Part shown: positions 1-64,000 of the stretch, piece after piece | Layout of the letters: every line of letters starts with the position of its first letter | How positions within the stretch are numbered: the first letter of the stretch is position 1 | From: a virus | Lineage: Duplodnaviria; Caudoviricetes | IMG/VR virus record: IMGVR_UViG_2643221936_000002 | Coordinates: 1,699 to 65,698 of that record | DNA length: 64,000 nucleotides | Reading direction: 5' to 3' (one strand) | Notes under the pieces: model-generated | What the model was told of the DNA's origin: nothing | Database searches by the model: none | Seen by the model: the letters and a program-made list of their open reading frames with translations, nothing else | Translations under genes and position numbers: made by a program

Positions 1-298
1 TCCCGTCGAGGATCCAGTGCAGTTGCTCGGTCGTCAGGGTAACCACCGCCACCTCTCGGCGCGGCCATCGGAACTTGTCTTCGGTCAACCGCTTCAGGAT
101 CAGCACAAAGCCCGAGCGATCAAAGAACAGCAGCTTCACCCGGTCACGCCGGCGATTGCAGAAGGCAAACACCGCAGGGGCAAACGGGTCCAGCGCCATC
201 GTCTCCTGGACCAGGACTGCAAGGCTATTGATGCCGGCCCGGAAGTCGATCGGTTCACGATGCAGGTAGACCTTGAGATCAGCGCCAAGTCTGAACAT
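1..298 (-). CDS. tnpB: IS66 accessory protein TnpB (3' end outside window)
   Basis: Manual translation from ATG 298: MFRLGADLKVYLHREPIDFRAGINSLAVLVQ...AVFAFCNRRRDRVKLLFFDRSGFVLILKRLTEDKFRWP. Confidence 0.9.
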   Translation of the reverse strand, partial: MFRLGADLKVYLHREPIDFRAGINSLAVLVQETMALDPFAPAVFAFCNRRRDRVKLLFFDRSGFVLILKRLTEDKFRWPRREVAVVTLTTEQLHWILDG

Positions 299-698
299 GC
301 CCCAACGCTCCTATGATTGTGGCCAGCCCATTCTCATCGTCATACTCAACGGTCAGGCTGATCCCGTTCGGCAGGAGCGCACTCACCTTGGACGTCTGAC
401 ACGACTTGCCCAACGTCACGCTCTTCGTCAGTAAATCGCCGCTAGAAGTCGGTGGCATATCTGGAGCAATCTGAACCGGAACGAATGCCGAGACCGAAGG
501 CAGAGGACGCTCCTCCATGGCCTTCTTTATCCACTTGCGAACGAGATTGGCATTCACACCGTGTTCCCGCGCGAGTCGAGAGACCGAAACGCCAGCCTCT
601 AAACACGCTGCGACGAGCTGATCACGCGAAGCAGGGTCATATCGACGGCGGCCGTCGCGACCAACAAGCCGCACTTGCAGTTTAAGAGCATCGTCCAT
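279..698 (-). CDS. tnpA: IS66 TnpA (HTH_Tnp_1)
   Basis: GRRRYD...ACLEAGVSVSRLAREHGVNANLVRKW HTH and SAFVPV motif; overlaps the tnpB start. Confidence 0.9.
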   Translation of the reverse strand: MDDALKLQVRLVGRDGRRRYDPASRDQLVAACLEAGVSVSRLAREHGVNANLVRKWIKKAMEERPLPSVSAFVPVQIAPDMPPTSSGDLLTKSVTLGKSCQTSKVSALLPNGISLTVEYDDENGLATIIGALGHVQTWR

Positions 699-984
699 GA
701 TTTGGTGTCCACCTATTTTTGGTGGACACTTCATGCATCAGAGCACTGCGCTTCAGAAGGCGCATAGAAATTCGCGCTTACCCTCAATCAGTGCAAGACT
801 GGCAGGTCTTCCGAAGTCGGTCTGCGCGATTGCGTGGAAAGGACAAGTAAGACTGTGCACCCGGTACCGAAGACTGATAAGAGTTTAAGAGCATCGTCCA
901 TGATTTGGTGTCCACCTATTTTTGGTGGACACTTCATGCATCAGAGCACTGCGCTTCAGAAGGCGCATAGAAATTCGCGCTTAC
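679..984. repeat. Exact 103-bp direct repeat of the IS66 left end (679-781 and 882-984), 100-bp spacer
   Basis: AGTTTAAGAGCATCG...TTCGCGCTTAC occurs twice, base for base. Confidence 0.95.
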
Positions 985-2751
985 AGGGCTTCCTTAATGA
1001 CCGCTGACTACACTTCGGCCAAAATCCGACTTGTAAATTGCCTCCATTGGTTCTTGCCCATGAATTCTGTTCTGGATCATCGCAGTCTCTACAACGAGAT
1101 CGCTCTTCGGATCGACGAATATCTTAAGGATATCATGCCGATTGATCCTGATCGGCTTCTGGCTCGCCAAAGATTTGATGAATGGAAGGATATGTCCCTG
1201 GAAGCGTTGTGCCAGGACGGTTCCTGGAACGATTACTTCTTTGACCCTGACCTCCAGAGGAAGGTCGCGCTATTCCAGCAGCAAAACGTCGAGGCGGACA
1301 AATACGTCCGAAGAGGTGAAGCAGTTCTAGCTTATGAGCGTGGACGGGCCGACATGAAAAACGCTTTTGCGTTTGGCGCAGTTTCCATCGAGAGCACACC
1401 GCTAATTCCCGAATTGACCGACGCTCCCATCTTGGCGCTTGAAAAAAGACGCCTTGCGTCCCGGCTTGACGATAGTTTCACCACGATGGAACGTGCGGTT
1501 CCACCTCACGAAAAGCCAAAGGTTGCCGAACATCTTCGAACCTCGGATGCCCTGAAGCTCTACATAGTCGACAGTCGGGTCGCCAAGAAAAGCGAAGATG
1601 GCTTATCGACCGTGGCGCTGATCATTCAATTCCTTATTGACGAATTTAACGACCCCTATCTCGCCGATCTCGATGCCGACGATTTCGACCGGCTGAATAA
1701 AATGATGCCGGACATTCCAAACCGAAACAATATTCCCCGCGAGGCGGCAAAGTCACTTTCGCTGAGATATCGCCACGCACAGGAACACGGCTGGGATGGC
1801 CTCGTACGCCTTACCGGAGAAACGCTCCAAAAAGGATATCACAGCGCTCTCTCAAAGTTCTTCCGCTGGGCAATCGAGAAGGGAGTGTTCAGCGGAGAAA
1901 AACCGGTCTTTAACTATGTGAGTGGAGAAAACCTCGTCTCTCTTCCCAGGGATTCCTTTCGCAGAGACGAGGTTATCGAAATTATCTCGATGCCGCTCTT
2001 CACCGGTTGCAATGGCCCCATACGCATATGGAAGCCAGGAAACTCCTTCCTCCAAAACCACTTGTATTGGGCGTATATCATTCTGCTCCTGACAGGCTTG
2101 CGTACCGGAGAACTCGGCCAACTTCGCATTGCCGATTTTGTCGAACGGGACGACATCTGGTATTTGGATTTGCGTGGTTTCGACCCAACGAAAGGCCGCG
2201 TCCCAATCAAAGACGTAGTCAATTTCAAGACGGAAGGATCGGCGCGGATCATGCCTTTACATCCGTTGATTTTGGATTTGGGTTTCCTTGATCGGCTAGC
2301 CGCACTGGAGGCCATCGGTTGCGACGTCGCCTTTCCTGAATGGGAACCCTATTTTAAGCCAGGCGGCGCAGTTCGTTGGGGGCAGCCCATGACGAAGAGC
2401 TGGGCCTACATGAAGGGTAAGACGTCTATTGTTCGAAAAGACGTCACGCTCTATTCGACTCGCCATTTCTTCGCCGACCTTGTCGACAATACCGATCTAA
2501 CTCACAGAGCACGGAAGCGGCTGATGGGCCATTCCAACAAGAGCGACATGCCTACGCGGTATGGTTCTAAGACGCGCCTGACGACCCGCGATCTCAAGGA
2601 ACTGGTAAGCGTTCAAAATCCCACAATAGATCAGATGTCTGAGATTTTGATGGACGCGAAGGAACGGGCCGACCGGGGCGAGTTGGAGACTCTGCGGCCT
2701 TGGTTAAGCCGAGCTTCTTGGTCGGATTATTATCGGAAGAAGATGGGTTGA
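985..2751 (+). pseudogene. Tyrosine recombinase/integrase, 5' end cut by IS66
   Basis: LLLTGLRTGE (R), NFKT (K), YSTRH (YxxR variant of HxxR), LMGH, TRYG (Y). The frame after the IS end starts RASLMTADYTSAKIRL, like the end of a DUF6538-type N-terminal domain. Confidence 0.8.
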
Positions 2752-2759
2752 ATTTCACT

Positions 2760-2790
2760 CGGTGGCAGAGAGATTTGAAGCTCCTACACA
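2760..2790 (-). other. Possible degenerate tRNA-3'-like att remnant downstream of the integrase
   Basis: Minus strand reads GTAGGAGCTTCAAATCTCTCTGCCACC; GTGTACCA/GTGGACCG repeats nearby. Confidence 0.25.
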
Positions 2791-3136
2791 GCAACCCAGA
2801 AAGCCCTGGAAATAAGGCTTTTAGCACCCGCCCGTTCGGTGTCGGGTGTACCAATGTTGTGGACCGTTTTTAAACGATGGCTGCGCACGGTTGTCAACAG
2901 TCTAGCGAACCATTGTTGACGCTTCGAGGCCGTGTGGAGCGTTGCATTCGAGCCTTGCCCCTTCGACCCTCCAAGCACCTCAGCCCGTTTCTTCCAGAAG
3001 TCCTCTACATCGGTCGGATTTGCCGCTGATGGACAAGCGCGAGCGTGCATATTGCATCCGGCTAGCCTCTCCTGAATCCGATGTTCCTGACCTTCAGAAC
3101 GGTCGCGAGGTGCGACTGAGAACAGAGGCCAAGGAA

Positions 3137-3472
3137 ATGCTGCTGACTCGCGAACTCAAGAACCATCTTTGTCACAACGCCGAGCTTTCGGAAATCGCCG
3201 AACGCGACCACAAGCCCGTCGTCAAGCTCTTCACGCCCGATGCGAATGCAACATGGCTCTTCTCCGAGCTTGCGGCAGACGGTGATACCTTGTTTGGGCT
3301 TTGTGACCTTGGTCATGGTTGCCCCGAACTTGGCTATGCAAGCCTCTCTGAAATCTCGGCCTTACGCGGACGCTTTGGCCTTCTGGTCGAGCGCGACCAC
3401 CATTTTAGAGCCGACAAGCCATTGTCGGGGTATGCGGATGCCGCTCGCATCCATGGCAGGATCGTCGCTTAG
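3137..3472 (+). CDS. DUF2958-family protein
   Basis: DHKPVVKLFTPDANATWLFSEL..DGDTLFGLCDLGHGCPELGYASLSEI...VERDHHF; AAGGA before ATG 3137. Confidence 0.85.
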   Translation: MLLTRELKNHLCHNAELSEIAERDHKPVVKLFTPDANATWLFSELAADGDTLFGLCDLGHGCPELGYASLSEISALRGRFGLLVERDHHFRADKPLSGYADAARIHGRIVA

Positions 3473-3802
3473 TCGGCGATCCACCTCACAGTTCCCCTGC
3501 TGTCACCGACCGCACTCCAACTATTGGCGAACTCCCCTCCTGGCAAAACCCCTTGTGGTAAGGAATGCAAAATCGGCGGCATATAAGCACCTCCTGCGGC
3601 TCCCTTGTTTCCGATTTTTTGCATACGCGAATTCCCGCACTGCGGCTATTGCCACCGCTATGCTCAGCGCTCCGATATGCTCATTTGATAGGCTCCTGCT
3701 AAGCGTGCACGTCAGCAAGCTGTGCCCCCTACTCATTGGGTTGCGTTACCGCTGCAATCTTTGATCTAAGGGAAACAATTGGCGTAATTTGGGGGTGATT
3801 CT

Positions 3803-5917
3803 GTGGCGCGACTGACGGAACAAGAACAACAGGAAATCATTCGCTTCATCGAAGCTGATAAGCCCTTGCCGGAAAAATACCGCTTCCTGCTTTTCGACGA
3901 CAAGCGCGAAGTGGAGCTTGTGTGGAATGGCAAGACCAATGAGGTCTGCAACGTCGTTCTCCCCTTCCAGACAATTGAACAGGTGGACGAGCCGCGCGCA
4001 GAAAAGCCGGAAGACACGGCAGTACAACAGGATTTGTTTTCGACCGACAGCCGAGGGCGGCAGCTTAAAGGCTGGACCAACAAACTTATCTGGGGCGACA
4101 ACAAACTCATTCTGTCATCGCTGAAAGACGGGCCGCTGCGGGAGGAAATCGAGCGCCAGGGTGGCTTGAAGCTGATCTATATCGACCCGCCGTTTGATGT
4201 CGGGGCCGATTTTTCGATGGATATTGAGATCGGCGGCGACACATTCACCAAGAAGCCGAACATTCTCGAAGAAATTGCCTACCGGGACACCTGGGGCAAA
4301 GGCACAGATTCGTTCATATCAATGATTTATGAGCGACTTGTCCTTATGCGCGATTTGTTGGCTGAGGATGGTAGCATTTACGTTCATTGTGATTGGAGAG
4401 TCACCGCGTTGATACGACTAGCGCTAGATGAAATATTTGGGGGAGGTCACATCCGGAATGAGATAATATGGACTTTCACTGGGCCAGGCTCTCCTGGAAT
4501 GAGTCAGTTTAATAGAAAACATAATACGATTTACTGGTATTCTAAGGCCAAGGAACAATGGATTTTCGAGGATCACAGAATCCGCATTGCGCATGACGAG
4601 AAAACGTCGGGCAATTTCAAGTCTGGATTGGAAGGTTCTGGTTTTCGAGCTGATACTTATAAGCTTCCTGAGGGAAAAATTCCGGAGTCGTGGTGGGAAA
4701 TGGCCATAGCTCAGCGGTTTCCCGTTGATGGCATTAAGCGCGTCGGCTACCCAACCGAGAAGCCGTGGGCGCTGATCGAGCGGATAATAGAAGCCAGCAG
4801 CCGCCCGGGCGATCTCGTTGCCGACTTCTTCTGCGGCGGCGGGATCGTTCCGGCTGTAGCTGAAAAGCTCGGACGAAAGTGGATTGGCGCTGATCTCGGA
4901 AAGTTTTCCATTCACACGACTCGCAAACGTATGATTGGTGTGCAGCGCGGGTTGAAGGCGGAAGGCAAGGACTACCGCGCGTTTGAAATCCTCAACCTCG
5001 GTAAATACGAGCGTCAGCACTATGTCGGAGTGAATGCCAGTCTCCGCGAGGAACAGCGCCAAAAGCAGCTTGCGAAAAAAGAAGCGGCGTTTTTGGACCT
5101 CATTCTCCGGGCGTATCGCGCCGAGCGGACGGACGGCTTCGCCAGCTTCCACGGCAAAAGGGCCGGGCGGCTTGTAGCCGTCGGGCCGGTCAACATGCCG
5201 GTGTCGCGGCTATTCGTTGAGGAAATCATACTCGAATGTCGCAAGAAGCATATCACCAAGGTCGATATTCTCGGCTTCGAGTTTGAAATGGGCCTGTTCC
5301 CGAACGTGCTGGACGAGGCGCGCGGCAAGGGCATCGACATCGCCCCGAAATACATTCCGGCCGACGTTTTCGACAAACGGGCCGTCGAGAAAAATCAGGT
5401 TGTCTTCCATGACGTGTCCTTCATCGAGGTGAAGCCGCACGTCAAAGGCGGCAGCGTAGCGGTCGAACTGACCGATTTTTCCGTGTTCTATTCGCAGGAT
5501 TCCATCGCCAACGCCGAAGCCACCCTCAAGGACAAGGGCAGCAAAATCGTCGTCGAGAAGGGCCAGATCGTCAAAGTCAGCAAGGACAAGGACGGTATCG
5601 TCAGCCGCGAAATTCTGACCCAGAACTGGACCGACTGGATTGATTACTGGTCCGTTGACTTCGATTTTGAAAACAAGCGGGAGATCATCCGCACCCAGAA
5701 TCCCGATACCGGGGAATGGGAGGAGTCGTGGACCGGCGACTATATTTTCGAGAACGAATGGCAGTCCTTCCGCACCAAGAAGGACCGCAAGCTTGAACTG
5801 ACGAGTGTCTTCCACGAGTGTCCGGCGGGGCGGCGCAAGATCGCCGTCAAGGTCGTGGACATCTTCGGCAACGACACCATGACGATTGCCGAAGTGACCG
5901 TGGGAGCGAAGAAATAA
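3803..5917 (+). CDS. mod: Type III R-M DNA methyltransferase (Mod, beta class)
   Basis: IYIDPPF (motif IV) precedes YPTEKP and DFFCGGG (motif I); TAATG overlap with res. Confidence 0.9.
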   Translation: MARLTEQEQQEIIRFIEADKPLPEKYRFLLFDDKREVELVWNGKTNEVCNVVLPFQTIEQVDEPRAEKPEDTAVQQDLFSTDSRGRQLKGWTNKLIWGDNKLILSSLKDGPLREEIERQGGLKLIYIDPPFDVGADFSMDIEIGGDTFTKKPNILEEIAYRDTWGKGTDSFISMIYERLVLMRDLLAEDGSIYVHCDWRVTALIRLALDEIFGGGHIRNEIIWTFTGPGSPGMSQFNRKHNTIYWYSKAKEQWIFEDHRIRIAHDEKTSGNFKSGLEGSGFRADTYKLPEGKIPESWWEMAIAQRFPVDGIKRVGYPTEKPWALIERIIEASSRPGDLVADFFCGGGIVPAVAEKLGRKWIGADLGKFSIHTTRKRMIGVQRGLKAEGKDYRAFEILNLGKYERQHYVGVNASLREEQRQKQLAKKEAAFLDLILRAYRAERTDGFASFHGKRAGRLVAVGPVNMPVSRLFVEEIILECRKKHITKVDILGFEFEMGLFPNVLDEARGKGIDIAPKYIPADVFDKRAVEKNQVVFHDVSFIEVKPHVKGGSVAVELTDFSVFYSQDSIANAEATLKDKGSKIVVEKGQIVKVSKDKDGIVSREILTQNWTDWIDYWSVDFDFENKREIIRTQNPDTGEWEESWTGDYIFENEWQSFRTKKDRKLELTSVFHECPAGRRKIAVKVVDIFGNDTMTIAEVTVGAKK

Positions 5918-8598
5918 TGGCGCTGCATCCCGATTTTCCGAACGATCCTCACGCTATTCTCGACCCCTCAATCCGGTGGTTTCCCGCCGACGAGGCTTTG
6001 CGCGAAACCAGCATGGACAAACTCATGCCGCCGCTTGTGGCGGCATTGCGGCAGAAGGTGAAGGACTTTCGCAACGGCGGCTATGTCGGGGCGTCTGACA
6101 CCAGCCGGAGCCTGCTTAACTGGTGGTTCAAGACGCCCCACCTGATACCGCAGGCCGACGGCGCTATGGCCGAGTTTCAGTATTTCTTCGCCCAGAGGGA
6201 ATCCCTCGAAACAATTGTCTATCTCTACGACGTTGTGGGGGTGAACGATAAATTCGACCTGATGCGCTTCGACAGCAGCGGAGCCGTTTCGGCCAGCCTG
6301 TTCGACGAGACATGGCGGCGTTTCGTCGTCAAAATGGCGACCGGCGCGGGCAAGACCAAGGTTTTGAGCCTTGCCCTCGCATGGAGCTTTTATCACAAGC
6401 TCTATGAGCCGGAATCAAAGCTGGCCCGTAACTTCCTGGTGATTGCGCCCAACATCATCGTGCTGGACCGCATCTACAAGGATTTTCAGGGGTTGCGGCT
6501 GTTTTTCGACGACCCTGTTATCCCCGATAATGGCTTTGATGGCCGCAACTGGCGTGACGATTTCCAGTTGACTCTGCATGTGCAGGACGAGGTGCGGATC
6601 ACCCACCCGACCGGCAACATCTTCCTCACCAACATTCACCGAGTTTACGCGGGCGAGGACATTCCGTCGTCACCCGACGACGACAACACAATGGATTATT
6701 TCCTCGGCACCAGGCCGACCGGCGCGACCACCGATTCCAAGGTGGACCTTGGCATGATCGTCCGCGATATCGACGAACTGATGGTGCTGAACGACGAGGC
6801 CCATCATATCCATGACTCGCGCCTCGCCTGGTTCAAGTCGATTGAGGACATTCACAACCGGCTCTTGCAGAAGGGGGCCGCACTGTCGCTGCAAGTCGAT
6901 GTGACGGCGACGCCGAAGCACAATAACGGCGCGATTTTCGTGCAGACCGTGGCCGACTATCCGCTAGTCGAGGCCATTTCGCAGAACGTCGTCAAGCATC
7001 CCGTGCTGCCGGATGCCGCCAGCCGGGCAAAGCTGCACGAGCGCCAGAGCGCCAAATACACCGAAAAATACGCCGATTATATCGACTTGGGTGTGATCGA
7101 GTGGCGCAAGGCCCACGCCGAGCACGAGAAGGTGGGCAAGAAAGCCATCCTGTTCATCATGACGGATGACACCCGCAACTGCGACGACGTGGCGGACTAC
7201 CTTGAGGGTCACTACCCCGACCTCAAGGGCGCGGTGCTGGTCATTCACACCAAGGCCAACGGCGAAATCTCCGAATCCACGTCCGGCAAGGCGAAGGAAG
7301 AACTGGAAAAACTCCGCAAGCAGGCGAACGAGATCGACGACCCCGCCAGCCCCTACAAGGCCATCGTGTCTGTCCTGATGCTGAAAGAGGGCTGGGACGT
7401 GCGGAACGTCACCACCATTGTCGGACTGCGGGCCTATGCCGCCAAGAGCAACATTCTCCCAGAACAAACCCTCGGGCGCGGCTTGCGAAAAATGTATCCG
7501 GGCGGCATCGAGGAATATGTCAGCGTCGTCGGCACAGACGCCTTCATGGAATTTGTCGAGTCCATCCAGGCCGAGGGCGTCGAACTTGAGCGCAAGGCGA
7601 TGGGGGAGGGGACGAAGCCCAAGACCCCTCTGGTGATCGAAGTCGAGAAGGACAACGACAAGAAGGATATCGACGCCCTCGACATCGAGATTCCGGTGAT
7701 GACCCCGCGCATTTACCGCGAGTACAAGTCACTGGGCGACCTGGATATAACCGCCTTCGGCCATCAGCGCGTCCCTTACCGCACGTTCAGCGAGGAAGAA
7801 CAGCGCGAGATCGTGTTCAAGGACATCACGACCGGGGCGGTGACGCACACCACCGTCCTCGATACGACCGGGGTTGCTGACTACCGCAGCGTTCTGGGGT
7901 ATTTCACCAAGACCGTGATGAAGGACTTGCGGCTGATTAGCGGCTACGACGTGCTTTACGGGAAAATCAAAGCCTTCGTGCAGTCGGAATTGTTCGACAG
8001 TGAAGTTGACCTCGACAGCCCGAACACTTTGCGAAATCTCTCCGAACTCGCCGCGACCAAAACACTGATCGAGAATTTCAAGAAGGCCATCAACGCGCTG
8101 ACCGTGAAGGACAAGGGCGATGCGGAAATCCGTGACTCCATCAAGCTGCGGCAGACCCGCCCTTTTGTGACCAAGGAGCAAGGTTATCTTGTGCCGAAGA
8201 AGAGCGTCTTTAACCGTATCATCGGCGACAGCCATCTAGAATTGGTTTTTGCCAGCTTTCTTGAGTCCTGCACCGATGTCGTATCCTACGCAAAGAACTA
8301 CTTCGCCGTGAATTTCAAACTGGATTACGTCAACGCCGACGGCAACATTTCCAATTACTATCCCGACTTCCTGGTGAAGCTGGCCGACAAGCGCGTCGTG
8401 ATAGTCGAAACCAAAGGTCTTGAGGACTTGGACGTGCCGTTGAAAATGGAGCGATTGCGGCAATGGTGCGAGGACATCAACCGGGTACAGTCCGAGGTGG
8501 CTTATGATTTTGTTTTCGTGGACCAGGAGAGCTTCGAAAAATATGGCCCGAAATCTCTCTCGGAACTTATTGGGAACTTCACGCAATATAAGACGTGA
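5917..8598 (+). CDS. res: Type III restriction endonuclease/helicase (Res)
   Basis: MATGAGKT, NDEAHH, TATP, MLKEGWD, QTLGRGLR and C-terminal YPDF...VETKG nuclease motif. Confidence 0.9.
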   Translation: MALHPDFPNDPHAILDPSIRWFPADEALRETSMDKLMPPLVAALRQKVKDFRNGGYVGASDTSRSLLNWWFKTPHLIPQADGAMAEFQYFFAQRESLETIVYLYDVVGVNDKFDLMRFDSSGAVSASLFDETWRRFVVKMATGAGKTKVLSLALAWSFYHKLYEPESKLARNFLVIAPNIIVLDRIYKDFQGLRLFFDDPVIPDNGFDGRNWRDDFQLTLHVQDEVRITHPTGNIFLTNIHRVYAGEDIPSSPDDDNTMDYFLGTRPTGATTDSKVDLGMIVRDIDELMVLNDEAHHIHDSRLAWFKSIEDIHNRLLQKGAALSLQVDVTATPKHNNGAIFVQTVADYPLVEAISQNVVKHPVLPDAASRAKLHERQSAKYTEKYADYIDLGVIEWRKAHAEHEKVGKKAILFIMTDDTRNCDDVADYLEGHYPDLKGAVLVIHTKANGEISESTSGKAKEELEKLRKQANEIDDPASPYKAIVSVLMLKEGWDVRNVTTIVGLRAYAAKSNILPEQTLGRGLRKMYPGGIEEYVSVVGTDAFMEFVESIQAEGVELERKAMGEGTKPKTPLVIEVEKDNDKKDIDALDIEIPVMTPRIYREYKSLGDLDITAFGHQRVPYRTFSEEEQREIVFKDITTGAVTHTTVLDTTGVADYRSVLGYFTKTVMKDLRLISGYDVLYGKIKAFVQSELFDSEVDLDSPNTLRNLSELAATKTLIENFKKAINALTVKDKGDAEIRDSIKLRQTRPFVTKEQGYLVPKKSVFNRIIGDSHLELVFASFLESCTDVVSYAKNYFAVNFKLDYVNADGNISNYYPDFLVKLADKRVVIVETKGLEDLDVPLKMERLRQWCEDINRVQSEVAYDFVFVDQESFEKYGPKSLSELIGNFTQYKT

Positions 8599-8610
8599 TT
8601 ATCGCTGGCG

Positions 8611-8639
8611 CGAACCGCAATACAACTGCGGTTCGTTTT
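8611..8639 (+). terminator. Intrinsic terminator after res
   Basis: CGAACCGCA-N7-TGCGGTTCG followed by TTTT. Confidence 0.7.
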
Positions 8640-8689
8640 AAATTCACTTTAGCAGGAGGCAAAGAAGCCACGGGACACTGGATCGCTCT

Positions 8690-9232
8690 TTATTTGGTGG
8701 AGTGGTTTTTCTTTGCGCCAATCTCAAGTTTCTTCCTCTTGCGCTTCCGAGTGGGAACAGCTGTCGATGCGGAAACTCCTTGGAAGAGTTCGTTCAGTCT
8801 TTTTACAGCACCCGCCAATTGGTCATTCTGCAGATCGATACCGTGCGCGTACAGCAGGGCGGTGTTCAATTTAGTTTTTTCATACTCTGCTTTTTTCAGT
8901 GCGCTTCGCAGCATGACGATTTGCTGCTCCACTTGCTGCGCCGCCTTTGCTGTCTTGTCGATCAATAGTTTGGCGCGGGATCGAAGTCGCTTGACCTCAG
9001 ATTCTCGCTTTTCAATGCTGCGCTGCTCTTTGGTTTTGGTCTGAAATTCGATGACTTTCTTTTTTTTCGGCCGGATCGAACGAAAATCGCATATGCTTCC
9101 GGGCTTTGCCTCTCCTGGCTCATCCCCTCCCTCGATGGTCTTACGGCGACGACCAGGCCCGCCTTTATGGCTGAAGAAGCCGCTGCCTGCATGTACAACG
9201 GTGCCGCCCCCGTTATAACTGTTCTTTCCCAT
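8690..9232 (-). CDS. Hypothetical basic coiled-coil protein
   Basis: GAGGGG before ATG 9232; MGKNSYNGGGTVVHAG start and Lys/Arg-rich helical body. Confidence 0.55.
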   Translation of the reverse strand: MGKNSYNGGGTVVHAGSGFFSHKGGPGRRRKTIEGGDEPGEAKPGSICDFRSIRPKKKKVIEFQTKTKEQRSIEKRESEVKRLRSRAKLLIDKTAKAAQQVEQQIVMLRSALKKAEYEKTKLNTALLYAHGIDLQNDQLAGAVKRLNELFQGVSASTAVPTRKRKRKKLEIGAKKNHSTK

Positions 9233-9370
9233 TGCTTCCCCCTCCCCTCTCAAGGCTGGAACATACTCACACACCAGACGTCGCCTGTATTGCCGCGTTT
9301 CGGAATCGAGGGACGCGTTGGAGATATCGCGGTAACCGGCGTCCAAGTAGTTAGGACGCGCAGGAACCGC

Positions 9371-9931
9371 TTAGCCGTCCCCCGGATCGGTAATCGATGC
9401 GATCCGATAGACGGCGAGGGCTGCCGCCAGCATGAGAAGGAACGAATAGACCAGCAGAAGATAGCCTGTGAATGAACCAGTCAGCATGGCGACCCGAAAT
9501 ATTGTCATCGATCCACTATAATAACTGACCATAAAGCGGGCGGTATCGTAAAGAACGGTTCCGTCGAACAGGAACGCCCACATCAGACACAAGATTTGCA
9601 CGAAAATAAAATGGAAGAAGGTAGCGTTTATTTCCTCAAGGTAAGTTACGCCCTGGGAGTTTTTTACAGCTTTCAGCGCTCTTTTGAGTCGACCAGTCAT
9701 TAGGCTGAACAGTATCGCGTACGTGCCGAGGCTGAAGCCAAGAAGACTCGGGATCATGTCAAAAGACTTTGAGACCCATTTGGCCTCGATCCAATTGGAA
9801 TAGCTAACGCCGGTTACGGCCAAAGAGATTAGGAAAATCGGCGATCCAAACACCGCGCCCCATCCACCGTACCCTTTGAAGTACCGGCGAATGCGTCGAC
9901 CAAACGCGGCGAATTGGTTCAGGAAGGACAA
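9371..9931 (-). CDS. Four-TM membrane protein, partner of the DUF4747-like gene
   Basis: Hydrophobic segments, e.g. MIPSLLGFSLGTYAILF and INATFFHFIFVQILCL; starts 5 bp after the upstream stop. Confidence 0.75.
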   Translation of the reverse strand: MSFLNQFAAFGRRIRRYFKGYGGWGAVFGSPIFLISLAVTGVSYSNWIEAKWVSKSFDMIPSLLGFSLGTYAILFSLMTGRLKRALKAVKNSQGVTYLEEINATFFHFIFVQILCLMWAFLFDGTVLYDTARFMVSYYSGSMTIFRVAMLTGSFTGYLLLVYSFLLMLAAALAVYRIASITDPGDG

Positions 9932-9936
9932 TTCTT

Positions 9937-10800
9937 TTACCCTTTGCCCGCCACTATACGGCGGAATGCTTCCTTCTCAGAAATCTCATCGGGATCATAG
10001 GTGTCTTGTAGAATTTTGGGATACTGTTCCGTTGACCTTGTTACCGCCCCTGTGTCGTCCCGACCCCTAACTTGAACGCTCCCATTCTCAAGCGCGGCTC
10101 CACTTACGCTCCTAATCTCATCGTTGGGGACGATGGAATGGCCAGGTTCCGCGTCGTAGGTCAACACGAGCTTCTGTGAGTGCGTCGCCGCCAAATGTGC
10201 TTCTATCTTGGCTTCGAAGTCATCGGCGAAAATATCTGAGTTTGGCTTCATGATCGTAATTTTGATCTCATTGATTTTCTTGAGATCAAAGAGTGCGTCG
10301 AGCCCTTCTCTACTTTGCACGATTGATATCTTGGCACTATTGTACTTCGAAAGTATATCAAGGTTTTGAGAAATATTTTGAAAGAACCTTAAGACGGAGT
10401 TTGAGGTTATTTGCTTTCCTTTAGAATACTGCTGAACATATATCTTGTGTTCCTTGGTATCGAATAAAAAGTAGAAGCTCGCGGCGTTGGGATACAAATT
10501 ATCAGGTATGCTAATTTCAGAAATCTGATTGGTCGTTGCTTCCTTCAGATTTGCAGCATCGAACCATGAGCCGTCCGTTTCTATCCTGGTAAAGGTTGTA
10601 ATAATTCCGGAGACTTCGTTCCCCTCTTCGCTCGATCTGTCGAGCAGCGATATCATGGCGTAGCGGTCGCCATGGATATTCACTGGAAGCTTCAATCGAT
10701 AAACGTCGTGTATGAAATCAGAATAGATTTTCGGTGAGTGTGGGTGAAGCCGGATGTTCACAATACCAACCGACACTTTAATTCTACGAGCCATGAACAT
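9937..10800 (-). CDS. DUF4747-like protein (candidate defence gene)
   Basis: VNIRLHPHSPKIY start, WFD, IPDNLYPN..FYFLF...H and KPNSD motifs recalled for DUF4747; low GC. Confidence 0.65.
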   Translation of the reverse strand: MFMARRIKVSVGIVNIRLHPHSPKIYSDFIHDVYRLKLPVNIHGDRYAMISLLDRSSEEGNEVSGIITTFTRIETDGSWFDAANLKEATTNQISEISIPDNLYPNAASFYFLFDTKEHKIYVQQYSKGKQITSNSVLRFFQNISQNLDILSKYNSAKISIVQSREGLDALFDLKKINEIKITIMKPNSDIFADDFEAKIEAHLAATHSQKLVLTYDAEPGHSIVPNDEIRSVSGAALENGSVQVRGRDDTGAVTRSTEQYPKILQDTYDPDEISEKEAFRRIVAGKG

Positions 10801-10954
10801 CCGCCCCCGCTGACTGATTTTGATTTCTACCTTAAGTCGTTCCTGTTGATAATGCTGACCTAAGGACGATCCACAGCAATTCTTTTGTTATTTGTCAGCC
10901 AGCTTTCTGGAATACTAGGGTATACCCTCGCGGAGGCCCGCCGTAGACAGCCAG

Positions 10955-11794
10955 ATGGCGTCCGCAAGGGTTGTTCCTTGCATCCGAACGCTCAAGTCTC
11001 CGAACGTGACCCAATCGGGCAGCTCGGAGATCGCAGTGCAACAACACCAAGTCACGCCAGCCCAAAAGACCAAATTAAAAAAGCAAGAAGAACGCCGCCG
11101 AAGCGAACGGCGGCAACGCGAAGACGAGTACCGCAGGCGCATCGAACGGCTCCGCCGCCAAATCGAAGAGGCGCTAAGACGCCGTCGACGTATGCTGTCG
11201 CTTTTCCTTCTGGCATTGCTCGCCATCCAGGAATCGATCTTAAAGGCATTTGTACGCTCGTTTACCTACCGTCCTGATCCAGACCCGGCGGACTGGACGC
11301 CAAGCCCAGAAAGCGACTTTGCCGCACAGACCGGCCATGACGATTATTGCGATGGTTATTCGTACGCTCAATGGACAAAAATGGTACATGAGCGTGGTAT
11401 CCGTGTCAGTCGGAAGGCCGAGCTTCAAGAAACCTGGAAGGCTGATCCAGAGCGCGAAAATTTCCCGCAGCGATATAAAGACTGGGGCTATCGTCCATAT
11501 CTCGGCGAGATAATGAACGACCTTTCCATAGCACGCTGGCAGTCCGACGCTCTCACCGCGCTCAAGCTCATGTCGCCAAGCGAGGTCCACAAATACCTGG
11601 ATGAGTCATATGCGGCCGACCCCGGCGACTTGCTGATGTGCCGTGCAGATTTGAGCGCTGACATAATAAAAAACTTCGAAAGAGCCGCGATCCAATGGGA
11701 AATCCGGAAGGCAAGAGAGGCCGAGGAAGCAAGGCAGGAAAAGGAATTATCGCGAAAAAGCAACAACGAGGACGGGAATCCCGAGCCCAAATGA
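10955..11794 (+). CDS. Hypothetical protein (Arg-rich coiled coil plus hydrophobic segment)
   Basis: 279-aa ORF; start uncertain. Confidence 0.55.
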   Translation: MASARVVPCIRTLKSPNVTQSGSSEIAVQQHQVTPAQKTKLKKQEERRRSERRQREDEYRRRIERLRRQIEEALRRRRRMLSLFLLALLAIQESILKAFVRSFTYRPDPDPADWTPSPESDFAAQTGHDDYCDGYSYAQWTKMVHERGIRVSRKAELQETWKADPERENFPQRYKDWGYRPYLGEIMNDLSIARWQSDALTALKLMSPSEVHKYLDESYAADPGDLLMCRADLSADIIKNFERAAIQWEIRKAREAEEARQEKELSRKSNNEDGNPEPK

Positions 11795-12002
11795 AGGGAT
11801 TTTTTAAGGGAATTCCTTGGCTGGAGGCCCTCAAAGTCGTCATTGCAAGGAATTCTCCAGAAAATCCTCTCCTCCAAAGGAATTTCGAATTATATTCCTA
11901 TAAATAGCATTTTATCGATAATTCCTTTGGAAACGTAGCCTATTGACGGAATAAAATTGCTCCCCTACCTATTCGCTGTCTACAACGAAAAGGAGCCTTG
12001 GC

Positions 12003-12317
12003 ATGTTGGATACAATTTATATCTCTGCAGACGTGATCCGGAACTCGATGCTCGACACCGGTGATGCGGTTGCTGCGTTTTCCCAGTGGAAGCCGAAGCC
12101 TGGAGAAACCGTCTTCCGCTATAAGAAGGCGGACATCCGCATCACCGCTGCGAGCGGCGCGATCTACCTGATGTCGGAGGCTGAGACGAGACAGCCGAAA
12201 ATTCCATTCACGCCGATCCCAGCAGCCGACATCGGGGCGATGGTGCGGTCAATGGCTGGCGCTGTGCAACCAGCCGAGATCAACCAGGTGCTGAGACTGC
12301 TGAACGGTGCGGCGTAA
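12003..12317 (+). CDS. Hypothetical protein
   Basis: AAGGAG RBS; TAATG coupling to the next gene. Confidence 0.65.
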   Translation: MLDTIYISADVIRNSMLDTGDAVAAFSQWKPKPGETVFRYKKADIRITAASGAIYLMSEAETRQPKIPFTPIPAADIGAMVRSMAGAVQPAEINQVLRLLNGAA

Positions 12318-12703
12318 TGGACGGAAATGCACCAAGGCTTGATGCGTACAACTCTACCTACATAGGCTTCTCGACTGCGGTATTGACCGCAGCGACCAAA
12401 GCGATGGAAGGCGACCCGAACGCACTGGACAATCAGTTGACGCGGGCGGGATTCGAAATCGAACGGGAGCGTGGGCGGTTCATCGTAATCATTCCCATAC
12501 ACGGCAATCCCAATTGCACGCACGCGGAAATCGGCGGTACAAAAGCAGAAATCTTTGCTTGGCTGTCGCAGCAGCCGGATTTGCCGCCGAAAAAGTATTT
12601 TGATCCGAACTTGGAACTCAGAGCAGCATCCGAGTCACTTCTAACGTCAATTCGCGAGAGAGTTCGCGGAGAACTTAAGAAAGATTCCTCTCCTCTTTGC
12701 TGA
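12317..12703 (+). CDS. Hypothetical protein
   Basis: Translationally coupled to 12003-12317. Confidence 0.6.
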   Translation: MDGNAPRLDAYNSTYIGFSTAVLTAATKAMEGDPNALDNQLTRAGFEIERERGRFIVIIPIHGNPNCTHAEIGGTKAEIFAWLSQQPDLPPKKYFDPNLELRAASESLLTSIRERVRGELKKDSSPLC

Positions 12704-14024
12704 ATTTCGGTTTCAATACCAGCTTTGGACCCGGTGACAGGTCTGATGAAGCTGGATCGGCGACAGGAGAGAACATCGAGCGGAGACGGTCACGTTCAAT
12801 GCCAGCCCGGAATGCCTCATCCTTCGCCGTGCGGGCTTGCTGCTCAGCCTCATAAAGCTTGCGCTCGGCTTCCAGCCGCTTGCGCTCGGCGTCCCTTGCT
12901 TTGTCGCGCCATCGTTCAATTTCTCCAGTGAAATCCTGCCGGACTTTTTCGACCAGCGTCGATTTCCGTAGATTGTCCCACACGGCCCGGAGACGACCGC
13001 CCCAGCCCACGTACCTGGCAGCATCCGCCATCGCTGCCTCTGCTTGTTCTAGTTCCTGTCTTACGCGATCCTGCGCAGCCATGGCGGCGGCAGTGGCTCT
13101 GCGCGCAGATTCCTGCATGCGAGCAGCGTCGGTGGCGATCTTGGCGGCGTCTGCCTGTATGGCGGCTGCATTCTCTTTTGCGTCAGCGAGCAGCGCCGAA
13201 GCTTGCCGTCGCGTCCGCTCGACGTAATTGTTTGCGTCCTGTTTCGTCTGCGCTACAAATTCGTCTCGTTTGGCATCCACGGATGCAGCACGCGCCAAGG
13301 ATTTTTTCAGCGCCTACGCCGCCTGAATCTCCGCTTGCCATTCGGCCCGCCGCAATCGACGGACCTGCGGCCCGATTCTGGTCAAGCCAGAGGGAGCGCC
13401 CACATGCTGGTGGTAATGATCCTGCCAATTACGCATAGCTGCACGGTACGCCTTGTCACCGCGCCTATTTAACATCTTTTCATCTTCACCTGGGCGAGGC
13501 CCTTCTGCAATTTCGGCGGTCTTTGCGATATGGCCGGGGTGAATCGCGGCCGCCTTCATCATCCTGTTCTCAGGCAGGATGTAGCAATGCAGGTGGCAAT
13601 AGCGCTCGTCGGTATGTCGAATTACTGAGACCAATTGAGAGCCGAACTGATCTTGCAGCCATTGGACCGTTCGACGTTCCCATTCTGCAACGTCGGCAGC
13701 TTTGGCGGGATCGGCTCGAATCTCCGCGACTTGATATGGGTGACTGGCAATGACAGTGGCAAGAGTTTGTTGCGTAGATCGGATCGCCCGCGTTTTACCA
13801 TTTTTCATGGTATCCTTCGCAGCCAATGCACGTTCATCGTGAAGCGCCCGCACATCTGAAATCGCCAGGCCGAAGACGATCTCTGGAGATGAAGGATTGG
13901 ACACATGGAAGCTGGCGTCTGGTCGGCGCTCTACCTCTCCAAAAATGAAGTCTGTGGACTGTCCATGCTGGTTTCCTTTTCTGGAAAAGGCCCCGAAATG
14001 GACGAACTGAAAACCGGCTCCCAT
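12675..14024 (-). pseudogene. Mob/Pre-type relaxase with coiled-coil C-terminus, in-frame TAG at 13314-13316
   Basis: FQFVHFGAFSRKG start and SVIRHTDERYCHLHCY 3H motif. ORFs 13314-14069 and 12675-13298 share a frame: ...EIQAA*ALKKSLARAAS. Confidence 0.8.
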
Positions 14025-14084
14025 TGATCCGTCCTCCTCTCGCTCAAATCGTAAACGCGGCAGATGCAAGAAACCAAACCATTG

Positions 14085-14140
14085 ATTTAGTGACAGACTA
14101 ATGCAATGCGCTTTGCTTTTTGCGTCTGCCCTGCCGGGTG
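14085..14140 (-). promoter_or_regulatory. Possible oriT upstream of the relaxase
   Basis: Position just upstream of mob; GCAAAGCGCATTGCATTAG loosely resembles nic sites. Mostly positional inference. Confidence 0.25.
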
Positions 14141-14221
14141 CCTCTTTCCAGAGAGGACGATTTCATCGAGAGCCCTTCGGCAGACCCCCTTCATGGTCGG
14201 GGTGGCCATCATGCGGATATG

Positions 14222-16054
14222 CTATGCAGCTATCCGAGGCCGTAGCACGGCAATTTCCTCATCGGATAGCCAGCGTCCAGGCATGATGATTTCGATCTGA
14301 CGTATCCATTCCGATGCCGAGTTTGCGGACGCCAACAGTTCTGCATCTGTTATTGCCTCTATCTCCGGGTACGAAGCCGAATAGTGCGCAGCGAGAGCCC
14401 GCACGTGGCGTGTGGCACCGTGGCAAACGGATTTGCGAAAGGCCTCTGCGGCCAATAATATGACGGCAGCGCGATCTTTTCTTGGAACTTGTGGCTCTTT
14501 TCCGAGTATCGGAGCCGTCGCTTCTAATTCTGTTGCCGTTTTCGAACCTTCGAAAATGTTCTCGCCAGGTTCTTGATGCGGTATCTGATCCATGTCGAGG
14601 ACAGTTGACCTACATCTGTGGACTTTATAGGCGTCCTCATTGGCTCTAGCGACTTGACTTGCTAAGGCTCTGTCCGCCGCCTTCAACGCATCACCCACGT
14701 TGGGAGCTTGTGCAAGTTCCCAATCTTGCCGAGCTTGAGATTTTAGCGCTTCAATCTGCCGAAAACGCTGTTGATCCTCGTTACTCGTTGCATCGGGCTT
14801 ATAGCGCTGCACCAAGATCATCGGCTCTGCGTAAGGCATGTGCCGCCATTGCGGCAGGGTTACGCCCAGGACGATATTTTGTGGCTTAGGGCTAGCCTCG
14901 CATCGTGTCTCAGGGCTGCCATCCACGGGAGTGGTTTCGTGCCGCCCGACATTTTGGGCATCAACAGGCTGCCTTGCTCTGCGCGTTTTCTTTACACGGC
15001 AATACTTGACGCGACCCATTACGTTTACACCTACGATCTTCTCACGTTTTTGAGATAGTTCGTGCAGGAACTCCGCGAAGCGGCCCATGGGCTGGCACAT
15101 TTTTAGTTCCTTGGTTTCGTGAAACAGCCAAAGAATTGCCTCGTCGGGGGCCGCTTTCAGCTCATTCGGTTTAAAGCAATATTTTACGAGTTCCTCTGCC
15201 TTTTGAATGACGCCGGTGTCTTTCCACAGGCCCTTGGCTCTGGAGTGCGTACCCTTCAGAAAGGATGTCCAAGCGTCGTCGTCAAGCTTACGATGCGGCC
15301 AAAAAAGAACATTGGCGTGAAGGTGGTACAGGATCGTGTCCTTGCCGTAACGGTCGGAGAGGGGCGTGCCGAGATCGCCGAAGAAATCGGGATGCTCCTC
15401 TCGGTAGCGCTCAGCGGCCTCATGATCACGCGCCTGTGCCGATGCCCTGGTAAATTCGATACCCCTAAACAAAACTTCGATATCGTATTTCCCACGCGCC
15501 CAACTCGACCACCTGGAAATCCGTCGTGACAGGGCTTGGATCGCTTCCCGAAGTGCGCCCCCTTCGACGATCAAATCCCCGGACGTGAAAACGGCATATC
15601 GATAATATTGCGAGTCCCGATTGTTCGCGATCATGTATTTAAGTGAATTCAAATATTTCCGCCGGTCTCGCGCAGCAACGGTCGGAAGGATGCGAATGGC
15701 GCGATATACTGGAAGTTCTTCCACCCGCTCAGAAACGGCACCTATGATGCTCAGATCGGAGGGACGGCGTGCTCGTTCGCCCATCCGCTCAAGCGCGTCC
15801 GCCATTTCCTCCGTCTGCCTGTTGAGCCTATCTGCGGCGACCCGCCTTTTTGCCCACTTGTCTATGTCGATTTCCCACCCAGTGTTCACCTGTAGAACAT
15901 CGAAGTGATCGAAGCCGTCGGGACCGATGACGCGATCACGCAGAGATTGCAGCGCAGAGTCAGATATGCTTTCGCGCGAAGAGTGTTGACATTTTTTTTG
16001 GAAAAAAGGGACTTCGTGTTCTTCGGGGGCTCTATATTCGAGCCCGACGGTCAC
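14222..16054 (-). CDS. HUH rolling-circle replication initiator-like protein
   Basis: Motif I YAVFTS, motif II YHLHANVLF, motif III ELVKYCFKP, in the expected order. Confidence 0.7.
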   Translation of the reverse strand: MTVGLEYRAPEEHEVPFFQKKCQHSSRESISDSALQSLRDRVIGPDGFDHFDVLQVNTGWEIDIDKWAKRRVAADRLNRQTEEMADALERMGERARRPSDLSIIGAVSERVEELPVYRAIRILPTVAARDRRKYLNSLKYMIANNRDSQYYRYAVFTSGDLIVEGGALREAIQALSRRISRWSSWARGKYDIEVLFRGIEFTRASAQARDHEAAERYREEHPDFFGDLGTPLSDRYGKDTILYHLHANVLFWPHRKLDDDAWTSFLKGTHSRAKGLWKDTGVIQKAEELVKYCFKPNELKAAPDEAILWLFHETKELKMCQPMGRFAEFLHELSQKREKIVGVNVMGRVKYCRVKKTRRARQPVDAQNVGRHETTPVDGSPETRCEASPKPQNIVLGVTLPQWRHMPYAEPMILVQRYKPDATSNEDQQRFRQIEALKSQARQDWELAQAPNVGDALKAADRALASQVARANEDAYKVHRCRSTVLDMDQIPHQEPGENIFEGSKTATELEATAPILGKEPQVPRKDRAAVILLAAEAFRKSVCHGATRHVRALAAHYSASYPEIEAITDAELLASANSASEWIRQIEIIMPGRWLSDEEIAVLRPRIAA

Positions 16055-16188
16055 TCAGCCGTCAATAGCAGCTTTACAATGTCACGATGATCGTTCACCA
16101 TTATCGAACATTCCTACAAGAAAACCGACAGAGGGCCGCTAACCCGTTGATGTCGGTTTTCTTATGTTCAGAGTAGATCAAACCGACG

Positions 16189-16632
16189 TCAACCGTTGAT
16201 TCGTATAAGCCCAAGAGTATCGTCGGGATCGAAGAGGTCAGCAAGGAACCGACTGTTAGCTGCGGCGTAAACCTTCCGCCATTTGTAGTCATCACCTAGG
16301 TCCATTTCCACAAGATAGCGCCGAATGACCTTGTCGAACATCCAACCCCTGAAGGCGGTCCGATTGCGCGCTGATTGGCTCATGAATGGGTCGATTTCGA
16401 TGCACTCGGGCGACCCACGATACGCCGAACTGCCCGTATCTATGGAAATCAGGACGATGGCAATTGTGGGATAGTCAGGTGAGGACCACCCTGAATAGGA
16501 GAGCGGCGATTTCCCTAAGCCGTTACAATCGAGCGCCCAATCAAATTGCGCCCCTGGCTCATGCCAGAGTTTATCTATCAACTTTGCTTCCGCTTCTCGA
16601 TTGAGCAAATGAGGGTTGTGAATTTCAGCCAT
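16189..16632 (-). CDS. Hypothetical protein
   Basis: ATG 16632 overlaps the upstream gene end; same strand as rep. Confidence 0.5.
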   Translation of the reverse strand: MAEIHNPHLLNREAEAKLIDKLWHEPGAQFDWALDCNGLGKSPLSYSGWSSPDYPTIAIVLISIDTGSSAYRGSPECIEIDPFMSQSARNRTAFRGWMFDKVIRRYLVEMDLGDDYKWRKVYAAANSRFLADLFDPDDTLGLIRING

Positions 16633-16918
16633 CGATATGCCCCCGCAGACTCGACAGAACCACTCTCGCCTGCACCACTTCCCGAAGTGCCTTGGCGAGT
16701 TCTTCGCCCTGACGCGTTTTGCGGTTAACATCCGAGTATTCTTTTGCTGACAGGCTGGTCGCGCCCGATGATTTGAACTCATTCCAAAAGGCCGCAAGCC
16801 ATTCTCTGAGTGGTATCAGTTCGCCAACGCCCTCTTCGATCAGGTTCTGTAATTTTCGTTCCACGCCATTCCTGCAAGGGATGCGCCTAGTCATTTCTAA
16901 AGTGTCTTTCAGTTCCAT
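16625..16918 (-). CDS. Hypothetical protein
   Basis: AAAGGA RBS; strong hairpin upstream (AAGCTTCGCTGAC/GTCAGCGGAAGCTT, about 16944-16974). Confidence 0.55.
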   Translation of the reverse strand: MELKDTLEMTRRIPCRNGVERKLQNLIEEGVGELIPLREWLAAFWNEFKSSGATSLSAKEYSDVNRKTRQGEELAKALREVVQARVVLSSLRGHIDG

Positions 16919-17121
16919 GGGCAGTCCTTTCCTGTTTTAAACAAAGCTTCGCTGACATCCGTCAGCGGAAGCTTCGCAAGGTGTTGATTTTCGGAGGTCG
17001 TTGAGGTCGCGAATGCGGCCTGCTCAATAAATGTTGCACCGCGCGACGGACGAGAGTTTCCGGTTGCGGGAAATCAGCGGTAGCCGAGTATTAGGCATAA
17101 GCCACTAGCTCGGCGTACCGC

Positions 17122-17457
17122 TCATGCGATTGCGGCTGTCTCTGCGTCCTCGTGGAGCCACGGGGCAAAGCGTGGCTGGTGTTTAGCCAGGATTTGCTTT
17201 TCCACATGTGACAGGAGAGGCCACAGGTCTTCCATTCTGGCCTTGAAATGCAGCAATTCGCTACCGTGTATCAGCGCGTCAACAATGATCGCGGACATGT
17301 CACACCGGAAATTCATGTGATCCTCACCCAACTGGTGCGCGGTCCATTGTTTGGAGGTGAAGAGCAACGAACAATTGGCCCCTCGCTTCGGAAGTGGGCG
17401 TGTTCGTGTCGCGGCTGGTGCTCGACGGTAAACTTCAACTTCTGTTGTATTTTTCAT
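17122..17457 (-). CDS. Hypothetical protein
   Basis: CAGGAG RBS before ATG 17457. Confidence 0.55.
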   Translation of the reverse strand: MKNTTEVEVYRRAPAATRTRPLPKRGANCSLLFTSKQWTAHQLGEDHMNFRCDMSAIIVDALIHGSELLHFKARMEDLWPLLSHVEKQILAKHQPRFAPWLHEDAETAAIA

Positions 17458-18049
17458 ATTATCTCCTGTTACATTATGGGTATGGGTGGTCGAATGGGGG
17501 CGCAAACGTGCGCCCTCCACAGCTTGCAGAATGCAAGGGAAGCACCATCAAACGGTGATTGAGCATTTGGTGAGGGGCGGCCCCTCAGCCAATATTTCGA
17601 CAGTCAGCTTCGGCGGGTAAGCCGAGGGTTTCCACATCCCGCCAACCGATAAGTGGCTGATGCGAATGTTATCGACGCTCTAGTGTTGACAGCGCGTCCG
17701 TCGTCGATGACCAAAATTTGGGCTAAACCCTACTAGGACGCAAGAGAAATATTTGGATCAAAATTGCTGATAAGCTTGCAATGAGCCCTTGAATACAAGA
17801 TCATCATCTTCTACCGTAGAATTTAGTTCCAGTTATTCACTGTAAACTTGAAGTATGCGCAATATTATTTTTTGCCTTTTTGACATAGAATGAAAAAATG
17901 ATTTTGCAAGAAATAATCCATTTCGGAAAAATAAATTATTTTGCTTGCTGAACGCTTGAGCCTTGGCCCCAGAGCGGCGGTCTTTTGGTCCCGACACGAT
18001 GCAAGACGGCTGGCACCGTCGCAAGCACTGTCGACAAATGCGACCGGTA

Positions 18050-18150
18050 ACCGTCTCATTCGGGTATACCAAACCAAGACGATCAGGCGAGACACGTTTC
18101 TCGTCTTGTTAGGGTTTACTTCTGTTTTTTGAGACAGCAGACTTACAGGG
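18050..18150. promoter_or_regulatory. Probable res site of the serine resolvase
   Basis: GTCTCA/TGAGAC and CAAGACGA/TCGTCTTG inverted half-sites directly upstream of the resolvase. Confidence 0.4.
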
Positions 18151-18175
18151 TCTAGAACCTAGCAAGGCAGAATAC

Positions 18176-18724
18176 ATGACAGGACAGCTCTTTGGGTACG
18201 CGCGCGTATCGACAACGGACCAAGACCTCTCCATTCAAATCGCTGCGCTGAAAGCGGCGGGATGCACTATCGTCCGCGCGGAGAAAAGGACGGGTACCAC
18301 AACAGATGGTCGCGACGAACTCCGGACCTTGATTGATTTCGCACGAAAGGGTGACGGCATCGTTGTCACAAGGATCGACCGCTTGGCGCGATCCATCGCC
18401 GACCTGGCCGCGATAGTCAAAGAACTGGAGATGCGCGGGGTCGCGCTGAAAGCCACAGAGCAACCCATTGACACGTCCTCAGCAGCCGGAAGGGCGTTTC
18501 TCCAGATGCTTGGAGTATTCGCTGAATTCGAGACCTCTATCCGCCGTGAAAGACAGATGGAAGGTATCGCAAAAGCGAAGGCGGAAGGAGCATATAAGGG
18601 GCGTAAGCCCTCTATAGATGCAGAGCGAGTTCTTGGACTGGTGGCGGAAGGCAAGGGCGCTTCTGAGATTGCAAAGGTGCTTGGCATTGGTCGGGCGAGT
18701 GTTTACCGAGTTATTCGGGCTTGA
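18176..18724 (+). CDS. Small serine recombinase (resolvase/invertase)
   Basis: GYARVSTTDQ, VTRIDRLARS, FAEFE...IRRERQMEGI, YKGRKP and C-terminal HTH. Confidence 0.95.
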   Translation: MTGQLFGYARVSTTDQDLSIQIAALKAAGCTIVRAEKRTGTTTDGRDELRTLIDFARKGDGIVVTRIDRLARSIADLAAIVKELEMRGVALKATEQPIDTSSAAGRAFLQMLGVFAEFETSIRRERQMEGIAKAKAEGAYKGRKPSIDAERVLGLVAEGKGASEIAKVLGIGRASVYRVIRA

Positions 18725-19019
18725 AGATTTTCGGAGCGCAGATCATAACCACAGTTTCGGCAGAGGTTTCCGTCAAGCATTTCCTCGGCGATGCTACAGT
18801 TCTTCAGGTCGAGTTGCTTGTCCCGATTTGATCGCTGCGTAAATCCTCTTCCATGTACCGGACAGTGAATGATACCTTCTGGCACAGCAGCCAGGTCATC
18901 CCCGGATGTCGGGTTGTGGAAGTAACGGAAGGCTTTGCCCAATGGTTTAGGCTGGCGTCACGTCGTCGGACGCCAAGCCGATTAAGTTTTTTCCGATGAA
19001 ACTAATCGCTTCATGTTCA

Positions 19020-19796
19020 CTATTTTGTAGGAATTGCTTTCCACTCGTCGTGAGTTACTTGGTGGAAAATTCCCCTAAACACCACCGTTTTTCCGTTCTG
19101 GGGCGTTAACTTTAATTTCATCGGCATCTTGGGCGTGATGGCCCCTCCCAATGGGGCAACGGCTACTCCGTTTACAACTTCACCGTTTTCCATCGTAATC
19201 CCTTTGTTGAATCCCCCCCGGTGCGGCTGTCCTCCGTTCAGGTCAATTTTAACCTCCCCCTCGTCATTGTTCAAAAGAACAAGGAACGTAGGGTTCGGCT
19301 CCATGAGGTGAGAAGCCGAAATCACGATGTCCATTTCAACTGCCGGATTACCTGAATATTTATAGGTGAGATTAGAGAAGCCCATGTGCTGCGGGGTGAA
19401 CGTGTTGTTACCCTGGATGACGTTCACGATCTGAACGATTGCTCCTTCAATCCCATTGGCGAACATATCAATGTAGACATTCTGAAGCAGGACAGGCGGC
19501 ATGGTGGAGCCATCCACGCGAACCGGAATGATCTTGCACTCGCCCTTGGTCGCCTTATAGAGCGCATTCTGCCATTCGAGCTTGACCATGTTGCTCAGAA
19601 GGCTCTTTTCCGAAACAAAGAAAAACACAAAATTCGGTGAAGTCAGTCCTTCATTCATCTTATCAATGATCCCGTCACCGGGTTGAATTGACCAACTGTC
19701 GTAAAATACCTTGTCTTGCCCAAAAATTTCGCGGAGCCGAAGTGCAACCGGCTCGATGACAGGTTTGTCTGCGTGGTTATGACTTAAAAAGATCAT
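19020..19796 (-). CDS. TIR-domain protein (candidate anti-phage)
   Basis: MIFLSHNHADK...VFYDSWSIQPGD...SNMVKLEW (catalytic-position Glu)...IIPVRVD; low GC. Confidence 0.85.
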   Translation of the reverse strand: MIFLSHNHADKPVIEPVALRLREIFGQDKVFYDSWSIQPGDGIIDKMNEGLTSPNFVFFFVSEKSLLSNMVKLEWQNALYKATKGECKIIPVRVDGSTMPPVLLQNVYIDMFANGIEGAIVQIVNVIQGNNTFTPQHMGFSNLTYKYSGNPAVEMDIVISASHLMEPNPTFLVLLNNDEGEVKIDLNGGQPHRGGFNKGITMENGEVVNGVAVAPLGGAITPKMPMKLKLTPQNGKTVVFRGIFHQVTHDEWKAIPTK

Positions 19797-20231
19797 TTAG
19801 GTGCCTTCCAAAATTGTTCCGGAGAGATAATAGTTCACGTTCAAAAGTTCAACTATGAGTTCCGGACCTCGGACCCACCAAGATCACCCGCAAGCTTGGC
19901 AAGCTTTTGGCCTTGGGTGCGGCTGAAGCCGTCCGGGCGCTGAATCGCAGCTCCACGACGGATGCGGCTTGCTGGCCAAACCGGATATCCTGTCTCGGAT
20001 TGCCGCTGCTGCCTTGCATTTTGATCAACACGGAAGGCGCAGGGGCTGGACAATCTGTTCCTTCTGGGTGGCAAGCTGTTGGGCCTGCAGGATTGCCCTT
20101 CGGTCATTGGCTCAGCCCCTTGCCGCTGCCTTCGGACTTGCACACCCCCCCACCTCATTGCCGGTGGGCTAGTCCGGGGCAGGCACAAGGGCACGGCCTT
20201 CAGCCTTTTCTCCCTTCTGTCTGCCCCGGTT

Positions 20232-20342
20232 GCGGTAGGATTCGTCGCTCCGGCCAGTCAAGGGTTCGCTACGCGCCGTCCTCGCCATGCGCGGCCTGCG
20301 GCCTGTGCGTGGCTCTGGGCGGCCCCTTGACTGCCCTACCGC
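20232..20342. promoter_or_regulatory. Long imperfect hairpin; candidate single-strand origin or ssDNA promoter
   Basis: GCGGTAGG...CAGTCAAGGG pairs with CCCTTGACTG...CCTACCGC. Confidence 0.5.
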
Positions 20343-20515
20343 TCCACTTGGCACCCGCCGAAAGGCAAACATCCCTCCAAAATCATTACAATCCAATCAG
20401 TTTGATTAAGGAACGCTATTCCATCACCGACATCAAATCCGCCCGGAGGATTCTCAAGAATCCCGATTTCTGCTATATATTTCTCAATAAATTCAGATAG
20501 AAAGCGGAGATTTCA

Positions 20516-20755
20516 ATGCGCCAGACGATCACGAAAATCAGGGGTTTGACGGTTAACGTCGAGATTATCGAAATCCATCAGTCGGACGCGCGCGGCGGCG
20601 TTATTTGGTACCATGCAGCGATCTACGTGCAGCGACACGGGAGCACAAAAAGGAAACTGGTGCGCAAGTCCAGGCTGCCCGGAGCTGCTGCGGAATTACA
20701 GAAGGAGATTCAGCGTGACGGAATTCAGTCGTTCGACCGCATTACACTTCGATAG
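20516..20755 (+). CDS. Hypothetical protein
   Basis: GCGGAG RBS, 79 aa. Confidence 0.55.
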   Translation: MRQTITKIRGLTVNVEIIEIHQSDARGGVIWYHAAIYVQRHGSTKRKLVRKSRLPGAAAELQKEIQRDGIQSFDRITLR

Positions 20756-22443
20756 AACGGCTTGCCTTTCAGCCTATTAACGAGTACGTGCGTACATCGA
20801 AAAAGATGTCGAAAGCTGCGGTCGAAAACGAGCGTTTGCAAAGTGTTACGGCAGAGTGGAGGTTCTCGTCCCTCTCCCGCTACCATCAAAACAGCCGACA
20901 TTTCCGGGCTGACCAAACTCGACAGATATCCCTTTATCTCGATCTGATAGTGCTCTCCGGGCTGACGCTTTGCGACAACCACACCCGCGATGACCTGCCT
21001 GAATGCCTGCGCCAGTTCAATTGACGGCTCGGCTTCCTTCTTAGTCAGTATTTCTGCCAGCGCTTCGACGTTCTGCCTGAAGATGCTGACGGCCTTAGGC
21101 TGGATCTCGATCACGTTTGCCAGCGGCGGTTCGGCTGCAAGTTCCTTTCGCCAGTGATCGCGCTGCGCTCGTAGACCGGGCAAGAGAGCTGCCGCGTCGT
21201 CGTCCTCGATCAATCCCTTCGAAAGCTTTTCGACAATGCGGGTTATGCCGTCCACGGCTTCCTGCAATGATTTCTCGGCCTGCGCTCGCCCTCGGCGCCG
21301 TTCGACTTCCACGCGACGGCGCTCGGCCTGATATTCCTTCACGTAGGCGTCGATGATCGCCGTGTCCGCGAACTGGATGCGGAGGGTGTCAATCACCTGC
21401 CGTTCGATCTTCTCGACGTAGTAACGGCCGTTGTTGTCGCAGCTGCGCGATTCTTTGTGGTTGCTGCAAACCACGCGCGGGCCGCTCCGGTCGGCGCCGA
21501 CGATCGACAATCCCCCACCACATGCACCGCATTTCAGCAGGCCGGATAGCAGGCGTTTGCTCTTGGGCGTCGTCCTGGAATGCTCGCCGCCGCGTTCGGC
21601 CTTCCGGCGCTGTACGATCTCGAACAGGGCGTCGTCGATGATCCGCAGATGCGGGGCGCTGGTCTCCTCGTAATCCGCCTCATCGTTCACGCGCGACACG
21701 CGGCGGCCGGTGGACGGGTCTTTCACCATCCGAACCCTGTTCCAGATAATTTTCCCGGCATAGATCGGATTGCGCAGGATACCGTTCCCCCGCTGGCCGT
21801 TGCCGTTGATCGTCGAGGCGTTCCACTGTGTTCCTCGCGGTGCCGGTACCGATTCGCTGTTCAGCGCGCCCGCGATTGCCCGCGGCGAAAATCCATCCCG
21901 ATACATCTCGAAAATGCGGCGCACCGTGCCGGCCTCGGCTTCCACGATCTCCAGTTCTCCGGGTTTACCGACCGTCGGCGTGTAGCCGTAGGCCTTGCCG
22001 CCAGCGTTACGGCCGGAGCGAACCACGCCAACCATCCCGCGCTTGACCTTCTTCGCGCCTTCCTCTCGCTGCATCTGGCCGATGACGCCATACATTCCGA
22101 CCTGAAGCGTCTCGATCTTTCCGCCGTTGACGCAGTTGATCTCGACTGAACGGAACGTCAGGTTTTTGTGGATGTGGGCGAGGTCGCCGATATCGCGAGA
22201 CAGGCGGTCTGTCGCCTCGGCAATTACCATGTCGAAGGCAGAGAGTTCAGCCGCCTGCATCAGGGCTGACAGACCGGGACGCCCGAACATGGAGGCTCCC
22301 GATTTTGCCCGGTCGTGGTATTCGCTGACGACAGTCACACCAAGGCGGTCGGCATGGGATCGACACACCCGAATCTGATCTTCGACGGACTGGTCGTTCT
22401 GCAGGTCCGTCGAATATCGTGCGTAGATGACCGCTCTCTTCAT
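20725..22443 (-). CDS. int: Large serine recombinase (prophage integrase)
   Basis: YARYST..Q...S..DQ, DRLSRD, recombinase domain (YGY, ILRNPIYAG) and Zn ribbon LLSGLLKCGACG. Confidence 0.95.
   Translation of the reverse strand: MKRAVIYARYSTDLQNDQSVEDQIRVCRSHADRLGVTVVSEYHDRAKSGASMFGRPGLSALMQAAELSAFDMVIAEATDRLSRDIGDLAHIHKNLTFRSVEINCVNGGKIETLQVGMYGVIGQMQREEGAKKVKRGMVGVVRSGRNAGGKAYGYTPTVGKPGELEIVEAEAGTVRRIFEMYRDGFSPRAIAGALNSESVPAPRGTQWNASTINGNGQRGNGILRNPIYAGKIIWNRVRMVKDPSTGRRVSRVNDEADYEETSAPHLRIIDDALFEIVQRRKAERGGEHSRTTPKSKRLLSGLLKCGACGGGLSIVGADRSGPRVVCSNHKESRSCDNNGRYYVEKIERQVIDTLRIQFADTAIIDAYVKEYQAERRRVEVERRRGRAQAEKSLQEAVDGITRIVEKLSKGLIEDDDAAALLPGLRAQRDHWRKELAAEPPLANVIEIQPKAVSIFRQNVEALAEILTKKEAEPSIELAQAFRQVIAGVVVAKRQPGEHYQIEIKGYLSSLVSPEMSAVLMVAGEGREPPLCRNTLQTLVFDRSFRHLFRCTHVLVNRLKGKPFYRSVMRSND
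20858..20885 (+). other. tRNA-3'-end-like sequence, probable prophage att junction
   Basis: GGAGGTTCTCGTCCCTCTCCCGCTACCA (degenerate T-arm, acceptor strand, CCA) inside the 3' end of the serine integrase ORF. Confidence 0.55.
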
Positions 22444-22571
22444 TGCTTCCTTGCGCCTTCGTCTTTTTTCTCATCGTCATTAGCGGCGGGGGGCGGTGTA
22501 GCGTCAAGGCGCGCCTGCCGCCGTGCGAGGGCTTTGACGAAGGCGATTAGCGGGGTATCCGGCTCAACCAT
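22440..22571 (-). CDS. Small protein upstream of the integrase (possible directionality factor)
   Basis: PLIAFVKALARRQARLD; ATGA overlap with int; start uncertain. Confidence 0.5.
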   Translation of the reverse strand: MVEPDTPLIAFVKALARRQARLDATPPPAANDDEKKDEGARKQ

Positions 22572-22875
22572 CAGCGTTGTCCCCACTATCCCCGTTATCC
22601 ACAGAGGTCCCTGTGAAGAACGCGAGCGCGCCGCGAATGAGAGGTGCGGCCAAGTTGGGGCAGCTATCATCGCATTCTCTAGCGGCCTGGCGAAGCGCAG
22701 TCACAGCGCCTTCCATCATGGTCGCGTGTTCGGTGGTCGTGGCCAGTTCTTCCAGGACAGCGCTGTGTGCCTGCTCCATCGTCGTCAAGCCAACCTTGTC
22801 GTCAGCCGGCCATTCGTTGTAGGCCCTCTCGATCTTCTGATAGCGAGAGACAAGTTCCATAAGTGGATCGGTCAT
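22564..22875 (-). CDS. Phage hypothetical protein
   Basis: Coupled member of the leftward early operon. Confidence 0.6.
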   Translation of the reverse strand: MTDPLMELVSRYQKIERAYNEWPADDKVGLTTMEQAHSAVLEELATTTEHATMMEGAVTALRQAARECDDSCPNLAAPLIRGALAFFTGTSVDNGDSGDNADG

Positions 22876-23060
22876 CGGCTGGGCACTCCGATCAGCTTGA
22901 GGCGCCCGCAAAGGTGGCTGTCCTCATCCATCGTCTCTTCGCGATCATCGTCTTCGAGATCAGGGTCGCCGTCGAGGTGGTCGAGCAACGCGATGGCGTT
23001 ATCGATCCAGCGTTCAAGCTCCTGCCGGCGGAACTGGTATATCGCAGGGGAGGCTGTCAT
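22872..23060 (-). CDS. Phage hypothetical protein
   Basis: IALLDHLDGDPDLED motif common in alphaproteobacterial prophages; ATGA overlaps. Confidence 0.65.
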   Translation of the reverse strand: MTASPAIYQFRRQELERWIDNAIALLDHLDGDPDLEDDDREETMDEDSHLCGRLKLIGVPSR

Positions 23061-23266
23061 TTGAGCTCCCCCTGGATTTCCTCAATTCGCTCTTCGACGG
23101 CGAGAAGTTTGCTGTCAATTTCGCCCGAAACGGCTTGGATCGCATTCGTCGCATCGCGTGTCAGCGAGCGGTCGGCAGCGGCCATGAAGACGGCCTCGTT
23201 GAGATATCGGACGGTGGCGAGAAGATCCACGATGTCGCCAAGGCGGCGTTCGATGTTGTCTGTCAT
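23057..23266 (-). CDS. Phage hypothetical protein
   Basis: ATGA coupling on both sides. Confidence 0.65.
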   Translation of the reverse strand: MTDNIERRLGDIVDLLATVRYLNEAVFMAAADRSLTRDATNAIQAVSGEIDSKLLAVEERIEEIQGELK

Positions 23267-23640
23267 CGTCCGGCCTCCCAACTTGCATAGGCATTGGTGC
23301 CGGTGACATCGTCGGCCAATAGCGGCGATCCGTCATCAATGTGAACTTTCGCAACCGGTGCCGAGCGCTTTCCGACGTGATCCCCGACGACCAGCGCGAA
23401 CTGATGTTCGTGACATACCTCGGCACGCCACAAGTGGTCGGGATGCATCTTGGCCATGGCGTCGGCCAGTGCGTTGGCGTGATACCTGACAATTTCAGCC
23501 GGCGTTGCCTTGGCGAGAAAGTCGTCGATGCTCATGGGGACCGGTGCCGTGGCGGCGACGGCGACCGCTGCCATCGGCGGAAAGGATGCGCCGGCCAAGA
23601 GAGCGAGCGACTGACGGCGGGTCAAATTGATCGTTTTCAC
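23263..23640 (-). CDS. Phage hypothetical protein with twin-Arg-like N-terminus
   Basis: LTRRQSLALLAG; GTGA coupling. Confidence 0.6.
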   Translation of the reverse strand: MKTINLTRRQSLALLAGASFPPMAAVAVAATAPVPMSIDDFLAKATPAEIVRYHANALADAMAKMHPDHLWRAEVCHEHQFALVVGDHVGKRSAPVAKVHIDDGSPLLADDVTGTNAYASWEAGR

Positions 23641-24245
23641 AGGCCCGCCCTCCGTTCGCGCTCCGACTTGATCCAGCCGAGTGCAGCCTTCATCATCCCG
23701 GTAATGCGCGGCGTTTCGCCGATGTCGTGGTCTTGAATAGCGAGTTCGAGTGCCTGTTCCGCCTCAGCAACGCTTGCGGCCGGTCGGCTCCAGTTCGCAA
23801 TAATTCGCTCCGAGGCCTTATGGTCGGTCGGCAGCACGGCATTCCGATCACCGCTTTCATCCGCAGCGATCGAAGCTGCAAGGAAGTCGTTCCAATCGGC
23901 GCGATAACGATAGATCGCGTAGGCCAAGGTGGACGCGGCCGGTTCAACCGCCTTCTGGTCGCAATTGTCAACGAACCAAGGGCAGGGGCCATCAAGGACT
24001 ACGGTTTTCGCGCTGATCCGCTTGGTGTGTTCGATGGCGATCCGCTGGATAGACGCGACCTGATCCAGCTCTTCATTGCGTGAGCCGTCGGCGTGAGCGT
24101 AATGCATCTCGTGCAAGATGTTGTAGCTCGCCTGCAGGAGGTGCAGCAGGTCGCTGACTTCGTAGACGATATCGCTGGGGTGGAAGTCGGCGGGCAGGTT
24201 GTTTTTCGGCATGGCTTCGCCAGCGGCCGGAACGGTGTTCGGCAT
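23637..24245 (-). CDS. Phage hypothetical protein
   Basis: GGAGA RBS; MPNTVPAAGEAMP start typical of rhizobial prophage early genes. Confidence 0.7.
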   Translation of the reverse strand: MPNTVPAAGEAMPKNNLPADFHPSDIVYEVSDLLHLLQASYNILHEMHYAHADGSRNEELDQVASIQRIAIEHTKRISAKTVVLDGPCPWFVDNCDQKAVEPAASTLAYAIYRYRADWNDFLAASIAADESGDRNAVLPTDHKASERIIANWSRPAASVAEAEQALELAIQDHDIGETPRITGMMKAALGWIKSERERRAGL

Positions 24246-24313
24246 TGGTATTCTCCAGATTTGAAAGGGTGGAGATCGGCGCAGTTGTGCGCCGGTCGCT
24301 GGTTAAGCGGGCG

Positions 24314-24646
24314 TCATTCAATCTGTCCGTAGATGAATGTGGTCAGCTTCCTTGTGGGGCCGATTGTCGTATCAGCTTCGAAAATAAGCCATTGTTCACC
24401 GCGCTCGGGTGCATGGTGATAGGTGTTCGACGAAGCGAAGCCCGTTGCGCACAGTTCCAATAATGCACGCATCACGTGGAGCGACACAGTCGGCTCATCG
24501 GTCTCGAAGTGTTTGATAATGTGCGACAGCAGTGCTTCATAGGCTACCGGTTCAATCCGCGTTGCTATGAACCTGATCACCTCGGCCAGAACCGCTGCCT
24601 TGCTTTCCGGTGCGAGTTCGCCGCCTTGTTCGCAGACCAGGGTCAT
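24314..24646 (-). CDS. Phage hypothetical protein
   Basis: ATGA overlap with the antirepressor stop. Confidence 0.6.
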   Translation of the reverse strand: MTLVCEQGGELAPESKAAVLAEVIRFIATRIEPVAYEALLSHIIKHFETDEPTVSLHVMRALLELCATGFASSNTYHHAPERGEQWLIFEADTTIGPTRKLTTFIYGQIE

Positions 24647-25515
24647 AGCAGCGTCTCCGTCAACTGGCGTTGAACAAGGGCGATGACACTGGTCGGCCAC
24701 ATGATCTGCTTGACGGGCCGGCCCTTAAAATCCTTCTTGCCGGTGTCGAAGATATCGCCGCCGGCGGCGCGACCCGCGTCAGTCAAATCCCAATAGGCGA
24801 TCCGCATCTTGCCGGGGCGCTTACCTGGAATGCGGTGCGCCGCTTGAAGGCCGAGCTTTTCAAGGATCAGGTTCACCTCGTTCTCCGTTTTGGTTGGGTC
24901 AGTCCGCTCGCCGACCGAAGTGGAGTTGATGAACTGCTGGGAAATATCAGCCTTCAGATGTGTTACGCCGGTAAGTTCGAGCACATTCACCCCGGTCTCG
25001 CGTTGGGTTGCCATTGCTGCCGAAAGCGCACGCTGATTGCCTTTCAGGCCGAGCAGCCCTGCGAGACGACTGAAACCATGCATGACGTCGCCGACGGTCT
25101 TGAGCTTCTTTGAGAGAGGCAAGCGCGACACGTCTATCGCGCCTTCTTGTGCGGCAAAATAGACGTCTACCATATCGCCCTGGACTTCCCACGCCCGATC
25201 GTCATTCATCGGCTTGGTCAGCTTGAGGTATCCGCGTTCAGTCAAAACGTTGGCCCGCGCTGTCCTCGAAGGGAAAATACCCAACTGCGACATCGTACGT
25301 ATTTCGTCCGATGTCAGACTGTGGAAATCCGCGCCTTCGACAAACCGGTCACGGTTTTCGTTGAAAGTGCGACGGGCTGTGTCGTCTGGCCGCTGGTGTA
25401 TTTCATCGACCTGAGACATCGTGACGATCGGCTCGCCGCGATAGGTGATGCGCTTAACATCGACCCCACCGATTGAAACCGTAGGCATAAGTGTGCTACT
25501 GGACTGGCTGTCCAT
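24643..25515 (-). CDS. ORF6N/KilA-N antirepressor-like protein
   Basis: ITYRGEPIVTMSQVDEIHQRP..TARRTFNENRDRFVEGADF...LTERGYLKLTKPMNDDRAWEVQ..MVDVYF. Confidence 0.85.
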   Translation of the reverse strand: MDSQSSSTLMPTVSIGGVDVKRITYRGEPIVTMSQVDEIHQRPDDTARRTFNENRDRFVEGADFHSLTSDEIRTMSQLGIFPSRTARANVLTERGYLKLTKPMNDDRAWEVQGDMVDVYFAAQEGAIDVSRLPLSKKLKTVGDVMHGFSRLAGLLGLKGNQRALSAAMATQRETGVNVLELTGVTHLKADISQQFINSTSVGERTDPTKTENEVNLILEKLGLQAAHRIPGKRPGKMRIAYWDLTDAGRAAGGDIFDTGKKDFKGRPVKQIMWPTSVIALVQRQLTETLL

Positions 25516-25630
25516 TTCGGCATCCTCATTGTTGAAACTGGCATTCCGATTTCCGCGCTACGAACGCGGCAGTCATTTCGAGAACGGCTATCGAGGCGGG
25601 CTGGCACCCGATTCGGTGGCCGTTTTCATC

Positions 25631-25846
25631 TTAGGCTAACCCTGCTTTTTCAGATGCGCAGGAAATTTCGTTGTCATTCCTTCCAACGCTTTGAAATTTG
25701 ATCATTCTTTCCCGCACGGCACGAATGATTTCGCTGTTCTGCGAGCTGCCATTTTGCTCTGCCTGCTGGTCGAGGAAGAGCCTCACGTCATCGGGCAGCC
25801 GGAACGTGGTCTTTATCTTTTGGCTCTGGATACGATCGGACCGCAT
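25631..25846 (-). CDS. Arc-family ribbon-helix-helix regulator
   Basis: TTFRLPDDVRLFLDQQAEQNGSSQNSEIIRAV. Confidence 0.85.
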   Translation of the reverse strand: MRSDRIQSQKIKTTFRLPDDVRLFLDQQAEQNGSSQNSEIIRAVRERMIKFQSVGRNDNEISCASEKAGLA

Positions 25847-25872
25847 CTATTAATCCTTTGTTAGGAAGAGAA

Positions 25873-25951
25873 TGGCATGATGCCATCACGTCCGCAAGTA
25901 GCTGGCATAGTGCCATCATTTATTTTCTGTGGACATGGCATTATGGTATCA
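25873..25951. promoter_or_regulatory. Three palindromic operators between divergent Arc genes
   Basis: TGGCATGATGCCATCA (25873), TGGCATAGTGCCATCA (25903), TGGCATTATGGTATCA (25936). Confidence 0.75.
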
Positions 25952-25954
25952 CTT

Positions 25955-26365
25955 ATGGCTGTCTCTCTTGCAAAAGACCTCGACAAGTTTGTGCTGCGCC
26001 TCCCATCAGGGTTGCGGGATCGCATCAAAGTCGTGGCCGAGGAAAACAACCGCTCTATGAATGCGGAAATTGTTGCCACGCTTGAAGTGAAATATCCGGA
26101 AGTCGCGTTTGACGTCGGGGCGTTCATGACTGATTGGATGATCCCAATCCTGCGAGCGACGTCCAGCGCGGGCCGAAGGGCGACTGTCGGCGCGGCGAAC
26201 GCGTATCTCGACAAGAACAACCCGGGCATGTTCGTGGAGCTTTTGGAGGATGACGATCGTCGCCCGCAGGTCGTGTTAAACTCTAATGGCGCTCGGATCA
26301 TGGTGTCTGAGCCTCCGGCGCCGCAGCAGCCAGCAAAAGAGAATGAAGAAACGCCTGAAGAGTAG
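25955..26365 (+). CDS. Arc/Mnt-family regulator with C-terminal extension
   Basis: DKFVLRLPSGLRDRIKVVAEENNRSMNAEIVATLE. Confidence 0.85.
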   Translation: MAVSLAKDLDKFVLRLPSGLRDRIKVVAEENNRSMNAEIVATLEVKYPEVAFDVGAFMTDWMIPILRATSSAGRRATVGAANAYLDKNNPGMFVELLEDDDRRPQVVLNSNGARIMVSEPPAPQQPAKENEETPEE

Positions 26366-26654
26366 CCACCCCGCCGTACTCATCGTAATCAAGGCACTCG
26401 ACCAGCTTCATCCGCTCGCCGACTGATCCGTTCAGGATGTAATGGAGCTTGAGCTGTACATCCTCGACCGTGGCGCACGGTGCCGAGATCATGGCGAGGT
26501 AGGCGACAATCTCGGCGGCGCCGGTTCTGTCGGCCAAGGCCACGGATTTTGGCCAGCCTCCATTGAAGAACGAAGATTCGTCGATATCGATTGCCTGGCG
26601 GTGCGCCTCGATCGCTTGCGCGACCGTGTGGGGCGGGGTGACGGCGATGTTCAT
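26298..26654 (-). CDS. Phage hypothetical protein, first gene after PL
   Basis: GGAG RBS; downstream of the PL-like promoter. Confidence 0.6.
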   Translation of the reverse strand: MNIAVTPPHTVAQAIEAHRQAIDIDESSFFNGGWPKSVALADRTGAAEIVAYLAMISAPCATVEDVQLKLHYILNGSVGERMKLVECLDYDEYGGVATLQAFLHSLLLAAAAPEAQTP

Positions 26655-26681
26655 GTCGGCTCCATCGGTTAAGATGGAGTA

Positions 26682-26732
26682 AACATAACGAATGATTTTT
26701 CAGCCGTCAATCTTCACGACTGAAATATCATT
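26682..26732 (-). promoter_or_regulatory. PL-like promoter with two operators
   Basis: TTGACG-N17-TATGTT on minus; operators AATGATTTTTCAGC (26691) and ACTGAAATATCATT (26719) match those between cI and cro. Confidence 0.7.
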
Positions 26733-27495
26733 CGCCATCTGAAATTTCCCGTTCCACCCTGATGAGGACGCCGAAAACGCGCACTTGCCCGTCGTGGATG
26801 TGATAACGGTTCGGATCCCCGTCGATGCCTTCATCTGTGACATCGGCTAGTTCAATTGTGATCGATCTAGATTTCACGGCGTTTTCGTCGGCGTTGCCGA
26901 TCAAAAAGCTGATCCTGCGGCCATCGTTGGACACATACCTCACACTGATCTCAAATATGCCATGCGCCACTCGGCGCTTTACGCCTACAAGCATACCGTT
27001 CCGAAGTGGGATGGCTTCCTTGGGGTCTTTGGGATGGGCGAACGTAAGAATATCGCCTTTGATGATATGGAAGCTTGAAAACGAATCGTCGCCCATCGTC
27101 GATGCGGACGTGTCCCAATTGGCGTACTTCCTACTGGGTCGCACATACGTGTGAAGAAGTGCCTTGCTCAACCCGGAACGGAAGACCTCGTCTTCTTGAT
27201 AAATGCCCACTTGGAGAGACCCGACGATGGGAACCCGCGCCGGCCCCATTCTTGGAATGTCATCGGCTGCAGGCTGCTTATCCGGTGCGTCTGTAGCTCC
27301 CACTAGGAACGCGAGCGTGCAGTCCAGCACCACAGCAAGCTTCTCAAGGGTAGCGAGGCGGGGGCTTCCAGAATTCCCAGAGAGAATATCTGTGATAGCA
27401 GAGCGCCCTAGGCCCGCCTCTAGCGAGGCTCCGGCGGCGCTTTTCCCGATTTCTTCGAGGCGATTTTTTATTCGATTAGCGAGTTCGTTTTCCAT
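26728..27495 (-). CDS. cI: CI-like repressor (XRE HTH plus S24-like C-terminal domain)
   Basis: KSAAGASLEAGLGRSAITDILSG..SPRLATLEKLA HTH; VPIVG linker; divergent from cro. Confidence 0.85.
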   Translation of the reverse strand: MENELANRIKNRLEEIGKSAAGASLEAGLGRSAITDILSGNSGSPRLATLEKLAVVLDCTLAFLVGATDAPDKQPAADDIPRMGPARVPIVGSLQVGIYQEDEVFRSGLSKALLHTYVRPSRKYANWDTSASTMGDDSFSSFHIIKGDILTFAHPKDPKEAIPLRNGMLVGVKRRVAHGIFEISVRYVSNDGRRISFLIGNADENAVKSRSITIELADVTDEGIDGDPNRYHIHDGQVRVFGVLIRVEREISDGE

Positions 27496-27602
27496 GGCTG
27501 ATTTATCCGACACAATCTCTGAAAAAGCCAGACTGATTTTTCAGTCGAACGGTTTACAGGCGAATGATTTATCAGTATGTTTAACGGATGGAAAACGAAC
27601 TC
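27481..27602. repeat. Perfect 15-bp inverted repeat formed by the first five codons of cI and cro
   Basis: 27481-27495 GAGTTCGTTTTCCAT is the reverse complement of 27588-27602 ATGGAAAACGAACTC. Confidence 0.95.
27496..27587. promoter_or_regulatory. OR region: PR (TTTACA-N17-TATGTT) and three TGATTTWTC operators
   Basis: Operators at 27497, 27532, 27563. The -10 ends 6 nt before the cro ATG with no Shine-Dalgarno, suggesting a leaderless mRNA. Confidence 0.75.
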
Positions 27603-27857
27603 CGCAAAATCTTGCTCACTACAGCCAGCGAATTCGCGAGCGTCGAACGCTGTGCAATCTCAACAGTTTCCCGCCGCGTTAAGAACGACGCGACGTTTTT
27701 CACCCGCATCGCAGACAAGTCGAAAAGTTTCACCGCAAGAACCTTCGACGAGGTCATGCTGTGGTTCGCTGAAAACTGGCCAGCCGACCAGCAGAGGCCG
27801 CTCGATCTTATGAAATGGATGGCGGATGTGGGATTCCGTCCAGCGGTGTCTGCATGA
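27588..27857 (+). CDS. cro: Cro-like regulator
   Basis: AISTVSRRVKNDATFFTRI...FTARTFDEVMLWFAENWP; position opposite cI. Confidence 0.75.
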   Translation: MENELRKILLTTASEFASVERCAISTVSRRVKNDATFFTRIADKSKSFTARTFDEVMLWFAENWPADQQRPLDLMKWMADVGFRPAVSA

Positions 27858-28063
27858 CCGCCCCTCACGTGCATGCACGTGCGAGAGAGCTTCCGCATCC
27901 GCCGGAAGTCGTCGAGGCCGCACAGTATTTGTCCGACACGCCGGCGCCGCCACGCCCGATTGTCCCGCACCTGACCGAGCGCTTCGGCCTCGACCCGTCC
28001 AAGGCCTGCGCCGCGATCTACCTCGCCGGCGAAATGCGGCTGCTGCGGAGGGTGTTCGGATGA
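27854..28063 (+). CDS. Phage hypothetical protein
   Basis: VEAAQYLS....PRPIVPHLTERFGL; ATGA coupling. Confidence 0.65.
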   Translation: MTAPHVHARARELPHPPEVVEAAQYLSDTPAPPRPIVPHLTERFGLDPSKACAAIYLAGEMRLLRRVFG

Positions 28064-28335
28064 CGATCGCGATCACACGTCGGGACGGCGTTGTCATATT
28101 CCCGGTACACCGAACCCGTCCACCATCCATCATGCTTCGGTTTGCCGGTCACGTAGTGAAGCTGCCAAAAACAGAACTTGGCCGGCATTTCCTGATCCGG
28201 GCGCTGCGCTTCGGAGACAAGCTCGAATGGTACGGTCCCGGTTATGACTGGGACGCGGAAGCAAAAAGTATTCGCGATGCACATGAGTGGTGCGACCGTC
28301 AAGAATGTCAGAATGACGAAGGAGCGTCACAGTGA
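28060..28335 (+). CDS. Phage hypothetical protein
   Basis: ATGA/GTGA coupling. Confidence 0.6.
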   Translation: MTIAITRRDGVVIFPVHRTRPPSIMLRFAGHVVKLPKTELGRHFLIRALRFGDKLEWYGPGYDWDAEAKSIRDAHEWCDRQECQNDEGASQ

Positions 28336-29072
28336 ACCCTGATTACGTTCCAGACTTCACCCATTGTGTGCTGCCATACGTGCAGTGGTACCAAGATGAC
28401 TTCGTCGGCGGTGTTCGCGGGATGAAGGCTCACGAGATCGGCATCTACACGATGCTACTCATGGAAATGTACATGCGTGGTCGGGCGCTTGACCAATCCC
28501 ACGACAGGCTTTCCCGCATGTGCGGCGCCGATCTTCGCACCTTCGAAAAGGTTCTTTCGCAGCTCATACCTGATGGGAAAATCGTCAAGTTGAACTGCGG
28601 CTATTGGAATGAACGATGCGAAAATGCGTTCAGGTCACGCGCAAAAATGCAGGAGCAGCTATCAATCGCGTCTCGGCAGTCGTGGCAAAAACGCAGAAAA
28701 AACAATGGCCCAGATATGCCTCTGCATAGCGATTGCATAGCGGATGCAAAGCGAAACTCAGAAGCTCAGAATATAATAAAAGAAACACCTAAAGGTGTTT
28801 CCAAAAAACGCGCCTCAAGGCTTTCGCCGGATTGGCAGTGCCCGGATGATTGGATCGATGAAGCGGTAAAAGCTGGTCTGAAGCGAGACAAGGCAGTTTC
28901 AGAGTCAGTTCGAATGCGGGATTGGTCACTTTCCAGCACCAACGGCAAGAAGATAGATTGGCGCGCCGCGTGGCGGAATTGGTACAAGGATAAACTCGAA
29001 AAGTTGCCGACCGGCAACGGGCGCGGTGCCGACGGTCACCTGACCAACGATTTCCTTTTCGGAGGTCGTTGA
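28332..29072 (+). CDS. DUF1376/YdaU-like replication initiator
   Basis: LPYVQWYQDDFVGGVRGMKAHEIGIYTMLLMEMY; C-terminal RLSPDW...KKIDWRAAWRNW. Confidence 0.8.
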   Translation: MNPDYVPDFTHCVLPYVQWYQDDFVGGVRGMKAHEIGIYTMLLMEMYMRGRALDQSHDRLSRMCGADLRTFEKVLSQLIPDGKIVKLNCGYWNERCENAFRSRAKMQEQLSIASRQSWQKRRKNNGPDMPLHSDCIADAKRNSEAQNIIKETPKGVSKKRASRLSPDWQCPDDWIDEAVKAGLKRDKAVSESVRMRDWSLSSTNGKKIDWRAAWRNWYKDKLEKLPTGNGRGADGHLTNDFLFGGR

Positions 29073-29073
29073 C

Positions 29074-30810
29074 ATGGTCGACACCAGAGCCGCCCTTGCC
29101 GAACACAATATCCGCCTCCGTAGCGAAAGCCCCGGCAGCCACAAGACCATTTGCCCAAGCTGCAGTTCTTCCCGCCGCAAGAAGAACGATCCCTGCCTCT
29201 CGGTTACCGTTGAAGGCGATGGTCGAGCGCTCTGGAAATGCCATCACTGTGGATTTGCTGGCGCTACTGCGGGCGAGGGTTATCGTCCAGCGCGCGAACG
29301 TCGCGTGTACCGCAAGCCCGTCCGGCCAGCGCGGCGTGAACGCCCGGATACGCTCCTGGCATGGTTTGAGAAGCGCGGCATCAGCCCCGAGACGGTTGTC
29401 AACTTCGGCATCCACAAAACGCGCCACTGGTTTCCGCAGACCGAGAAGGAAGAGGATTGCATCGCCTTCCCGTACGAGTGGGACGGGGAGTTGCGGAACG
29501 TCAAGTACAGGACGGTTGATAAGAATTTTGTCCAGGAAAAAGACCCGGAGCCGGTGTTCTTCAACGCAGACACAATCGGAGCCGGCGAGGATCTGATCAT
29601 CTGCGAAGGCGAAATCGACGTCATCACGCTGCACGAGGTAGGATATCACCACATCGTGTCCCTGCCTAATGGAGCCCCCAAGGGGCCAGAGACAAGCGAC
29701 AAGCGGTACGAGCCATTCGGCACGCATTGGGATTTGCTGACGAAGGTCAAGCGTGTCCTGATCGCAAGCGACATGGACGAGCCCGGCGAAAACCTCGCAC
29801 AGGAAATCGCCAAGCGGATCGGACGTGATCGCTGCTATCGTGTGAAGATGCCAGCTGGCAGCAAGGACGCCAACGAGTGTCTGATGAAGTTCGGCGCTGA
29901 CGCATTGCGTGCGGCCGTTGACGGTGCGGAGCCTTGGCCGATCGAAGGGCTACACGATATTGACGAGTTTTTCGCCGAGGTTATGGACCTTTACGACGGC
30001 AAGGGCCCGCAGCCGTTATCCACCGGATGGCCGGAAATGGACCGAGCCTTCAAGTACATTCCCGGGCAGTTCATTGCGGTAACAGGCATACCGAACCACG
30101 GCAAGTCGAGGTGGCTGTCGCAGGTCATCGTGCAGTCGGCGCGCCTGCGAGAGGAAAAATGGGCGATCTTTTCACCGGAGACCGGCCACGCCAACCAGAT
30201 CGCGGACCTGTCTGAAATCTGGGCTGGCAATCCTTTCTACGATGGCCCGAGCATGCGCATGACGCGCGAAGATGCCGCCAACGCCATGATGTGGTTGCGA
30301 GAGAGGGTTTACCTGCTTGGCACGCTCGAACATACGCCGTCGATAGACTGGTTGTTGGAGCGGGCGCGCGCCGCCGTGATCCGGTACGGCGTGAGAAATA
30401 TCGTCCTCGACCCATACAACGAGATCGAGGCATCGAGACCCGATAACCTGACCGAGACCGAGTTCGTTTCGCAACTGATAGCCAAGTGCAAGCGGTTCGG
30501 GAAGCTACACGACTGCACGGTCTGGATGGTTATCCATCCGCGCAAGCTCGGAAGCCCTGTGGACGGCAAGGAGCCGGTCCCGCAGCTCTACGATCTCGCC
30601 GGCAGCGCGCATTGGCGCAACAAAGCCGACGCCGGCATCGTGGTATATCGAGACTACGAAAAGAACGTCACCTTCGTCATCGCACAGAAGATCAGGCGGC
30701 AGCCGATGTGCGGGAATGTTGGGTCAGTTCGCCTAGAATTTGTCGGTGCCGAGCGCCGCTTCCATGCAATTCCTGCCAGCTACCAACCCCTTGGGAGGGA
30801 AGACATATGA
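29074..30810 (+). CDS. Bifunctional primase-helicase (T7 gp4/Twinkle-like)
   Basis: Zn finger CPSC...CHHC, TOPRIM CEGEID / DMDEPG / KDANE, Walker A GIPNHGKS, LDPYNEI, GSAHWRNKAD. Confidence 0.9.
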   Translation: MVDTRAALAEHNIRLRSESPGSHKTICPSCSSSRRKKNDPCLSVTVEGDGRALWKCHHCGFAGATAGEGYRPARERRVYRKPVRPARRERPDTLLAWFEKRGISPETVVNFGIHKTRHWFPQTEKEEDCIAFPYEWDGELRNVKYRTVDKNFVQEKDPEPVFFNADTIGAGEDLIICEGEIDVITLHEVGYHHIVSLPNGAPKGPETSDKRYEPFGTHWDLLTKVKRVLIASDMDEPGENLAQEIAKRIGRDRCYRVKMPAGSKDANECLMKFGADALRAAVDGAEPWPIEGLHDIDEFFAEVMDLYDGKGPQPLSTGWPEMDRAFKYIPGQFIAVTGIPNHGKSRWLSQVIVQSARLREEKWAIFSPETGHANQIADLSEIWAGNPFYDGPSMRMTREDAANAMMWLRERVYLLGTLEHTPSIDWLLERARAAVIRYGVRNIVLDPYNEIEASRPDNLTETEFVSQLIAKCKRFGKLHDCTVWMVIHPRKLGSPVDGKEPVPQLYDLAGSAHWRNKADAGIVVYRDYEKNVTFVIAQKIRRQPMCGNVGSVRLEFVGAERRFHAIPASYQPLGREDI

Positions 30811-31061
30811 GCCGTGACGACGACAATCGTAATCTACTCCAGGGCGAGGTGGTCCTTTGGAGCAACAAGCAGTGGCGGGTGACCAACCTCGTCTTGGAAC
30901 AGGTTCCTGAGGACGGTGGGTGGTACTACATTTACGCGTCCGACTTGCACCGGGACATGTGGCCGGATCACATGCGGGAAAAGGGCTGGGTGGATTTTAG
31001 CAGCTTCATGGAAGCACTGACGAAGGCGCGTGAACTGCACCCGCTGAGGATTGCAGCATGA
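30807..31061 (+). CDS. Phage hypothetical protein
   Basis: ATGA coupling; WPDHMREKGWVD motif. Confidence 0.65.
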   Translation: MSRDDDNRNLLQGEVVLWSNKQWRVTNLVLEQVPEDGGWYYIYASDLHRDMWPDHMREKGWVDFSSFMEALTKARELHPLRIAA

Positions 31062-31516
31062 CCCAGATCCTCAGCGTCACCCGCAAGGGCGATCTCCATT
31101 TCGATATCACCGACCAGTTCGGCAAAACGGTAAATGGTCCGTTCGACACGAACGCCGCTGCATGGAAGGCGCTCGATCGGCTGGACAGCGCGAGCAGCAA
31201 CCAGCCGCCGGCACATCCGAAGAGCAACAAGAAGGTGTTATGGGGCAAGCCGCAGAAGAAATCGAAGAAGGCACGCCGGAAGGAACGCAAGCAGAAGGCT
31301 ATCGATCTGGCCAAGCTCGACCAGAAGATGAAGGTTAACGCCGAGAAGGCGCCCGGCTGGATTCGCCGTGGGATGATCGGCAAGTTCGACCCGGCCGGCG
31401 AGCTATCATATCGGGATCACAAGCTCGGAACGTTCGGCGCTGCTTCAGAGGTCAAGCAGATCGATCCGGCCGTTTACTTGGCCGAAAAGGCGGCGCGTGG
31501 GAGTGACAATCTGTGA
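31058..31516 (+). CDS. Phage hypothetical protein
   Basis: Coupled; GPFDTNAAAWKALDR motif. Confidence 0.65.
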   Translation: MTQILSVTRKGDLHFDITDQFGKTVNGPFDTNAAAWKALDRLDSASSNQPPAHPKSNKKVLWGKPQKKSKKARRKERKQKAIDLAKLDQKMKVNAEKAPGWIRRGMIGKFDPAGELSYRDHKLGTFGAASEVKQIDPAVYLAEKAARGSDNL

Positions 31517-31806
31517 CGATTGCCGAACGCAAAGCCCGCGAAGCTTACGACCGCGCCAACCCATGGCGGCCGATGTCAGAAGCCGAGGCCGATGGAACGA
31601 TCTGCGAGCTGCAGTTTAGCGACATGGTCGGCAGCTTCGACGCCGATAGCCGCCGATATTTCCTGACCGCTACCGGGGACTGGTTCCAGATCGATCCACC
31701 CGCTCAGGTCTACAAACCACCCATGAACTGGCGCCCCGCTCAGTTGAAAATGTCACTGGAGCGACGCGCTGTCGTCATTCGCGAAAGCCAAAGGAGGCGA
31801 GCATGA
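31513..31806 (+). CDS. Phage hypothetical protein
   Basis: Coupled; WRPMSEA...WRP motif. Confidence 0.6.
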   Translation: MTIAERKAREAYDRANPWRPMSEAEADGTICELQFSDMVGSFDADSRRYFLTATGDWFQIDPPAQVYKPPMNWRPAQLKMSLERRAVVIRESQRRRA

Positions 31807-32003
31807 GCAACGTTGTGCAACTCGGGAGCAGGAAGCCGAAGACCGAACCGGCCACGGGACCGCACTTCGCCGGCAGCCCGATCAAAGAAGCGTTCCCCGC
31901 CATGACTGTTCGTCGACCTGGTCAAATCCCTCGGAACACACCGTTCATGTTGGATGGCGAAGTTTATTTCCTGGAAGAAGATGGCCCAGAGGGTACCGCC
32001 TGA
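31803..32003 (+). CDS. Phage hypothetical protein
   Basis: GGAGG RBS; coupled. Confidence 0.6.
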   Translation: MSNVVQLGSRKPKTEPATGPHFAGSPIKEAFPAMTVRRPGQIPRNTPFMLDGEVYFLEEDGPEGTA

Positions 32004-32905
32004 TGCAGCACTTGCAAAAGACCGTTAAGCCGATTGGCGCACAAGCCGGATTTGCTGTCGTGATCCCTGACAGCATGGCAGGTTGGAAGATAATCGATCA
32101 GGGGTTTACCCTCGATCGATCCGCCGCCGCTGTCCGCGCCGCTGGCTTCGATAAAGCGCGTGTCCTCGCTGCAGTGCAGGAAGAGCAAGAGATCACCACC
32201 GTAACGACCGCCGTGCAGACGCATTACGCTGTCACCGTGGATTGGCAATCACTGTCATTGTCGGATGAGCGAGCCGAACAATGGTACGTTGTCCGCGTCG
32301 CGCCTGGCGCGCAGAAGGTAGCCGCAAAGGTCCATGACGCGCCTGAATACCGCGTTGCGGAAACCATCGTGGAACGTAATCTGCGGGAGAAGGGCGTTGA
32401 TGTATACATGCCTGCATTCTGGCAGGAGAAGCGGCTTCACCGAGGCGGAAAGCTTCGATCCCGTCGTCTCCCTTTCCTGGTTGGCTACGCCTTCATCCGG
32501 CGCAATCCGGCCCTCGGGTTCGAGGCTATCCGCAAGATTGAGGGTGTGATTGACGTGGTGTCATTCGCAGAGCGGCCGATGGTCATTTCAGAAGAGGATG
32601 TTCGCTTCCTGATGATCACGATGTTCGATCGTCATCAGTCATTCCTCTTCCAAAAGGCGCAGAACATCGAAGAGGCCCGGTTCAAGCGCCGGCAGAAGCT
32701 GAACGCCGATCTGGGGCGCCATTTGCCGAAGGGGCGCGGCCGGACCGTGTCCCTGAGAACCTATGCGAACGAGTGCATGGGGAACCTACCGAAAGCCGCA
32801 AGGAAGCGGGTTTTGGGAATAATTTCCGCAATCGATGGTCTAGAGGACGACGCAGCCCTTGATGAATTCCGCAAATCTGTATATTTTCCCAATCGGGATG
32901 ACTGA
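32003..32905 (+). CDS. NusG-like (NGN) antiterminator in the late-regulator position
   Basis: WYVVRVAPG...NLREKGVDVYMP...PFLVGYAFI...IRKIEGVIDVV...P..I. Confidence 0.85.
   Translation: MQHLQKTVKPIGAQAGFAVVIPDSMAGWKIIDQGFTLDRSAAAVRAAGFDKARVLAAVQEEQEITTVTTAVQTHYAVTVDWQSLSLSDERAEQWYVVRVAPGAQKVAAKVHDAPEYRVAETIVERNLREKGVDVYMPAFWQEKRLHRGGKLRSRRLPFLVGYAFIRRNPALGFEAIRKIEGVIDVVSFAERPMVISEEDVRFLMITMFDRHQSFLFQKAQNIEEARFKRRQKLNADLGRHLPKGRGRTVSLRTYANECMGNLPKAARKRVLGIISAIDGLEDDAALDEFRKSVYFPNRDD
32859..32887 (+). promoter_or_regulatory. Putative late promoter
   Basis: TTGATG-N17-TATTTT at the antiterminator 3' end, followed by hairpins and a T-run near 32995. Confidence 0.4.
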
Positions 32906-33004
32906 ATTCCTTGCGCCCTCCAAGCTTCGCGCTGGACAGCTGCCGGTCCCAATGCCGATCAATCGCAATCGGCGCGATGGGAAAGTTGCATCCTTTTTTC
33001 AGTC

Positions 33005-33157
33005 TTACAACTTTGTCGCTGCCTCTGCTGGTGTAGCCAGAGGCACTTCTCCGCCGAACTCGCCGTTGAAATACTTGATAGCACCGATGCTCAGGATCGA
33101 CACAACGATAAGGCCGATGATGGCCCTGCCGGCGTAGATGTTGAAAATGGCTCGCAT
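33005..33157 (-). CDS. Small single-TM moron protein, 50 aa (not in ORF track)
   Basis: MRAIFNIYAGRAIIGLIVVSILSIGAIKYFNGEFGGEVPLATPAEAATKL*; EcfG-type promoter upstream. Confidence 0.6.
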   Translation of the reverse strand: MRAIFNIYAGRAIIGLIVVSILSIGAIKYFNGEFGGEVPLATPAEAATKL

Positions 33158-33190
33158 GATAACCGCCTGGACGTCGCTTGATCATATGCA

Positions 33191-33215
33191 AACACGGCGG
33201 CGCGCGGAAGGTTCC
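33191..33215 (-). promoter_or_regulatory. EcfG/RpoE2-type promoter
   Basis: GGAAC-N16-TGTT. Confidence 0.6.
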
Positions 33216-33292
33216 GGTGGCAACTGATTGCAATTGCGATGGGAGAGCCGTCGCCCTTTTCAGCTGCGGCGGGCAGGACTATGCCCTAAGGG

Positions 33293-33433
33293 TCAAGGGC
33301 TCTGCTTCACTATACCTTGCTCTTCAGCAGGCGACTCTCCAGTGTATGGGTTGGGGTGGAGCAGGAACTGATAGACCAGGGCACCGGCAATAAGAACGAT
33401 CACTGCAACTATAAGCATGGAGCTTTTTTTCAT
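33293..33433 (-). CDS. Small single-TM moron protein, 46 aa
   Basis: AGGAGG RBS; MKKSSMLIVAVIVLIAGALVYQF. Confidence 0.7.
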   Translation of the reverse strand: MKKSSMLIVAVIVLIAGALVYQFLLHPNPYTGESPAEEQGIVKQSP

Positions 33434-33576
33434 CTGCGCCTCCTGATGGACAGCTGACGAGTGTTTAAGCGGCTTCGGGTTCCCACACGAGTTATGACGA
33501 AGCGCGCGCGCTTTGAGAGACGACATGCTAAGGCTTTTGCCACGCGGCCGTCGCTCTACAACAAGACGAAGTGGCT

Positions 33577-33672
33577 TTAGCTCAGCAAAACCACTGCAAG
33601 AATCAAACAGGCCGTCGCACTGTTCGTCAAAACGTAGATCGTGAAATCGTGGTTGTTTGAATTTCTGCGCAT
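33577..33672 (-). CDS. Small hydrophobic protein, 31 aa (not in ORF track)
   Basis: AGGAGG RBS; MRRNSNNHDFTIYVLTNSATACLILAVVLLS*. Confidence 0.55.
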   Translation of the reverse strand: MRRNSNNHDFTIYVLTNSATACLILAVVLLS

Positions 33673-33693
33673 GAACATTCCTCCTGAGGCACT

Positions 33694-33718
33694 AACCAAC
33701 ATGCCGTCGACTGGTTCC
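33694..33718 (-). promoter_or_regulatory. EcfG/RpoE2-type promoter
   Basis: GGAAC-N16-GGTT just upstream of the RBS. Confidence 0.65.
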
Positions 33719-33768
33719 ACCCGCCTCGGACGGGTTAACTGTTCATTGAGCATTACGACGATACCCCT

Positions 33769-33793
33769 AGAACTTTAGGGGTTTTGATGCGTT
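33769..33793 (+). promoter_or_regulatory. EcfG/RpoE2-type promoter (one mismatch)
   Basis: AGAAC-N16-CGTT upstream of ATG 33821. Confidence 0.5.
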
Positions 33794-33820
33794 CTTCGGC
33801 TTCACTGCAAGGGGGACTGC

Positions 33821-34135
33821 ATGAATATCTGCCGGCTCGAATGGTTGCTGGACGCGCGCGACGCGACGAGCTACCGCCGAATGTACGGACTGGTCATACT
33901 GATCATCGCGAGTAAATCTGCGACGGCGGCCGAGCGCGGGACGGCCGAGTATTTGAAGGAACTCCTGGAGGAGGTGATCGAGCTGGCAATCGCTCCTTCT
34001 GCGTCGCTCCAAGTAATTCGACATGGATTTGAGTTGCTGGTCAACGTCGTCGAGAACGAAGATGCTAAGGTGCTTCGTGAGGCGCTTGGAGCATCCGATC
34101 TCCAAGCGGTGCTCAGCGGCACGCAGGCGGCATAG
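33821..34135 (+). CDS. Hypothetical helical moron protein
   Basis: AAGGGGGA RBS, 104 aa. Confidence 0.6.
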   Translation: MNICRLEWLLDARDATSYRRMYGLVILIIASKSATAAERGTAEYLKELLEEVIELAIAPSASLQVIRHGFELLVNVVENEDAKVLREALGASDLQAVLSGTQAA

Positions 34136-34206
34136 AGATCGGGAAGGCGGGCAATCGTTCGTGAAGAACGGGTTCGCGTCCAGTCGCTCGTTCTTGGCAA
34201 GGGGAA

Positions 34207-34235
34207 CTTGAATTATTGGAATTTTGCTCCTACCT
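34207..34235 (+). promoter_or_regulatory. RpoH-type promoter
   Basis: CTTGAA-N16-CCTACCT, compared with the rhizobial consensus CTTGAA-N16-CCTATAT. Confidence 0.6.
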
Positions 34236-34272
34236 CGTGCCCCGTCAAACGCGTTCGAGAAAGGAGATGACG

Positions 34273-34566
34273 ATGGCAGACCATCTGTTTGACGCCCCAC
34301 TGTTCCTGAAAAAGCGCCACTATGTTCAGGAACTCGCAAGCCTCGAGGACGTCTTCGACTTCCTTGAAGATTGGCCAGAAGACGAGCGAGATACGACGTT
34401 TGAGGTGCTTGAGAAGGCATGCCGCATGGCAGCGCAAGGAATATTTCCATTGCCGGCAATCCGGGAAAATGTGCGCCGTTTCCTGATAAAGCGGCATATG
34501 CTGGCGAACATCGAGGAAGTACCGATCCTGGCAAGGCGCCAAAGCGACCAAAACATCGGGTCATAA
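34273..34566 (+). CDS. DUF982-family protein
   Basis: FDAPL...ELASLEDVFDFLEDWP.....FEVLEKACRMA; AAGGAG RBS. Confidence 0.8.
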   Translation: MADHLFDAPLFLKKRHYVQELASLEDVFDFLEDWPEDERDTTFEVLEKACRMAAQGIFPLPAIRENVRRFLIKRHMLANIEEVPILARRQSDQNIGS

Positions 34567-34592
34567 GCGCGTCTTAGGCACACAAAATGTTC

Positions 34593-34624
34593 AGCCCGTC
34601 CGCATCGCCGAGACGGGCTTTGTT
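34593..34624 (+). terminator. Intrinsic terminator
   Basis: AGCCCGTC-N11-GACGGGCT then TTGTT. Confidence 0.6.
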
Positions 34625-34687
34625 ATGCCCGACGTCACTCATTTATCGAGGTCCTCCAGCTTTATACCCAGCCCAAAAGGACACCGC

Positions 34688-34963
34688 ATGTCGGAACACC
34701 AAATCCGTTACCTCGGCGACATGCAGCGCCTAGACCTCAAGCAGGGCGACCGTTTCGTTTTGACGCTGCCCGCTCCTGCGTCGTCGGATATGGTCGCCAG
34801 ACTGCAGGAAGCATGGGCGGCCTTTGCCGATGGTGCCAAGTTGTTTGTTCTGGAGCCCGGCATGAAGATCGGCGTCATCAGCCAGTCGAGCGAGGACGAA
34901 AGCACGCCTTTGATGAGTCGTGGCGTAACCTCAACGGCCGATCTGGTTCCGTCTTTCCCGTAA
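34688..34963 (+). CDS. Phage hypothetical protein
   Basis: AAAGGA RBS. Confidence 0.6.
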   Translation: MSEHQIRYLGDMQRLDLKQGDRFVLTLPAPASSDMVARLQEAWAAFADGAKLFVLEPGMKIGVISQSSEDESTPLMSRGVTSTADLVPSFP

Positions 34964-35013
34964 CGGGTGGATCGGGAGCGCCGGCCAAGCCGCCGAAGCG
35001 GTAGGAGAGTACG

Positions 35014-35283
35014 ATGGCTGGCACTATTGAAACGAAAGCCTTCGACCCGGAAGTGCCGGACACCTACACCAGGTATTCGGAGGAAACGCCGGATGGCGGC
35101 AAGATCGTCCTCGTCCGCTACCCGGAAGGATACCGCCTTCGCCTCAATGGCGAGGTGGTTTGGCGTGAGGGAGAGGTCTCAGGGCATCAAGAGATCTTTG
35201 TGGACATTAATCCGCGCATCAGGGCGGAAGCCTATGCGGAAGTTGCGAGGCGAGGTGTCATCGGGATGGGCGCTCGTCGGTGA
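35014..35283 (+). CDS. Phage hypothetical protein
   Basis: AGGAG RBS; GTGA coupling with the HNH gene. Confidence 0.6.
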   Translation: MAGTIETKAFDPEVPDTYTRYSEETPDGGKIVLVRYPEGYRLRLNGEVVWREGEVSGHQEIFVDINPRIRAEAYAEVARRGVIGMGARR

Positions 35284-35660
35284 AGGCGTCCGATCATCGT
35301 GAATCGGCATCATCACGTGGCTATGACTGGGAGTGGCAGAAGGCAAGAGCAGCTTTCCTCTCTGAGCCTCGGAATCAACTCTGCGAACGCTGCAAGGAAC
35401 GCGGCATCCTCAACGCCGGCAATCTCAGGATGGATGGATCACCTCAGACAAACCTGCAGCGCATACACTTGGTCGTCAACCACCGCATACCGCACAAGGG
35501 CGATCAAAGACTATTTTGGGATCGGTCGAATTGGGAAGTCGCCTGTCCGGATCATCACGACATCAGGATCCAGCAGGAAGAAAGGGGCAAGGTTCGTAGC
35601 GGCACGGGCTTAGACGGTCGCCCGCTTGATCCTGCGCATCCATGGAACCAGAGATCTTAA
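35280..35660 (+). CDS. HNH endonuclease (terminase accessory, HK97 gp74-like)
   Basis: RGYDWEWQKARAAFL...CERC...VVNHRIPHKGD..LFWDRSNWEVACPDHH...DGRPLDPAHPW. Confidence 0.9.
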   Translation: MKASDHRESASSRGYDWEWQKARAAFLSEPRNQLCERCKERGILNAGNLRMDGSPQTNLQRIHLVVNHRIPHKGDQRLFWDRSNWEVACPDHHDIRIQQEERGKVRSGTGLDGRPLDPAHPWNQRS

Positions 35661-35890
35661 GCTGCCGCCGACCGTACGACTCCATAAAGACGTTCTTCTT
35701 TGATGGTTCCGTCCGACCTATGGAGCAGCGCACTGCACGGCACACCCTTCAGCCTGCTCGTAGTGCACACCCTTCGGACCTGAGCTTCGGATCCAGCCTG
35801 CGTTGGATGGGACGATAGCAGGACGCCATCAGATATCACCGCCCATCCTTCGCCTTCTTTGATCGAATGGTAGATGATGCGGTCGCCCAT
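35657..35890 (-). CDS. DUF2188-like moron
   Basis: EGWAV......SSHPTQ...LHRSDGTIKEERLYG. Confidence 0.75.
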   Translation of the reverse strand: MGDRIIYHSIKEGEGWAVISDGVLLSSHPTQAGSEAQVRRVCTTSRLKGVPCSALLHRSDGTIKEERLYGVVRSAAA

Positions 35891-36024
35891 GTCGGTTCCT
35901 ATCGGTTAAACCGGATAGATAGAGCACCGTCACCGCATATCGAGGTGGAACGTTCGAATGATCGGAGACCCAGCCTTTGAACCCCAATCCACGGTCAACG
36001 TTGGGGCATCTCTCCCCTGGTGGC

Positions 36025-36105
36025 ATGGGGGTGGGGCGAAAGTCTGGGATCGACTTGGGGGCTGACCGGTCGGGGCAGTCGTTCGCACTGGAAGCAAATT
36101 TAGGG
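36025..36105 (+). other. Probable cos/packaging region
   Basis: GGGGGTGGGGCGAAAGTCT...GACCGG tract just upstream of terS, as in HK97-like phages. Positional inference. Confidence 0.4.
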
Positions 36106-36134
36106 AGGGGGGATGTCGACCATCCCCGTAGGGG

Positions 36135-36572
36135 ATGACAACGGCATTTGGTGAAATCCTCGGGGGCGATGGTTCCCCGCCTGAACCAGACTGGGCTTCG
36201 ATCTACGCCGACGAGTTCGATATTCTCGAAGCGCACGAGCAGTGGTCGATCGTTCTCAACGAATTGCGAGACGCCCACACCCTGGCCGTATCGAACGGCC
36301 ATGCCATCAAGCGCCTTGTCGAGTTTCGAGTTCAATATGAGAGATCGTCTAAGCATGTCGCCGAGCACGGCCCGGTCCTCAAGGGAAAGCGGGCTAAGGT
36401 CGGCCAGTGGAACCCGCACTGGTCGGTGATGCGGCAGGCCGATGAGGCGATCCGCGTGATCGAGGCGGAGCTTGGGATCGCCCCGGCGCGGAGAGGCAAG
36501 GTAACGAAGGTGCAGCGTGGCAAGAAAACCTCTCGCGCGGCGGACGGCTACCTCAAGCCAGTATCCGGGTGA
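36135..36572 (+). CDS. terS: Terminase small subunit (P27 family)
   Basis: VAEHGPV....WNPHWSVM...EAELGIAPARRGKV. Confidence 0.85.
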   Translation: MTTAFGEILGGDGSPPEPDWASIYADEFDILEAHEQWSIVLNELRDAHTLAVSNGHAIKRLVEFRVQYERSSKHVAEHGPVLKGKRAKVGQWNPHWSVMRQADEAIRVIEAELGIAPARRGKVTKVQRGKKTSRAADGYLKPVSG

Positions 36573-38367
36573 CCCGACTAGTCAATATGCGGCCGACGTC
36601 TTGGCCGGAAAAATTGTTGCGGGCGAGCATCACGCTGCAGCGGCCGAAAGGCACCTGAAAGACATCAAGGACGGCGGCAAGCGCGATCTGCACTGGCGAC
36701 CGGAGATTGCCGGGCGCGCTATCGGCTTCTCGCCGGCGGTGCTTTCCATCACGGCGGGGTCGCATGAAGGCCGTCCGTTCAATCTTTTGCCCTGGCATAT
36801 GTTCTGCACGGGCAATCTGTTCGGCTGGCGAAAAGATAGTGGCCGGATGCGTTTCCGGTCCGGCTGGGTCGAGACAGGGAAGGGGCAGGCAAAGAGCCCG
36901 TGGATGGCCGCGATGGGCCTGTACATGGGCGGCTTCTACGGCGTGAAGCGCGCCGAGGTCTATTCGATCGGCCAGGACAAGAACACGGCCAACGTGCTGT
37001 TTCGGGATGCCGTCGCAATGTGCCAGGCCAATATTCCCGGCGCCGACGAGTTCGAGACCGATACGTTGGAATCGCGGGGTGAGGTCATCATCCGCGGCAC
37101 CGGTGACAACGCTTGGAAGATCGAGTTTCCGGAGACGGGCAGTAAATTTCAGGCGCTGGCGAACGGTGAGGCGATCAACGGACCGCGCCCGATCATGGTG
37201 GCGGCCGACGAGATCCACGAGTTTAAGACGAACACCTCGATCGAGACATGGAAGCGAGCTTTGGCGAAAATGCCGGGTGACGCGCTGATGCTTCTCGGGA
37301 CCAACACGCCGGCGTCAGCGCAGATTGTCGGCACGGAATATTCAGAGTTTTACCAGAAGGTCGCCAAAGGCGAGATTATCGACGACGAGGCGTTCGCTTT
37401 CATCGCCCGCGTCGATAAGGCCGACCGCGCCAACGTATTCGACAACGAGAGCTGCTGGCCAAAGGCGATGCCAGCGCTTGGTGTGACTTTCCCCGTCGAG
37501 AATATTCGCGGCGAGGTGGCGACCGCCAAGGTGCTGCTCTCGACGTCGTTCTCGGTCAAGCGCCTGTATATGGGCATCCCGATCGGCTCCACCGAGTTCT
37601 GGATCGCGGAAGAGGCATGGTCCGACGTCCAGGGGAAGGTCGATGCGGAAGATTGGAAGGGCTGCAAATGCTGGCTCTCTCTCGACCTCTCGCAGAAAAA
37701 TGACCTGACCGCTCTTACGGCGACGTGGGAGGCGGCCACTGGCCATCTCTACTGCAAGACCTGGTATTGGACGACGCAGGACCGCATCAAGGAACGCGGG
37801 CTCGCCGACAACGCGCCATATGAGCAATGGGCGGCCGATCCGAATGTAACCCTGACGGCAATGCCCGGCGCAGTTATCGACAAAACGTTCGTCGCGGCTG
37901 AAGTGCAGCGCATCTGTGCCGAGCACGAGGTCGAGTTCATGGCCTTTGACGTGGCCGGCATGGCCGATTTCATCGCAGCTTGCGAGCAGATTGGATTCCC
38001 GGTGTGGAAATATGCCGGGCCGGACAAGCCAACGGGCGTTGGATTGAAGCTCGTCAGCCATGCGCAGGGCACCCGTGTGGTGTTCGAAGACAAGCAATTG
38101 ACGATGCCGCGATCGATCGAGCGGCTTGAAGATCGCATACTGGCAAAGACGATCACCATCGACGCATCGCCCGTCACCTATTCGTGCGCGGCGAATGCAG
38201 CAATCGACACGGACGGACAAAAAAACCGAGCGTTCGACAAAAAGCGATCACGAGGAAGGATTGACGGCATGGTGACGATTGCGATGGGCGTCGGTGCCGC
38301 GACGAACGAATTTGGGGATAAGCCCGTCGATTTCGACGCACTCATCAAGAATGCTGCGGTGTTCTGA
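36517..38367 (+). CDS. terL: Terminase large subunit
   Basis: LLPWH, GKGQAKS Walker A, AADEIHE, LDLSQKNDLTA, RIDGMVT. Confidence 0.95.
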   Translation: MARKPLARRTATSSQYPGDPTSQYAADVLAGKIVAGEHHAAAAERHLKDIKDGGKRDLHWRPEIAGRAIGFSPAVLSITAGSHEGRPFNLLPWHMFCTGNLFGWRKDSGRMRFRSGWVETGKGQAKSPWMAAMGLYMGGFYGVKRAEVYSIGQDKNTANVLFRDAVAMCQANIPGADEFETDTLESRGEVIIRGTGDNAWKIEFPETGSKFQALANGEAINGPRPIMVAADEIHEFKTNTSIETWKRALAKMPGDALMLLGTNTPASAQIVGTEYSEFYQKVAKGEIIDDEAFAFIARVDKADRANVFDNESCWPKAMPALGVTFPVENIRGEVATAKVLLSTSFSVKRLYMGIPIGSTEFWIAEEAWSDVQGKVDAEDWKGCKCWLSLDLSQKNDLTALTATWEAATGHLYCKTWYWTTQDRIKERGLADNAPYEQWAADPNVTLTAMPGAVIDKTFVAAEVQRICAEHEVEFMAFDVAGMADFIAACEQIGFPVWKYAGPDKPTGVGLKLVSHAQGTRVVFEDKQLTMPRSIERLEDRILAKTITIDASPVTYSCAANAAIDTDGQKNRAFDKKRSRGRIDGMVTIAMGVGAATNEFGDKPVDFDALIKNAAVF

Positions 38368-39698
38368 TGGCGGTATTTGGTTTGAATGGCTGGTTCGGGA
38401 GTCTGTTTTTCAGGTCAACCGGCTACAAGGCAAAGCTATCGACTGTCGAACCGGAGCGGGTCGGCCCGAACATGACGGCTGACACGGCGATGCAGCTCGA
38501 CACTGTATGGTCGTGCGTGCGCCTACTGTCGGAAACTATCGGCACTTTGCCGCTCGGGCTCTACCGGAAAGACGAAAACGGCGGCCGTGTCTCCGACACA
38601 AGACATTCGCTTTACGCTTTGTTGCACGACAGCCCGAATGCTGACCAGACGGCTGCAGAATTCTGGGAAGCGGCGGTCGCGTGCCTGTGCCTGTGGGGCA
38701 ATTTCTATTCTGAAAAGGTAACGAACAGCAGCAAGGAACTGATCGCGCTGAATTTTCTGCGCCCAGACCTGATGACGGTATCCAGAGACAGGAATGGTGC
38801 TCGCGTTTATCGGTACGAGGACAAGGATGGGCGCAAAACCTATTCCGAGAACAAGATATTCCACATTCGCGGCTTCGGCGTTGGTGGTGACACGGGTCTT
38901 TCGCCGATCGCGTATGCTCGCCGGACGCTCAGCCTGTCATCTGACACCGACCTGGCAGCGTCCAGCGCCATGCGCAATGGTACGCGCCCGGGCGGTTTCC
39001 TCGTCGTTCCCAAAGGTGCCACTCCCGAGCAGAAAAAGGAACTTCGGGAGACGTTTATCGACCCCATAACGGGGCCGGGCGCGACAGCCCGAGCGGGTAT
39101 TCTGGAACACGGCCTCGATTGGAAAGAAATCAAGGGTATGCCGCCCGAAGACCTCCAGCTTTTGCAGGCTCGTGGCTTCAATGTCGAGGTTATCTGCCGT
39201 TGGTTCCGCGTACCGCCATTCATGGTGGGCCATACGGAGAAGACAACAAGCTGGGGCACCGGACTTGAGCAGCAGATGATCGGATTTCTGACGTTTTCGC
39301 TCCGCCCATACCTCACTCGCATCGAGCAGGCGGTGAAAAAGCAACTGATCGCGCCGGCCGAGCGCGGAACGATATATGCCGAGTTCGTTCTCGAGGGGCT
39401 CCTGCGCGCGGACAGCGCCGGCCGCGCCGCAATCCAGAATTCGCAGTCGCAAAACGGCATTCTGACGCGCAATGAAATCCGCGCCATGGAAAACCGGCCG
39501 CCGATGGAAGGCGGAAACGTCCTCACGGTTCAATCAAACCTCGTTCCGCTTGATCAGCTGGGGGCGATTGCCGCCGGCAATGAGGCTGGAGCGCGAAATT
39601 CACTGATGGCCTGGCTCGGCATCGATCAATTGGTTGATCAGGCAGTCAAAGCCCGCATCGGTCACAACGGTGGCCCGCCACTGGAGACAGAGCAATGA
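38367..39698 (+). CDS. Portal protein, HK97 family
   Basis: VWSCVRLLSETIGTLPL, GLSPI, ICRWFRVPPFMVG, TRNEIRAMENRPP. Confidence 0.95.
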   Translation: MAVFGLNGWFGSLFFRSTGYKAKLSTVEPERVGPNMTADTAMQLDTVWSCVRLLSETIGTLPLGLYRKDENGGRVSDTRHSLYALLHDSPNADQTAAEFWEAAVACLCLWGNFYSEKVTNSSKELIALNFLRPDLMTVSRDRNGARVYRYEDKDGRKTYSENKIFHIRGFGVGGDTGLSPIAYARRTLSLSSDTDLAASSAMRNGTRPGGFLVVPKGATPEQKKELRETFIDPITGPGATARAGILEHGLDWKEIKGMPPEDLQLLQARGFNVEVICRWFRVPPFMVGHTEKTTSWGTGLEQQMIGFLTFSLRPYLTRIEQAVKKQLIAPAERGTIYAEFVLEGLLRADSAGRAAIQNSQSQNGILTRNEIRAMENRPPMEGGNVLTVQSNLVPLDQLGAIAAGNEAGARNSLMAWLGIDQLVDQAVKARIGHNGGPPLETEQ

Positions 39699-40387
39699 AA
39701 CACAAGCACGGTTCCATGAAGGTCCGCGATTTCCACCTGAAGGTGAAGGCCGTCGAGGAAGACGGCAAGTTTTCCGGTTACGGCTCGGTCTTCGGCGTCG
39801 TGGACAGTTACAAGGAAGTCGTCGCGCCTAGCGCCTTCGCCGAAAGCCTTGCTGAATTGAAGGAAAAGGGCCGTCCGGTGCCTGTTCTTTGGCAGCACAG
39901 GTCAGGATCGCCGATCGGGATCTGGGAAAGCCTGATCGAGGACGACCGGGGCCTTTTCGGTGAAGGAAAACTGTTGATCGGCGACGTCTCCCAGGCCAAG
40001 GAAGCGCACGCACTCATGAAGGCAGGCGCTGTTTCTGGCCTTTCCATCGGATATTGGGTCCGTGAATCGTCTTACGACGAGAAAACCGGCATCCGTACGC
40101 TGAGCCGGCTCGACCTCGTGGAAATCAGCCTCGTGACATTCCCCGCGAACGAAGACGCGCGGGTCGATGCGGTCAAGATGAAGCTCGCCCACGGCGGACT
40201 TCCCACCCTTTCTGAATTTGAGGACGTCCTGCGTGAGGCAGGGTTCTCGAAGACCCAAGCTGCGGTGATCGCCAATCGCGGCTTGAAGCACCTGCTCGAT
40301 CGGAGTGAGTCCGAGGGCAAAGGCGACATCGAAGCTGCCAAAGGTCTCATGGAGCACCTTGGCAAGTTCAAACTCCCTTCGTTCTAA
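39695..40387 (+). CDS. Prohead protease, HK97 family
   Basis: FSGYGSVFGVVDSY, LWQH, GLSIGY, LVEISLVTFPAN. Confidence 0.95.
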   Translation: MKHKHGSMKVRDFHLKVKAVEEDGKFSGYGSVFGVVDSYKEVVAPSAFAESLAELKEKGRPVPVLWQHRSGSPIGIWESLIEDDRGLFGEGKLLIGDVSQAKEAHALMKAGAVSGLSIGYWVRESSYDEKTGIRTLSRLDLVEISLVTFPANEDARVDAVKMKLAHGGLPTLSEFEDVLREAGFSKTQAAVIANRGLKHLLDRSESEGKGDIEAAKGLMEHLGKFKLPSF

Positions 40388-40400
40388 AGGAACAACTCCA

Positions 40401-41681
40401 ATGAAAACCCTCATTTCAAGCTGCGCTCTCGCGGCGATGTTGACGCATGACAATTCGTTCGAGCGCGGCCGTAAGGATGCCGGCGGCAGCGAGGAAGTCG
40501 ATATCAAGGCACTGGCGGCGGGCCTCAAGCTGGCGACCGACGAGGTCAAGCGCTTCGCCGAAGAGGCCGACAAGAAGGTCAAGGCCGGCGAACAGCTTTC
40601 GCAGGAATCGAAGCAAAAGGCCGACGAAGCGCTTGTAAAGCTCAACGAGATCGGCGCCCGCATGACAGAAGCCGAGCAGAAGCTGGCCCGTCGTGGCGGC
40701 GACGATGACGGCGGCAACCGTCGCAAGTCGATCGGCGAGCAGGTCACCGACAACGAAGAGGTGAAGGCACTCCTGGCGTCCAAGCGCGGCCGTGCCCGTG
40801 TCTCCGTCAAGGCGATCATCTCGTCGCTCACCACGGATGCCAACGGCTCTGCCGGCGACCTCATCGTGCCGCAGCGCCAGCCGGGTATCGTCGCGTCGCC
40901 TAACCGTCGCATGACCATCCGCGATCTGCTGATGCCCGGCCGCACGTCGTCCAACGCGATCCAGTACGTCAAGGAAACCGGCTTCACCAACAACGCCGAA
41001 ACGGTTTCCGAGACCTCTGGTGCTTCCAAGCCTCAGTCCGAAATCAAGTTCGATCTCGTGACCGCACCGGTGACCACGATCGCTCACTTCGTCAAGGCAA
41101 CCGTACAGATTCTCGACGACGTCCCGCAGCTCCAGAGCTACGTTGATGGACGCCTGCGCTACGGTCTCGACTTCGTCGAAGAAGCTCAGCTTCTGATGGG
41201 CGGCGGCACCGGTACCGACTTGAACGGCATCTATACCCAGGCCACGGCCTTCTCGGCGCCGTTCACCCCGGCCGACCAGACCATGATCGACACAATCCGT
41301 CTGGCTCTCTTGCAGGCGGCGCTCGCTGAATACCCGGCGTCTGGCATCGTGCTCAGCATGCATGATTGGGCTCGTATCGAAATGACCAAGGACGGCGAAG
41401 GTCGCTATATCCTTGGTGGCCCCGGCAGCGGTGCGCAGCCGCTTCTCTGGCGTCTGCCGGTCGTCGAAACGCAGGCAATGACCGTGGACAAGTTCCTCGT
41501 CGGCGCCTTCAACATGGCGGCTCAGATCTTCGACCGCGAAGATGCCCACGTCGATATCTCGACCGAGGATGCTGACAACTTCACCAAGAACCTCGTGACC
41601 ATCCGTGCAGAAGAGCGCCTGGCGCTCGCTGTCTATCGCCCCGAGGCCTTCATCAAGGGCGATCTCGGCAACGTTCCGTGA
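40401..41681 (+). CDS. Major capsid protein, HK97 family
   Basis: N-terminal coiled-coil delta domain; VSETSGASKPQS; FTKNLVTIRAEERLALAVYRPEAF. Confidence 0.95.
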   Translation: MKTLISSCALAAMLTHDNSFERGRKDAGGSEEVDIKALAAGLKLATDEVKRFAEEADKKVKAGEQLSQESKQKADEALVKLNEIGARMTEAEQKLARRGGDDDGGNRRKSIGEQVTDNEEVKALLASKRGRARVSVKAIISSLTTDANGSAGDLIVPQRQPGIVASPNRRMTIRDLLMPGRTSSNAIQYVKETGFTNNAETVSETSGASKPQSEIKFDLVTAPVTTIAHFVKATVQILDDVPQLQSYVDGRLRYGLDFVEEAQLLMGGGTGTDLNGIYTQATAFSAPFTPADQTMIDTIRLALLQAALAEYPASGIVLSMHDWARIEMTKDGEGRYILGGPGSGAQPLLWRLPVVETQAMTVDKFLVGAFNMAAQIFDREDAHVDISTEDADNFTKNLVTIRAEERLALAVYRPEAFIKGDLGNVP

Positions 41682-41698
41682 TCGTTCGGTTGATCACA

Positions 41699-41726
41699 AG
41701 CGGCGGCCTCACTCGCCGCCGCTTTC
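41699..41726 (+). terminator. Hairpin after the capsid gene
   Basis: AGCGGCGGC-N7-GCCGCCGCT then TTC. Confidence 0.6.
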
Positions 41727-41747
41727 ATGAGCCGAAGGAGAAACATC

Positions 41748-41981
41748 ATGAAACTGAAAGCACTCGATAGCTTCTATTCGTCCGAGACCAAGCAGGTTCA
41801 TGCCGGCCAGGTCTTTGAAGTAGAGAGCGAGGAACGCGGCAAGGAGTTCGTCAAGCGCGGGCTCGCGGCCGTGGAAGGCGAGCCGAAAGCCGTCAAGAAG
41901 GCCGCCGCCGAGCCAGAGAACAAAGCCGCCGCCGAGCCTGACAACAAAGCTGCTTCCAAGCCGACCAAAGGAGAGAAGTGA
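41748..41981 (+). CDS. Small virion-associated protein
   Basis: AAGGAG RBS; internal repeat AAAEP(E/D)NK twice. Confidence 0.75.
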   Translation: MKLKALDSFYSSETKQVHAGQVFEVESEERGKEFVKRGLAAVEGEPKAVKKAAAEPENKAAAEPDNKAASKPTKGEK

Positions 41982-42406
41982 TGAGCATTCGTCGTCCCAA
42001 CCCCAACACGCTCATCACAGGGCCGAATGACATCGTCGATCTCGGCGGTGGCGTGGCCGGCGCATCAATCACAGTCGGCGCCGAAAACACCAATGTCCGC
42101 GCCATCGCGATCCAGCTCAAGGACGGGCAGGGGAATGACCTTGCTGTTCGCGCCTCGGTCGAGATCGCCGTCTTCGCTGATGCAAACGGTGATGCTTTCG
42201 TTGCAACCGGCGGCTCCACTGGCATCGCTGTCGGCACGGATGGCGCTCTGCTGACGATCGTCGCCAAGAAGCTTTTCCGCGCTGTTTCCGAAGCGGACGG
42301 TGACATCGACCTGACATGGACCGACACCGGCACGGAAGCCGCCTATCTCGGTGTGATCCTGCCCAGCGGCAAGGTCATCATCAGCGCAGCGCTGACGAAC
42401 ACGTAA
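41981..42406 (+). CDS. Beta-rich structural protein (possible head decoration)
   Basis: Gly/Ala/Thr-rich; lies in the head operon. Confidence 0.6.
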   Translation: MSIRRPNPNTLITGPNDIVDLGGGVAGASITVGAENTNVRAIAIQLKDGQGNDLAVRASVEIAVFADANGDAFVATGGSTGIAVGTDGALLTIVAKKLFRAVSEADGDIDLTWTDTGTEAAYLGVILPSGKVIISAALTNT

Positions 42407-42416
42407 GGAGGCCGGC

Positions 42417-42692
42417 ATGGCGCTCAAGGAACGTTCGTCGGTCAAAAGCCGATCGTCATTTGGCACTCTCGGCCGCGTCATCACGCCGAACAATTCGACT
42501 GATGTTGCTGACGCGCCCGTGAAGTGTGTTGTCTGTCTGACCTCAGGCAACATCGCCGTGATCCCGACCAACAACGCAGACGGATCACCGATCGCTTTCG
42601 TCGGCGTCAGCGCGGGGTTTATCCCACCATTCGAAGTTCGGCGCGTCATGGCGACTGGTACGACCGCGACGGTCGCAACGGTCGAAGACTGA
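42417..42692 (+). CDS. Head-spike base protein (RcGTA rcc01079-like)
   Basis: ITPNNSTDV...SGNIAV...F..V.AG..PF.VRRVMATGTTAT pattern, 91 aa. Confidence 0.75.
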   Translation: MALKERSSVKSRSSFGTLGRVITPNNSTDVADAPVKCVVCLTSGNIAVIPTNNADGSPIAFVGVSAGFIPPFEVRRVMATGTTATVATVED

Positions 42693-42695
42693 TCG

Positions 42696-43301
42696 ATGGC
42701 AGTCCGCCGCATCTCAGGCCCGGCGCCTATCGTAGCCCCGGACAAAATTGCCGGTAGCCCTGGACCCACCGATCCTGTCGTTGCTGCACAAATTCTTGCG
42801 GTCCAGCGCAGCATCGATGGACCCACGGGATGGCTCGGGCGCGCGCTGGGCAAGCAGACGCTGGAACTGTCTCTTGAGACCTGGGAGCGGTGCGGGGATT
42901 ACATCCGGCTGCCATATCCGCCTCTGATTTCTATCACCAGCGTAAAGTACATCGACAGCTCCGACGTAGAGCAGACTGTGCCGGACACGGATTATCTGAA
43001 GACGGACTTCGGCATCTGGTTTCGGCCATCGTTCTCCGCGCCATATCTCTCCGGTCAGCCGGAGCCGATCAGGATCCGATATGAGGCGGGATACGAAGCC
43101 GATGACGTGCCGGAGGAGGCAAAACAGGCTGTAATCCTTATGGTTCAGCAGCTGCGGGCAGTCGGGTCCGAAAATCTGTTTCTCCGTTCGGAAGAAGTCG
43201 AGGGCGTTGGCACCACTCAATATACCGTCAGTGACCAAGCGGAGAATGTTATACGCCGGGCCTGTGAAAGCCTACTTCAAGGTCTGAGGGTCTACGCATG
43301 A
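42696..43301 (+). CDS. Head-tail connector (gp6-like)
   Basis: IDGPTGWLGRAL..QT, IRLPYPP, IRIRYEAGY, VPEEAKQAV. Confidence 0.85.
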   Translation: MAVRRISGPAPIVAPDKIAGSPGPTDPVVAAQILAVQRSIDGPTGWLGRALGKQTLELSLETWERCGDYIRLPYPPLISITSVKYIDSSDVEQTVPDTDYLKTDFGIWFRPSFSAPYLSGQPEPIRIRYEAGYEADDVPEEAKQAVILMVQQLRAVGSENLFLRSEEVEGVGTTQYTVSDQAENVIRRACESLLQGLRVYA

Positions 43302-43624
43302 CCCCAGCACAGGCAATCGGAGCGCTCGACCGGCAGCTCGCAAAACACGGGCAGGCGGTCACACTCCGCAAGGGCAACACGACAACGGGGCAGGCGACGG
43401 TCAAGGCCTTTGTGCGGGGCGTGAAGGCTGAGGATATCGTCGGCACCATCACGCAGACCGCCAAGAAAGTGACGCTGTCTCCGACTGGTCTGGACGCATT
43501 CGGCCTTCCCGGTGCCAACACGATCGTTAAGCATGCGGACGGGCAAGGCGGTATAATCGGCATGCCGGAAATCATTCGTCTCAACGACATCGTCGTGCGC
43601 ATCAACATGGTGATCAAAGGCTGA
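43298..43624 (+). CDS. Head closure / head-tail adaptor
   Basis: LDRQLAKHGQAVTLR; position. Confidence 0.7.
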   Translation: MTPAQAIGALDRQLAKHGQAVTLRKGNTTTGQATVKAFVRGVKAEDIVGTITQTAKKVTLSPTGLDAFGLPGANTIVKHADGQGGIIGMPEIIRLNDIVVRINMVIKG

Positions 43625-44331
43625 TGGCGCGCTACGGCTCGATGTCGGAACTGGTCCGCGTCCTGAAGCAGGAAACTGTGGAAGAGACGCAAAAGTTCAT
43701 CGTGCGGATTGCGAAGCGGGCGCACAGCGAGGTCATGAGCGACCCGCCGCCGCCATCGTCTTTCGTCCGGATCGTCGATGGCCAAATCGGGGCGCCGGAA
43801 GAGGCGGTCAAGCACGATGGGCGGATTGTCTATCAGTACAGCCGCATTCAGGAGGTCGTGGATTTCGCTATCGCCACGCTGATCGACAAGTCGCCGGAAC
43901 TTTCTGGAGCGTACAAGAACGCGCACCGGCTTTACCTGAACGGGCATCCCGTGGCGGATCTTTCGGGCTATCAGTCAGGCGATGACGTGATGATCACCAA
44001 CACGCTCCCCTATGCGCGGAAGATCGAAGTTGGCGCAATGAAGATGCGGGTCTCTGGCACGTCCAAGGTCTATCAGCAGGCGCGCCGGATCGTCATGGGC
44101 CGGTTCGGCAACATGGTCAAGGTCGAGTTCACATTCCGGGCTGTCATCGGCGGACAGGCAGTGAACCAGGCAGAGGCGGCGTCGACCGGGAAATCATGGT
44201 GGCTCGGCCACGACGGCGTTGCACGTGCCGCCTCCGGTGTTATCGAAAGCGCGATCGGAAAGCGCCATGGCAAGACGGCACATAATCGATCGGATGTCCG
44301 GTATCCGTGCCTGGTTATCAGGGAACTGTGA
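43624..44331 (+). CDS. Tail completion protein (HK97 gp10-like)
   Basis: SPELSGAYKNAH, ITNTLPYARKIE. Confidence 0.75.
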   Translation: MARYGSMSELVRVLKQETVEETQKFIVRIAKRAHSEVMSDPPPPSSFVRIVDGQIGAPEEAVKHDGRIVYQYSRIQEVVDFAIATLIDKSPELSGAYKNAHRLYLNGHPVADLSGYQSGDDVMITNTLPYARKIEVGAMKMRVSGTSKVYQQARRIVMGRFGNMVKVEFTFRAVIGGQAVNQAEAASTGKSWWLGHDGVARAASGVIESAIGKRHGKTAHNRSDVRYPCLVIREL

Positions 44332-44783
44332 TGGCTGATTATGCGGGTGCCGAACTGGCAATCAAGGCACGGCTCGTAGCCAACTGGACGGCACACCGGA
44401 TCACCTATCAGAACGAGACGCCGGCCGATCCGTGGCCGCCGGCGGATGGAGACGGCATCCTGTTGCCGTGGGTCAACCTTGAGATCGAATGCTTCAACAG
44501 CGAGATCGTCGGGCAAGGCCGGCCGGGCAATCATGTCTATCGGTATGACGGGCTCATCCAGGTGCATGTCTTTACCCCGATCGGAACCGGTCCCGAAGTC
44601 GGAAAGCAGATCGCCGTGGATATCGGCGAAATCTTCCGGCGCAAGAAATTCTATGACGACACGCCCGGCTGCTGTGTCCGCACCGAAGATCCGTACCCGG
44701 AAGGCGGCAACAGCGGGTCTGACGATGGGGCTTGGTTCGGCACGACCATGACCTGCGCTTTCGTCTACTGGCACCGCGGCTAA
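44331..44783 (+). CDS. Tail terminator-like protein
   Basis: GLIQVHVFTPIGTG; immediately before the tube gene. Confidence 0.75.
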   Translation: MADYAGAELAIKARLVANWTAHRITYQNETPADPWPPADGDGILLPWVNLEIECFNSEIVGQGRPGNHVYRYDGLIQVHVFTPIGTGPEVGKQIAVDIGEIFRRKKFYDDTPGCCVRTEDPYPEGGNSGSDDGAWFGTTMTCAFVYWHRG

Positions 44784-44834
44784 TCACCACCATCATCAAC
44801 CCGCCTTGATGCGGACATCCTGAAGGAGCGACGC

Positions 44835-46064
44835 ATGGCGTACGCAGAAAATTGGAATGGCTACGTCGCCTTCAAGGCGCAATCGGCCAAGGGTTCACAG
44901 GCCAGCGGCTCGGGCGCCCAGATCCTGCCGACCTCGGGCGGCGCTGGTGGCCAGCTATCGAAGGCAGCGGTGCAGTCTGCGCTGGTTCGCGGCGATGGGC
45001 AGCAGCTTCGCGGCCGTCACGGTTCGCGCCGGACGAGCGGCACATATTCGAGCGAAATCGGCATGGGCCGCGCGGATGCCGTCTGGGAAGCTCTGATGCG
45101 CGGCACCTGGTCGGCGGCAAACCTGACCATCACGCAATCGGCGATGACCAGCGTCACCACGGGCGCGAACACGATCGTTGCCGCCGCCGGCAGCTGGATC
45201 ACCGAAGGCCTGCGCGTCGGCCAAGTCATTCGTGCCACAGGTCTTCCGGATGCGGCCAACAACGGCAAGAATCTGCGAATTACCGGCCTGACGGCGACCA
45301 CCATCACTGTCTCCGAAACGCTGGTGGTGAACGCATCGGCGGATACCGCCTTCAGCATCGTGCGCGTCGGCCGGGTGCTGACCAACGGCAACGTTGGGTC
45401 GATGTCGAAGACCTATTTCACGATCGAGGAGCATCTCTACGATCTCGACGCTTCCGAGGTCTACCCGGACTGCCGTTGGGGCCGGGGCATGATCCGGCTG
45501 AATGCCGATGGCATGCTCGATGCGGAATACAGTTGGACCGGAACGGGCGAAATGGATGTGGTCAACGGCGTTTCCGCACCGCATTTCACCAGCCCGACCG
45601 ACCCGACCGAGCTTTCGCTTGCGGCATCCGAGGCTGTTATCCGGCTAGGATCGAGCGACGTGCTCGACCTGACGGCGTTCGACTTCACGCTGGACCTGCA
45701 GCCGACCGCACCGACAGTGGTCAACCCGACCGGCATTTCGCCGGATGTGTTCATGGGGACGCAGCAGGTCTCGATGAACCTGACGCTCCTGTTGAAGGAC
45801 TTGCAGGCGCTGGCTGATTTCGACGCAGAGACGCAGCTTTCCTTGCATCTTCTGGCGTCCGAGAACGAAACGTCGCCGACCGACTTCTTCTCGCTCGTAG
45901 TCCCGAACTTCACACTCGGCTCTGTCGCCAAATCTGCCCTGCAGAAGTCCGGCGGTGCCCGCACTGTGACGCTCGGCATTCCCGCTGATCTCGTCGGCAA
46001 GGATAACCGCGGCGGCGCCTTCGACCCGACGACTGTTACCATCCAGGTCAGCAACGCGGCCTAA
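44835..46064 (+). CDS. Major tail tube protein with inserted beta domain
   Basis: 409 aa; GSWITEGLRVGQVIRATG...NNG insert; YFTIEE. Confidence 0.85.
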   Translation: MAYAENWNGYVAFKAQSAKGSQASGSGAQILPTSGGAGGQLSKAAVQSALVRGDGQQLRGRHGSRRTSGTYSSEIGMGRADAVWEALMRGTWSAANLTITQSAMTSVTTGANTIVAAAGSWITEGLRVGQVIRATGLPDAANNGKNLRITGLTATTITVSETLVVNASADTAFSIVRVGRVLTNGNVGSMSKTYFTIEEHLYDLDASEVYPDCRWGRGMIRLNADGMLDAEYSWTGTGEMDVVNGVSAPHFTSPTDPTELSLAASEAVIRLGSSDVLDLTAFDFTLDLQPTAPTVVNPTGISPDVFMGTQQVSMNLTLLLKDLQALADFDAETQLSLHLLASENETSPTDFFSLVVPNFTLGSVAKSALQKSGGARTVTLGIPADLVGKDNRGGAFDPTTVTIQVSNAA

Positions 46065-46081
46065 CCCTGAAAGGAACTGGC

Positions 46082-46348
46082 ATGAGCAATCCCGAAAAGG
46101 CAGTGCGAGACGCTGCCCAGAATTTTCATGAGGCACTGGTCGAGGCCAAGACCGCCGGCCTGGCGGTGACGTGGCCGCTGACCATGGATGCGCTGCTTTC
46201 GCTCTCGGTCAGCGAGACCGGCAAAGTATCGACAACCGTACAGGTCAACGCCTCCGATGAGGTACCGGTCGAAGTCGCTGACAAGGCGGCACTGGCTGCC
46301 CAGAAGGCCGCAGACAAGGTTGTCGAAAAGGCAGCAGTCAAAAACTGA
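46082..46348 (+). CDS. Phage hypothetical protein
   Basis: AAGGA RBS. Confidence 0.65.
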   Translation: MSNPEKAVRDAAQNFHEALVEAKTAGLAVTWPLTMDALLSLSVSETGKVSTTVQVNASDEVPVEVADKAALAAQKAADKVVEKAAVKN

Positions 46349-46446
46349 CGAGATCGGCCCCGACAGCCGAAAGACGTTGCATGCAGCAAGGAGGCGGCGG
46401 GTAGTCGGACCTGTCGCCTCCGCCCCTTCCGACAAAGGATCAGAAC

Positions 46447-46899
46447 ATGACGACTGAAGCGAAATCCGCCGGCCCGATCGATATCACCGGCTTCTTGCCT
46501 ACACAGAACTATGTGCTCGAAATGGTTTCCGGCGACCGGAAGATCGGTTGGAGCCTCACCCTTTGCCCGTCGTCTCACCCCAAGGCAAAGGCGTATGCCG
46601 AGCAATCAGCCAACCGCAATCTTGAGCGGTCCCGCCTCATTGAAGCGGCGACGATCAATGGTCGCCCGTTTATCCCCGAAGAAAAGAGCGCTGACACTGC
46701 GCGCCGAGACAATGTTCAATGGGCGGTTGCACGCGTCCTGGAATGGACACCCATCTCCATCGACGGCAAGGTCTATGAATTCACCGACGAGAATGCCACC
46801 GAGCTTTTCATCAGGCCAGAAATGAGCGGCTATTACGCCCAGCTCACCACGGCGCTGAATGACGAGACCCGTTTTACGCAGCGCTTCGGAAAGACCTGA
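46447..46899 (+). CDS. Tail assembly chaperone (gpG-like)
   Basis: Lies between tube and tape measure genes; followed by an overlapping -1 frame ORF. Confidence 0.8.
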   Translation: MTTEAKSAGPIDITGFLPTQNYVLEMVSGDRKIGWSLTLCPSSHPKAKAYAEQSANRNLERSRLIEAATINGRPFIPEEKSADTARRDNVQWAVARVLEWTPISIDGKVYEFTDENATELFIRPEMSGYYAQLTTALNDETRFTQRFGKT

Positions 46900-47240
46900 T
46901 CTCTTTTGCGGAGCGCGCATTTTCGCTCTCGGTGGTAGGGGAAGACGGTGTTAGCCATCGAGAGCGGATCAAAGGGCTTTTGAAGCGGGCGAGAAAGTCG
47001 GAAAAGATTGCGGAGTACGAGGCCGAACTCGCGTTACCTGAGTTCCCGAAAGACTTGGGGTTCCTCTGGAGTGCGTATAATCGCATCAGACGTCGGAAAT
47101 CGCCGCTACAGAATGGTGCCAGCGCACCGATTGAGTGGCCTGATATCGATGCATTCTGCCGGAACACTGGAATGAAGCTCGACCCTTGGCAGATAGAGGT
47201 TCTTGAAGACCTCGACAATGCTTTCTTGGCGGCAAAGTAG
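46863..47240 (+). CDS. Tail assembly chaperone -1 frameshift extension (gpT-like)
   Basis: The -1 frame is open from 46863: ...FYAALRKDLISFAERAF...PIEWPDIDAF......LDPWQIEVLEDLD. Confidence 0.75.
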   Translation, partial: RDPFYAALRKDLISFAERAFSLSVVGEDGVSHRERIKGLLKRARKSEKIAEYEAELALPEFPKDLGFLWSAYNRIRRRKSPLQNGASAPIEWPDIDAFCRNTGMKLDPWQIEVLEDLDNAFLAAK

Positions 47241-47242
47241 CC

Positions 47243-47554
47243 TCAACAGGGGCTATTCATACCGGTAATGAACATCTCGCTTTTCAGTCCGAAGCGAAAT
47301 GGCTGCGTCCCCGTGTAGCCGCCCATCTCGTTCTTGGCATTCACGAAGCCTCAGACATAATCCTGGTTATCCGGATCTTTATGCAACTTCGTGAGCCTCG
47401 CAGACTCTGGGTCCTTCAGAAAGTCGGGGAGCACTTTGTAGAGGCTCTGCAGCTCGACAGCCGAAATAGCGCCGGCTGACCCATCGGTCACGGTCTGCCC
47501 GTACGACGATGCGGCAGTCAGCAGTGAAAATACAATCGAAAGAACGACGCGCAT
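47243..47554 (-). pseudogene. Secreted moron protein interrupted by in-frame TGA (47351-47353)
   Basis: GGAGG RBS and signal peptide; LKDPESAR...YV*GFVNAKNEMGGYTGTQPF...SPC*; the family motif is CGxVNAKNxxGGYxG. Confidence 0.75.
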
Positions 47555-47608
47555 TTGGACCTCCAGCAACGAAGGGACGATAGCGCACGATCCCGCAAAA
47601 GGTAAGAG

Positions 47609-50600
47609 ATGGCCGAGAGAGTGCAAAAAATCACCGAATTGGTGATCGATGCTTCTGGCGTTGAGGCCGGGATGCGTCGTGCCGAGATAGCATATGAGCA
47701 TCTCGGCGATCGTGCGGCAGCCGCAACTGCGAAGGCTACTGCGTCGTTCGAACGTCAGCAGCAGATATTTTCGTCCAAGCTCCCCCAATCCATTGACCGC
47801 GTTGCTGATGCCTTCGACAATCTTCGTGCCAAAGGTGATCCAGTTGTAACAGCGCAAATCCGCCTCGAGCGGGAGATGACGCGCTCGCTCGATGTCATCA
47901 ATCGCGCCGTGTTGACGGGCGTGGCTACCGAAGAACAGGCGACCGCTGAATTGTCGCGGATTCGGACGCGGCAGATCGCCGAACTGGACGGCGTGCGGCT
48001 TGCTCACGATGCGGTCGCCGCTGCTGCGAAACGTCAGGCTGCGGAATATGCCCAGCTCGCCGCAGCAGCGCGGCAGTCGCAGGTGGCGGATCGTACTCAA
48101 ACGGCATTCAACAGCCAGTTGGGTATCGTCGCTCCACAGACTGGCGATGCCCGCGCATCGGCTTCCGTATTCGAGGAACAGTTCCGTGAAATGGAAGCCG
48201 CAGCCCGCCGCGCTGAGGAAATTTCCATGCTGCGCTCGCAGCAGAGCGGCGCCAACTTTGCCCAAGACCTGAACGGCCGGTTTGGTATCGGTCAACAGGC
48301 GATCTCGGCCCGTGCATCGGCTTCCGCGTTCGAGGAGGCTGCACGCGAAGCCGATGACCTCGCTGCCAAGGTTGCTTCGTTGCGGGCGGAGATCAATCCG
48401 ACGCAAGCCGCCCAGGACCGACTGAACGCCGAGCTTGAGCAGTACAGCCTGCTGGCTGAAAGGGCCGGTCTGAGCGCGAAGGAGCTGGCGCAGGCGCAGG
48501 CTCTGGCGCGAGCGCGGTTTGACGCTTCGGTTCCGGGTCAAGGCGGGGCGAACGATAATAGCGGCCAGTCCCGCCGTCAGAACCTTATTTATCAAGGATT
48601 CGATATCGGCCAGGGCTTTGCCGGCGGGATGCCTGTGGGCATGATCGCTGCGCAGCAACTGCCGCAGATTGCTCAAAACTACGTCGGACAAGGCGGGTTA
48701 AGGGCGGCGGCAAGTGACATTGCTACTCTCGCGACCGGTGCTCTAGCTGCGATAGGTCCTGTCGGCATCGCGTTCGGTGTCGCTGGTAGCGCTGCGCTGG
48801 CTTATTATGCCCTTAATAAGAGAGAAACCAAGACGACTGAGGATCTGCTAAAGGAACACCAGGAAAGCATTCGCAGCGTGGGCGCTCTTTGGGGTGACGC
48901 GGCCGAGCAGCGAAGCCGGTACGGTCGTTCAAGCACTGACACTGTCACGTTGGGGCTGGATAACAGCATCACCGCGTTGACGAAACGGCTCCGCGAGAAC
49001 GTCGAGAGTGGGGATGTCGGGGCTGGTATTTCGTCAGCCATCAATCTCAACAGAGATGCAACTGGACTGAACGGGCGGCAGTTCCGAGAATCTAGTTTCT
49101 TCAAAGTTCTGCAACTGGATTTCGACGCGCTCCATAAGGCAACCGTCGCTGGGAAGCCGGATATTCTCGGTTTGATCGGACGCTTGCAGGATATCCGCCG
49201 CACGTCCAATAATTCGGGCATTCGCGAGATGGCGGATGATGCTATCGCCGCGCTCAAGCCATTCCGCGACCTTGCGGAAGCCCTTCGCGACGTTGAGATG
49301 GATCGTCGCCGCCTGTTCGATGACCGGGGGCCGAACGGAAGACTTCTGTCTCGCGGAACGACAAACTCGGCAGATGCGGGGAATCTCTCCCTGTTTGAAG
49401 CCCGTGAACGTATTGCTCAAGAACGCAGCCAAGCCGCACTTGACGCGCAGATCGCATCTCTCAATGCACGTTCACCGCAACAGAAGGCAGATGCTGCCCG
49501 CCAAGCCGCCGCTGCGCAATACAACGACAATGAAACAGCTGCTGCCCGCCGCCTTCGTATTCAGCAAGAGGGGACTCTTGCACTGGCGCAAGCTGAAAAG
49601 ACACTTGCCGATGCCCGCGAGGCGCGGTCGGTCCGCCTTTCGAGGATCGTCACTGACCAGCAGCTTGAAATCCAGCTTGTAGGCAAGACCGCCGGCGAGG
49701 CCGCAACTCTTCGGCGCGAATATGAACTGCTCAACCAGTTGAAGGACGAAGCGCGCCAGAACGGCGGGATTGTCGATCCGGATGAAGTGGCGCGAATTCG
49801 CGGCGCGGCCTCTCAAGTTGGCAGGCTCACCGAGGAGCTTTCCCGCGCTCGCCTCCAGCAAGACGCACGGTTTGAGCGTGAACAGCTTTTCCGGACGAAC
49901 CAGGAGGCTGGAATCGCATCACAGTTGCGCGGCTCCGGCTTGCCGGTCGATCTGGCCAGCCAGGATGCCGCCATGCTTCGTTCGTTGGAGATTCTTCGGG
50001 AGAACAAAGCAGCCTGGGAAGACATCCGCGATGTCGGCCGGTCGGCGATAGACGACATCGTAGACGGTATGTCAAACGGCTTTGAAAACGGTTGGGATAT
50101 CGTCAAGAACATCTTCACGGACATCAACAAGGAGATGCTCAACCTTGCCGTGGCGAACCCGCTCAAGAACGCCCTGTATGGCGACAACCTTCCGACCATG
50201 CAAAGTGTTGGCGGTCTTGGCGGCATATTCTCGGCGCTTACTGGCGGCAAGTTCCCCGGCGCCGACGCGGCGGGCAAGGCGGTCGGCGCAATGTCCGTCA
50301 CGGCTGGCTCTGTTGTGGTCAATGGCGGCGGCATCGCTGATCCGGCGAACGTCTCCCGGATGTTCGCGCCTGCCAACAGCAATGATCCGTTTCAGGCGAT
50401 CATGCGACCGGCTGGTGGCAACATCTCCGCCTACGCCCGCGCAATTCAGTCAATCGAGAGTGGCGGACGATACGATGCGCTTGGACCGATCACCCGCAAC
50501 GGGGACCGCGCCTATGGTGCATATCAGGTCATGGGCAACAACGTCGGCCCGTGGTCGGAAGCAGCTCTTGGTCGGCGGCTCACTGCAAACCAATTCCTGT

Positions 50601-51400
50601 CGGATCGGGGCGCGCAAGACGCGATCTTCAATCATCGTTTCGGTGGCTACGTCGATAAATACGGTCCATCAGGTGCGGCGCAGGCTTGGTTTGGTGGCCC
50701 CGGTTCGGTTGGCAAGGGTGGAGGCTCCGCCGACATCCTTGGCACGACCGGAACCGCATATGTCAACAAGTTCAATAGCGCGCTGGATCGGGTCACGACT
50801 TCTGCGCTCTCCGCGAACCAAGGCCTGGGCACCTTCGGCGGCGGCCTCAACCAGATCGGTAGTGCTCTGTCTCAGTTCCCTGCCGCTCCACAGGGCGGCG
50901 GGGGCGGCGGTGGCGGTCTGTTCGGATGGTTGGGAAGCCTGTTGAGTGGACCTTTCGTCCCGAACGGTGCGCAGGCAACCTTTGCTGCCGGTGGCGGTAT
51001 CGGGCTCTGGTCCGATGGCGGGTTTACAGGCTACGGCGGGAAAAACGATCCTGCCGGCATCGTCCATCGCGGGGAAGTGGTGTGGAGCCAAGCCGACATC
51101 GCGAGAGTAGGCGGCGTTGCAGCGGCTGACGCTATCCGGCGCGGTGGCATTGCCCCGATTTCTCGTCCCGTCGCGACAGGTGGCGGCAGCATCCGCCAAA
51201 CCGTCAACCGCCAGATCAACATCATCAATGCACCGCCCGGCTACTATCCCGAGGTGCAGGAAGAGGAAGACGATGAGGGCAACGAAAAGGTCAATGTGAC
51301 CTTCTCGAAGATGGCCGCGAATGAAGCGCGTCGTCCCGGCTCACCACTGAACAAGCAGTTGAAGAGCATGGGCGCCCGGCAGCCGAGGGTGCGCCGATGA
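47609..51400 (+). CDS. Tape measure protein with C-terminal lytic transglycosylase-like domain
   Basis: Ala-rich helical 1263 aa; QQLPQI motif; AIQSIESGGRY...AYGAYQVM; GGFTG..GKNDPAGIVHRGEVV. Confidence 0.92.
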   Translation: MAERVQKITELVIDASGVEAGMRRAEIAYEHLGDRAAAATAKATASFERQQQIFSSKLPQSIDRVADAFDNLRAKGDPVVTAQIRLEREMTRSLDVINRAVLTGVATEEQATAELSRIRTRQIAELDGVRLAHDAVAAAAKRQAAEYAQLAAAARQSQVADRTQTAFNSQLGIVAPQTGDARASASVFEEQFREMEAAARRAEEISMLRSQQSGANFAQDLNGRFGIGQQAISARASASAFEEAAREADDLAAKVASLRAEINPTQAAQDRLNAELEQYSLLAERAGLSAKELAQAQALARARFDASVPGQGGANDNSGQSRRQNLIYQGFDIGQGFAGGMPVGMIAAQQLPQIAQNYVGQGGLRAAASDIATLATGALAAIGPVGIAFGVAGSAALAYYALNKRETKTTEDLLKEHQESIRSVGALWGDAAEQRSRYGRSSTDTVTLGLDNSITALTKRLRENVESGDVGAGISSAINLNRDATGLNGRQFRESSFFKVLQLDFDALHKATVAGKPDILGLIGRLQDIRRTSNNSGIREMADDAIAALKPFRDLAEALRDVEMDRRRLFDDRGPNGRLLSRGTTNSADAGNLSLFEARERIAQERSQAALDAQIASLNARSPQQKADAARQAAAAQYNDNETAAARRLRIQQEGTLALAQAEKTLADAREARSVRLSRIVTDQQLEIQLVGKTAGEAATLRREYELLNQLKDEARQNGGIVDPDEVARIRGAASQVGRLTEELSRARLQQDARFEREQLFRTNQEAGIASQLRGSGLPVDLASQDAAMLRSLEILRENKAAWEDIRDVGRSAIDDIVDGMSNGFENGWDIVKNIFTDINKEMLNLAVANPLKNALYGDNLPTMQSVGGLGGIFSALTGGKFPGADAAGKAVGAMSVTAGSVVVNGGGIADPANVSRMFAPANSNDPFQAIMRPAGGNISAYARAIQSIESGGRYDALGPITRNGDRAYGAYQVMGNNVGPWSEAALGRRLTANQFLSDRGAQDAIFNHRFGGYVDKYGPSGAAQAWFGGPGSVGKGGGSADILGTTGTAYVNKFNSALDRVTTSALSANQGLGTFGGGLNQIGSALSQFPAAPQGGGGGGGGLFGWLGSLLSGPFVPNGAQATFAAGGGIGLWSDGGFTGYGGKNDPAGIVHRGEVVWSQADIARVGGVAAADAIRRGGIAPISRPVATGGGSIRQTVNRQINIINAPPGYYPEVQEEEDDEGNEKVNVTFSKMAANEARRPGSPLNKQLKSMGARQPRVRR

Positions 51401-51828
51401 CGATACCCGCCTATCCTTCCGAGCTGCCGCCGCCGCTCCGCGCGGACTTCGCCGATCAATCCGGCGAGGGGCGCTCTTTCTTTCGTCCCGACGCCGGGCC
51501 GGCGGTGCCAAGCCTTCGGTTCGCGGCCGTGTCTGATGTCGTGCCTTTTTCGACCCAACTGGAGCGCTGGCAACTCGGTGTCTTCGACAAGTTCTATGAA
51601 GAGACGACGAAGAAGGGCGCCTTGCCGTTCACGATCCCGGCGCCGCTGATCGACGGTTTCGCGATGCTTGATGAGAACCTGGACGTGCTTCTCGACGAGA
51701 ACGATCAGCCGCTACTCTATACCGAGACCATGCTGGTGATGTTTGCTGATCAGGGTCTGCCGGCGCGCAGCCAGATCGACGTCGAGGCGTATCGTGTCAC
51801 GTTTCGCCTTGCACGGTTGCCGTCGTGA
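51397..51828 (+). CDS. Minor tail protein (distal tail/gpM-like)
   Basis: Directly after the tape measure; FDKFYEETTKKGALPF. Confidence 0.7.
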   Translation: MTIPAYPSELPPPLRADFADQSGEGRSFFRPDAGPAVPSLRFAAVSDVVPFSTQLERWQLGVFDKFYEETTKKGALPFTIPAPLIDGFAMLDENLDVLLDENDQPLLYTETMLVMFADQGLPARSQIDVEAYRVTFRLARLPS

Positions 51829-52352
51829 AATATCCGCTGTCGCCTGCCGCAAGCAAGGCTCAGGACGCCGTCGGCTCCGATGATTACGAGGTAGTGCTGA
51901 TCCGCATCCGGCATCCCGACCTCGTCGAGGACATCCTGATTTCGTCGGACCCGAACTCGGTGGTTTCCTATGAGCCCTATATGCGCGGAACGGTGTCGCC
52001 CTGGCTAGCCGAAGAAGGGGAGGAAAACACGTTCCTGTTCATCGGAATCGGTTTTGACCTGCCCGACGATGTTACCGACGCGGCCATGCAGGGCGCTCTC
52101 ATCATCGACGTTCTCGACAGTGAGATCGCGAACATCTTGACGTCAACGATCGAACCGGCGGTGGTGGACATGTGCACGGTCATGCGGTCCAGCCCGGATT
52201 TCATCGAGCGGCAGTTTCTCGGACACCTCATGTCGGGGGCTGAAGGCGATGGCGGCGCGATATCTCTTTCGTTCAACCGCCGCCACGTACTCGAAGAGCC
52301 TTGCCCGGCCGACCGGACAACGAAGGAACGTTTCCCGGGGCTGCATCCGTGA
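51825..52352 (+). CDS. Minor tail protein (DUF1833-like)
   Basis: LIRIRHPDL...EPCPADRTTKERFPGL. Confidence 0.7.
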   Translation: MKYPLSPAASKAQDAVGSDDYEVVLIRIRHPDLVEDILISSDPNSVVSYEPYMRGTVSPWLAEEGEENTFLFIGIGFDLPDDVTDAAMQGALIIDVLDSEIANILTSTIEPAVVDMCTVMRSSPDFIERQFLGHLMSGAEGDGGAISLSFNRRHVLEEPCPADRTTKERFPGLHP

Positions 52353-52756
52353 CGCTGGATTGGTCAGCCCGCTATGTGGGAACGCCCTATCTCGACCATG
52401 GGCGCGGGGCGGACGGTTGCGACTGCTGGGGGCTTGTTCGTCTGGTGCTGGCAACGGAAAGAGGCATTGTCCTTCCCTCCTATGACGAGGTGTCACCGGA
52501 GGAGTTGGCCGAGATCGCGGCGCTGGTTCGCGACGAGGTCGCCGCGGGCACGTGGAGCTTGAGGGACAGGGCAACAGCGCTTGATGTCGCGGTGTTCCGG
52601 CGCGGTCGTTACGACAGCCATGTCGGCGTCATGGTCGATCAACGGCGGATGCTTCACAGCGACAAGTATGCCGGTGGCGCCCGGGTTGAGCGCATAGATT
52701 CGGGGCGTTGGGCCTCGCAGTTCGTTGGTTTTTACCGGCATCGAGATCTGATCTGA
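52349..52756 (+). CDS. NlpC/P60 tail peptidase
   Basis: YVGTPY...GR...GCDCWGLV, HVGV, MLH. Confidence 0.9.
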   Translation: MTLDWSARYVGTPYLDHGRGADGCDCWGLVRLVLATERGIVLPSYDEVSPEELAEIAALVRDEVAAGTWSLRDRATALDVAVFRRGRYDSHVGVMVDQRRMLHSDKYAGGARVERIDSGRWASQFVGFYRHRDLI

Positions 52757-52760
52757 CATC

Positions 52761-55700
52761 ATGAAAAGAAAACTGCTCGACCTTCCGACGCTGGCGCCGG
52801 GGGATGCGCCCGTGCATGTCACGGTCATGCCGATGTTCGACCCGGGCGAGGCGCGCACAAAATTCGTGGTGCCTCACGGCCAGACAGTGGCCCAGATCGT
52901 GGCGGCGGCGTTTCCGGTGGCGTCACCGTCGCTGCTGAAGCGTGTCCGGGTCTCGCTCGTCCGCAATGCCGGCTTCTGTGCCATTGAGCCGGCCGTCTGG
53001 AATATTGTTCGTCCGAAGGCGGACGTTCACGTTGTCGTTCGCGTCGTACCGGCCGGCAAGGCAATGCAAAGCGTTCTTCAGTTGCTTCTCACGGTGGCGG
53101 CTACTGCAATCACTGGACCGGGCGGTCTGGCGCTGCAGGGTTTCTTTCGGACGCTGGCGACGTTCGCGATCGTAACGGCGGGCGGCCTGCTGCTGAACTC
53201 GCTGTTCAAGCCGGAAACGCCATCACAGGACAAGGAAAAGCCGACCTACACGATTTCCGGCTGGCGCAACCAGGCGTCGCCCGATGGCTTCGTGCCTCTG
53301 GTCGCCGGGAAGATGCGCTACGCGCCACGATATGCAGCGGGCACATGGACCGAGATCGTCGGCGACCTGATCTATGTTCGCTCCGCCTTCCTGTGGGGCT
53401 ACGGACCGCTGGCAATCACGAACCTGAAGATCGGCGAAACGCCACTCGACAAGTACGACGAAGAGACGGTCGAAACGCAATACGGCGCCGACGGTGACGT
53501 CCCGTTCACGCTCTACCCCTCACAAGTGATCGAGGAGAGCGTCGGCGCCGAAATCGTGATGGAAGCACCACGTGATGACTATGGCGAGCCAACCGAAGAT
53601 CCAGCCGTTGCAAAGCCGGTCTCCCGATACACCGCGACAGATGCTGCCGAAGCTTGCGTCATTCTGTTTTTTGAAGGCGGTCTGTTCGAGACGGGAAGCG
53701 AAGGCGGACAGTCGTCCAAGCGTGTCGAGATCGAGGTTGCGATGCGCTTGATCGGTGCGCCCGATTTCGATGTCGTCACGACGTTGATCTATGACGAGGA
53801 GAAAACGAAGTCATTCTTCCGGGCATTCCGCTTCACGCTGAAGAACCATGCCGGCGTCGCGACGCGCGGCCGATATGAAATTCAGCTGACGCGCAAGACG
53901 AAGAACGATGACGATGTCGGCGACCAGGACGACGTAAAGTGGTTTGCGCTTCAGTCTTTCCGGCCTGAATCGCCCTTCAACTTCGCCAAGCCGCACGCCA
54001 AGACACTGGCCCGGATTAAGGCCACCAACCAGCTCAACGGCACGCTCGATGCGCTGAATGGTGTCGTGTCGGCCAAGATGCGCGACTGGAACGGTTCGAG
54101 CTGGACGCCTGCCGTCGAGACGCAGAGCCCGGCATCGTTCGCCCTGCATGCGATCACCGGAGATCACTTCGCATATCCTGCAAGCGACGAAGAGATCGAC
54201 TGGCCGGCTTTCGAGGAATGGCACGAACACTGCGAGGATGTCGGGCTCAAATACAACCGGGTTCATGATTTCGAGAACGGCCTCGATGATGTTCTGGCGG
54301 CGGCGGGCGCTGCCGGTCGGGCGGCGGTCTGGTGGGATGGGGAGAAGTGGACGGTCACGATCGACAAACCCCGAACCGTGATCGATGACCATATCAGCGT
54401 TCGCAATGCATCCAATTTCCGCTGGTCGACAAAGTATTTCGAGCCGCCGGATGCGCATCGCGTGACGTTCCTCGATGAGACGAACGACTATCTGGAGGCT
54501 GAGCGCATCGTGCCCTGGCCCGCCGATATACGTTTTGAAACGAAGGCGACGATGGATGCCTACCTGTCTCCGCGCGCGGGAAAGCGGGCCGAGGTCTATG
54601 CCGACCCGACGCCGATCAACAATGGCTATTACAAGAAGGTCGGAGGCGCAGGGTCAAGCAGCTGGGTGTTGAAGCCGATTGACGTCACGGAGGCGCTGGA
54701 GCTGCCGGGGAAAACGAACCCGGACGAAATCTGGATCGAAACGCGCCGACTGCAGTACGAGCGCATCTATCGGAACACGGTCTACACTGCGACGCAGGCG
54801 GGCTCGATCCGTCGGGCCGCGCCTGGCAGCGCGGTCATGCTAGCGCGCGACGTGCTGGTGCGGGCGATGCATTCGGGCCGTGTGACGGCCGTTGCCGGCA
54901 ATCGTATCGAGACAGATTCCGTCTTCAAGATGGAGGAGGGCGTCACATACGGACTGCGCTTCCGTCATTTCGATGATGAAGAGGACACTGAAGGCGTCTC
55001 CGTCCTTCGTACCCTGAAAACCATCCCTGGCGAGAACCGGGCTGTGTCGCTGGTCGGGAGTGGCGAAGTTCCCGTCTACGGGGATCTCGTGCATTTCGGG
55101 CCTATGGCGCAGGAGAGCATCCCGGCGATCGTCGCGGGCATCGAGCGCGGCAACGACAATTCGTCGATTTTGCACATGCTGTCAGCAGCCGACGAGATGC
55201 ACGAGAAGGTCGCAGCCGAGGTGCCGCCGACGTGGAACGGGCGGGTTGGCGCGGACGCGGTCGGATCGAATACGGCGCCGCCGGTGCCCATTGTCACTTC
55301 CGTTCGCAGTGGCATCACGGGAACGGACGACGCCGACGGCCTGATGATCCGGCTTCGTCCGGGTGAAAACAGCCCGGTGATCGTCGATCGTTACGAGGTC
55401 CGCCATCGTGTCTCTGGCGCCGGCTCGTGGTCAACCGCGGCGACGGCCCCGGCATCATCAGGAGTTGTCGATATCCCCGGCTACGCGGCCGGCAATACAG
55501 TCGAATGGCAGCCTCGGTCGGTTTCGAAAGATGGCATTCCTAGTGTTTGGGGCGTGTCCAGAACGACAACGATCGGCGCCGATGATCCAGTCGTGCCAGA
55601 TGCCCTCAATGTCGGCTTGATCGTCGTCAGCGGCGGTCTCGGCAAGGCTGATATCTTCCTGACCGTGCCTGACGATGCGGAGACGACAACGCATGTCAAA

Positions 55701-56279
55701 CTCTACCGAAACACCTCCGGCGTCTTCAGTGAATCCGACGCTACCCTTGCTCCAATCCCTGTCGCGGCCGGAGGCTCTTACAACCGCGTCCTGGGTGATG
55801 CTTCGCGCGTCACCAAACTCACAAATGGTGACTTCTCTGCTGCAGCTCCACCCCCCACAACCGGAGCCGGATGGACAGTAGGCAGTGGCAAGGCCAACCA
55901 CGCGGCCGGAACTGCCGGAACCCTGTCCTGGACGAGCCTGACGCTGACGGTGGGAAAGGTCTACCGCTACAGCTTCTCAATCGACAGCATCAGCGGATCC
56001 AGTGCCGCAGCGTCAGCACGCCTGACCGGCGGCAGCAGCGTCATCGGTCCGAACCATACAGTGACCGGCATTCAGTATGGCGCGTTGACAGCGGTCTCCG
56101 GCAACACCGGATTTGCCATTAACGCCAACACGAACGCGGTCGCTCAGATCGATGGCGTTGCACTCTACGAAGAGACGGCGACCTGTCTTTCGCAAGGCAC
56201 TCATTACGTCTGGCTCCGCCCGATGAACGGCGACACACCGGGGCCACTGGCCGGTCCCTACACCATTCTCGTCACCTGA
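52761..56279 (+). CDS. Tail tip / host specificity protein (gpJ-like, with FN3-like domains)
   Basis: N-terminal gpI-like part, VPLVAG, GRYEIQLTR, EIDW..FEEW..C, VTFLDETNDY. Confidence 0.88.
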   Translation: MKRKLLDLPTLAPGDAPVHVTVMPMFDPGEARTKFVVPHGQTVAQIVAAAFPVASPSLLKRVRVSLVRNAGFCAIEPAVWNIVRPKADVHVVVRVVPAGKAMQSVLQLLLTVAATAITGPGGLALQGFFRTLATFAIVTAGGLLLNSLFKPETPSQDKEKPTYTISGWRNQASPDGFVPLVAGKMRYAPRYAAGTWTEIVGDLIYVRSAFLWGYGPLAITNLKIGETPLDKYDEETVETQYGADGDVPFTLYPSQVIEESVGAEIVMEAPRDDYGEPTEDPAVAKPVSRYTATDAAEACVILFFEGGLFETGSEGGQSSKRVEIEVAMRLIGAPDFDVVTTLIYDEEKTKSFFRAFRFTLKNHAGVATRGRYEIQLTRKTKNDDDVGDQDDVKWFALQSFRPESPFNFAKPHAKTLARIKATNQLNGTLDALNGVVSAKMRDWNGSSWTPAVETQSPASFALHAITGDHFAYPASDEEIDWPAFEEWHEHCEDVGLKYNRVHDFENGLDDVLAAAGAAGRAAVWWDGEKWTVTIDKPRTVIDDHISVRNASNFRWSTKYFEPPDAHRVTFLDETNDYLEAERIVPWPADIRFETKATMDAYLSPRAGKRAEVYADPTPINNGYYKKVGGAGSSSWVLKPIDVTEALELPGKTNPDEIWIETRRLQYERIYRNTVYTATQAGSIRRAAPGSAVMLARDVLVRAMHSGRVTAVAGNRIETDSVFKMEEGVTYGLRFRHFDDEEDTEGVSVLRTLKTIPGENRAVSLVGSGEVPVYGDLVHFGPMAQESIPAIVAGIERGNDNSSILHMLSAADEMHEKVAAEVPPTWNGRVGADAVGSNTAPPVPIVTSVRSGITGTDDADGLMIRLRPGENSPVIVDRYEVRHRVSGAGSWSTAATAPASSGVVDIPGYAAGNTVEWQPRSVSKDGIPSVWGVSRTTTIGADDPVVPDALNVGLIVVSGGLGKADIFLTVPDDAETTTHVKLYRNTSGVFSESDATLAPIPVAAGGSYNRVLGDASRVTKLTNGDFSAAAPPPTTGAGWTVGSGKANHAAGTAGTLSWTSLTLTVGKVYRYSFSIDSISGSSAAASARLTGGSSVIGPNHTVTGIQYGALTAVSGNTGFAINANTNAVAQIDGVALYEETATCLSQGTHYVWLRPMNGDTPGPLAGPYTILVT

Positions 56280-56294
56280 CCCTGAGGGAACCGA

Positions 56295-58475
56295 ATGTCC
56301 GGCATACGTCTCAACGACAAAATTCCGTCTGCGACTGTCGACAGCTTGGTCGGCCTGCGTGAAACGCCGACTAGCCGCGTCACGCCGATCACTGTCGATA
56401 ATCTTTCTGAGCAGATGCTCGCAGGGAAAATCGGTACCGAGATCGATAAGGCAGCAACGGCGGCGTCGGCCGGTATCCGGTCGGCAAAAACATGGGCAGA
56501 GCTCGCCGCTGTCGCCGGTTCTGCCGCTTTGCAAAAGGGCGAGGTGACGGATGATGCAGGCACTCACACCGATCCGGTTGTCGGTGGGAGTGTGCCGAAC
56601 AAGGGTATTTTCAGCTGGTCGGTCTCACCAGCCGGGTGGAAACGCACAGGTGAATACATCGACGTTCGCGCGAACACCGTTTCAGGCGCTGGCATCGCCA
56701 CCGGCAACACGCCGGTCGGGGACAACCCTGTCATCACCGTTCCCAAAGCCACGAGCACGACCGTTCGCGACAATCAGAACGATACCGACGCTGTCACGCC
56801 AAGCATGATGGACGTCGGACTGGAAGCGGATTTTGGTGATCGGGTTCTCGACGAGGATTTTGCAGCAGTCCTGCTTCGCGACGGGACCGGTGTACCGATC
56901 ATTGCATCGAACTATGACGGGACTGCCTACATCCGCTCCACCTTCGAGTTCACGGACGCCGAGTACGAGTCCGTTGAAGTAGACGACAACATGGTCATCC
57001 AGCGAGCCAAGCGGTGGGGCTCGAACAAGTGGGAGAACGGCCCGTTCAAGGACTTGCCCGCCCGCTTTGATGGCGCGTCCGCGACCATCGACGCCGGCAA
57101 TGTCGTTGCGCTATTGGATCGAGAGATCAAGGCGACGTTCAACGACGTCAGCCCGAGAGACCCCAAGGTCGTCGATAGCGACCTCGTCTATAAAACCGTC
57201 ACCGGCGGGCTGGTCAGCACGGTGAAGGAGGATCTGCTGGCGAAGAATTCGCTGGCGGCCGGTACCACGAAGATGAACGCCATCTATGGTGTCGGCCAGT
57301 CAACGGGCATCGGTCGCGAATGCTTTCCGCTTCTAAGTACGACAGCGCTCAACCCCGGCCGGTCCCTTATGCACAAGGGCTGCGGGATGCGCGTCACGGG
57401 CACGGTGCAAACCAGCTCATACGTGAACACGCCGGTCGCCAAGAGCGACCTCGTGGAGTGGGTCGATGCATTTGAGCGCCTCGACAGCATCAGCGGTGAA
57501 ACGCCTTTCTCGGCTATGGGCAACCGTCTTGTGACATCAGGCGCCTTCGCCTCGACCGAAGCCTTCCTGTTCACGACGGTCGGCGTTGGTGGCACCGGCT
57601 ATATGCAGAACAAGAAGGGTACCGTGCCCTATGCAAATCTGCTTGCCGCCATCAAACGCGACTGGATCATGTGCCAGGCGCTTGGAATTCCGATGGAAGT
57701 CTCGATCGACGTGTTCTTCGGACAGAACGATCGAGGTGCGGCGGCCGGCGTCGTCAAGGGCTACCTGGTGCAGTGGCAGTCTGATCTGACTGCTGATGTG
57801 CAGGCCATCATCCCCGGCCATGGCCAGGTTGTCTTCTACGTTTCGTCGCTGGCAAACTGGACCGCGCCGACCTATGCGGACGCATTCTCGTTTGTTCCCG
57901 GCGATATCGCCCAAGCTGCTCGCGAGAACCCGACGAAGATCGTTTATGCCGGCTCGGAATACATCATGCCGACGGCTGCGGACGGTGTGCATTTCACCAA
58001 TGTCGGAAGTTACATGGCGGGCGATATGCACGCCGGTGCGCGCATCCGGCATAAGGCTGGTCAGGCGTCCTGCTTCAAAGCTGCCTCGGCAACTCGGTCC
58101 GGAGCGACGCTCACGCTCACGTGCAATGTGCCTGTCGGCCCGATCGTGCGAGATGCCGTCAACGTAACGCCGCCTGATGCAGATGCCGGCATCATTGCCG
58201 GGGTGAAAGACGGCTTTCGCTACTACAATCCGGCGGCGCCAACCACGATCAGCTCCATCGCGATTTTGGGTAGCGACCTCATCTTCACGCTGGCAAGCAA
58301 CCCGGGATCGCTCACCGCGAACGAACGGCTTTTCATGGGCTGTGATGGCGCCGCCGGCGCAAACGGCGGGCCGACCACAGGCCCACGCATCTGCTACCGC
58401 GACAGTGATGCAGGAACCCACCCCTACGGCAACCGGCGCAACTGGCTGGCGGCGGACATCATTACTCCCACCTGA
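56295..58475 (+). CDS. Tail fibre/spike with SGNH (O-acetylesterase-like) domain
   Basis: GVGQST, VGVGGT, FFGQND and DGVHF blocks. Confidence 0.75.
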   Translation: MSGIRLNDKIPSATVDSLVGLRETPTSRVTPITVDNLSEQMLAGKIGTEIDKAATAASAGIRSAKTWAELAAVAGSAALQKGEVTDDAGTHTDPVVGGSVPNKGIFSWSVSPAGWKRTGEYIDVRANTVSGAGIATGNTPVGDNPVITVPKATSTTVRDNQNDTDAVTPSMMDVGLEADFGDRVLDEDFAAVLLRDGTGVPIIASNYDGTAYIRSTFEFTDAEYESVEVDDNMVIQRAKRWGSNKWENGPFKDLPARFDGASATIDAGNVVALLDREIKATFNDVSPRDPKVVDSDLVYKTVTGGLVSTVKEDLLAKNSLAAGTTKMNAIYGVGQSTGIGRECFPLLSTTALNPGRSLMHKGCGMRVTGTVQTSSYVNTPVAKSDLVEWVDAFERLDSISGETPFSAMGNRLVTSGAFASTEAFLFTTVGVGGTGYMQNKKGTVPYANLLAAIKRDWIMCQALGIPMEVSIDVFFGQNDRGAAAGVVKGYLVQWQSDLTADVQAIIPGHGQVVFYVSSLANWTAPTYADAFSFVPGDIAQAARENPTKIVYAGSEYIMPTAADGVHFTNVGSYMAGDMHAGARIRHKAGQASCFKAASATRSGATLTLTCNVPVGPIVRDAVNVTPPDADAGIIAGVKDGFRYYNPAAPTTISSIAILGSDLIFTLASNPGSLTANERLFMGCDGAAGANGGPTTGPRICYRDSDAGTHPYGNRRNWLAADIITPT

Positions 58476-58492
58476 TCGAAGGAACCGAACAC

Positions 58493-59290
58493 ATGGCTCA
58501 AAGAGGGCTGATCATCAACGGCTTGCGGACTTCGGGCGCAGAGTCAGCCAAGCGCATCATCATGACCCCGTTCGACAAGGCAAACGCTGCGGTGCCCGGC
58601 CTCGGTTATGACCTCGACGGTTCGCGGTTGAAGGATCAGGGCTCGCCGTACATTGGTCGCGCTCGGGGTGCCGACGCACTGCTGGCGGCCTATGGCACCG
58701 GCTGGTCTATTGTCAGTCCATCGTTGATCAACGGCAAGACCGCTCTTCGCCTGAACGGTGGCGTCGGTCATCGTATGGTCTTGTCGAAGGGACTGACTAC
58801 CAAGTCCTTCACGATCCTTATGGTTGCGACGATCGGGCCGGAAATCCGGGACAGTGCGCCGGCTAATACGATCGAGCTGTTCTCGATCTACAGCGGCGCT
58901 ACCGCGATTGTCCGCGCCCGGTTTGCAGTCACGACGGGCAACCTGTCATTCTCGACAACGGCTTCGCTCGGAGCGGCTACTGTCGCGAAGGCAAGTCTCC
59001 CCGCGTCCAATACGCCGGCGATCTTCGCGTTTTGCCGCGACGATGCCGACGGCACAATGACGATCAGCATCAACGGCGTCACCCTGGCAACAGGGACGGA
59101 TCCAATGTCGCCCGATGTCAGCGAGGACAAGGTCATCAACCTTGGCGGTGTCGATGCGATCTCGGCCAACCGCAGCTACTACGGCGACATACTGCATTTC
59201 ATCCCGATGGAAGGCCACCTCATCCGGAAGTACCCGGCGCTCTTCAATCGCATCATCACCACAGGCAAGGCCGAATTCGGTATCGCCTAA
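58493..59290 (+). CDS. LamG/concanavalin-like tail-associated protein
   Basis: INGKTALRLNG, FTILMV, ISINGV, INLGG....YYGDI. Confidence 0.6.
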   Translation: MAQRGLIINGLRTSGAESAKRIIMTPFDKANAAVPGLGYDLDGSRLKDQGSPYIGRARGADALLAAYGTGWSIVSPSLINGKTALRLNGGVGHRMVLSKGLTTKSFTILMVATIGPEIRDSAPANTIELFSIYSGATAIVRARFAVTTGNLSFSTTASLGAATVAKASLPASNTPAIFAFCRDDADGTMTISINGVTLATGTDPMSPDVSEDKVINLGGVDAISANRSYYGDILHFIPMEGHLIRKYPALFNRIITTGKAEFGIA

Positions 59291-59304
59291 CTGAGGAGGA
59301 AATC

Positions 59305-59508
59305 ATGGAAGACGAAAAGCGGGAAATCAGCGAGGGCTCCCAGGTCGTCCTTCGCACAGGTGGCGTGGCCATGGACGTCGAGAAAGTCGTAAAGGGCATC
59401 GCACATTGCTTCTGGGAGAACCGGGCTGGTGAGCGCGTTGACGCGAGGCATCTGGTTGCCGATCTCGACATTTATGACGGTACCAATGGAATGCCGGAAG
59501 CTGTCTGA
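59305..59508 (+). CDS. YodC/DUF2158-like protein
   Basis: GSQVVLRTGGVAMDV......HCFW; GAGGAGG RBS. Confidence 0.75.
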   Translation: MEDEKREISEGSQVVLRTGGVAMDVEKVVKGIAHCFWENRAGERVDARHLVADLDIYDGTNGMPEAV

Positions 59509-59524
59509 GGTGTTCGGAAGAAGG

Positions 59525-59610
59525 CCGGGGCGAGACCTGATCTCCATAGGGAGCTCGTATCACCAGGTCTCTCACTGCCCTGAGGAATTAATCCTACGCA
59601 GTACAGCTGC
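59525..59610 (-). ncRNA. Candidate sRNA 2 (EcfG-type promoter)
   Basis: Follows GGAAC-N16-CGTT; shares AGCTGWACTG..GGAT..CCTCAGGGCAGYGA with candidate sRNA 1; 3' hairpin 59532-59571. Confidence 0.5.
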
Positions 59611-59616
59611 GAACAA

Positions 59617-59641
59617 AACGCGATGGTAACGTCAAAGTTCC
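59617..59641 (-). promoter_or_regulatory. EcfG/RpoE2-type promoter (perfect consensus)
   Basis: GGAAC-TTTGACGTTACCATCG-CGTT. Confidence 0.7.
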
Positions 59642-59691
59642 GTAGCTTGAAGAACCCTGCCGATGCGGGCGCACCGGTCATTCACCCGGCC

Positions 59692-59805
59692 TTAAATCAG
59701 AACTAGAAGTGGCAACGACACGATCATCAGTGTCATCGCGACACCGGTGGTCAATCGCACAGCCTTCAACAATCGGCTCCGCCGGCCATCCCAATCGTAA
59801 GTCAT
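59692..59805 (-). CDS. Small single-TM protein, 37 aa (not in ORF track)
   Basis: MTYDWDGRRSRLLKAVRLTTGVAMTLMIVSLPLLVLI*; AGGGGG RBS; resembles rhizobial MxYDWxG small proteins. Confidence 0.6.
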   Translation of the reverse strand: MTYDWDGRRSRLLKAVRLTTGVAMTLMIVSLPLLVLI

Positions 59806-59867
59806 TCATACCCCCTGGTTGCGCGAGTATCTGGTACCAGATCGGTAAACTTCAACCCGTGAAACAT

Positions 59868-59942
59868 GGAAAAGCCCGACCGTCTTGGGGAGCGGCCGGG
59901 CCCTTTCGCTGCCCTGAGGTTTGGATCCGAACAGTTCAGCTA
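59868..59942 (-). ncRNA. Candidate sRNA 1 (EcfG-type promoter, terminator with CUCCCC loop)
   Basis: GCCCGGCCG-CUCCCCAAGA-CGGUCGGGC-UUUU terminator; no ORF in between. Confidence 0.6.
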
Positions 59943-59948
59943 ATCCTC

Positions 59949-59973
59949 AACCTATCGTCCTCCTTAAAGTTCC
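59949..59973 (-). promoter_or_regulatory. EcfG/RpoE2-type promoter
   Basis: GGAAC-TTTAAGGAGGACGATA-GGTT. Confidence 0.65.
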
Positions 59974-59994
59974 TCAACACCAAAGGATATCACC

Positions 59995-60735
59995 ATGGCA
60001 AATCGCGAGCGAACCACGCTTGGGGTCGTGCACGTCACTGCCACGCCTCCGGGCTGGGACAAGGGCGCCGCCGGCATCCGGGCAATCCATAAGGCTCAGG
60101 GCTGGTCCGATATCGGCTATAACGAGATCATCAATCCGGACGGCCGGGCCGAGATGGGCCGGGGCAAGATGGCGATCGGCGCACACGTCGCAGGCTTCAA
60201 CTCGATCTCCTACGGCCTGTCGATGGTCGGCGGCGTCGACGCCAAGAACCGACCAGCCTTCAACACGATCAAGGATGCGCAGCTTGAAACGCTTGAAAAG
60301 CGCATGCGCGATCTGACGATCGATTTCCCCGAGATCAAATGGTGCGGCCATCGCGATTTGAGCCCCGACAAGAACGGCAACGGCGTGATCGAGCCGTTCG
60401 AGCACATGAAGGCCTGTCCGACCTTCGATGTCATTCCTTGGGCGGCTGAACGCGGCCTGCCGGTGGCGGACATCAAGGGCACCTGGAAGCCGATCGTGCT
60501 GGAGCCGGAGAGCGATCGTGTCTACGACGGCCCGGATACCCGCACGGCTTACCTGCAGCGCCTGCTGACGCGCGGCGGCTATGTGCTGGGACCGATTGAC
60601 GGCATCGCGGGAAAGAAAACCCGCACGGCCGTGAAGGCATTCCAGTTCGCGTCCGGCCTCGACCAGACCGGCGACTTCGATGCGCCGACGGTCGCGCGCC
60701 TCCGCTCCATCTTCGAAACCAAGGCTGCGGCCTGA
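59995..60735 (+). CDS. Endolysin: N-acetylmuramoyl-L-alanine amidase plus PG-binding domain
   Basis: VVHVTAT, GWSDIGY, IGAHV, GHRDLSPD, KACP; LQRLL..GY..GPIDGIAGKKTRTAVKAFQ. Confidence 0.92.
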   Translation: MANRERTTLGVVHVTATPPGWDKGAAGIRAIHKAQGWSDIGYNEIINPDGRAEMGRGKMAIGAHVAGFNSISYGLSMVGGVDAKNRPAFNTIKDAQLETLEKRMRDLTIDFPEIKWCGHRDLSPDKNGNGVIEPFEHMKACPTFDVIPWAAERGLPVADIKGTWKPIVLEPESDRVYDGPDTRTAYLQRLLTRGGYVLGPIDGIAGKKTRTAVKAFQFASGLDQTGDFDAPTVARLRSIFETKAAA

Positions 60736-60746
60736 AAGGAACAATC

Positions 60747-61031
60747 ATGGACAGCAGCACATATCGCGAGCGGGCAGGGGTACTTGTTTCTGCTCTTGTC
60801 GTTATCGCTCTTATTCTGGTGGGGCCGAGCCAGATGATCGCGCAACTCCTCACGGGGCAGACGGTCGCGTTTGACAATACGTGGGTTGTGACGATCGCCG
60901 GCCTGGCTGGCACGGCCTTCGGCTTTCTGATCGGCAAGCAGTCCAGCAACCAGCCGGCCACGACGACGATCACGTCTACTCCGGCCACGGTCACGACGGC
61001 CGTTACCGGCGAGCCGAAGGATGGCGGCTAA
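60747..61031 (+). CDS. Two-TM holin-like protein
   Basis: Two hydrophobic helices, GTAFGFLIG; follows the endolysin. Confidence 0.6.
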   Translation: MDSSTYRERAGVLVSALVVIALILVGPSQMIAQLLTGQTVAFDNTWVVTIAGLAGTAFGFLIGKQSSNQPATTTITSTPATVTTAVTGEPKDGG

Positions 61032-61486
61032 TGGACGGCTCCAGCTACACCGGGCCGGGCATCTGGATCCGTATCCAGCACCGGTTCGGCCCGCGCATGA
61101 CTGAATGGATATGGGCGGTGATCATGACCGCCTGGGGCGTATCGCTGCTTCTGCCAGATCCGGTTTTCGATCAAAGGGCTTTTGCATTCTTCCGGCAGTT
61201 CTTCGAGGAGGACACACTCGGCTGGCTGATGGTCGTCGTCGGGCTGCTGCGCATCATCGGTCTTGTGATCAACGGCGCCCGGAAGAACGTCACGCCGTGG
61301 ATCCGCGTTTTCTCCGCCGGCGTCGGCTTCCTCGTCTTTGGCGGCATCAACTACTGCTTTGCTTCATCCGGCGTCATCAGCACGTGGATTGCGATCTATC
61401 CCATGCTTGCACTTGTCGAGCTCCTGAATGCCTACCGCGCAGCGCATGACGCCGGAGAGAATTATGCAGTTTCAGGATATCGGTAA
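61031..61486 (+). CDS. Four-TM membrane protein in the lysis cassette
   Basis: RMTEW...GLLRIIGLVING...TPWIR; TAATG coupling. Confidence 0.7.
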   Translation: MDGSSYTGPGIWIRIQHRFGPRMTEWIWAVIMTAWGVSLLLPDPVFDQRAFAFFRQFFEEDTLGWLMVVVGLLRIIGLVINGARKNVTPWIRVFSAGVGFLVFGGINYCFASSGVISTWIAIYPMLALVELLNAYRAAHDAGENYAVSGYR

Positions 61487-61796
61487 CCTGCCTCCGCTCG
61501 CCATCATTGCATTCGGCATCAGCCTTGGAATTCTGTACTTTGTAACCAAGGGCGGCTTTTCCAGTGGTCAGAAGACCACGCCAGCCAATGATGTATCCAC
61601 GGCTCAGGTCGCGGCTGTGATCGTCGATCCTTCCGCACTAAACCGGGGCACTGCTGCGATTGAAGCTCTCAACGTCACCCTCATGGAAACGAACGCGATT
61701 GGTCGAGAGCACGCCAAATCAAACGGCGCGCTCGCCGAAGAGCTGGACCGCGTTCGGGAAGAGCTGCGCATACAGCGCGAAATCAACCGTCGCTGA
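61464..61796 (+). CDS. Single-TM coiled-coil protein in the lysis cassette
   Basis: GGAG RBS; N-terminal TM and C-terminal helix. Confidence 0.65.
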   Translation: MQFQDIGNLPPLAIIAFGISLGILYFVTKGGFSSGQKTTPANDVSTAQVAAVIVDPSALNRGTAAIEALNVTLMETNAIGREHAKSNGALAEELDRVREELRIQREINRR

Positions 61797-61810
61797 CCGA
61801 AGGAATCATC

Positions 61811-63118
61811 ATGCTTGGTCTCAATCTTGGCCTCAACCTCGGCAGTGCTGCCCTACGGGCGGGAGCGGGGGTGCCTTGGCTCACGCCCTCGACGATCGTT
61901 GCCGAGCCCGGTTCCGGAGTGAACGGCGTCAACCAGTGGAGATGCAACGATATATCGGCCGCTGGCGGTGTGATGACTATCGATCCGACGGTTACTCGCA
62001 GACCCGGCGTGTCCACTCTGAAAATCGATGCATCAGCAGCCACAGCGGAAGGCGTTGCCTATTTCAAGACCTTCCGGCACGCAATCCCCGTTACTGCACT
62101 GACCGGCGCTGTAGAGATGATCGCCAAAATACCTGTAACAAGTGCAGGCGGCATATCGATCACTCCACGAGTATCCTCTGACGTGGTGGCAAACCCGCCA
62201 ACCGCTGCGGTGGTAAATAAGGTGGATCAGGGATTTACCCCTGACAAGCGGCAGGCCGGGGACTGGACAAGCCTGTATTGGCATCCGGACGGAAAGTTGT
62301 TCAGCTCCGCGCACCCCAACGGGATAGCCACGACATTTGGCGGTACGTTGGACCGGGGGAATATCCGGGAAGTAGAGTTCGAACTGAGCATATCCGCCGC
62401 GACGCCACTGGCCGAGCGATATATCCATCTGGACTGCTTCGCGCTGAATGGTCGCTCGCGACCCGCTGTGGTCTTCGGCTTCGACGGGTTTGGTGATGCG
62501 TCTCATGAGAGCATCGTTCTTCCACTCTGCCAGAGCCTCAACCTGCGAGGATACATCGCAGGCGATGGCAATGCCGCCGCCGCCAATGTCTCGAAGCTTT
62601 TGACCTTCCAAAGTGCTGGCTGGCCGATCGTTTCCCAAGGCATGAACCATACGGACTACGCGCTCAATCCGGCTCAACTGTCTCCCGACTTCGACGAGGC
62701 AAGCGGCATTCTGGAGGGACTGAACCTTGACAGCGCCTTGGAGTTTTTCGCGTATCCCTACAATTCCCGCTCGCTCGCCACGGATGCGACGCTGCTTGCC
62801 AAGGGGGTGAAGTGGGCTCGCACAATCGGCGGCAACAGGTTCCCGGCGACATCCATATTCAAGCCTAACACGCTTATGATCGGCGCGCTGGATATCGGCC
62901 AGAAGACATTTGCTCAGGTTAAAGCCTGGATCGACGATGCAATATTGGCAGGATACACGCTGGTCCTCTACGGCCATACTATCGCTACAACGGCATCGAC
63001 AAGCCTCATCACCGCGACGGCCGAGTTCACCGCAATCATGAACTACATCGCTTCCCTGCGGGACGCGGGGCAGATCGAAGTTCTGACGCCGGTCCAGCAT
63101 GCGCGGCGGGCGGCCTAG
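61811..63118 (+). CDS. Probable head fibre: (G-L)n-type N-terminus plus C-terminal CE4/NodB-like polysaccharide deacetylase domain
   Basis: MLGLNLGLNLG start; VVFGFDG, GWPIVSQGMNH, FAYPYN, LVLYGH. Confidence 0.7.
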   Translation: MLGLNLGLNLGSAALRAGAGVPWLTPSTIVAEPGSGVNGVNQWRCNDISAAGGVMTIDPTVTRRPGVSTLKIDASAATAEGVAYFKTFRHAIPVTALTGAVEMIAKIPVTSAGGISITPRVSSDVVANPPTAAVVNKVDQGFTPDKRQAGDWTSLYWHPDGKLFSSAHPNGIATTFGGTLDRGNIREVEFELSISAATPLAERYIHLDCFALNGRSRPAVVFGFDGFGDASHESIVLPLCQSLNLRGYIAGDGNAAAANVSKLLTFQSAGWPIVSQGMNHTDYALNPAQLSPDFDEASGILEGLNLDSALEFFAYPYNSRSLATDATLLAKGVKWARTIGGNRFPATSIFKPNTLMIGALDIGQKTFAQVKAWIDDAILAGYTLVLYGHTIATTASTSLITATAEFTAIMNYIASLRDAGQIEVLTPVQHARRAA

Positions 63119-63133
63119 CCCCGCTCCCCGCCA

Positions 63134-63484
63134 TCAAGCGCGATCACATAGAAGCTTGCGGGCATGCCGCGCTGCTTGATCGAGGCGGATGCGGTCTTTT
63201 CCTTGACCCAGTTCATATCGATACGTGGCAAGCGAAAAACTGGAGAATTCGGAAACAGCTGTCATCTTTGTCGTTCGTGTAACTTCGAATTCAACAACCA
63301 GACTGTCGTCCACCAGCACCGTATAAAGGTCCTCACCTTGTTCCGGTATGTGCCTCAAAATCTGAAAAACAAAACCGCGCACGCCGTGCTCAGACATGAG
63401 AGCGACTAACTCGGCATCGCTCATCTCCCGGTCTGGCTGCAAAACGTAGGTGCTATACCTGTCATTGAGACGCTGCGGTGACAT
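63134..63484 (-). CDS. Hypothetical moron protein
   Basis: GAGGG RBS, 116 aa. Confidence 0.6.
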   Translation of the reverse strand: MSPQRLNDRYSTYVLQPDREMSDAELVALMSEHGVRGFVFQILRHIPEQGEDLYTVLVDDSLVVEFEVTRTTKMTAVSEFSSFSLATYRYELGQGKDRIRLDQAARHARKLLCDRA

Positions 63485-63586
63485 ATCGTTCCCTCGGTGT
63501 AGCGAAGAACTTGCAGCATTCAGTTCGCGACGACAACGAGAAGTTTTTCAACACTATCGGCCAGAAGCTGCCCCATCACCTGTAGA

Positions 63587-63985
63587 TCATCTAAGTGTGG
63601 CGCAGCCTAGCTCCTCGAACTCGGACGATAGCCACTCAACGTCATCCCGATGAAGATCGATAACATTCATTGCTTCGCCGAACGTGTTTCCCAAAACAAA
63701 CCCTGGCTCACCCTCCACAGAGAGTGCAGCCGGCCATTGCTTGACAGTTTCCGGTGGGAGTTTTCCGCTGTTACGTGCCTCAACAAATGATCGGCCAGAG
63801 TCCATTGCAACTTTGAACAGAGCGGTCCTATCGTCTTCATCGAGACTACCCGCTGCGCCTGCTATAAGGGCGCACTGAAACGCCGCCCAGCTTTTATGCC
63901 CGATCCTAATAAACTCTTCCGGCGTTTGGGCGTAAGCCGTCGTTGCCGAGGATATAAGACCAATCGCCAGTAAAAGATTTCTCAT
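63587..63985 (-). CDS. Secreted hypothetical moron protein
   Basis: Signal peptide MRNLLLAIGLISSATTAYA; two Cys. Confidence 0.65.
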   Translation of the reverse strand: MRNLLLAIGLISSATTAYAQTPEEFIRIGHKSWAAFQCALIAGAAGSLDEDDRTALFKVAMDSGRSFVEARNSGKLPPETVKQWPAALSVEGEPGFVLGNTFGEAMNVIDLHRDDVEWLSSEFEELGCATLR

Positions 63986-64000
63986 TTTGATCTCTTGCAT

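Follow-up and report, generated by a model that had tools for sequence, protein, structure and literature searches.

The window analysed here, a stretch of 64,000 nucleotides, is an IMG/VR provirus record and is identical to a contig of Rhizobium sp. Leaf453 (locus L003). It holds a repressor (cI-like) gene and a cro-like gene that diverge from a short control region carrying predicted promoters and operators. The features of the locus are as follows:

26692-26703 and 26720-26731: two operator-like 12-mers at the 3' end of the repressor gene
26728..27495, minus strand: repressor (cI-like) gene, 255 aa from the ATG at 27495
27481-27495, minus strand: left arm of the inverted repeat, codons 1-5 of the repressor gene (MENEL)
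27498..27509: operator-like site O3, a near-palindromic 12-mer with one mismatch to CTGATWWWTCAG, 2 nt from the repressor ATG
27501..27506, minus strand: candidate -10 of PRM (ATAAAT), 5 nt before the repressor ATG and within O3
27533..27544: operator-like site O2, a perfect match to CTGATWWWTCAG, its centre by arithmetic about 43.5 nt upstream of the repressor ATG
27553..27581, plus strand: PR, with -35 TTTACA, a 17-nt spacer and -10 TATGTT, ending 6 nt before the cro-like ATG
27564..27575: operator-like site O1, a 12-mer inside the PR spacer
27588-27602, plus strand: right arm of the inverted repeat, codons 1-5 of the cro-like gene (MENEL)
27588..27857, plus strand: cro-like gene, 89 aa, the first gene of the rightward early operon

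Both open reading frames, the one on the minus strand from 27495 and the one on the plus strand from 27588, open with ATGGAAAACGAACTC (MENEL). The initial annotation had reported that the two divergent genes share their first 15 nt, and both the repeat and its limits at the ATG and at codon 5 were verified in the sequence. Identity between the arms stops at nt 16 (G versus C) and the inner flanks differ too, so that the repeat is exactly 15 nt long, with a spacer of 92 nt between the arms. A repeat search (seed 12, minimum 14, at most 300 nt apart) returned four inverted pairs in the window, of which the 15-nt pair is the sole perfect one. Allowing up to two mismatches, the 15-mer is found in the window at just the two arms (0.13 occurrences expected); allowing up to one, it is found at just the two arms in the 6.4-Mb host genome (G001). 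Because it is absent elsewhere in that genome, the 15-mer is no dispersed repeat. When 300 sequences of 64 kb were simulated with the dinucleotide frequencies of the window, 10 contained a perfect 15-nt inverted repeat within 300 nt. Such a repeat is unusual for one window and common over a large scan.

The repressor carries an N-terminal HTH_3 domain (Pfam, E 2e-07) and matches PHROG families of transcriptional regulators and repressors. Its C-terminal part is weakly LexA S24-like (profile against PDB LexA, E 0.0016, positions 126-217), and a Pfam S24 match was not obtained for this part at E 0.01. A Ser in GD(D)S context is invariant among the repressor homologues, and the catalytic Lys position of the S24-like domain varies. 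Among 17 homologues, the eight closest start with M[EK][NH][ED]L, four distant ones with MEN followed by other residues, and five otherwise. The nearest relative, L009, has a repressor of 59% protein identity whose start lies one synonymous base away (GAA versus GAG, codon 4). It had been a concern that cI might actually initiate at an upstream GTG (27513). This is answered by three observations: the GTG falls inside operator O3, an in-frame upstream repressor start is absent in 8 of the 29 loci compared below (L004, L006, L007, L009, L012, L015, L058 and L059), the nearest relative included, and the database gene call is the 255-aa ATG form.

The cro-like protein belongs to phrog_7669 (PHROG E 8.1e-16), a family without assigned function, and a Pfam search gave no match. 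Its AlphaFold2 model (pLDDT 91.3) consists of five helices, with helix 1 spanning residues 2-20. Searching this model against the PDB with Foldseek gave nothing at E 0.001 or better; the matches, with TM 0.44-0.53 and E 0.7 or worse, were weak ones to XRE or lambda-repressor-like domains, headed by the XRE-type controller protein C.Esp1396I. A VIA wide search with the model (Z 4.2-6.9) returned many lambda-repressor-like domains amid unrelated helical proteins. The sequence profile, compared with the PDB, found nothing below E 0.84 and no significant match to a Cro protein. DNA binding by this protein is plausible, and 'cro' is used here as a positional name. Among 40 homologues, M1 and E2 are invariant and 28 start with MENEL. 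Downstream of the gene lie two replication genes, a DUF1376/primosomal gene and a primase-helicase gene, and it occupies a position where the early rightward operon is usually found.

Promoters, operators and translation signals

A promoter scan of 27300-27800 found one sigma-70-like site, PR, where 0.1 were expected; over the same interval this consensus scan called no minus-strand promoter at PRM. In many relatives, hexamers of the GATAAA or GATATT type stand 6-7 nt ahead of the repressor ATG. Allowing up to one mismatch, CTGATWWWTCAG gave nine strand-matches where 1.42 would be expected over the whole window; they fall on six distinct sites, all of them in the interval from 25.6 to 27.6 kb. 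Besides O1, O2 and O3, whose predicted centres are spaced 31-35 nt apart, there is the pair at 26692-26731, which is possibly an OL-type operator set, and a sixth operator-like site at 25642. In relatives, too, an operator-like site equivalent to O3 adjoins the repressor ATG. The repeat arms were also considered as relatives of the operators and dropped, the half-sites being of the CTGAT type as against ATGGA in the window phage.

SD-like tetramers (GGAG, GAGG, AGGA or AAGG) were not found 3-12 nt before either ATG. The anatomy described in the initial annotation holds: the genes are divergent, there are three operators, the PR -10 lies 6 nt ahead of the ATG, and neither gene has a Shine-Dalgarno sequence. 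Both genes are probably expressed from leaderless or near-leaderless mRNAs, a reading drawn because of the promoter geometry and the missing SD motifs. In each predicted leaderless mRNA, folding of the first 50 nt does not surpass that of shuffled sequences, and the AUG is unpaired.

Gene starts in related loci

Related loci were drawn from genome, viral and metagenome collections, together with Agrobacterium phage Rivra. Of the 400 genomes of the host's family that were scored, 39 gave a match to the cro-like gene; outside Rhizobium, cro-like loci were found in Agrobacterium phage Rivra, Aurantimonas phage AmM-1 and a Pseudaminobacter soli genome. In a phage database, the cro-like protein had just three distant matches, of which two came from copies of phage AmM-1, and the repressor had a single distant one, present in two copies of RR1-A. 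We removed copies (L003 and L020 of the window, L014 and L022 of L005, L055 of L054, and L057 of L017), set aside the distant loci L027-L049 and kept 29 distinct loci in which a repressor gene diverges from the cro-like gene. For the relatives, start codons were picked by hand, using protein alignments and the operator adjoining the repressor start. All 29 loci have the divergent repressor and cro-like layout, with a gap of 83-119 nt (mostly 92-98), and since the loci are related to each other, counts such as 29 of 29 do not stand for independent events. Among the distant loci, most gaps measure 86-99 nt, and that of L029 reaches 121 nt. By eye, the recognisable operator next to the repressor ATG and the -10 next to the cro-like gene keep the same sides in the relatives.

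The cro-like gene opens with ATG in 29 of the 29 loci and the repressor gene in 28. At the start of the cro-like gene, ATGGAA is present in all 29 loci, ATGGAAAA in 18 and the full 15-mer in 6, which makes the start found in the window the commonest 15-mer of the cro-like family. The repressor starts are more varied: 11 of the 29 have ATGGAA and 10 have ATGGAAAA, and others encode MNDIV, MSTLA, MSDQN, MADLA and further N-termini. A match of both starts over 15 of 15 nt was seen in the window alone (1/29). Exact runs from the ATG measure 11 nt in L011 and L012, 8-9 nt in L007, L008, L013 and L017, and at most 7 nt in the other 22 loci; counting the window, runs of at least 11 nt are found in 3 of 29 loci and runs of at least 8 nt in 7. 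Because 28 of the 29 loci have no perfect repeat, the switch of the related phages works without one.

Co-variation of the first codons of cI and cro, which had been suggested as a check on the earlier proposal of an inversion, was assessed in these 29 loci and amounts to a marginal 0.36 nt of 12. At nt 4-15 the repressor start is identical to the cro start of its own phage at 5.41 of 12 positions and to the cro starts of other phages at 5.05 of 12. The permutation p value of this within-locus excess is 0.028 with the window and 0.053 without it, the permutation having been repeated since the window itself was chosen for its match. The excess is small, though above zero, and weak homogenisation could account for it, as opposed to a common ancestry of the pairs. 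At nt 16-27, identity is 3.2 of 12, within and between loci alike. Since 5.41 and 5.05 both exceed this value, the two families are alike over their first five codons, at the level of families and not of co-evolving partners.

Perfect identity at nt 4-15 was also found between the genes of different phages, in 6 of 812 cross-phage pairs. The repressor start of the window equals the cro starts of L008, L012, L017, L021 and L058, and the repressor start of L009 equals the cro start of L011. At the cross-phage rate, about 0.2 perfect within-phage matches would be expected among the 29 loci, and one was found. The chance of 4^-12 that the initial annotation had attached to the match came from the wrong null, as both this rate and the 10 simulated sequences out of 300 make plain.

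The gene starts are rich in A. Glu is encoded as GAA in 29 of 29 loci at codon 2 of the cro-like gene, as against 281 of 605 Glu codons (46%) elsewhere in the 58 genes. At nt 4-12 the fraction of A is 0.57 in the cro-like genes and 0.46 in the repressor genes, compared with 0.22-0.24 in the remainder of the genes; these counts come from related loci and so are not independent. Bacterial genes at large often have A-rich second codons, so leaderless mRNAs are not alone in showing this bias. Upstream of the cro ATG, the best -10-like hexamers were placed at a distance of 5-10 nt in the 19 loci that were scored, and an SD-like motif is absent 3-12 nt before the cro-like gene in 27 of 29 loci. When the repressor starts were divided by a pre-set split into SD-bearing (9 loci) and SD-less (20 loci), the mean number of A at the nine positions was 3.4 versus 4.4 (one-sided p 0.066, not significant); this split is noisy, as the operators themselves contain GGA or AGGA, and we treat it as a hint. 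A group defined post hoc (L005, L015, L053, L058 and L059), in which GGAG or AGGA lies 4-7 nt upstream of the repressor gene, has just two or three A in nt 4-12.

Explanations for the repeat

The reading that we favour, and consider likely, is a lambda-type immunity switch in which leaderless, A-rich and family-typical gene starts coincide, the repeat being neither kept as a pair nor a site of recombination. PR and a weak PRM would lie back to back in the 92-nt spacer together with three operators: O1 occupies the PR spacer, the midpoint of O2 lies some 43 nt upstream of the repressor ATG, and O3 would cover the PRM -10. The 15-nt repeat would be just the two 5' coding ends. In the phage family of the window, the cro-like gene nearly always opens with ATGGAAAACGAACTY (MENEL), and one subfamily of repressors opens with MEN[ED]L; the match is perfect in the window because both genes happen to carry their own family consensus. 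The A-rich starts would fit selection for an accessible region around the 5'-terminal AUG, and both proteins are predicted to begin directly with an amphipathic first helix. Among the alternatives listed in the initial annotation, that of identical 5' ends on two leaderless mRNAs comes close to this reading.

A resemblance of the N-termini at the protein level only, due to common descent of the HTH domains or to the needs of a first helix that starts at residue 2, with no selection at the RNA level, is an unlikely source of the shared starts. It would agree with the modelled cro-like protein, in which helix 1 already begins at residue 2, and with the many XRE or lambda-repressor-like domains among its weak fold matches. 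Moreover, both genes of the distant loci again open with similar short amphipathic helices (of the M-x-L-K type), MDLKT being common to the repressor of L027 and the cro-like protein of L029. However, when the two families, cro-like and repressor, were compared profile to profile, the result was not significant (probability 1%, E 0.056) and the alignment ran through MENEL only. A protein-level account also leaves unexplained why Glu at cro codon 2 is always GAA.

We give a lower probability still to a role of the arms in RNA, either through a stem in read-through transcripts that hides the AUG, so that only leaderless transcripts are translated, or as the shared site of a trans-acting factor. 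On both strands, RNA of the region 27471-27612 is predicted to form a long stem (-44 and -45.5 kcal/mol; z -4.8 and -4.7), the leaderless 5' ends by themselves are unstructured, and ATGGAAAA is common to both genes in 9 of 29 loci. The 15-bp stem, however, is a necessary consequence of the repeat, and the relatives do not keep the pairing: their mean identity of 5.4 of 12 comes with no compensatory pattern. Nor was a read-through promoter identified, and no candidate factor is known.

Slightly less probable again is a recent gene conversion or template switch, by which one 5' end was copied onto the other and left a historical scar without function. Such an event would account for an identity that spans all synonymous positions and ends sharply after codon 5, and also for within-locus identity being slightly higher than that between loci. 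It is not needed, though: the cro start of the window is the commonest 15-mer of its family, its repressor start is one synonymous base away from that of L009, and perfect matches are found between genes of different phages as well.

The initial annotation had put forward an invertible genetic switch, in which exchange between the 15-nt arms would flip the 92-nt block, turn PR onto the repressor gene and PRM onto the cro-like gene, and leave both proteins unchanged. The perfect arms do flank the block with PR and the operators exactly, and since neither gene would have a leader, both would stay translatable after a flip. Against this stand the related loci: one in 29 has the perfect repeat, 3 have runs of at least 11 nt and the rest runs of 0-9 nt, and the arms show no meaningful co-variation. 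Logan contigs from three sequencing runs all have the reference orientation, with no joints reported and no flipped junction. In the isolate runs X1 (depth 208, no differences) and X2 (depth 89, one difference, at 27109), both of which may be the source of the window DNA, contigs cover the whole stretch; the soil-metagenome run X4 gave a 151-nt contig (27406-27556) across the left arm. Contigs drop rare variants, and these results accordingly describe the majority form.

A small serine recombinase gene at 18176-18724, the resolvase/invertase-type gene to which the initial annotation had pointed, was considered as a partner of the switch and rejected, as nothing ties it to the switch. It lies 9 kb away, adjoins a TIR-domain gene and a large serine recombinase, and sits inside a candidate 30-nt inverted repeat of its own (17897-17926 / 20358-20387, 70% complementary). 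Arms of 15 nt are too short for efficient homologous recombination, and the 92-bp segment is shorter than any invertible segment known to us. In the literature searched (titles and abstract openings), no invertible cI/cro block was found. The proposal of an invertible switch is thus unsupported, and we regard it as very improbable. Occasional inversion of the 92-nt promoter/operator block in the window prophage alone, permitted by its perfect arms, is to our minds just as hard to credit; were it to take place, PR and PRM would be swapped between two leaderless genes and a subpopulation of lysogens would be locked into a different immunity state.

What the window holds is most likely an ordinary immunity switch of the lambda type, from a Rhizobiales family that has been little studied, and the repeat is probably a by-product of two family-typical, A-rich and probably leaderless gene starts. 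A caution follows for other loci: two divergent leaderless genes whose first codons are A-rich and family-typical can yield perfect inverted repeats that flank a promoter, and repeat-based searches for invertible elements will falsely flag such sites. The analysis also delineates a widespread, uncharacterised switch, made up of an XRE-type repressor, a phrog_7669 protein in the cro position and a closely conserved control region of 83-119 nt, probably with two leaderless mRNAs. This switch could suit the study of leaderless translation signals in alphaproteobacteria.

Comparison with known systems

Invertons of the kind detected by PhaseFinder resemble the window in that inverted repeats flank a promoter-bearing segment. 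Unlike in invertons, the arms in the window are coding 5' ends kept in few relatives, the segment is only 92 nt long, and neither an adjacent cognate recombinase nor, in contigs, a second orientation was seen.

In Agrobacterium phage Rivra (PV764937.1), a gene annotated as 'repressor protein CI' diverges from one whose product is homologous to the cro-like protein (44.6% identity, 65 aa), and a TATAAG hexamer ends 6 nt before an ATGGAA start. Unlike in the window, its repressor starts with MSKLQ, and the two genes share nothing past the ATG. In the Rivra record the cro-like gene is annotated 45 nt longer, as hypothetical.

The immB region of the telomere phage PY54 is like the window in having cI and cro both leaderless. 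In PY54 this was mapped by RACE, with both mRNAs starting at the AUG (PMC4488713), and in the window it is predicted. PY54 is an enterobacterial prophage maintained as a linear plasmid, unlike the window, and the likeness drawn here is one of arrangement. Shared first codons are not reported in the parts of the PY54 source drawn on here (PMC4488713).

A further parallel is offered by the right operator region of lambda (cI, cro, OR1-3, PR/PRM). There are three differences: the cro-position gene of the window also appears leaderless, with a phrog_7669 product that has no significant Cro match; the operator centres lie 31-35 nt apart and are not adjacent; and homologues of the window's repressor do not conserve the catalytic Lys position of the S24-like domain. 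Otherwise the window, like lambda, has divergent genes for a repressor and a cro-position protein, three operators and back-to-back promoters, and its repressor combines an N-terminal HTH with a C-terminal domain that is LexA-like (a weak match in the window). The repressor mRNA of the window is predicted to be leaderless, as that of lambda cI is cited to be by the PY54 authors (PMC4488713). As in lambda, moreover, an operator has its centre roughly 43 nt upstream of the repressor start, which makes an activating contact plausible.

Control regions of related loci

Across the intergenic regions of the related loci L004-L026 and L050-L061, the three-site layout and its spacing were constant, and the sequence of the operator half-sites was phage-specific around a common GGA...TCC core. 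The control regions of these loci look like a heteroimmune switch family on one scaffold. A TTAAC or TTAA motif immediately 3' of the -10-like hexamer recurred in many relatives with diverged operators, lying in the 6-10 nt that immediately precede the cro-like ATG (as in L007, L009, L011, L012 and L017, and at 27582-27586 in the window). This motif could be a discriminator or start-site element.

Operator-like sites and genes left of the spacer, and the repressor C-terminal domain

Three further operator-like 12-mers, each with one mismatch to CTGATWWWTCAG, were located to the left, where an ORF6N-domain gene and an Arc-like gene also lie:

26692-26703, operator-like 12-mer at the 3' end of the repressor gene
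26720-26731, operator-like 12-mer at the 3' end of the repressor gene
25642-25653, operator-like 12-mer approximately 1 kb left of this pair
24643-25515 (-), ORF6N-domain gene, left of the repressor gene
25877-26365 (+), Arc-like ribbon-helix-helix gene, left of the repressor gene

The three 12-mers may represent an OL-type operator set for leftward early genes, and their positions may permit looping with the right operator. The ORF6N-domain and Arc-like genes (24643-26365) may together form an antirepressor-type module.

LexA-like domains typically carry a GD(D)S motif, and its serine was invariant in the alignment of repressor homologues (A2; residues 136-138 of the window protein). The expected position of the catalytic lysine (approximately residue 170) was variable, being occupied by K, R, Q, G, A or C. 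Because this lysine position varies, many of these repressors may not self-cleave.

Recombinases and the TIR-domain gene

Two serine recombinase genes and a TIR-domain gene are encoded further left:

18176-18724, small serine recombinase gene (Resolvase and HTH_7 domains)
19020-19796, TIR-domain gene (weak PADLOC matches to PDC-S66 and TIR-NLR)
20725-22443 (-), large serine recombinase gene (Resolvase, Recombinase and Zn_ribbon_recom domains)

The large serine recombinase is probably the prophage integrase. The small serine recombinase and TIR-domain genes are flanked by a 30-nt inverted repeat (70% complementary, with the outer 10 nt perfect), and this segment (17897-20387) could represent a prophage-borne defence cassette capable of inversion or mobilisation.

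Distant cro-like branch and phage Rivra

A cro-like match was found in 39 of the 400 scored genomes of the host's family. Loci L027-L049, from genomes of this family, form a more distant cro-like branch, likewise with a divergent XRE-type gene. Their repressor-to-cro-like gap was mostly 86-99 nt, reaching a maximum of 121 nt (L029), and a -10-like hexamer directly preceded the cro-like ATG. For Agrobacterium phage Rivra (L050; PV764937.1, 2456-2743), the deposited start of the cro-like gene precedes the conserved ATGGAA by 45 nt and, as annotated, only 11 nt separate the cro-like and CI genes. Comparison with the family alignment suggests that both annotated starts are mis-set in this record.
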